From NCBI RefSeq assembly GCF_006345805.1, contig NW_021828090.1, positions 1 to 36,568 on the forward strand: DNA of 36,568 bases. Direction: 5' to 3'. The position numbers and the translations under genes are program-made. How positions within the stretch are numbered: the first letter of the stretch is position 1; each line of letters begins with the position of its first letter. The notes beneath the pieces are model-generated. The model saw only the letters and a program-made list of their open reading frames with translations. It searched no databases and had not been told where the DNA came from. Shown here one piece after another: positions 1 through 36,568 of this stretch. Source of the stretch: Octopus sinensis (Eukaryota).

Positions 1-6
1 CTCTTC

Positions 7-261
7 GTGTTCAACACAACGATGCTACCCAGCTTCCTGTACGTGATGGAAGCGTGGTTCTACTTGAAAGATCTTGGGAAAATTAACAGAAAATGCAAAC
101 AAACCCGGCACTATGATCTGAAGCTAGCTTACAGGCTTGACCAACGAGGCCCGGTTCCAAGCTGGACGGAAACCAAGTTCCCGAAGATACTGAAGATCAT
201 TGAGAAATCTATCCGGTCTTTCCGTAGTCGATCTCAAGTGACCAACCTATTTATCGATTAG
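7..261 (+). pseudogene. Possible C-terminal remnant of a non-LTR retrotransposon RT ORF
   Basis: LPSFLYVMEAW resembles the post-thumb LYGxExW motif of LINE ORF2; truncated by the window edge; no other motif. Confidence 0.3.
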
Positions 262-1045
262 GGTCGATAACTGCCTAGCTTGCTCCAGACAGCAAATAGA
301 CGTTTCTTCAGAAGAGCTCGACTGCCTAGAACAGTCGTCTCGTTGTATCAGACGTCAAAAATTTTTGTCACTGTCTCAGTTTTTACAATAAAATTCTGCC
401 TGTCTGTCTTCAAAATGATAGATTAATTAACAAGTAATGTTAAAAATAATAGACTTTCGAAACTTGATAAAATAAGATCGGTTTGCCGTTCGTTAAAATG
501 CTCGGTTATCTAGAGATTGTACTAATTCACGATTGTGAAAATAAGTCAAAATTTGGACAACGGGAAATATTAATCGGTTTAATCACCTAAAAATTAAACA
601 AGGTTCAAATAGATAGAAAACGATCTTATATGGTTTCTATATCCTTTAAAGATTTATGAAAAATAGTCTGACAAATGCAAAACTGAATAGATTTTTTTAA
701 AACCTACTAACCTACTATAATAATCAATGGCAGTTAAAATCCATTTATAATTATTATTTAAGGCGAAAATTTAGGAATAAATCCAGCTAATACCTTTCGA
801 CACAAAAATATGAATCATATCATCAACTTACATTAAAAGTTTAAAATAAGTAAAACTTTTAATGAAAAAAGCAAATTTACATACTTTATAATTTTGAATG
901 AATTTTTTGATTGTCATCTTTAACAATAATGTATCTTGTTCGGACACTCGTACTCAAGCGAGATGTACGTGGGGGTATGCGAAAGGGGCCATCTCGCGGC
1001 AGCACTTCAGTAAGTGATCTTGTCTGATGAAGTTAAAAGCATTAG

Positions 1046-1650
1046 ATACATCCAGTTTGGTCTCGACTTACTATTGATCTTTTTCTGGACAACGAAAAGA
1101 TCCTATTCACGAAGAACCCTAAAATTCTGGGGGTCACTTTTGACACCCACATGTGGTTTACTGCCCATTTAGAGAAGGCCATCGGATCCAGTCAGAGAAA
1201 AATTGGACTAATCAAATCGATTTTTGGTGGACTAAAGACACCGTTCCCGGCTCTCGGCACTCTCTACAAACAATTCATCGAACCAACAATTGGCTATGCC
1301 TGCGCCGCTTGGGGTTCTAATCTCTCATGGTCTAACCGCCTTAAAATTGAGACTACACTATGCCGAGCCGCGGCTAGCATAACGAAAATTTTCAAACTGA
1401 ACAACATTACCCCAACTCCGCTTGACCAACTTATTAAGAACGATGGAAAGGGCTTCTTAGCCATCCAACAAGACCATCTGCCAAAAGACTTCAACAATCA
1501 GAAGCACATCACCCCAATCCAATTCCTCACAAAAACTGCTCCCCGCCCGTTCCGAACTTGCGTTGGGTCCAGAGTCCAACATCGGGAAAAGCTGAGAAAG
1601 ATTTTGAGGATTGTTGGAATCACCTAATTAATTACCCTAATTAACTGTTG
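1046..1650 (+). mobile_element. Ingi/Vingi-like non-LTR retrotransposon, 3' fragment
   Basis: The frame of ORF 1151-1627 extends upstream to PKILGVTFD (RT thumb); it ends RPFRTCVGS...RIVGIT* followed by TTAATTACCCTAATTAAC; the same 3' end recurs at about 21945-22050 and a diverged version at 30944-31396. Confidence 0.75.
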
Positions 1651-1738
1651 GTGATTCTTGGGTTAAAATAATAATAATAAACAGCATTCAAAAACCTTTT
1701 CTTTAGTTGATAAAAAAGTTTATATACAAAGGTAACTT

Positions 1739-1992
1739 GTGTTGACTCGTTCTCCGCGTCGATGTTACCCAAGACCATCACTAACCCGGGTTCTGCCAGT
1801 GCTCAAGCTGAAGACGCTAAGAGGACGAAGTATGGAAGTATTTCGGACTCTTACAGGTTTGTCCCCCTCGCCTTCGAAACATCTGGAATTGTCGGCAGGT
1901 CTGCGACTCGCCTTCTTACCGACATTGCCAGGATGATTGCTAGGAAGATCAACGACCGGAAGGAGACGAGCTGGCTCTTCCAGAGTACAATT
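1739..1992 (+). mobile_element. CRE-like (RLE) non-LTR retrotransposon, 3' fragment
   Basis: GSASAQAEDAKRTKY..YRFVPLAFETSG...ETSWLFQ matches the K..KY / F.P.A.ET.G C-terminal endonuclease region of CRE-type elements. Confidence 0.75.
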
Positions 1993-2295
1993 TAATGATA
2001 TACTAAAAGATGCTTTAAAATAAATAAATTAAAATAATATTTTCAATACAACAAAACATTATGACTGCTAAGGACATTAAAACATATTTTAAATGATGTG
2101 AATTGTGTGAAAAACTTTAAGGCAACATAATTTTATAGTTTATAAAATTTAAAATTAATTATTTTGTCATTTATTTGATTCTTTTCATGTAAACTATCTT
2201 TGTATCTCCATTCGAAAATTCTACATTAACGCGGTTATTAGGTAAGATTGATTCTATCGTGACAGTATCACAACAAGCACTTTCAAATTTTTTCA

Positions 2296-2340
2296 AACCC
2301 TAATCCTGACCCTAATCCTAACCCTAACCTTTACCCTAGC
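2296..2340. repeat. Degenerate (CCCTAA)n telomere-like tract
   Basis: aaaccctaatcctgaccctaatcctaaccctaacctttaccctag; short opposite-orientation tract agggtctagggttggtta at about 2443-2460. Confidence 0.5.
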
Positions 2341-2879
2341 CTCGACATTAAACAGCATGCTTAATTTATTGTTTTTTAATTTTAATGGTTAAGCATTGAA
2401 AAAATAAAAATCTATAATATTATTAATTTTTAAATTAACAAAAGGGTCTAGGGTTGGTTAAAGCATCGGAATTTAGCTCGATGTCTTTGCCAGGATATTT
2501 CATGCACACAAGCGCGATAGCAGCGATGATTAACTTATAGAACAGCTGGTGAAACTCCTGCCTTGACAGCTCAAGAATACGCTGTCGAGAAGGCGATTAA
2601 ACTTGATCTTGCAAAGAATGTCCCAGCAGATGATCCAAAGAATTGTTTGTCTGAAACAGTTGTATTGTGAGATAATAAGAACAGACGAGTATAAACAAGT
2701 TGTGCGCGACATGGAGAAAATAGTTAATCCTTATACATCACTAGGGGTTAAACTAAAGAAAAGGATGATGTATCATCCGTATCTTACACCGCAGGAATAT
2801 GACCATATAAAGTCACGTGTTGGAAATCAAAGAAAAAGAGAAGGTTCTCTTTTAGAAGTCTTTACCAATTATGAGCCGA

Positions 2880-3489
2880 TCTCACACCCGGATATTACTT
2901 TTATAGGAGGGGTTCCTAGATTATTGGAAACCTTCTTTGAAACAAATGGAATATTATTTGAAAATTTGGTTTCCTGTGCGACTGATGGTGCTATGTCAAT
3001 GGTTAGAAGACATAAGGGATTTGTTTCTCTTATTAAAAAAGATTATCCATGGGTCATTACGGTTCATTGTATTTTACGTCGCCATCAACTGGCATCGATA
3101 ATTATATGTCCTGATTTACATCAATCTTTAAATATTGTAATTAAAACAATTAACAGAATAAAAACACGAAGCAAATGTGATCGTCTTTTTAGAAAGTTTT
3201 GTAAGGATGCTGGTGAAGATTTTATTCGACTTTTATTACACACGGAAGTAAGATGGCTTTCAAAAGGAAATGCTCTAGAAAGATTCGTTAATCTTTACGA
3301 TGCAATAGTCGCATTTTTGCAGACAGAAGAAAACTTGGTTTTGACAGAAAAGATAATTTCACGAAAAAATGATATATACAAAAACAACCAATTAAGGGAC
3401 AATGCCCAAAAATTTTTAAATTGTGTGTGGACAAGGGGGCGATAAAATATCTAAGGGGGCGATGAACAAAAAAAGGTTGAGAATGCCTG
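2880..3489 (+). mobile_element. Buster/Charlie-type hAT transposon, truncated, right end preserved
   Basis: ORF 2603-3445 contains CATDGA, HCILRRHQLA and HTEVRWLSKG motifs; terminus aggttgagaatgcctg ends at 3489 and is followed by atcTAagt (nnnTAnnn Buster-type target). Confidence 0.8.
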
Positions 3490-3529
3490 ATCTAAGTTAT
3501 GGTTTAGCACAGTGATATGAAGCTACGGT

Positions 3530-4370
3530 TCTTCTCTATAAAAAATTCAGAACTCAAGACTCAGTTCATTAGTGTACATAAATAAATAAGTAATTCATGT
3601 TAGACTGAGCATAACTTAACACACTTTGGTCGAAATCGCCTTTTTGATCAATTAAGAAAATCTCTGTACAACGTTACTCGTGCAGAGGTTTCTGACGTAA
3701 TTAAACATTGTCCTTTCTGCCAATCCAAAAGGATGCTGGAGACTAAGCCACCAATCACGCCGATAATATCCAAAAACCCAAAAGATAGATATCTTGCGGA
3801 TTTGGTGGATCTAAGGCGTTATTCAGAACAAAATTCTGGATATTTTTGGGTATTTATTAGCAGTATTAAATCTCAGATTCTAGTTGTTATCGACTCGACT
3901 CTTTTTCAAATCCAACTTAAGAAGTCGCTATCTGAGAAAGCCAAATGGGTCACTGATTTCACAAATAAGCTCATGTTGCTTGATTCTCACTACGGATTTT
4001 TCGTGCTCAGAGTAAACCTCATGTTGCCAAGGCTTCTATATTTGCTGCGAACTTCAAACTGCTGAATACATGGGCCATGTAAAATTCTACAGTCGGACAA
4101 CGGGACAGAATTTAAAAATGCAGAAATTCAAAGTTTATGTCAAAGGTTCAGAATACTTCACATTCATGGAAGACCAAACAATCCTAGATCTCAGGTTATT
4201 CTACCAATTAATTTCTAGGGTATAATGGAATGTTTTAATCAAACGATAACAAGATCAATCGCCAAACTAATTGAAGAAAATGGGAATCATAATGAATGGA
4301 TGTCGATTCTACAGTATGCAGTTTACTGCTACAATACGACAATGCATTCGTTCTCGAATGAGACACCTTT
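3530..4370 (+). mobile_element. Ginger2/TDD-like (KRBA2-like) integrase-type transposase remnant with micro-introns
   Basis: HHCC motif (HNLTHFG...CPFC), YLADLVD, QSDNGTEF, RSQG; GT-AG introns 3574-3603, 3850-3876 and 4195-4218 restore the frame (FIS|TEH, FW|ILVVID, RSQ|GIM); frameshifted between about 3890 and 4070. Confidence 0.75.
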
Positions 4371-4373
4371 ATA

Positions 4374-4765
4374 AATAAGTAAAAAAGGAGATTTAAAAAA
4401 CGAAATCAAAAAATATCACAAAAAGTATAAATAAGTTTAAGAGGAGATTAAAAGAACAAAATCAAAAAATATCACAAAAAGTATAAATAAGTAAAAAAGG
4501 AGATTAAAAGAACAAAATCGAAAAGCATCACAAAATTATAAATAAGTAAAAAAGGATATTAAATGAACTAAATCGAAAAATATCACAAAAAGTATAAATG
4601 AGTAAAAAAGGAGTTTAAAAGAACAAAATCGAAAAATATCACAAAAATTATAAATAAGAAATAAGTAAAAATGGATATTAAATGAACTAAATCGAAAAAT
4701 ATCACAAAATGTATAAATAAGTAAAAAAAGTAGATTAAAGGAATAAAATCGAAAATATCACAAAA
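4374..4765. repeat. A-rich minisatellite, about 55-60 bp unit, about 7 copies
   Basis: Repeated aaaatcgaaaaatatcacaaaaagtataaataagtaaaaaaggagattaaaagaac; homologous shorter array at 21033-21265. Confidence 0.85.
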
Positions 4766-5005
4766 ATGATGAACTTTCAGATAATTAAATCATTAAAAAA
4801 AAATACATCTTGAATTATTCCTTCTGAATCCAATTAAGATAAAAAAAATAAAGTGTAGCAAATAAATGAGATAGCACCACAAAGTAAATCAACAGCGTGT
4901 TCACATGTGGCTTAATTTATTAGATATTAGGTTTACCATTAAAAATTAGGATAATTGACAATAATTAATGAAAAAAACTTTATTTTTATTACAAAACAGT
5001 TTTGA

Positions 5006-5257
5006 ATGTCAGTAATTATAGTAATTTTGTTACATTTGGTCATGTGGTTCATCAGTTGTTACAACTGTGGAGGCGCACAGAATACTCCTATAGAATTCAA
5101 GAAAAGAACCATTCAATCTTCCCAGCTGGAATTATCCAGACGACAATCCCAGGATCGCAGCCACCGATGGACGAAAGGCTTGAGCATTCTGCTTTCGGGC
5201 GATGTTGAGGAGAATCCAGGACCCCATCTAATCATACTTCAACTGAAGCGAATTTAA
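5006..5257 (+). CDS. 83-aa ORF: hydrophobic leader + 2A (StopGo) motif + first residues of an APE endonuclease
   Basis: LLSGDVEENPG|P fits the D(V/I)ExNPGP consensus; it is followed by HLIILQL, which in the paralogue at 21498 continues as LQLNINGIRGK...ALQETRL (APE N-terminus). Confidence 0.7.
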   Translation: MSVIIVILLHLVMWFISCYNCGGAQNTPIEFKKRTIQSSQLELSRRQSQDRSHRWTKGLSILLSGDVEENPGPHLIILQLKRI

Positions 5258-5416
5258 TTGGAGCGATTTATGGTTTTATGCTTGAAAAGTTAAAAATTTA
5301 TACTATTTAATCTAAAAAAATATTGTTGTCACTACGCCTCGGAAAATAAGTAAAAAGTAACTAATTTATTAGAAAATGTATGTTAATTCGGATTTATTTA
5401 AAATTGATTTGACGTA

Positions 5417-6430
5417 TTAATTCATTCTTTTTCTTTTTGAGCCATTCCTTAGCTCTCTAACTGCAATCTCTTGATGACCATCACCAATCTGATCCTCACT
5501 CCAGGATTGTTGTTCCATGGGCACGATTCCGTCGTCCTCAAATTGTAGAGATTTTCTTTGTAGAAAATGAATGACTTCACTAACATCACTCTCTTGAAAG
5601 TTCATCCTATTTCGGTGCTCCACTAACATGCTTTCAAGAGTTTTCTTTAGTACAATAGATTGAATATATGCCCTTGGAATAATATCCACACCCAAAAAAT
5701 CCATATATGATTTGTAGAATTTACTCACAATTCCCTCCCAAGTCATAACAATAGGGACAATTTTAACTTTCGCTTTGTATATTTGGGACAAATCTCCCGC
5801 GAGGAGGTCGTATTTATGAAGTTTTTCAATCTCAACCACCTTCAGCATCTCTTGAGAAGTGATTCCGACCTCTACTAAAGTAATCTCCCTTGTCCTTTTA
5901 TCGAAAACAAATATGTCCGGCTTGTTATGTTGTACTTTGATGTCTGTCATCAGCGTCGTATCGACTCTAATCTCAACATTCTCAGTTGTTACTATTGATT
6001 GGACTGAGTGAGTCTTCAGTTTCTTTGAATATGTGATTCCATATTTACGACACAGGTTTAAATGAAGACATCTCACCACCTCATTGTGACGGCGTATATA
6101 ATCACTATTTAACATTCTATTGCATCTCGTTGCCAAATGATCGACTGTTTTTTTGGCAGATTTACAATGACTGCAATTTGATCCTTTTTCCTCAAAGAAC
6201 AAATTTCGGTCCTGTAAAAGGCAATACAATGCTTCGGCTCTTGGACTATTATTTCCTTTTGCAAGCCAGCCCGACGATGATGCAGTATCAACATTTGAGT
6301 CTTTTAAACATTTGAATAACATAGAATGAAGAGATTTACTGTTAATTTTCGTCAATAACCATTCAATTTGAACATTTTTAAGTTTCCGTACATCCATGTC
6401 AGAGGAATTATCATCCAAGTTATACTTTAG
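5417..6430 (-). mobile_element. R4/Dong-like RLE non-LTR retrotransposon, 5'-truncated 3' fragment
   Basis: CSHC..TVDHLATRC knuckle, RRHN, KPDI, LVEVG, K..KY; colinear with the C-terminal third of the intact ORF at 13249-16767. Confidence 0.85.
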
Positions 6431-7140
6431 CCTTCATAACAGCTTTGATACCACTTTCAAAAATAGGAGATCCAAGAAAAATCAAGTTCTCTTTGAGGGG
6501 GAAGGTGCATCCAGGTAGCAGTTTGTCGAATTGGGTCATCCACTTACGAAAGGAAAGTTCGTCCGTGTTGACATTCACAATTTCGCATTTGCCGCAGTTG
6601 AATTCAAGCCCAAGCGCTCCAAAATTAAACACAAGAGACTTCAGCGTTTCCAAGATGCCTTCGGGGGTTCCTCCAATTACTCCATCATCCAAATACCACA
6701 TGTTAAGATCATTTTTACACGATCTCGTTGTTTGGTGGATTGCGAGGGAGAATAAGAGAGAACCTAGAGGGTCACCTTGTTTAACTCCATTGGCAGAATC
6801 AAGTATGGTTGTCCCGAATATAAGCGCGGAAGGCTTGGAGTATGCCAAATTGACAATCGGTAGGATGTACGGAATTTCTTTGGCGCAAGCTTCAAGGATA
6901 CAGTCTCTTCTAACAGAATTGAATGCATTCTTTAAGTCGATCTTGGCCAGAATTCGTTGGGAATCCGTGGAAGAAATAACAAACTCACGTAGAACGTGGA
7001 CCCCGGCCTCAGCGCCTCCTCGGACACCAACTCCGAGCTGTGTTGGTAAGAAATACGGTAGAAGTTCCTCAGAGCCTGCCTTGTTTGCTATCTTGGAAGC
7101 AATCCTTCGGAGAATGTTTCCGACAGCAATGGGGCGGCCG
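6420..7140 (-). mobile_element. CRE-like non-LTR RT core fragment (frameshifted)
   Basis: RPIAVGNILRR, QLGVGVRGGAE, KIDLKNAFN, GVKQGDPLGSLLF and WYLDDG read across two frames. Confidence 0.85.
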
Positions 7141-8450
7141 TGAGCCCCCTCTGAATAACGTCGTTAAGTGCTAAATGGCGTGGTGCGCGCCCTGCACTGC
7201 GACGACAGGAAAGGGGATGTAGACCGAAACGGTCAATAACAGCACCACAACGACATTTATGTATTTCGCAGATTTCCAATCCGAGACGCAATGATAATCC
7301 AATTCGTAGACAATCCTTGTCTAATAGGTTACCGGTGGAAAAGACAGGGAAAGCATCCAGCCAGGCCCCACTCCCGGTGCAGCAGCCTGCGCGGAGACAT
7401 GCAAGTCTGTGCTGATTGAAATTTTTGCGTAGATGTACGTCAAGAGCCTCACATGAGATAGCGTCCCATTGAGCTTGGATACGCAAGTCACTGGGTCTAT
7501 TGTTGTTCAATGAATCCCACAGGTCCAAAGCGACCACGTGATCAACTGACATTTTTCGTTCGGGTAGGTTTCTGAGAACAATGTCAGTGAGGACACGGGA
7601 TGACGCCGTTGACGAAAGGAAAGCAGGAAGAGCGATAGACACGGGAGAACGGAGTCCAATCCCACCGCGGCTTACAGGTAGGGTGGATTGAATCCAACCC
7701 AGAGGGTCGAAACGTACGTTGCATAGCGACTCTGCTCCGGACTTCAGAATATTTTCAATAACGGAAAGGAGATTTTGTTCGCGAAAACACGGAGAGCTTC
7801 TTAAAGTAGATAGGAGCTTCGGAGTTGAAAAGTAATTACGGAGAAGAAAGAACCCGACATGAGCGTCGATGAGAGAGAGTCTTTGAATAATGCATGACAG
7901 AGCAGCTGCCTTGTCAATAAGAGTTTGAGACAAAGCCTCGCGACCAATTGGGGATCCAAGGATGAGGAGGTTTTTTTTATCGGTGATCCGCACGCCTTTT
8001 AAAATATCTTCCAGAACGGCCATAGTTTCGACAAAAATTCCGTGTGGGATATTGAGATTTATAACTTCGAATTTGGCAGCCAGCTCGGGGACTACTGCGT
8101 GGCAGACAAGCTTTCCGGCCAATCTGCGAAAAATATTGCCGATGGCGATCGGTCTAACACCATTATCTTTCTTCCCCAGGGCGGTGAGATTAGCGGAAAA
8201 GAAAATCGTCCGTGCAAAGTCAGGTAAATCACCCCGATAAGGCGGTTGCATAGATCCGTAATAGAAGACAATAGTTGGCGAAGAGCCTCAGCAGTTAGGG
8301 GAGAAATCAGATCTTTAATGTGTCCTGGTTTCAAACCATCGATGCCCCCACTGCTGCTTGGGGAGAAACTTTTGAGTGCCTTCACAACTTGTTCCACGGA
8401 AACTAGTAGTTGTGGAAATGCAATCGAATCAATAGCAGGTGGTTTGCGGT
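7135..8450 (-). mobile_element. CRE-like non-LTR fragment with the RT core deleted internally
   Basis: SSGGIDGLKPGHI, RPIAIGNIFRRL, then directly EVINLN...LILGSPI, GGIGLRS, AWLDAFP, LRLGLEIC..KCRCG...HPLSC...RH..LNDV. Confidence 0.85.
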
Positions 8451-8539
8451 AATTAACGGGTTAATATTGTATTAATATTTAATACTATATTTGCCGATCA
8501 AAATTAAAAAATAAATGGGTAGAGCCATACGTGTCGCCC

Positions 8540-8770
8540 ACACATATGAGCCGACCGTGACAGAATATTCTACAAAAATATTCCTTCAAAAAGTGTTTGT
8601 CAGAAAAATCGCCCAGGGCAAAAAATGCCAAAAAACCGGTTTATTGTATTTCTTATATTTTAGATTTTCTTTGTTGCTGTGTGCAAATATGACGGTGACA
8701 GATAAAAAAAGTCCATTAATGATTAGAAAATTTAAGAAACCTAGATGCTTTAAGAATTTGCAAAACTGAA
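8540..8770 (+). mobile_element. pogo/Tigger-like DDE transposase fragment with a 25-nt intron
   Basis: Removing GT-AG 8639-8663 gives IFYKNIPSKSVC...KMPKNR|FSLLLCANMTVTDKKSPLMIRKFKKPRCFKN, typical of pogo/Tigger. Confidence 0.65.
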
Positions 8771-8776
8771 GGACTA

Positions 8777-9610
8777 TGAACTTCCCCGTACTGAAATGTA
8801 GTCAGTTGCCTTCCTTCAAGAGGTTGGAATCTTTCCCAAAGAAAAAAAATGTCAAAACAGACATTTTATGACCCTTCTCCAACAGCAGGAGAATACAACA
8901 TGGGTGTGCTATAAAAGTGGGTGTCGAACATATAGTTCTATTAGAAACGGTATAAGAGAGTACTTTATTTTTAGGTACGTGGCTCGAAGGCACGAAAGTG
9001 AACTTACAGTCATGTATTCGCTTTATGTACATGTGGAGTTTCGACAGACACAGTATTTTATGGTGTCGGCGTCAACTGGAATGGAGTGGCCATACAATTT
9101 GTAATTGGTCTCACTCCCTGCGAGAGGTTTGCGCATTTTAGCAAATCGTCCGAACACAATGATTGGTATTAGTGTTCCATTAGATTGTTAGGTGGTATTG
9201 GCAAAGTTGTCCAAGTTGACGAATGCATGTTTTCTAAACGGAAAAACAATGCAGGATGGATTTTCCCTCAACAATGGGTGTTTGGGGGAATCTCTAGTGG
9301 AAGTAAAGACTGTTTCATCAAGATGGTTCCAGATCGCTCCAAAAGAACTCTAACCGCCGCAATACAGGAAAATATCGCACCGGAATCAGTGATACACACT
9401 GACAAATGGAAGGGTAATTCTACTTTATTCTTGCTAATAGGTTATTCAACGCCAGATCTCAATGCTCTTGCTTATGTGCACCTTACAGTTAATCACATTG
9501 GCCATAATTCGTTAATAAATTTGCAGACGAAATATTGTAGATCCGAGCAGAATTTTTATGGAGAAGGCAAGTGAGCCATTTAGACAACTCCTTCGATGAG
9601 CTAATAGATG
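8777..9610 (+). mobile_element. Merlin (IS1595-like) transposase remnant with a 27-nt intron
   Basis: VAFLQEVG...KC, VQVDECMF, QQWVFGG, IHTDKWK|GYS...HLTVNH; GT-AG intron 9414-9440 restores the frame. Confidence 0.8.
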
Positions 9611-9699
9611 CCATCGTCAAATTTTGTCCGCCGAATATCACGCTTCGTACTACCAGCTGACCTTTTTTGTTGTAATAAAGATTTTTTCACTGAGGGAAG

Positions 9700-10464
9700 G
9701 ATGAGTTTTGTGTTCGACAAATACATGAAAGACCAAACAATCCCCAGAGTCAGGGAATTGTTGAACGATTTAATCAAACGGTCACAAGGAGCCTTTCAAA
9801 AATTATGAGTTTGGGTGAAACCAAAGAGTGGGTAAAACACATAAGAAAGACTGTGTTTTTGTACAATCAAACACCTCATTCATCTACAGGTGAATTATTT
9901 GTCTTAAATTTTTTGCAGGCGTTAGCCCCTTTGAGAGATATCGTGGAATTCCTGGATTCAATACTGTTTCAGGAAATACTGATGTAGAGGCAACTGAACT
10001 TCAATTCACTCCCGAAACTAACAGTAAATGTTTTAAATTCAACTAAAGATGAATTCGAATTCAACTTCCCAAAAGTCAACTTGGATTCTCCATATTATAA
10101 GAGAATGAACAGGAAGATGGGAGTGCATGTGTCTAAATATGAATTAAACATTGGAGACATTGTATTTATTTTATAATTACTTAAAAGGTTCGCATTCAAA
10201 AAAATTATGGGACGAATCCTTCCTTGAGATTAACCAGGTTTGAACATCCATACGGGGATCCATTCACTATTATTGCAAAATTGTCTAACAATTTTGTCAA
10301 TGTGGAAAATAGTGATGGATTAGTAATGAAAGTACATGCCAAACGACTCAATAACAGTCAGAAATAATAATTGTCCTTGATCTATCAATAAAATAAGTTA
10401 TTTTGACATTGAGTAAATTTGATTGGTTGCGTCTAGCGCTCGGTCGCTCGCTCGGCTTGCGACA
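9700..10464 (+). mobile_element. Ginger2/TDD-like transposon, 3' half with probable right TIR
   Basis: NNPQSQGIVERFNQT...YNQTPHSST|GVSPF (intron 9890-9918), YYKRMNRKMGVH..IGD; GC-rich tract ending GCGACA at 10464 (TGT...ACA-type terminus). Confidence 0.7.
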
Positions 10465-10633
10465 TAATAAGACGGTACATGCAACTACAAAGCATAGACC
10501 ATTCATTATTTTTATGAATTACTAGCTCGGCAGCTCGCTTTGCTCACCGCGACCTAGCTCCTGCGGAGGGCCTGTTTCATCAAACAACTATAAGTTTATG
10601 TAGATGTATAAAACTACCTGGTTTAATGTAACC

Positions 10634-11077
10634 CTATTCTATCGCCTTTTGATAAACGATGTTTGTCGTCCGTCCTTCCTTGGCATATATGAATAAATTT
10701 TCTCTTCTGCCTACCCTCGAGCATCCCACATACAGCTGTCCATGTGAAAAGCACTCACTCTCTAAAAATAACCCAACTACCTTTAATGACTGTCCCTGGG
10801 CCTTGTTTATTGTCATTGCAAAACTCATCCTCAAAGGAAATTGCAGCCTTTTAAATCTAAATGGTAATTCATCAGAAATTATCGGAATTCGTGGAATATA
10901 AACATCCTCACCTCTATACTTACCTGTTAATATCGTCGCCTCTATTACGTTAGCCATCAAATTTTTGATAACTAACCTCGTTCCGTTGCATAATTTAGGT
11001 GGCGCAAGATTTCGTAGTAAAACCACTGGAACGCCTATCTTTAACTTTAAGAGATGATTCGGCATTCCAGCCGGAGA
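10634..11077 (-). pseudogene. PIF1-like Helitron helicase C-terminal remnant
   Basis: LKLKIGVPVVLLRNL...LCNGTRL, QFPLRMSFAMTINKAQGQSL, FSHGQLYVGCSRV. Confidence 0.9.
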
Positions 11078-11684
11078 TTTAGCTTAGTGACCTTGATTAG
11101 ACAAACCACTGGCGGAAATGGGGCAGCCGGAGATGCGGCAGGCAGAGTAGCAGCAGCCAAAAAAGCGACACACAAAAAAGATTTAATTAATTACCTTAAG
11201 CTGACCGTTTTTTCTTCAGCTTCGTTTTTCCTCCTTCGGTTATCTAGTTAAAAAATTATTTTTGAATAATAACAAAAGATTAGGAAAAGAGGCATACCAA
11301 AAATAAATTCTATCTTTACGAAAAACTTAACTAAATAGTTAATATTTTTACGCAAATTCTTCTGATTGCGCTGTCAATTGGTGGTAAATTGTGTTAATGA
11401 TTGTGCTAATGTGGTTTTAACTATCAAAGTGTTTTTCAAAATCTGTTAATTGCCCACTCTATTCAAGGTCGTGCAATCTGTAATTGCACATTCTGTCAAA
11501 GTCAAATATGATAATAGCTTTAATTTTGATTCATGGTCGATAATGATATATGCATTTAATTTTAAAGAAAAAATCATAGGATGAATTGAATTTCTTTATC
11601 GCGAATAATTGGGAGTTCATCATTGTTAATATTCTCGCTGTCGTTTTCATCAAGGATATTCTTAATACGTGAGATTTTTGCCTC

Positions 11685-12580
11685 GAAGGTTTTAATAGGC
11701 CTCATCATGAATGTCGAGGACATTAACGTTGTTCATTTTAATCAAATGCAGAAAATAATTTTTTGATTTTTTGGCGGGAAGGTTTTAAGGACCTCATCAT
11801 GTAATTCGAGGACATCGTAGTTGTTCATTTTAACCAAAATGCAGAAAATTTTTTTTTAATTTTTTTTGGGGGGAAGGTTTTAAGGACCTCATCATGTAAG
11901 TCGAGGACATCGTAGTTGTTCATTTTGACCAAAATGCAGAAAACTTTTTTTTTAATTTTTTTTGGGGGGAAGGTTTTAAGGACCTCATCATGTAAGTCGA
12001 GGACATCGTAGTTGTTCATTTTAACCAAAATGCAGAAATTTTTTTTTTAATTTTTTTTGGGGGGAAGGTTTTAAGGACTTCATCATGTAAGTCGAGGACA
12101 TTGTAGTTGTTCATTTTAACCAAAATGCAGAAAATTTTTTTTTAATTTTTTTTGGGGGGAAGGTTTTAAGGACTTCATCATGTAAGTCGAGGACATTGTA
12201 GTTGTTCATTTTAACCAAAATGCAGAAAATTTTTTTTTAATTTTTTTTGGGGGGAAGGTCTTAAGGACTTCATCATGTAAGTCGAGGACATTGTAGTTGT
12301 TCATTTTAACCAAAATGCAGAAAATTTTTTTTTAATTTTTTTTGGGGGGAAGGTTTTAAGGACTTCATCATGTAAGTCGAGGACATTGTAGTTGTTCATT
12401 TTAACCAAAATGCAGAAAATTTTTTTTTAATTTTTTTTGGGGGGAAGGTTTTAAGGACTTCATCATGTAAGTCGAGGACATTGTAGTTGTTCATTTTAAC
12501 CAAAATGCAGAAAATTTTTTTTTAATTTTTTTTGGGGGGAAGGTTTTAAGGACCTCATCATGTAAGTCGAGGACATCGTA
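11685..12580. repeat. 95-bp minisatellite, about 9.5 copies
   Basis: gaagg anchor at 11778, 11873, 11969, 12064, 12159, 12254, 12349, 12444 and 12539; near-identical units, with one diverged unit from about 11687. Confidence 0.95.
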
Positions 12581-12670
12581 TTGCCAATTTGAAGTTGGTG
12601 TGCACACACAGACAGACAGACAGACACACACCATATCATTTTATTATTAAGATGGAAGTGATTTTCTGCC

Positions 12671-12714
12671 AAAATTGCAATTGGTTGCCCTAATAATGAC
12701 AGAATCTCCGATAT
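12671..12714 (-). repeat. 44-bp perfect inverted copy of the hAT left-end/flank junction (13008-13051)
   Basis: aaaattgcaattggttgccctaataatgacagaatctccgatat is the exact reverse complement of 13008-13051. Confidence 0.9.
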
Positions 12715-12847
12715 GCTCCGCGGAAACTGCCACTCAATACGCAGCGCGGCATCGTTGAGCTGACCCTCAGGCCCTCGACAATTCCCTTAGCCACCCAATT
12801 GCTTACTTTTTTCTTTTTCTGCCAAATACAAAACAACTTGAAGGTCT

Positions 12848-13029
12848 GTGGCTTTTGACGCTGAAGATGAAAACGCGGAAATTTGTTATCAAACAAACTC
12901 GGATAATATTTCATCTGAAAATTGTGAATCTGTTTTGAAAAACATCACAAAAGCAGGCGAGAAAATGAAAAACAAAATAAAATGGAGCCACGATGAAGAA
13001 AATATAAATATCGGAGATTCTGTCATTAT
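12848..13029 (+). mobile_element. Ginger2/TDD-like C-terminal fragment, left part (interrupted by hAT copy A)
   Basis: ...NINIGDSVII; rejoins in frame with 19978 onward after removing the hAT and one TSD. Confidence 0.6.
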
Positions 13030-13237
13030 TAGGGCAACCAATTGCAATTTTTTGCAATTAAATATAATTTAATTAAAATTCGATAAATAATAAAGTAATG
13101 AATAGACATTAATTTTAATTATATTTTTATTCGATTTAAATTTGCAATTTTTTGTAGTCATTTTACAATTTTTTGCAATTTTTTTAAATTAAAAAAAAAA
13201 TTTTTTATTAAAAAATAATATAATTATAAGTAAAAGA

Positions 13238-16200
13238 AACTACAATTTTTGTTTAGTGGTGTAAGGATGGTTGGTTTTTCTCAGTCTGGAAAAGTCATTT
13301 CCATGGACGCATCCACAGAATACCAAGTAAATGACGCTCAAGAAAATGTGGATTTGTCTGTTCATGGCTGTCTTAATGCCCCTGTCAAATACAATGAAAC
13401 TCAGCAGCTCTCGTCAACTTTGTTATCCTTAAAAGCTATTTGTGAGTCTATTGATTCGTCCAACCCAGGAGAGTGGATGTCATCTCTTTTGAACTATGTC
13501 AAAGATCGTCTCAAGCGAGTACCTAGGGGAGGGTGGCCACTTATGGCCAGCTATTTTAATTCTAAATTTGGTAAGAAAAAATCGATATTCGAATTGAAAA
13601 AACTTGCTACTACTTTCCGCGGAAATAATGAAATCACCAAAACTGGACATAATATGAATAGAAAATTACCTGATTTGACACTGTACAACAAAATTTTTGA
13701 AGAATTATTAATTCAAATTGATCAAAATAAATCAATACCAATCGAAGAAAGGAAGCAAACAAGAAAGATTCAATCTCAGCATGTAAATCATGAAGTGATT
13801 GAAATGATTAATAAAGCCCTAATTGAATACACGTCGAATAACATTCCTGCAAGTATTGAGGATATTTCGTCTTTGATATACTCAGCACAATGTGTATATC
13901 AACAGATATCAAGTAAATTGACATTCAAGTCGAATTGGAAACAAAAAATCCAAAATAAAATTGAATCTTTGATGGAGAATGATCGGTTAATATCAAAGCA
14001 TTTTATGTCCACCACTAAAGATGAGGAACGGAAGAAAGCAGTAGACATTCTCTGCTCCTACAATTATAAGAAGTCTAAAAGGGGGGAGTTTGAGAGAATA
14101 TCGTCTACAATAAATGATCAAATCAAAATTCTAAACAAAAAGTTATCAGTTTCAGATTCAAGAAGGCAATATGGAATAGATAATAGAAACTTCGAGTTGA
14201 ACAGAAGATCGTTCTACAGAAAGCTGAATCCCAATTCTGATAACAAACAAATTGCTGGTTTTGACTCGTCTGAGTGTCTCAAGTTTTGGGGTGATGTTTG
14301 GAAGAAAAGGGATAAAACTGATTTGGGCCTTGGAGTGAACAAAAGAGTAACTGGAGTGGAAGATAATGCACCTGACGTTAGCGACGAGTTTATATCAAAC
14401 TTAATTGAGTACCTTCCTAATTGGAAGGCTCCGGGATGTGATGCTGTGTACAATTTCTTTATCAAAAAGCTGGACTCTCTTCACAAATTTCTTTTCCAAG
14501 TGATCAGAAATATTATTAATGGTGTCAGTCAACCACAAGGATGGTTTTACACTGGAATTACATTTTTAATCCCAAAGAAAGCAAACTCTGTTGATCCGAA
14601 GGACCTTAGACCAATTACATGCATGCCGTGCTTATATAAATTGGTCACAAAATGTGTGAACGAAAAAATCGCTGTATATGCTGATACTTACGATCTGATA
14701 ACGGAGTTCCAGTTGGGATCTAAACGCCATTGCCAAGGAGCAAAGGAATTAGCGCTTCTAAATAGATGCGTTAATGAAGTTTATGGAAACAAATTATTAT
14801 GTGCATGGATCGACGTAAAGAAAGCTTTTGACTCAGTGAGTCACGAATTTCTTTTTGAAGTTTTGGAAAACTCAGGACTACCTAAATGGATAACGAAATT
14901 TATGATGTCAATAATTCCTAACTGGAGAGTGTCGTTAAGATTAGGAAAAGAGCTGCTTGGAACAGTTAATATTGATCGTGGTATACTCCAAGGTGACTCA
15001 CTGTCACCACAGTTATTTGTATTGGTCTTGGATCCATTAAGCAGGATTTTATCTTTAAAATATCCGAGTATGTCAATCAATACTGGTGAAGACAAGTCCT
15101 TAACCTTTTCTACCAATCATTTTCTATTCATCGATGATTTGAAGCTTTTTGCTCAGAAGGAAGAGACACTGGCACGCATGATGGAGGATGTGAACATTTA
15201 CTTTAAACTGGCTGGTTTGGAGAAGAATTTTGAGAAATCAGCGACAAATTGTTATTTGTTGAGGAATGAAGCTACATTAATGGATGGACTAGATAGCTAT
15301 CGCTATCTGGGGGTGCTAGAAGACAGATGCAGTAATGCTCTTAAAGAGGATGTACTCAAAAATATTAAAGAAGAAATGCAAAAGCGTATTGGAAGACTAT
15401 CGGAAACTAAACTAAATGCAGTCAATCTATTTAGAGCAATTAATGAGCATGCTCTATCGCTGATTAACTATTATATCGGTCTACTCGATCTGGAACCATC
15501 TTGTTTCGAAGAAATGGACAAGTTTGTCAGAAAGCTGTTGGCTGATTTGAAAATTCACATGAAGCCAGCCTGTAAAGAAAGACTGTATCTGCCAAGAGAT
15601 ACACTTGGAAGGGGACTTGTATCAGTTGCCTTTAAGGCGGAAAAAATGCTGTTGGACTTCAAAACCAATTTGGAAAGGCGAAAGTTAATCTCCTTGAGAA
15701 AAGCAGCAATTTTGTGGGCCGAACAGAAAAGGAAAACCCATATGGCCACAATCACAGAATTCTTGCATTGTAAATATGGAACAACCACACTCGATGAGAT
15801 TGCTAAATCACTACGTGACTTGCAGATAGAGTCACTGTTGCTTAGTATTAAAAAGAAAAGGTTGCATTCGAAGCTATTTGAGTCGCTTGAAAATAATACT
15901 TTTGATATCCCAACATCTTCAACATGGCTAAAGAAAGGGAATATATCTCCTAAATCTGAGGCAATGTTCTCTTTTCTTCAAGACAGAAACGTCTTTTTCA
16001 GAAACTCTGATGAAAAATGCCCACATTGTAAATCCTCGCCTAAAACCGTGGACCATCTTGCGACGCGATGCAGTAGAATGCTAAATTCAGATTATACCAG
16101 AAGGCATAACGAGATTGTGAGGTGTGTTCACATGCACTTGTGTCGGAGATTTGGAATGAAGAAGTCCAAGAGACTGAAAAACCACTCCGTGCAGTGTATA

Positions 16201-16804
16201 ATGTCGAATAGCTCTGCGGAAATTCGGGTCGATACTACAATTCCAACTGAACTAAAAATACAATATAACAAGCCTGATATATTCCTGTATGACAAGAAGG
16301 AAAATTTGATATGGATCATTGAAGTGGGTGTTACCTCGATAGATAATTTGAAATCGGTGGAAGTGGAAAAAATGCATAAATACGACATTCTAGCCAGTGA
16401 ATTACAATTAATTCACAAGGCTAAGGTAAAGATTGTACCGATTGTCCTCACGTGGGATGGGATAGTCTCTACATTCTTCAGAAAATATATGGACCTTCTT
16501 AAAATCAAAGAAAGTGTGCAAGCATACATCCAGACTGTTGGTTTGAAAAAAACAATGGAAAGCATGATAGTAGAACACAAATTTGGCTTCGAAAATATGT
16601 CTACCTCAGGTAACTCATTTGACGAAGGACGGAAATCGGTGAAGAGACGGCGAGATTCTGTAGTTTCCGCCGATGAAGGAAACAACTCCGAAGTGGGAAC
16701 AGATAGCGGGAAGAGGATTCCGAGAGTAAACTTGGCGGAGCAAACTAATATGGAAAAGGAAAGTTAATTAGTTAATTAATTATTTTATCTTTCATTGTTA
16801 AAAA

Positions 16805-16840
<36 letters not shown>
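13238..16840 (+). mobile_element. R4/Dong-like RLE non-LTR retrotransposon, apparently complete
   Basis: TSD (A)TAAGTAAAAG(A) at 13226-13237 and 16840-16851; AATAAA then a 34-nt poly(A) at 16807-16840; the empty site is visible in copy B near 29000-29030. Confidence 0.95.
13249..16767 (+). CDS. Intact RT + CCHC + restriction-like endonuclease polyprotein (first ATG at 13267)
   Basis: WKAPGCD, RPITC, DVKKAFDSV, GILQGDSLSP, FIDDLKL, YRYLG, CPHC..DHL..C, RRHN, KPDI, IIEVG, K..KY; no internal stops in 1172 codons. Confidence 0.95.
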   Translation: MFSGVRMVGFSQSGKVISMDASTEYQVNDAQENVDLSVHGCLNAPVKYNETQQLSSTLLSLKAICESIDSSNPGEWMSSLLNYVKDRLKRVPRGGWPLMASYFNSKFGKKKSIFELKKLATTFRGNNEITKTGHNMNRKLPDLTLYNKIFEELLIQIDQNKSIPIEERKQTRKIQSQHVNHEVIEMINKALIEYTSNNIPASIEDISSLIYSAQCVYQQISSKLTFKSNWKQKIQNKIESLMENDRLISKHFMSTTKDEERKKAVDILCSYNYKKSKRGEFERISSTINDQIKILNKKLSVSDSRRQYGIDNRNFELNRRSFYRKLNPNSDNKQIAGFDSSECLKFWGDVWKKRDKTDLGLGVNKRVTGVEDNAPDVSDEFISNLIEYLPNWKAPGCDAVYNFFIKKLDSLHKFLFQVIRNIINGVSQPQGWFYTGITFLIPKKANSVDPKDLRPITCMPCLYKLVTKCVNEKIAVYADTYDLITEFQLGSKRHCQGAKELALLNRCVNEVYGNKLLCAWIDVKKAFDSVSHEFLFEVLENSGLPKWITKFMMSIIPNWRVSLRLGKELLGTVNIDRGILQGDSLSPQLFVLVLDPLSRILSLKYPSMSINTGEDKSLTFSTNHFLFIDDLKLFAQKEETLARMMEDVNIYFKLAGLEKNFEKSATNCYLLRNEATLMDGLDSYRYLGVLEDRCSNALKEDVLKNIKEEMQKRIGRLSETKLNAVNLFRAINEHALSLINYYIGLLDLEPSCFEEMDKFVRKLLADLKIHMKPACKERLYLPRDTLGRGLVSVAFKAEKMLLDFKTNLERRKLISLRKAAILWAEQKRKTHMATITEFLHCKYGTTTLDEIAKSLRDLQIESLLLSIKKKRLHSKLFESLENNTFDIPTSSTWLKKGNISPKSEAMFSFLQDRNVFFRNSDEKCPHCKSSPKTVDHLATRCSRMLNSDYTRRHNEIVRCVHMHLCRRFGMKKSKRLKNHSVQCIMSNSSAEIRVDTTIPTELKIQYNKPDIFLYDKKENLIWIIEVGVTSIDNLKSVEVEKMHKYDILASELQLIHKAKVKIVPIVLTWDGIVSTFFRKYMDLLKIKESVQAYIQTVGLKKTMESMIVEHKFGFENMSTSGNSFDEGRKSVKRRRDSVVSADEGNNSEVGTDSGKRIPRVNLAEQTNMEKES

Positions 16841-16842
<2 letters not shown>

Positions 16843-17060
16843 AGTAAAAGATTATTAAAACGTGTTTTAGTTGTTTGTTGTAATGGGTAAAAGGACAGTG
16901 TCACAGAAAATTTCATTTTATGCAAAGAAATTCCCCGAGTTTGTTATTGACAGTGAAGGGAATTTATTTTGCTCCAATTGCTCAACTGTTGTACGGTGTG
17001 ACACAAAATTTTTTGTTGATGCGCACCGTTCTTCAAAAAAACATTTAAAAGCACACAGTA

Positions 17061-18522
17061 CAGTGGGCGCAAAAAAAATCCGGTTTTCTTATTTTTCGAA
17101 TTTTTCAATATAAATTTTATATTATTTTTTTTTAATTTAGTATCATTTTGAAATGTAAATCGAGTATGTTTTTAATTTTAAGTATTTTTATTTTTCATAG
17201 AGATATCTTGAATTTAATTTTAAAATGCGCAAAAAAAACTCGGTTTTTTTAATTATTGAGTCTTTTATTCTCAAAAATTTGAAATTGTCATTTTTGTTGT
17301 TGTTGGATGTCGTGTATTTCAGAAATTGTGAAAGGACAAATTATTCAACTTTATTTCCTTAATTGGACATATAAACAAATTTCAGAAGAAGTAGAAATTC
17401 CCAGATCAACAGTGGGAGATTACATACGTAAATACAAAAAATATGGAACAACACAGAGACTGTCCGGTTCTGGAAGACCTAGGACATTAAATAATGATGA
17501 TATAAATACTTTATTGACGCTTGTTTCTGACAATCCGAAAAAATCTTCCCGTTGCCTGTCAAAGGATCTTCATTCTTTGACAGGAAAAATCGTCTCAAAA
17601 CGAACAATTGGGAATTATCTGAAACAAAAGGAAATATATTCACGTGTGTGTCAAAAAAAACCGTATCTGTCTAAAATTAATATCGAAAAACGATATTCCT
17701 TGTCAAAAAATTTATCGCACTGAATATGACGTCATGGAAATCAACTATTTTTAGTGATGAATGCTGTTTCGAAATTTTTAATCACAAAAAAAAGGAATTT
17801 TGTTATAGGAAAAACAACACACGTCTAGAAAAATCGCACTTATCTCCACTGTTAAATTTGGAGGGGGAAAAATAATGGTGTGGGGATGTTTCGGGTATTA
17901 TGGAGTAGGCAATCTAGTATTTATAAATGGAACTATGAACTCAGCAACTTATGTGAACATATTATCAAATAATCTGTGGGAGTCCGCTGCGAAAATGTGC
18001 TTGAATGAATTCATATTCCAACAAGACATGGCTCCTCCACACACATCAAAGATCACGAAAGATTTCTTTGCCGAAAGAAGCGTCAAACTATTGGATTGGG
18101 CACCGCAATCGCCAGATTTAAATCCAATAGAACATCTTTGGGCATATATTAAAAGTAAATTGTACGAAAATCCTCCAAAAAATATGCATGAGCTGAAAGA
18201 TAAAATTATCGAAATTTGGGAAAATATGCCGAAAGATCTAATACAGAAACTCATAAACAGCATGCCGAGAAGGGTGTACGATGTTTTTATGGCTAAAGGA
18301 CGGCATATTAAATATTAATTTGACATTTTTTTAAAAAACCGGGTTTTTTTTGCGCATTGTAAATTTAATTGGAAATATCTCTTGAAAAAAATAATGAAAA
18401 TAATCAAAATAAAAAAATAAGAGTTACTTTTCACTAAAATTTAAGATTAAAAAAAAATATTATATCGCACAATATAAAAAAATAGAGAAATTAGAAAACC
18501 GGATTTTTTTTTGCGCCCACTG
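17061..18522 (+). mobile_element. Tc1-family transposon (1462 bp), IR/DR-type ends
   Basis: TA duplication (17059-60, 18523-24); TIR CAGTGGGCGCAAAAAAAATCCGGTTTTCT; inner repeats of the binding motif at about 17225-17250 and 18332-18358. Confidence 0.97.
17307..18318 (+). CDS. Tc1 DD34E transposase with a single 1-nt frameshift near 17722
   Basis: HTH region with SGRP, FSDE, FQQD(34)E, SPDLNPIEHLW; restoring one G (TGG AAT ATG ACG TCA TGG) gives the canonical H-W-x4-W; no introns. Confidence 0.9.
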
Positions 18523-19977
18523 TATTTCTTTGAATTTAAATTTATAGAATGGACAAATTCATCTCAGAGTTCACAAACATTTCTTTCGGCGATAACGGAT
18601 ACTCGAAAGGATTGGGGGATCAAAGTAACACAAGCGTTTTTGGAGGCAAACATACCAATTTATAAAATCAGACATCCTTCCCTCATACGGCTTTTTGAGC
18701 AGGAAACATATCCTTTGCCATCTGAATCATCTTGAAGGTTAAATGTTAAAGAAATATCAAAATATAAAATTAATACCATTCAGACTCATTTACTGTTGTT
18801 TTTTTTAAGTTATTCAATAGTGGGGAATGTGTTTTTTTTTGTTTGTGATGAAGCCCAATCAATGGAACTCGTTTTTTAATTACTTTGATTGGGAAAATCT
18901 CCACTCCAAAAAATCTTCATTTAGTATCGTGTACCAATCTATATTATCCGCCTACTACTTCAACAATTTGTGTTGAGGTGGACAAAGTAATAAAGAAATT
19001 TTCTATTGAACGTGAAAATTTTATATTATTCGTTACAGATGGGGCGAGATATATGACCAGTGGTATATATAAATAAATTTAATTTTAGCTGGGGCATCAA
19101 TGAAATTGATATACCAAAATCTTTTCCACGTGACTTGCGTGTCACATTTATTGCACAACTGTGCTCTAAAGATTAAGGCATACTTCGCAGATGTTGATGA
19201 ATTGATTTCGTCTATAAAGGCTGCCACAGTCAAAAACAAGAGACGTTTGGAGATGTTTTCACGAATCGGAAATCCACCCGAAGTTGTGGTTACAAGATGG
19301 GGAAGCTGGCTAAAAGCAGCAAAATATTACTCCCAGAATCTTCCAGAAATTATTAAAATCGTATCTGAATTTGAAGGAGATGGAGTTTTAATACAAAATG
19401 TTTTAGTTTTTAATTATTTTAGGCAAAAAAATCAGTGAATAATCCTACGTTGTTTCCAAGCTTAACCCAAATCAGTTCAAATTATTTGGGATTAATTGAA
19501 ATGATTTCAAATACTGAATTGCTTGATTACTCCATTGCAACAGCTTATGGTGATCTAAACACCCTAGACTTTACATCAGATCCATGCGACATAAAATCCT
19601 ATATATCAAAAAAGCTTGAGAAATCAGGAATACTAAGTATTCTTGAATTCTCAAATAAGAATCTATCGCCAGAAGTTTATTCACATCTCAGAAAATGTAG
19701 CGCAAGTTCAGCATCTATCGAAAGGGCAATATCTCTTTTGACGAAAATTCTTAGTAAAGAGAGGAACTTTAAACCTGAAAATGTTCAGGAATATTTGATT
19801 TCCTATTACAATAAATAATTTCGTTAATTTTTTGCATAATGTAATGTTTACAATTAAAAAAAATTATTTTTGCAATTTTTTACAATTTTTAAAATTCATT
19901 TTTGCAATTTTTTACAATTTTTAAAATTCATTTTTGCAATTTTTTTTATTAAAAAGTGCAATTTTTTGGTTGCCCTA

Positions 19978-20090
19978 GTCATTATTAAACATGACATCGA
20001 TGCTAATACCAACAATAGAAGGCTTCCCTTATTTGATAATGTCGATACAACAAAATATAAAATTATCAAAGAAAATAATTACAAATATTC
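19978..20090 (+). mobile_element. Ginger2/TDD-like C-terminal fragment, right part
   Basis: Rejoined sequence reads IGDSVIIKHDIDANTNNRRLPL, resembling the C-terminal IGD.V.I region of the other Ginger2-like copies. Confidence 0.55.
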
Positions 20091-20385
20091 TTTAGGGATG
20101 TCTGTTCGGGGGGCCAATGCCGATGTGGGAGTAAAGTCGATACCAAAGGACTACATCCCCTGTCATGCAGAAGGAGTGCTGGCCGTGCTCCCAGACACTC
20201 CGCTATCAACGAGACTATTTCGGCTGCGTTACATGCAGCTGGATTCCCGACAGAACTGGAACCCGTTGGGCTTGACCGTGGAGACGGTAAACGCCCAGAT
20301 GGAGTCACCATTTTCCCGTGGAGTAATGGGAAATGCCTCGCGTGGGACTCCACGTGCACAGACACCTTCTCAAAGACCAATATAG

Positions 20386-20838
20386 TTGACTCCGCGATCA
20401 GTCCAGGTTATACTTGAACCTCCTTTAAGGAATAAACCTGAACGTACTAACATTCGTAATAAAGTCCACGCCAAGCTTATGGAAAATGATGTTAAAGCAG
20501 CTGTCCGCCATGTGGCTTCCGATGACATTGTTCTACCTCCGTTGGAAGAGCTTCTCGAGTCACTCAAGCTTAAACACCCGGCTGCCCCCACCGACCTCCG
20601 TGCTTTGCCAGTCCTCTCTGGAACCCCTGATCGTATCCCGGAAGTACTCAGGAACCAACTCAGTCAGGTTCAAGAGGTCGAATCTGCCGTTCCACGAGGC
20701 ACTTATGACCGAATTGTGAAGAGGCTTGGCACTTCGCAATTATCGGAGGGACCATTATGTGGGACGATAACACAGGAAGAGGTTGAAAAGGCAATTGCTG
20801 GGTTGAAGAACAATATCCCTCGCGATAGTACGCTCTAA
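20386..20838 (+). mobile_element. Chimeric non-LTR fragment: CRE pre-RT region fused to an APE-type pre-RT region
   Basis: KLMENDVKAAVRHVASDD...LKHPAAP (CRE-like) then ITQEEVEKAIAGLKNN (APE-LINE-like). Confidence 0.6.
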
Positions 20839-21032
20839 TTCTTTCTCGATCGCGTCGGCTTCCCGTCCATGAAGTTTAGTTTCGGATTACTTTTTATGTA
20901 TAAAAATGAAATAGGTAAAAAATCGAAGGAGTTCACCATTCGAAATTATCTAAAATTGAATAATTTATTAAATTTATAATAAATTTCAAATAAATAATAA
21001 ATTTGCAATATTAAAATTATTTTTTTAGAAAT

Positions 21033-21265
21033 AAGTAAATGAAAGAAATTAAAGGAACTAAATCTAAAAATATCACAAAAAGTATAAATAAGTAAAAAAA
21101 GGAGATTAAAAGAACAAAATCGAAAAGCATCACAAAAATTATAAATAAGAAATAAGTAAAAATGGATATTAAATGAACTAAATCGAAAAATATCGCAAAA
21201 AGTATAAATAAGTAAAAAAAAAAGTAGATTAAAGGAATAAAATCGAAAAATATCACAAAAATGAT
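21033..21265. repeat. A-rich minisatellite, paralogue of 4374-4765 (about 4 units)
   Basis: Same aaatcgaaaaatatcacaaaaagtataaataagtaaaaaa unit. Confidence 0.8.
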
Positions 21266-21497
21266 GAACTTTCAGATAATTAAATCATTAAACGAAATAC
21301 ATCTTAATTATTCCTTCTGAATCCAATTAGGATAAAAAATAAAATGTAGCAAAAAATTAAGAGAGCACCACAAAGTAAATCAACAGCGTGTTCACACGTG
21401 GCTTAATTTATTAGGTATTAGGTTTGCCATTAAAAATTAAGATAATTGACAATAATTAATGAAAAAAACTTTATTTTTTATTACAAACCAGTTTTGA

Positions 21498-22050
21498 ATG
21501 TCAGTAATTATAGTAATTTTGTCACGTTGCATCATGTGGTTCACCAGTTGTTACAACTCTGAAGGCGCACAGAATTCGAGAAAGCACTCTTCCCAGCTGG
21601 AATTATCCAGACGACAATCCCAGGATCTCAGCCCCCGATGGACGGAAGGCTTGAGCATTCTGCTTTCGGGCAATGTTGAGGAAAATTCAGGACCCTATCT
21701 AATCATACTCCAACTGAACATCAATGGAATAAGAGGGAAAGTTCTTGAATTACGGACATCCCTCAAAAAACATAACATCAATGTAGCTGCCTTGCAAGAA
21801 ACCAGATTAACACCTTCCTCTATTACTCCCTCATTCCGGGATATAACTGTATCCGCTTATGCCGGTTAAACCGACTTGGCGAGGGCCTTCTGTTTATTAT
21901 CAAAAACGGTTTTATTATCACTATACGGACTCCACGGATGACCCCCTTCCGTTCCGCACATGCATTGGGTCCAGAGTTTAACATCGGGAAAAGCTGAGAA
22001 AAATCTTAAGGATTGTTAGAATCACCTAATTAATTACCCTAATTAACTCA
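21498..22050 (+). mobile_element. Internally deleted Ingi/Vingi-like element: leader + degenerate 2A + APE N-terminus joined to the 3' tail
   Basis: GNVEENSGP then LQLNINGIRGK...VAALQETRL; from about 21945 the DNA matches 1545-1650. Confidence 0.75.
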
Positions 22051-22129
22051 AGAGTTAAATTAAAAAAATGTTAGTAATTACTACCTTATCAGAGAGCAAG
22101 GATCCAATAATAACCAGATTATTGAAAAG

Positions 22130-22395
22130 GTGATTTTAAATCAATCAATCTTGGTTATAGCAATTGGAAACCTGATTGCTAAATTGGCAGCGAGAAGTGT
22201 ATGTCCCCGCCTCAGCTCAGAATTTCCACCTTACTTACTCCGGGTGGGTATTGCCAACGGTTGCGAATTCGACATCGTCAATTCATTTCTTGTACATCAA
22301 TCTTTCCTGGTGATACAACTACCCGAATTAGCAGTCAAATTGTTTTTTGCGGTGCAAGTGATTTCATTGGTCATTGCTATTTCTAAGTTTGGTGG
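22130..22395 (+). mobile_element. Degraded CRE-like RT fragment
   Basis: VIAIGNLIAKLAA...FPPYLLRVGIANGCE aligns to RPIAVGNILRR...LPTQLGVGVRGGAE at 6420-7140. Confidence 0.55.
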
Positions 22396-23291
22396 GGCGA
22401 TTTTATGCTTGAAAAATTAAAAATTTATACTGTTTAATCTAAAAAAATATTGTTGTCACCACGCCTCGGAAAATAAGTAAAAAGTAACTAGTAAAAAGTA
22501 AAAACAAATACAGAACTATAAGGAATGTTTTGCACAGATTGTAAAAGACATAAATTCCTTCTACAGTCCTGGAATTTGGATGCCGCGTACTAAAAATGAC
22601 TAAATTGGTTAAATAAATTTTTAAATAATTTTAATAACCATTTAAATTATTGATAGAGGGTTATAAATTAAATAATCTATTTTTCACTAAAAAAATTAAT
22701 TAATTTTAATTATCTTCTAAAAAAACTGCGACCACTTCGACAAAAGTACCTATAAAGCAATAAAGTTTAACTCTGGAAAGAACATCTTAGTTATTAAATT
22801 TCTGTTTTCGTTATTTGTAGTGTTTTACTCTATCAACCTCAACCTCTTAGGGCCCACGTATAGTGCATGGATGTGCAGATTCATGTCAACGCGCAGTCTA
22901 GATTCAGGGACTACCAAAGTAATGACAAAGTAATGACAAGATTTAGGTCTATATTAATTTGCCTAAAAAATCTTGCGGAAATTTATTTTTCAAAGCCTCT
23001 TTTAAAATTCGATATTTTAAAGCAGCAGCTCCCAACTTTAATGTGGTTGCGAAACCCTTTTATTTTAATTTTTTTCTGATGAGAACTTTCAATTAAATTA
23101 TTGAAAATTTCATTTCATTATAACCAAAAAGGATTCTTTGACACCAGAGAATAGCAGTGAAAGAATACAACGATTACTAGTATAATTTGGACCCATGTGT
23201 TTATTTTTAACAAAACTCAAGAAAATTTTCCGATCATACATTTAGCTCTACGTCAGTGCGTTTCCTTTTATCTCTTCCTTGTATCGAATTC

Positions 23292-23600
23292 TTAATCACC
23301 GTCCAAACGGGGATGATTTTTTTCAAATTTCCTAACACACTTCTCATAGGCAAGATACTCCTCTTCAAGGGGACCTCCGGTAGATCTTGCCATCGCTAAG
23401 AAGATGTGCTGTCTTTCTGTAAGATGGTCCATTAATTTTTTGACGTTGAGCGTATTTCTTAATTCCGAAGTCTGCGTCATTTTGTCACGTTTCAGTAATA
23501 TCCGTAAGCACTGGTTCTGTACGACTTTCAGTTTGTTTTGTGCGGATATTAACAATCTACCACGAAAATTTTTTTTAATAATTTCAGGTTCACCTACATT
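23292..23600 (-). mobile_element. APE-type LINE (I/Jockey-like) 3' remnant
   Basis: KLKVVQNQCLRILL...TSELRNTL resembles the KL..QN..LR motif downstream of the RT thumb. Confidence 0.55.
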
Positions 23601-23868
23601 AAAAAAATGACATTTTTAAATTACTATAATACATGAAAAAATATAATATAAATCAATATGAACAGTTGGAATTTATAATTAGTATTTTACCCGTACAAGG
23701 TATTTTAATCAACTAATAAAACATTGTATTATCATTTTTAATTCTTATAATTTTTATAATTTATTTTATTAAAATAAAAAATTATAAATTTAAATAAAAT
23801 AATTAATTCACGTTTTTCTTACGTAGTGCTGAATCTTTTATTAAAATAATAACCAAATTACCTTTGAA

Positions 23869-25217
23869 ATGGACGGTAAATTTTTTTCTAGTTAACATAA
23901 TCTAAAGATACTGAAGAATACTATTCAGACGAATCATCAGAGACCTGTTCTTTCAAAGACTACCCAAACAAAAATTTCGATACAAAACCAACGAGCGGAC
24001 CATCCTGTTCAGAGGAAGACATTCAGTCAAATTATTCCGATTATGACAACGAGAGGTTTCTATATTCTGCGTAATATCATCACAGTGTCTGTTCTGGAAT
24101 AAAACGAGTCAAAGAACTCGAATTTGTCACATCTACAGGCATTTTCTTATCATAACAAACACAGGAAAGAGAATTCCTCCCAAAATCATTAACGAAAATA
24201 CAAATCAACTGGAAAATCTTAAATCTAAATCAACACGTTTTCAAATTGGTATTTTTTATTGATATAACAGAATTGTACAACAAATTGTTGAAATGTCGAA
24301 TGAAAGTTCAGCCAATTCTGGCAAATGTAAATTCTCTGCCACAGAAACATTTATTTAGTCAAATTGAGGGGTGTGGGGACCTCGAGTTGACCCAACAAAT
24401 TGAATCCAGTTTTTAGATTTTTTAATTTTTTTAGTTAGGGATAAACTAAACTGTTTTACCGATTCATTTGAAAGTATTTTGAATTCAGTTTGTTCGTCTT
24501 TTTTGGAAAAAGACGTTGAAATTGCCGGAAATGAGTTTCTTGAGGATTTTGATGTTAAATTGAAGGATTGTCGGTTAAAAAATAATCATTATTTTGTAGA
24601 AATGGAATTCTGCAAGATTGATTTGATAAGACAAGACTTTCAGTGGCTAAAATGCCGAAAAAAGACTTTTCCAATTTCGAAAAATCTCCAGTAGTCCAAA
24701 TTGAACAAATCATGTCAGATCCGACTCGTTTAATCAGGAAAACTCAAATGAATCGTTCAAATTGTCGTGTAGTGGGACAGATTGACCAGTCAATGCCTTT
24801 GACACGTGTCCAAGACTTGAGAAACGACGGGACTCTTTATCAATATGACACAGAGATGTTTGACGATTCGGATTTCTATCAGAGACAGCTTAGTGATTTT
24901 ATCAAAAAGAAGACGGAAGGGTCTTTGGATTGTTCACAAGTTGATAAGTTTGTGTGTTGGTGATGAGATAGGAATTATTTGGATATGCGTAGTCGAGCTC
25001 AATATAAAATGGATAGACCTGTGGATGTGAGAGCTACAAAGTCGAGAAAAATAAGGTTTGGAGGTTTTGTTGTTTTTAGATATACGGTTATTAAGAAACT
25101 TGCTGGATTTTTTGCGCCTGTCGATACTAGTACGTGGACGGATGAATCAATGTTGGTTTTTTTTAATTTTTTGTTAGGAATGAACTTTTTGGCTCGTTGT
25201 TTGGAAGGACGGTTTAG
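23869..25217 (+). CDS. AATF: AATF/Che-1/Bfr2 (SSU processome factor); 10 exons, 370 codons, in-frame TGA at codon 197
   Basis: Introns 23876-23907, 24056-24085, 24139-24164 (GC-AG), 24249-24270, 24409-24434, 24574-24599, 24948-24971, 25056-25079 and 25152-25177 give a 1113-nt frame: acidic N-terminus, QIELYNKLLKCRMKVQ..N.LP, RNGILQD*FDKTRL, FDDSDFYQRQL, DVRATKSRKIRY..KL..F.AP...LFGSLFG. Confidence 0.9.
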
Positions 25218-25638
25218 TTATTTTTTGTAATTTTTTTTGTACATTTAATTATTGTAATTAACACGATTTTTGAATAGATTTTGATTATTACAATAATTTT
25301 GCTGAATAGTGTTTCCAGAGATGTTTGTTTTAATCGAGATGACGGGAATACATTCTGTAAATGTTTATAATAGGTGGAAAATGTTATAATTTGATTTTAA
25401 TACTGTTGATATAAAACCCCTTTAATGAAACGTTGCTAAATGACAAAAAATATTTTGTTTTTCGGAATTAGTAAATTTTTAATATGGTTCAATGTAGTTA
25501 AAAGTCGTTCAAAATGAATGATATTTAATTTACTGACTTTTGTGGGTGAAGAGTTATCTTCTGACTAATATGAGTTAACAATTCATTACGTTTCATATTG
25601 CGATGGTACAAATTGTCATTCCAAATGAAGATATATGG

Positions 25639-27120
25639 CAGGGGTGTCAATGTTACGGCCTGTGGACGATCTAATATGGCCCGCAAAAAAGTTTAAAAGT
25701 TTTTTTAAAATCTTGAATTATTATTTAAAACTAAATAAAAATATAGATTCAAGAATTCTCGCCCCAGAACCTACTGATGTCAGCATCCTCCTGAATCAAT
25801 CGCCACAACTGCTGGATGCAGAGAAGTACCAATTCACAGTTGAGACTTTCAATTCCTTGGAAGGAGAGGTAATCTGGTTCGTTCAGGAGATTTGGATATC
25901 TACATTCACAGGCGACACCCACGAATCGAGATGGTTTATTGAACGGATATCCATTGCGATAGTACGCTTTAACTCTTTCTCGATTGGGTCAGTCTCTCTC
26001 CCAGTAAAGAACTATCCTTTTTACAATGATTGATATTGATTTAAAAAAATTTTAAAAATTACAAATAAAAATATATTACTTGAAAAATAATTAATTGTTT
26101 AAATATTTTATTTAAATGAATATATTTTTGGATTTAAATTGTTTATTTTGTTTCGTGCCGATCCATTTTTAAACAAAACGTAGAGTTGATACAGAATGCG
26201 GGTTATTCCAAAGAAAGTTGCAACTTAATATTTCTTTGCCGAGTTAAAGCATTAGCCTCACAAGAAATACTGTTGCGAATAGAATTCGCATATTCAACTC
26301 AAGACGAAAATCAGTTCATTCATTACCTTTCATATTGCTATTGACGAGTATGCTGACATTATGGATGTGGTTCAGTTAGATATATTCATTTGTGGCGTGG
26401 ACGAGGATTTGACGGTCACAGAGAAATTCCTTGATTTGATACCTTATAATGGACACGCCAAATGAAATATTCAAATATCTTGTCAGTGTGTTGGATAGCT
26501 TTGGAGTAGAATGGGCACATCCTGTTAGTGTGGCTACAAATTGGGCTTCATCAATGTTTGGAAAAAAACTGGCGTTGTGGCTCAATTCAAAGACAAGTTA
26601 CAGCTGCAAATGGAGAATGTGATTTTTGAATATTTCACTTTATTTTGCACCAAAATGTACTCTGCACCAAATCGTTAAAAATTTACCATTTAATGGAGGT
26701 GGTCATTTTGACGACAAATTTTATCCTTGCAAGATGTCTAAATCACCGTCAATATGAAAATATTCTCAGCAATATTGGTTTCACTTGGGGATCATTCAGA
26801 GGTAAGGTGGTAAGTCGAGGTGTGGTTTTAAAGTGATTTTTTTATTTAAGACAAGAAATTAAACACTTCATGTTTGCAATAAACAAAGCTTTATTAGAAT
26901 TGGAATCTCTTGATTGGTTGCTAGACTTAGCATTTTTGGTGGATATTATAGAACACCTGAACACGCTTAACAAAAATTTGCAAGGCCGAAATAAATTTGT
27001 TACACAGTATTTCGAATGCATACAAGCTTTCACTATGAAAGTAATGTAATAGGAGACACGATTGACAGTAAGAAACACTGAACATTTTTCTTGTTTAAAA
27101 AGTGTAAATTCCACTTTTCA
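25639..27120 (+). mobile_element. Degraded Buster/SPIN-type hAT transposon with left end
   Basis: CAGGGGTGTCAA terminus at 25639 preceded by ataTAtgg; FSIAIDE, HSEVRW.SRG and DWLLDLAFLVDI motifs with many stops and frameshifts. Confidence 0.75.
25730..26033 (+). mobile_element. CRE-like 3' remnant inside the hAT
   Basis: TVETF...TGDTHESRWFIERISIAIVRFNSFSI matches the CRE C-terminal RISIAIxRGN motif. Confidence 0.6.
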
Positions 27121-27227
27121 TAATTGATAACAAATGACGAAATTGATTAAAATACAAATTGGATCAAACCAATATAGGTTTTTTATATGGAGTTTTAACC
27201 AATTGAACTAAAGATAAAGCTCTAGAA

Positions 27228-28500
27228 CAGGGGTCGGCAGAATTTCCGACTTCACGGGCCGGATTATAAAAAATTATTGGTCTGCGGGCCGGATAATTTT
27301 TTTACTTATTTATAGGCTAATATTAATTAATTGAATAAAACTTTATTTAACCAAATAACGAGTAAATTTTAATTGAATTTGCTGTTTAATTTTTCATATA
27401 CTGTCATTTATTGTTCGAGAGTTCATCGATATTAGGTGCATAGGTTGTGGACGCTAAAATTAAAACATCATTAAGATGATTGTCCGTAATTCTTGTTCTA
27501 TGATTGTTTTTCATTTTTGAAAATAACTGTTTGCAAACAAAAGTACTTCCAAATTATTATTAAAGCAATCTCGCGGAATCAAAAAGTTAATTAAGATTCC
27601 ACTTTTGCCATCCGACTCAGGATACGCTCTGTTAGTCGTATCCACGCTCCCCTGTTACGTGCGAGGCATCTCAGTTCGTCCAGATCATCGGCCGATTTCA
27701 GTTTCCTTCCAATCGACGTGAGATCATGGTCGAGCGTAGTCGGTAATGTTGTTCTTTGTCGGCCCCTATATGCCGTTTTATTTAATGAGCAGAAGTAGGA
27801 TTCCATGTTCTGATTGGCCGGCGTCATTTCCGAGGCTCTAAGTACATGTCCAAAGAGCATCCACTTCGTGAACATCACTTTCTTTGCAATCTCGGATGTA
27901 TGGGTGATTCTGTAGAGTTCATTATTGGTCATCTTTTTTGGCCAGTGAATTCCCAGGAGTAGTTGTAGTTGTTTTCTGTGGAAAGAGTTGAGCTGCTCCA
28001 GTTCTTTAGCGATTAGGCCCCAGGTCCCCGCGTTGTAAAGCAAGATTGGTTCGACAAAGGAGTTGTACAGCCGAATTCGAAGGCGGGTTCCTATGTACTT
28101 GCGCCTCATCCAGATCGTCCACAAATGCAATAAGTTTAAAATATAATTCATATATCAGCAGATTTTTTCCTTGTAAATTCAAATTCAGATCATTCAGATG
28201 AAAAGTAATGTCAACCAGAAATGCAAATTTTTCAAGATCATACAAGTATGAAGCATCAAAATTTTTACTTTCAAAGAATAATCGTACCTTATTGTGCAAT
28301 AAAAACAATCGTTTCAACATCGATCACATGCTTAGCCATCTACGTTAGACGTTAGATCTCAGTATTTTGATAACTTCATCAATATTTGGTTTTAAATTGC
28401 TGCATATATTTTTCCAAGTGAAATAATTTTCGTTATTTCGTATCCGGCTCTTGTTACATTTTCATTATTTTCAATTTTTTAATAAGGCCTTGTTGAATTC
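27228..28500 (-). mobile_element. Second Buster/SPIN-type hAT, 3' part and right end
   Basis: Terminus CAGGGGTCGGCA at 27228 preceded by ctcTAgaa; minus strand LKRLF...FAFLVDITFHLNDLNLNLQGK and FGST..C.QLFSKMK...RTRITDNHL (dimerisation region). Confidence 0.75.
27591..28128 (-). mobile_element. RTE-like LINE 3' fragment inserted in the hAT
   Basis: RIRLYNSFVEPILLYNAGTW, WMLFGHVLR, RGRQRTT, ARNRGAW. Confidence 0.8.
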
Positions 28501-28539
28501 GTAAAGTGCGCTTCAGTGATTCAATTTTATCCTCACGTA

Positions 28540-28617
28540 GCCTTCAAAAATCCGGGGGTGCCCCAAAATCCGAGGGTGCCCCACCCCTGGGGTCTACCCC
28601 AATTCGGGGTCGGACTG
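28540..28617 (-). mobile_element. Possible Tc1/mariner-pogo terminus (solo)
   Basis: Minus strand TA|CAGTCCGACCCCGAATT with repeated GGGGCACCC motifs; no partner end or ORF found. Confidence 0.35.
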
Positions 28618-28807
28618 TATTTGAATATATCGGAGAATGATTTGTTTATAGTGAAGTCGAATGTTATACTCCTTCATAACAGAGAGATGTTCGTGGCATA
28701 TTAAACAATAAGCTTTCTGCTTTAATTCATCTTTCGCAAAAAATATTTCATTTCCCATAATTTGTTAAATACACGACATTGGCGATCAACTTTTCTTTTC
28801 ATATTAG

Positions 28808-30656
28808 TAGGGCAACCAATTGCAATTTTTTGCAATTAAATATAATTTAATTAAAATTCGATAAATAATAAAGTAATGAATAGACATTAATTTTAATTAT
28901 ATTTTTATTCGATTTAAATTTGCAATTTTTTGCAATTTTTTGTAGTCATTTTACAATTTTTTGCAATTTTTTTAAATTAAAAAAAAAATTTTTTTATTAA
29001 AAAATAATATAATTATAAGTAAAAGATTATTAAAACGTGTTTTAGTTGTTTGTTGTAATGGGTAAAAGGACAGTGTCACAGAAAATTTCATTTTATGCAA
29101 AGAAATTCCCCGAGTTTGTTATTGACAGTGAAGGGAATTTATTTTGCTCCAATTGCTCAACTGTTGTACGGTGTGACACAAAATTTTTTGTTGATGCGCA
29201 CCGTTCTTCAAAAAAACATTTAAAAGCACACAGTATTTCTTTGAATTTAAATTTATAGAATGGACAAATTCATCTCAGAGTTCACAAACATTTCTTTCGG
29301 CGATAACGGATACTCGAAAGGATTGGGGGATCAAAGTAACACAAGCGTTTTTGGAGGCAAACATACCAATTTATAAAATCAGACATCCTTCCCTCATACG
29401 GCTTTTTGAGCAGGAAACATATCCTTTGCCATCTGAATCATCTTGCAGGTTAAATGTTAAAGAAATATCAAAATATAAAATTAATACCATTCAGACTCAT
29501 TTACTGTTGTTTTTTTTAAGTTATTCAATAGTGGGGAATGTGTTTTTTTTGTTTGTGATGAAGCCCAAATCAATGGAACTCGTTTTTTAATTACTTTGAT
29601 TGGGAAAATCTCCACTCCAAAAAATCTTCATTTAGTATCGTGTACCAATCTATATTATCCGCCTACTACTTCAACAATTTGTGTTGAGGTGGACAAAGTA
29701 ATAAAGAAATTTTCTATTGAACGTGAAAATTTTATATTATTCGTTACAGATGGGGCGAGATATATGACCAGTGGTATATATAAATAAATTTAATTTTAGC
29801 TGGGGCATCAATGAAATTGATATACCAAAATCTTTTCCACGTGACTTGCGTGTCACATTTATTGCACAACTGTGCTCTAAAGATTAAGGCATACTTCGCA
29901 GATGTTGATGAATTGATTTCGTCTATAAAGGCTGCCACAGTCAAAAACAAGAGACGTTTGGAGATGTTTTCACGAATCGGAAATCCACCCGAAGTTGTGG
30001 TTACAAGATGGGGAAGCTGGCTAAAAGCAGCAAAATATTACTCCCAGAATCTTCCAGAAATTATTAAAATCGTATCTGAATTTGAAGGAGATGGAGTTTT
30101 AATACAAAATGTTTTAGTTTTTAATTATTTTAGGCAAAAAAATCAGTGAATAATCCTACGTTGTTTCCAAGCTTAACCCAAATCAGTTCAAATTATTTGG
30201 GATTAATTGAAATGATTTCAAATACTGAATTGCTTGATTACTCCATTGCAACAGCTTATGGTGATCTAAACACCCTAGACTTTACATCAGATCCATGCGA
30301 CATAAAATCCTATATATCAAAAAAGCTTGAGAAATCAGGAATACTAAGTATTCTTGAATTCTCAAATAAGAATCTATCGCCAGAAGTTTATTCACATCTC
30401 AGAAAATGTAGCGCAAGTTCAGCATCTATCGAAAGGGCAATATCTCTTTTGACGAAAATTCTTAGTAAAGAGAGGAACTTTAAACCTGAAAATGTTCAGG
30501 AATATTTGATTTCCTATTACAATAAATAATTTCGTTAATTTTTTGCATAATGTAATGTTTACAATTAAAAAAAATTATTTTTGCAATTTTTTACAATTTT
30601 TAAAATTCATTTTTGCAATTTTTTTTATTAAAAAGTGCAATTTTTTGGTTGCCCTA
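28808..30656 (+). mobile_element. CGGBP1-like hAT transposon, copy B, intact (1849 bp)
   Basis: 12-bp TIR TAGGGCAACCAA; 8-bp TSD CATATTAG (28800-28807, 30657-30664); subterminal TTGCAATTTTTT repeats at both ends. Confidence 0.97.
29058..30529 (+). CDS. Intact spliced 456-aa hAT-type transposase (CGGBP1-like)
   Basis: Introns 29233-29258, 29506-29531, 29774-29799 and 30111-30133 give a 1371-nt open frame; CSNC..H..H zinc finger, VCDE, VTDG, CxxH, TRW, SIERAIS. Confidence 0.9.
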
Positions 30657-30943
30657 CATATTAGGAATAGCAACAAACAAAAATTTAATGTTAATGCTGA
30701 TAAGTTTTTTTCGAATTAAATCTTGCGAAATAGTTTATTTTTTTAATTAAAGTTTTTATTTGAGTTAATTATTAAAATATTAATTGAATATCTCGAAAGG
30801 GGTGCATCGTCCTGGGACGAAGATGTCGCCAGGGGGACAAGTTTTGATGGTTCTTTTCCGGTGAGTATTAGGTACCCCCTGAGCGTTTCCAAATGCGTCT
30901 GAATTGCAAGATTCAAGCGAGTTGGTGAACCACATAACGCCAC

Positions 30944-31396
30944 GTGTTTCGACTTACTTCCGTTCCCTTCTGCAGGAGTCAGACGGTCCTAGGGGTAACC
31001 CTCGACATGCACCTCTGTTTCTCCCCTCATGTGGACAACCTCCTTCGCAAATGCGAACATAAACTGAACATTCTGCGAACTCTATCTGGTATTTGGAAAT
31101 ACGGGTCGCACCCGGTACTGGCGAATATCTACCGCCAGTACTTCGAACCCTGTGTTGCGTACGCTTGCGGATCATGGGGTCCGCGGCTATCGTGGTCCAA
31201 CAGGAGGCGAATCGAGGAGGCCCAACAAAGGGCCCTCAGATTAACCGATCGTTGGTCACATGATAGCCAACGCCCCGGTCCAGCCTCTCTGGAAGACCTC
31301 ATCAAGGCCTGCCGCCCTGTGCGATCTTGTGTGGGCTCGTGGAAAGACCACCGAGCGAGGATGAGGTCCCTGGTTGAGTGTATCGGGATCACGTGA
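30944..31396 (+). mobile_element. Ingi/Vingi-like LINE 3' fragment, second subfamily
   Basis: VLGVTLD..L.F..H, IYRQYFEP..YAC..WG..LSWSNR, ends RPVRSCVGS...IGIT*, colinear with 1151-1627. Confidence 0.75.
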
Positions 31397-31859
31397 CATT
31401 TGTTCGGTTTTTAGCGTGGTCTTGGTGTTTTAATAAATAAATATTTCGAAATAGTGGGCGGGCTGTAGTTTGATGACGTCTGAAATATGCCAAAAGAAAT
31501 GTAAGGACGGTACTCATGTCTAACAATGGAATTTATTTTAATTTCTTTAGTTAAAATAGTTTATTCAACTAAATACTAACATTTGTTCAGGATAAAATGT
31601 AACCAGTCGCTCATGTGTATTCATCCACCCATGTCACAAAATTAGCTAAAATGAATAACTATTTATTATACTCATAAAATGGTCTTTTCAATGTGATGAA
31701 AATTATTCGACTACGAAGAGCTTTTCAAAGATTATTTGTCATTATCAACTATTCCGAGTTATTATGGAATTAACATAAAAAGATGTTTCAGTTACCCGTT
31801 GGTTTCAGATTTAAATATTCAATTCAAATTTTTTTAAGATATTAAATTGTTAAAAATAA

Positions 31860-32120
31860 TTGTAATTTACTAGAAGTTAACAAAGCCATCCATCCGAAGT
31901 GGACCCCGCCAACATAATTGACGTTGCGTTGCCTCTTACGATAGCAACGGAGATCAACTGGAGAAGCCACCGGGTCTCACGTGTGTCGTGGGTTTTTAAT
32001 GTGGCTAAGCGTCCAAGCTTCTTTAGGAAGCGAAGCGATTTCCCACTTATTCCTCCAGTTGTCTCGACCACAATCGGGCGGAACATTAATTCCGTGGCCT
32101 CTAAAAAACATTCATCGGAA
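31860..32120 (-). mobile_element. CRE-like 3' end remnant
   Basis: FRPIVVETTGG...ETRWLLQLISVAIVRGNATSI. Confidence 0.75.
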
Positions 32121-33029
32121 AAATACTCTAGAAGTCAGTAAAGTAAGTGTTTTAGATCTTCTAAAAAGGTTGATTACAGGACATCATATAAATTTTTTAA
32201 ATTAGTGATCGCTTGAATCCATCTAATTCATTCGATTCTTCTGCATCCACAAATCAGCTAAAGTTCTCTCCTTAGTAAATTAATTATCCATTTCCGATCT
32301 TTTATTGATTTCTCAATTTGTTTTATGTGGATCCCTATTCTTTGATTACCGGATCTGTTTATTTTGACAACACTCAATCTTCCTTGGACTTAAAAATTAA
32401 TAGTAGAAAAAATGTTAATTACATGTAATTAAAATCAGCAAGGAATAATTCTAATAATCCCAAATGAATAATAATAAATCTAACTTTCTAAATGTTTTTT
32501 TAGTGTTAGAAAGTTTTATCAGTTAGAAAATTTTTCATTTGTCAAGATTATTTGTTTTTAGTAAATAGTGAGAACAGCTGTTCTACAAATTAATTAAAAT
32601 GGACTATAAAATAGAATAATTAAGTATTTTTTCTTAACAAGTGATCTTCAAATTATGAATTAAATTAAAAACGAAAATAATTCATTATAATCAAGGCTTA
32701 GCGTTACTTTAATTAAAAATAGTTTCTCCCAAAAGAAACTATTTCATTTGTCTCAACTTTTAGATAACGTGAAAAATGAAGTGAACATCTAAATCTCGTA
32801 AATGCAGTTCTCTAATAACCAGTAACAATTACACCTAAATCACAAAAATGAATCGAATCAATCTATAATTGGTTTATAAAGTTACATAAAAAGTGTAGTG
32901 AATTCTATTTCACTGTCAAACGCTCAACTATTCAATAAATTATAAAAACTGCAAAAATTTGTAAAACAACTAAAAGCTTTTTTATTTATAAAAAGAAACT
33001 AATTAACTAAGTAATTTTTTTAACTAAGT

Positions 33030-33265
33030 CCAGAGCCTTCGAAGTGAGCAGAGGATAGCACTCCACGCACCTCCTCCCTTTCTTTCTCCTCTTCTTTGGC
33101 ACTTTCGACCTCATCACACACACGGGATGACATGGACTTTGCACTGGTGCATCAGTCCTAGCTCGTTTGCAAGGAAGTTATACTTCCTCCTTTTCTCCAC
33201 TTCCACTGTCTGCAAATGGTCTAGGCACGTGATGCCCACTTCCACGATAACGATCTCCTCTGTGA
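33030..33265 (-). mobile_element. R4/Dong-like endonuclease-domain remnant, third subfamily
   Basis: Minus strand reads EIVIVEVGITCLDHLQTVEVEKRRKYNFLANELGLMHQCKVHVIP. Confidence 0.7.
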
Positions 33266-33699
33266 GTAAAGTAAAAATACTTAGGTATCAAATTCTAATT
33301 AACTCTACGAAGTCAAAATTAAAGATTCCAGGCGGATTTTATGGATGCTAAATATATAACGATTTTGACGATAAATATAATTAAATATTGACAATTTTTG
33401 ACACGTACGGAAAATTTGTAATCTGCAAGATGTTAAAAAATGAAATTGCTTTTGACAATACTGAAAATTTGGTTTAAAAAGTTAGAAATAAATTCAAAAA
33501 AATTTTGTCAAATTGGATATTGCCAAATTTTACAAAATAAAAACGGGTTCAAATTGGAAAACTAATTTATAGATCATTTATTCAAAGAAAATAAAATCAA
33601 ACATATTTATAGAAAAAAACCGTCCCATTCACGAGTTCTAATCAAAATAAAGAACAAAGTTAGATGCTAGCTAATATAAGTGTCTTAAAGGGTCAGTCT

Positions 33700-34090
33700 A
33701 ACGCCATCGCCATCGAACTGCATATTAAATGGCGGTTTCTACGGAGCACGGCGACTAAGATTCGCTGAAAATCTAGCTCGTATCCCTTCGCTCTTTTTTC
33801 AGAGAGTTTGTCTTATTAATATCAGTCAGGAATTGAGTCTCGGCTTTGCTGATGATTTCTGAAGGCAAAAAGAGAAAACTTAAAAGCGTCCGAAATATAC
33901 CGGCATTTCGTCTTCTTTGACTCTTTAGCCTTAGCACTCGCCGAGCCCGGGTTGCTGACAGTCTTGCCCAAGCGTAAGCAGATACCAATCCGTACGAATT
34001 CGTCGTCCAGTAGTAATCCTGTTCTGGGGATAGGAAGTGCTTTGAGCCAGTCTCCCGTATAATAAGGCCAGCTGAAATTGGTCCGACTTT
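33700..34090 (-). mobile_element. CRE-like 3' fragment with internal deletion
   Basis: A frame not shown in the ORF track reads GDWLKALPIPRTGLLLDDEFVRIGICLRLG|KTVSNPGSASAKAKESKK; the knuckle/RLE block between the two parts is missing. Confidence 0.7.
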
Positions 34091-34694
34091 GAACAAAGTT
34101 TTCGTTCGGTATTTACGCAGATTTCGTCCCAGTTCATTTGGATTGAAGGTAATCAAGGCAAAAGTTAAGGAAATTATATTTGTATGTTTTTTATTTTTAT
34201 TTAATTGGTAAAATATGCCCTCCCAGCACCATTCTTGAGGGGATGAAGACAATTTCGAACGACAGTACTGCCATAAACACAGCTACGAGGCTGACAAATT
34301 TTCAAACCAAGCCTCAGGCGAAACTGTAATATTTAAAAGCGCAGTGTACAGCAAAGATCCAATGAATGACAATGCCAATGAATTTCCCAGTTAAGGAATT
34401 TTGAAAATCAGAAATTGACGTGGAAATATACGGAAATTGTATAGAAATTCAACTACCCTGCGAGCAAATACTTAAGTGGTAAATCCTCCTCTTTAAACAC
34501 TTTGAAGATCTCTTTTGCTAATCTAAATCGCATCTTTAATGCCAGAATGAACTTTAGAGTAAGCCTTTTTATAGAATGAGTAATTGGAATTTTTTCGCTA
34601 TGCGGCATTGACATGAGAACCTATTCCGATCTGGATCTTTCTGCTCTGCTAATAAACTAACAAAAATGAAGAATTTCCATCGATACAACAAAAA

Positions 34695-34765
34695 TGCATC
34701 TGCCGGGAATCGAACCCGGTTCGCTCGCATGGGAAGCGAACATGATACCATTACACCACAGATGC
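34695..34765 (-). tRNA. tRNA-Gly(CCC)
   Basis: GCATCTG acceptor stem, TGGTGTAATGG A box, anticodon arm TTCGC-TTCCCAT-GCGAG, GGTTCGATTCC B box; 71 nt, no intron. Confidence 0.9.
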
Positions 34766-34831
34766 TATTTCTAGTGTTTAGCGTTATTTTAATTAGAATA
34801 ATAATATTTTCCAAAAGGTGTTGTATTAGTA

Positions 34832-35753
34832 TTGTCTCAATCCTTAGGTTACGTGAAAAATGACAGTGAATACCAAAATATTGTAAATGCACTACTCCAA
34901 ATACCCGTACAAACTATATCTAAATCCGAAAAATACAATCTTATAAAGAACGATAATAATCAAAAACACAAATTGGCTATCTGTTTGGACAATGAAATGG
35001 AGATGAAGACACTGGCATTCGCTATTAACCAACAATGCCACTGGGGAATACTAAAGCTTCATAACAAGTGATGTGAATTTTATTTTACTGTGAAACGTTT
35101 ATTATCGAACAAATTATAAGATTGCGAAATTTGTAAATTTTCTGCTCCGTTAAAAGTATTTTTTTATTAAATTTAACACTGTGATTCATGAAATACTAGG
35201 TTATAATCTTATTTATAATTTAGATGAAAATATCGAGGCATCGTTTGTCCAAGATGAACTTAATGGTAAATTTACGATGTATTTATTTTTTTAGAAACGA
35301 AAAATAAAATTTTTTAATTTCACTCGTCCAGACATGAATTCATCTTATTTTAAAAGAATGAATAAAAAGATGGGAGTACACAGGTCAAAATATGATTTTG
35401 AAATAGGGAATGAGGTATAATTAAATAATAACAGTTTAGGTTCGAATCTTACAAGATTATGGAACGAATCCGTCATTGAATCCCCATATGAAGAAAAGGG
35501 AAAAGTAAAAAATATAATGTCTAATAACAGATTAATGGTTAGTTGTCTTTCCTAACATTTAGATCGAATTACGAAATGAAACTAAGATAGTTACTATGAA
35601 TAGAGTTAAAAAATGTTAAGGTTTTTGAATATTTAGCAATTATCTTAAGTCAGTAATTATTGTCAAACTATGTAGGTCACCCTGTCAACTCTGTAAACTA
35701 TGTAGGTCACCTTGGTCGCCAGCGTGGTATGGTCGCCAGGGTAGTTCGCGACA
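34832..35753 (+). mobile_element. Internally deleted Ginger2/TDD-like transposon with probable right TIR
   Basis: N-terminal EYQNIVN...QQCHWG, later YFKRMNKKMGVHRSKYDFEIG (paralogous to 10100-10160); GC-rich tract with ggtcgcca repeats ending GCGACA at 35753. Confidence 0.6.
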
Positions 35754-36568
35754 GAATATATTAATTTTTAAAATTTATTATTTTTGTCACGATTAACTCT
35801 TATTACTTTATTTTAATTATTTTTCTATCTTTTACTTAGAGATATTTTTAATGTTCAAAAAAACCAGGTTTTGAATGAAATAAAACAACCCTTCTGGTCT
35901 TTATGTGCAAATTGTTTATTGAAAACATTTACCAACTAATCCGGGAATAACTAAAACTGAATGACTCGATTTCTGTAAAAACTAATAAAAATTAATTCCA
36001 ATTTATCCCTGTAAATAACAACCATTAAAAAACTAACAACTAAAAAAAACTATTTTAAAAATTTTTATCTTATCGAATAAAAAACAGTAGTTTTAATATA
36101 AACAAATTTTGGATTTTTTAAAGATCTTTTAAAAAATAAAACCAAGAAGAGGCTCTTATAGTTAAAAAATAAATACTTGAACTCCGCCTGAATTCTTTAC
36201 ATTCATCGAATAATTAAATAATAAAAGTTTTCAGAATTCATATTTAGATATAAAAGGATTATTTTTAAGACATGCAATAGTTATATTTTTATTGTTTATT
36301 CTAAACCTAGTAAATAAAAAGCAAATGTACTTATTGTTCTCTTCTAATTATAAATAGTTAACAAAAAAGAATTAATCAAAATCATAAACGGAATTATTAG
36401 TGAGATTAATTAAATTAATGAAATTCAGTCAAATCGAATTTTTGACATTAATTTTCTTTTCAAATTTTTTTTCACGCGTGCGAGACTGTACAGAAAATTC
36501 TACGCAGGAAATCCTTTTTTTGCCTTCAAAAAAACCAATAAACACGTTAAGAGTCATTGGCTATATGA

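Follow-up and report, generated by a model that had tools for sequence, protein, structure and literature searches.

An apparently recently mobile hAT transposon with a CGGBP1-like DNA-binding module and four 23-26-nt introns in its transposase gene

Some hAT transposase genes contain introns: there are 4 in maize Ac and 3 in medaka Tol2, with lengths in the usual range of tens to hundreds of nucleotides. The element described here resembles Ac and Tol2 in that its transposase would need host splicing before acting, and differs in that its introns measure 23-26 nt, matching the extreme size class of its host. To our knowledge, only two animal lineages have introns below 30 bp. The introns of Myxobolidae have a median of 22-27 bp (PMC13644364), and the genome of Dicyema japonicum combines ultrashort introns with 36.7% GC and 49% repeats (PMC6736024). 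These papers cover host genes, whereas the introns described here lie in a transposase gene, and we found no description in the literature of transposase genes with such ultrashort introns. The DNA-binding part of the element is also known from other systems. Mobile CGGBP-like hATs form the hAT-19 subclass, with hAT-19_Crp and hAT-13_LCh among its members (Yellan, Yang and Hughes 2021, PMC8097297), and the corresponding RepeatMasker class name is hAT-hAT19 (PMC9004415). The CGGBP-like domain conserves a Leu two residues before the finger, two Cys, two His, and two Pro in the Hermes-type region; AT-rich motifs have been found for some insect hAT-19 proteins; CGGBP1 itself receives no Pfam domain; and the presence of introns has counted among the signs that CGGBP genes belong to the host (PMC8097297).

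We analyzed a window of 36,568 nucleotides (contig NW_021828090.1, positions 1 to 36,568, of the Octopus sinensis assembly GCF_006345805.1), in which we identified two copies of a hAT family (Table 1). Our main reading, to which we give a probability of roughly 85%, is that copy 1 is an intact, autonomous and very recently mobile hAT with a CGGBP1-like DNA-binding module, residing in a host whose introns measure around 22-26 nt.

Table 1. Positions of the two hAT copies, their parts and the associated elements in the window
Feature	Position	Strand	Description
5' terminal inverted repeat	28808-28819	+	TAGGGCAACCAA, 12 bp; fits hAT YARNG terminus
3' terminal inverted repeat	30645-30656	-	reads TTGGTTGCCCTA on + strand
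Target-site duplication, left	28800-28807	.	CATATTAG, 8 bp
Target-site duplication, right	30657-30664	.	CATATTAG, 8 bp
5' subterminal region	28820-28972	+	TGCAATTTTT repeats at 28821, 28921, 28931, 28962; plus TACAATTTTT variants
Exon 1	29058-29232	+	aa 1-58; conserved start, C2H2 zinc finger C30, C33, H48, H54
Intron 1	29233-29258	+	26 nt, GTATTT...TATAG; site of Tc1-like insertion in copy 2
Exon 2	29259-29505	+	~aa 59-140; latter half of the CGGBP-like DNA-binding module (EANIPIYK, PLPSES)
Intron 2	29506-29531	+	26 nt, GTTGTT...AATAG
Exon 3	29532-29773	+	first part of RNase H-like core; D150 (VCDEAQ), D214 (FVTDGARYM)
Intron 3	29774-29799	+	26 nt, GT-AG; junction within conserved motif ARYMTS/AG
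Exon 4	29800-30110	+	C238-H241 (CxxH), TRWGSW (R291/W292), start of all-alpha insertion domain
Intron 4	30111-30133	+	23 nt, GT-AG; junction within conserved motif LIQN/AK
Exon 5	30134-30529	+	remaining insertion domain, C-terminal helix with catalytic E425 (SSASIERAIS), TAA stop
3' subterminal region	30578-30644	+	TGCAATTTTT repeats at 30582, 30614, 30636
Copy 2	13030-19977	+	hAT segments 13030-13237, 16852-17060, 18525-19977
Copy 2 target-site duplication	13022-13029 and 19978-19985	.	GTCATTAT, perfect 8 bp
Non-LTR element (LINE) nested in copy 2	13238-16839		3.6 kb, poly(A), 12-bp target-site duplication ATAAGTAAAAGA
Tc1-like element nested in copy 2 intron 1	17061-18522		1462 bp, TA target-site duplication
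Inverted duplicate of copy 2 left junction	12671-12714	-	perfect 44 bp: 22 bp of flank and first 22 bp of element

Copy 1 (28808-30656, 1849 bp) is perfect at both ends and in its target-site duplication (TSD). Its terminal inverted repeats (TIRs) TAGGGCAACCAA and TTGGTTGCCCTA are perfect reverse complements over 12 bp, and CATATTAG stands on both flanks, as an earlier note on this DNA had claimed. The TIR TAGGGCAACCAA is short and has the YARNG-type terminus of hATs, and the TSDs have the 8 bp of hAT insertions at both sites (CATATTAG for copy 1, GTCATTAT for copy 2, all perfect). We counted 5 occurrences of the TIR 12-mer in the window, where chance would give 0.13; four of these are the ends of the two copies and the remaining one is a junction fragment. 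An identical TIR, written TAGGGCAACCAAA, is kept in a relative with a 43%-identical transposase.

The earlier note had also described a near-identical second copy, inserted independently of the first. This is true of its sequence: once the nested elements are taken out, 1 substitution in ~1.84 kb separates the copies, together with repeat-unit and homopolymer indels, and copy 2 has a TSD of its own. It is not true of its state, since copy 2 is doubly interrupted and dead. It spans ~6.9 kb only because the non-LTR and Tc1-like elements are nested inside it, and its coding sequence has a stop in place of Cys121 and a +1/-1 frameshifted patch that destroys D150. Copy 1 is the sole intact copy visible in the window and is still coding. 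The two TSDs, GTCATTAT and CATATTAG, and the unrelated flanks confirm that the insertions are independent and make an assembly duplication unlikely. As copies one substitution apart are found at two separate sites, the family has apparently moved very recently, in agreement with the earlier note. Copies could also be kept alike by gene conversion, segmental duplication or a similar process, in which case the element would be structurally intact and immobile. We see just two copies, which lie on the same strand at a distance of 9-15 kb, and the 44-bp inverted junction duplicate nearby indicates that local rearrangement has occurred. Yet the identity between the copies ends exactly at the TIRs, a perfect 8-bp TSD of its own for each copy within unrelated flanks is the signature of transposition and not of duplication, and copy 2 has gained two private nested insertions. 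We thus find an immobile element rather unlikely.

The assignment of the recently mobile element to the hAT superfamily relies on domains, motifs and fold. The transposase matches Pfam DUF659 with an E-value of 2.4e-8 and 34.2 bits, just below the Pfam cut-off of 34.7, and this domain is matched in 18 of 18 family members. The matches to Dimer_Tnp_hAT (PF05699) are weak and all below the Pfam cut-off, both here (E 0.17, 12.1 bits) and in 11 of the 18 members (best E 0.0017). The finger, CxxC-x14-H-x5-H, is invariant in the family alignment; it has no Pfam zf-BED match and weakly resembles the U1-type and Spin-doc fingers. D150, D214, E425, C238xxH241 and R291-W292 are conserved across the same alignment. 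A weak phmmer match to Hermes (E 0.04) pairs FVTDGARYM with FVTDRGANV, CVSHLLHN with CSSHLLSN, TRWGS with TRWNS, and SSASIERAISL with SSAASERTFSL, and hence spans the second Asp, the CxxH, the RW and the catalytic Glu. For the closest relative (43% identical), AlphaFold gives a model (pLDDT 90.9) with the RNase H order of strands and helices, and when this model was compared with the PDB using Foldseek the top 12 hits were all Hermes (best E 5.6e-10). The motifs and the relative's model thus point to an RNase H-like DDE core with an all-alpha insertion, CxxH and RW. Hermes of Musca domestica (PDB 2bw3, 4d1q, 6dww, 8edg) would have the same fold, as read from the relative's model, and shares with the element the second Asp, the CxxH, the RW, the catalytic Glu and the 8-bp TSDs. 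It differs in sequence (~13% identity), in having 612 aa and no introns against 456 aa and four introns here, and in an all-alpha insertion domain about twice as long as the one of our element. The DUF659 match, the Hermes motif alignment and the Hermes fold of the relative bear out the hAT identity, for which the earlier note had proposed an HMM comparison.

The spliced coding sequence (1371 nt, 456 aa) starts with the ATG at 29058, the family's conserved start, and its TAA stop codon ends at 30529. Each of the four GT-AG segments is a +2 frame shift, exactly as required, and after their excision there are 0 stops and 0 frameshifts over the 1371 nt. The product aligns collinearly with 17 intronless relatives, without any indel at junctions 2-4. 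For junction 1, which is in a variable linker, the exact borders are set only by the reading frame and the host intron size class. All four segments are common to copy 1 and copy 2. They have the GT...AG borders and the host-typical length of introns, and their removal restores a frame collinear with the homologues. Coordinates and translation therefore agree with the earlier note, which had listed GT-AG introns of 26, 26, 26 and 23 nt, as well as a zinc finger (C30/C33/H48/H54), D..D..E (D150, D214, E425), CxxH (C238xxH241) and TRW (T290-R291-W292), all of which are present. When the gene is translated unspliced, a stop comes after 67 codons and leaves a zinc-finger peptide only, which implies that expression of the transposase would depend on micro-intron splicing. 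Retaining any single intron gives a truncated protein. The claim that the gene needs four micro-introns removed is also supported by the collinear relatives, the position of junctions 3 and 4 in conserved motifs and the same size of the host introns, from which we infer the splicing itself.

One might object that the four segments are small insertions in a decaying pseudogene, i.e., that the element is a dead relic, mobilized if at all by other copies. The family does decay via small indels, as copy 2 shows, and in the nested Tc1-like transposase we found no micro-introns, only two 1-bp frameshifts, which are plain frameshifts and not introns. However, 4 of the 4 segments are bounded by GT...AG (a chance of roughly (1/256)^4), all of them fall in the host's intron size class, and their removal restores the frame exactly, with no indel relative to the relatives at conserved motifs and without a stop or frameshift in what remains of the coding sequence. 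We consider a pseudogene very unlikely and continue with an intact gene that contains introns.

The size class of the host introns is given by an AATF-like gene in the window, which has five GT-AG introns of 24-26 nt; after removing them, it encodes a complete TRAUB domain (1-83/83, E 1.2e-19). This suggests that micro-introns are the host norm, and the transposase gene would be interrupted by four introns of 23-26 nt because the host genome uses ultrashort introns everywhere. The transposase introns are like those of Myxobolidae and Dicyema japonicum in length, in their reduced splice signals (GTa/GTt ... AG) and in a short stretch containing A that precedes the AG. The host is most likely an animal, probably a dicyemid or a myxobolid myxozoan; by GC content and density of transposable elements, the window agrees somewhat better with Dicyema japonicum (PMC6736024) than with the myxozoan values (PMC13644364).

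To place the N-terminus, we aligned its profile by hhalign with human CGGBP1, using a CGGBP1 sequence that we take to be UniProt Q9UFW8 (167 aa), and obtained a probability of 97.4% and an E-value of 1.4e-11 over 106 columns. With this sequence, the bipartite N-terminal domain appears homologous to CGGBP1, as the earlier note had it. A search of a protein database with the N-terminal profile gave 4 matches, none named CGGBP1, among the only 556 word-sharing candidates examined. The seven residues conserved in the CGGBP-like domain (PMC8097297) are present here as L28, C30, C33, H48, H54, P95 and P116; the first six are invariant in the family alignment, and for P116 conservation reaches 90% or more. 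Human CGGBP1, a domesticated hAT fragment, aligns over the N-terminal ~110 residues, which take in the 'EANIPL' helix region as well as the C2H2 finger. It differs in having 167 aa and neither catalytic domain nor TIRs, and in being conserved as a single copy in amniotes, whereas the element here is a full transposon. The hAT-19 elements resemble ours in that they combine a hAT transposase with an N-terminal zinc finger and a Hermes-type DNA-binding region matching CGGBP1, have subterminal motifs probably bound by the N-terminal domain, and are patchily distributed across eukaryotes. Our element carries four ultrashort introns, whereas the full-length relatives retrieved are all single ORFs. 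The element would belong to the published hAT-19 type, a provisional placement based on the CGGBP1 alignment and the seven residues. The earlier note had suggested a free-living counterpart of CGGBP1. The element does seem to be a hAT of this type, and since such hATs were already published in 2021 (PMC8097297), the suggestion is not new. The view of CGGBP1's origin is unchanged, mobile CGGBP-type hATs being known since then.

The CGGBP1-like N-terminus raises the question of a domesticated host gene, i.e., an intron-bearing factor of CGGBP-like or ZBED-like type and not a mobile element, all the more so as introns served as one host-gene sign in the CGGBP study (PMC8097297). Domestication would mean the loss of TIRs and catalytic domain and a single immobile locus. 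Here, there are perfect TIRs with an 8-bp TSD, a second insertion elsewhere with a different TSD, and subterminal repeat arrays at both ends. The full DDE, CxxH and RW set is kept, whereas CGGBPs are mostly truncated to less than 200 aa. A domesticated gene is therefore hardly credible, and we return to the autonomous transposon.

The subterminal regions of this transposon carry repeats of TGCAATTTTT, for which there are 14 sites in the window, all of them (14/14) inside the two copies, where they cluster at either end. They include a 10-bp tandem array, and copy 2 has one additional 32-bp unit on the 3' side. The closest relative bears GCAATTTTT repeats at its element end. The 5' TGCAATTTTT repeats and TACAATTTTT variants are presumed to be transposase binding sites. 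The mechanism that we propose would start with transcription of the element's single gene, followed by excision of the four GT-AG micro-introns, as delimited by the relatives, by the host spliceosome. The 456-aa product would, by alignment and the relative's fold, carry a C2H2 finger and a DNA-binding region made of helices. Its RNase H-like DDE core would be interrupted by a short insertion domain, all-alpha, and its C-terminal helix would hold the catalytic Glu. The protein would probably recognize both the TGCAATTTTT repeats of the subterminal regions and the TAGGGCAACCAA ends, cut the element out as other hATs do, with a hairpin on the flank, and insert it anew through a staggered cut of 8 bp. 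Reinsertion has left its footprint in the 8-bp duplications present at two independent sites.

The transposase can be aligned over its whole length with over 60 relatives that lack introns (35-44% identity). Its clade comprises 1077 clusters at E<=1e-30, in which transposases of ~455-500 aa are usual. Hence, the earlier note's compact 1.85-kb family holds for the size of the element, whereas compactness itself is usual in a very large clade. No near-identical pieces of the transposase were found in the protein collection, in which the host genome is thus not represented. None of the relatives shares a micro-intron position, including the partial matches P0053 and P0058, two copies of which one is frameshifted and the other has a ~350-bp gap at a different position. 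The metagenome contigs of the relatives are chimeric across copies. At least 119 loci with the TIR pattern in metagenome contigs were rejected as family members: 0 of them encode the transposase by tblastn, which indicates chance matches.

As the full-length relatives retrieved are all intronless, introns may have been gained within a mobile gene. That all four micro-introns were gained during residence in an ultrashort-intron lineage, leaving the element host-locked, is a tentative idea whose chances we put somewhat under even. Intron gain inside a mobile element is possibly the one mildly new point in what may otherwise be a fairly ordinary member of the known CGGBP1-related hATs. If true, the element could be expressed only where introns of 23-26 nt are spliced, its unspliced mRNA would give only a zinc-finger peptide of 67 aa, a possible repressor, and the family would offer datable cases of intron gain in a lineage with introns below 30 bp. 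The element is an apparently active and clean hAT, and the introns of its host genome are among the shortest known in eukaryotes. With its 1.85 kb and 456-aa transposase it is a candidate compact tool, and it could serve as a natural reporter for micro-intron splicing, its function requiring the removal of all four introns.

Some minor observations concern the AATF-like gene and the window as a whole. The introns of this gene have the same reduced signals and A-containing stretch as those of the transposase, and a protein search with the spliced gene gave one match. Since the gene has a TGA in frame where Trp is conserved, we considered TGA-to-Trp recoding, and set it aside as unsupported: no in-frame TGA occurs in the long LINE and hAT ORFs, where Trp is TGG. 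An Rfam scan identified a tRNA and nothing else, and exact look-ups of two ORFs of the window gave no match. The GC content of the window is 34.6%.

As read from its sequence, the hAT element at 28808-30656 (copy 1) would be an autonomous transposon that depends on host splicing of micro-introns, i.e., GT-AG introns of 23-26 nt. It opens with TAGGGCAACCAA and closes with the exact reverse complement, and CATATTAG abuts it on each side as TSD. By chance, 0.13 occurrences of the 12-mer TIR would be expected in the window, yet there are five: the two ends of copy 1, the two ends of a second copy of the element at 13030-19977 (copy 2), and one additional fragment. In three-frame translation, the coding blocks of copy 1 pass through frames 1, 0, 2, 1, 0, and a GT-AG segment bridges each step (Table). 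Once the exons are joined, the frame is open from ATG 29058 to TAA 30527-30529 and encodes 456 aa. The TIRs, TSD, introns, and reading frame described in the earlier note were all found as stated. The repeat TGCAATTTTT has 14 sites in the window, every one within the two copies, clustered in the ~165 bp nearest the 5' end and the ~75 bp nearest the 3' end. These are probably transposase binding sites, comparable to the subterminal motif matches reported for CGGBP-like hATs (PMC8097297).

Table. Features located in the window.
Feature	Positions	Strand	Details
Intron 1, copy 1	29233-29258		26 nt, GT...AG, bridges frame step
Intron 2, copy 1	29506-29531		26 nt, GT...AG, bridges frame step
Intron 3, copy 1	29774-29799		26 nt, GT...AG, bridges frame step
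Intron 4, copy 1	30111-30133		23 nt, GT...AG, bridges frame step
AATF-like gene intron	24409-24434	+	GT-AG, 24-26 nt class
AATF-like gene intron	24574-24599	+	GT-AG, 24-26 nt class
AATF-like gene intron	24948-24971	+	GT-AG, 24-26 nt class
AATF-like gene intron	25056-25079	+	GT-AG, 24-26 nt class
AATF-like gene intron	25152-25177	+	GT-AG, 24-26 nt class
Non-LTR retrotransposon, in copy 2 5' UTR	13238-16839		3.6 kb, 41-nt poly(A), 12-bp TSD ATAAGTAAAAGA
Tc1-like element, in copy 2	17061-18522		1462 bp, ~29-bp TIRs CAGTGGGCGCAAAAAAAATCCGGTTTTCT, TA TSD
IS1595/ISXO2-like DDE transposase fragment	9185-9574	+	
Helitron-type Pif1 helicase C-terminal fragment	10634-11065	-	
tRNA-Gly(CCC) gene	34695-34765	-	

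The assignment of the transposase to the hAT superfamily is firm because Pfam, motif pairing with Hermes, and the modelled fold of a relative agree on it. The HMM search proposed in the earlier note gave Pfam DUF659, the hAT-associated domain, at E 2.4e-8, just below the gathering score; this domain is matched by 18 of 18 aligned family members, and the hAT dimerisation domain gave a weak match. Hermes transposase was the sole, weak match of phmmer against the PDB (E 0.04). In this alignment FVTDGARYM pairs with FVTDRGANV (second catalytic Asp), CVSHLLHN with CSSHLLSN (CxxH), TRWGS with TRWNS, and SSASIERAISL with SSAASERTFSL (catalytic Glu). D150 (VCDEAQ), the first Asp, closes the first beta-strand. 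A structure model of the closest relative, P0001 (43% identical to the copy 1 protein; 38-sequence alignment; pLDDT 90.9), has the strand and helix order of RNase H, then an all-alpha insertion and a final helix. Its top 12 Foldseek matches in the PDB are Hermes (best E 5.6e-10, TM ~0.5), followed by ISCth4, retroviral integrases, and mariner.

Four lines of evidence argue that the GT-AG segments of copy 1 are real introns. A protein search returned 70 relatives at 35-44% identity, mostly of 450-465 aa and called as single ORFs on ~2-kb contigs, hence intronless. The spliced copy 1 protein shares their conserved start and can be aligned with them from end to end, without indels at junctions 2, 3, and 4. 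Junction 3 lies inside the conserved motif DAARYMT(S)AG and junction 4 inside LV..AK; junction 1 falls in a variable linker, where the exact borders are set by reading frame and size class alone. All four segments have a length of 3n+2, keeping any single one in the mRNA results in an early stop, and the unspliced mRNA encodes 67 residues, no more. A chance origin of four such frame-fitting segments seems implausible, and their GT-AG borders, the frame, and the collinearity with relatives contradict the reading of copy 1 as a pseudogene carrying four insertions. Copies 1 and 2 have all four introns in identical form.

Micro-introns are also the normal introns of the host, since an AATF/Che-1-like gene at ~23900-25208 (+ strand) needs five of 24-26 nt removed. 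Only then does it have a complete TRAUB domain (Pfam 1-83/83, E 1.2e-19), and its spliced C-terminus aligns with an independent AATF protein across two of the five junctions. Transposon introns, like those of this gene, have a GTA or GTT 5' end and a TAG 3' end, and a TTAAT-like stretch often lies ~8-12 nt upstream of the AG. Being collinear with relatives, common to both copies, and host-typical, the four micro-introns claimed earlier would indeed be spliced. The AATF-like gene model is otherwise clean apart from an in-frame TGA (24619-24621), at a position occupied by a conserved Trp in the independent protein P0075 (CRNGILQD*FDKTR vs HRQSTLNHWYARTR). Possible readings are a nonsense allele, a sequencing error, and read-through; TGA=Trp recoding was unsupported by long TE ORFs. 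Outside animals, such short introns occur in ciliates and microsporidia. The standard use of stop codons and the set of TEs (R2-like LINE, Tc1, Helitron helicase fragment, hATs) resemble those of animals. Among animals with ultrashort introns, Myxobolidae and the dicyemid Dicyema japonicum have reduced splice signals (GTa...AG) (PMC13644364, PMC6736024). The 34.6% GC and high TE density of the window are, circumstantially, closer to D. japonicum (36.7% GC, 48.9% repeats; PMC6736024).

Copy 2 is bounded by a perfect TSD of its own, GTCATTAT, and its flanks are unrelated to those of copy 1. Hence, the copies are independent insertions, as had been proposed, and an assembly duplication is ruled out. 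Two other elements nested in copy 2 account for its length (Table). The non-LTR retrotransposon, with an intact 1172-aa ORF (RVT_1 and a C-terminal restriction-endonuclease-like region), seems to have inserted very recently; at ~5417-6418 (- strand) there is a diverged relative. The Tc1-like element entered at the TA of the GTA opening intron 1; two 1-bp frameshifts disrupt its transposase (HTH_Tnp_Tc3_2 and DDE_3), which has no micro-introns. Apart from these two insertions, the only differences between the copies are one substitution, one 10-bp and one 32-bp subterminal repeat-unit indel, and three 1-bp homopolymer indels. The lone substitution turns Cys121 of copy 2 into a stop, and two of its three 1-bp indels scramble VCDEAQ, D150 included. 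The near identity noted earlier stands, but copy 2, with a nonsense codon and two nested elements, is dead, and copy 1 is the sole intact copy in the window.

Such near identity, with each copy at its own site, bears out recent mobility; it implies very recent transposition, in a host genome with several currently active TE families. An intact but immobile element, or copies alike through gene conversion or segmental duplication, is contradicted by identity that ends exactly at the TIRs. Likewise, the TIRs, the TSDs, and the second copy contradict a domesticated gene. The left junction of copy 2 (13008-13051) has a perfect 44-bp inverted duplicate at 12671-12714, with 293 bp between arms, made of 22 bp of flank and the first 22 bp of the hAT element. 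Aberrant hAT transposition or fold-back repair could have left this duplicate behind, or it could have arisen as an artefact of assembly. Directly upstream is a satellite (11685-12580; 95-bp unit, 9.4 tandem copies, 96% identity).

The N-terminal ~140 residues hold an invariant L-x-C-x2-C...H-x5-H finger and conserved (A/S)(D/N)IPL and PLPSE motifs. The seven residues conserved in DNA-binding CGGBPs (Leu two positions before the finger, two Cys, two His, two Pro; PMC8097297) are all present, and the N-terminal profile matches human CGGBP1 with a probability of 97.4% (E 1.4e-11, 106 columns). CGGBP-like hATs (hAT-19) are known from insects, crustaceans, cnidarians, a ctenophore, a planarian, reptiles, and the coelacanth (PMC8097297), and hAT19 is regarded as the origin of CGGBP1 (PMC9004415). 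To call copy 1 a free-living counterpart of CGGBP1 would therefore be correct in kind, given its likeness to published hAT-19 descriptions, but not new (PMC8097297).

In an exhaustive profile search, 8503 cluster representatives passed E<=1e-3, of which 1077 also passed E<=1e-30. Clade members of full length have ~455-500 aa; the compactness of the family holds, but it is the norm of the clade and no peculiarity. All retrieved full-length relatives are intronless, and none of the copy 1 intron positions was shared by partial relatives. Hence, the micro-introns were probably gained on the branch of the copy 1 element. This branch is long (~43% identity), and the set of relatives is biased: the protein collection comes largely from intron-blind gene calling, in which relatives with introns would be under-represented. 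In the open-access literature, we found no description of transposases with introns <30 nt in dicyemids or myxozoans. Specialist interest may lie in this probable intron gain inside a transposase gene.

The element encoding the relative P0012 (marine metagenome; transposase 43% identical; contig L007, 1463-3494, 2032 bp) has the copy 1 TIR and shares its terminal 13 bp, TAGGGCAACCAAA. Further loci are L010 107-2108 and L008 329-2360; flanks that differ between contigs show the element to be mobile. Its subterminal repeats, AAGTCAAAA / AGGTCAAA, differ from those of copy 1. The right end of the closest relative is ...GCAATTTTTTGCAGCCCTA, with GCAATTTTT subterminal repeats. Across the clade, conservation appears stronger in the TIR than in the internal putative binding sites. 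P0068, a partial protein, is the sole relative with a name; its annotated source is Cucumispora dikerogammari, a microsporidian that parasitises amphipods. As hAT-19 is abundant in crustaceans (PMC8097297), it may reflect host contamination or host-parasite transfer.

The AATF-like gene excepted, the window is nearly all TE-derived. A telomere-like interstitial repeat of the TTAGGG type, (AACCCT)7, lies at 2296-2338. A ~700-bp segment opening with a 56-bp A-rich tandem array is repeated at 4370-5247 and 21025-21718 (89% identity) and probably forms the tail of a further repeat family.
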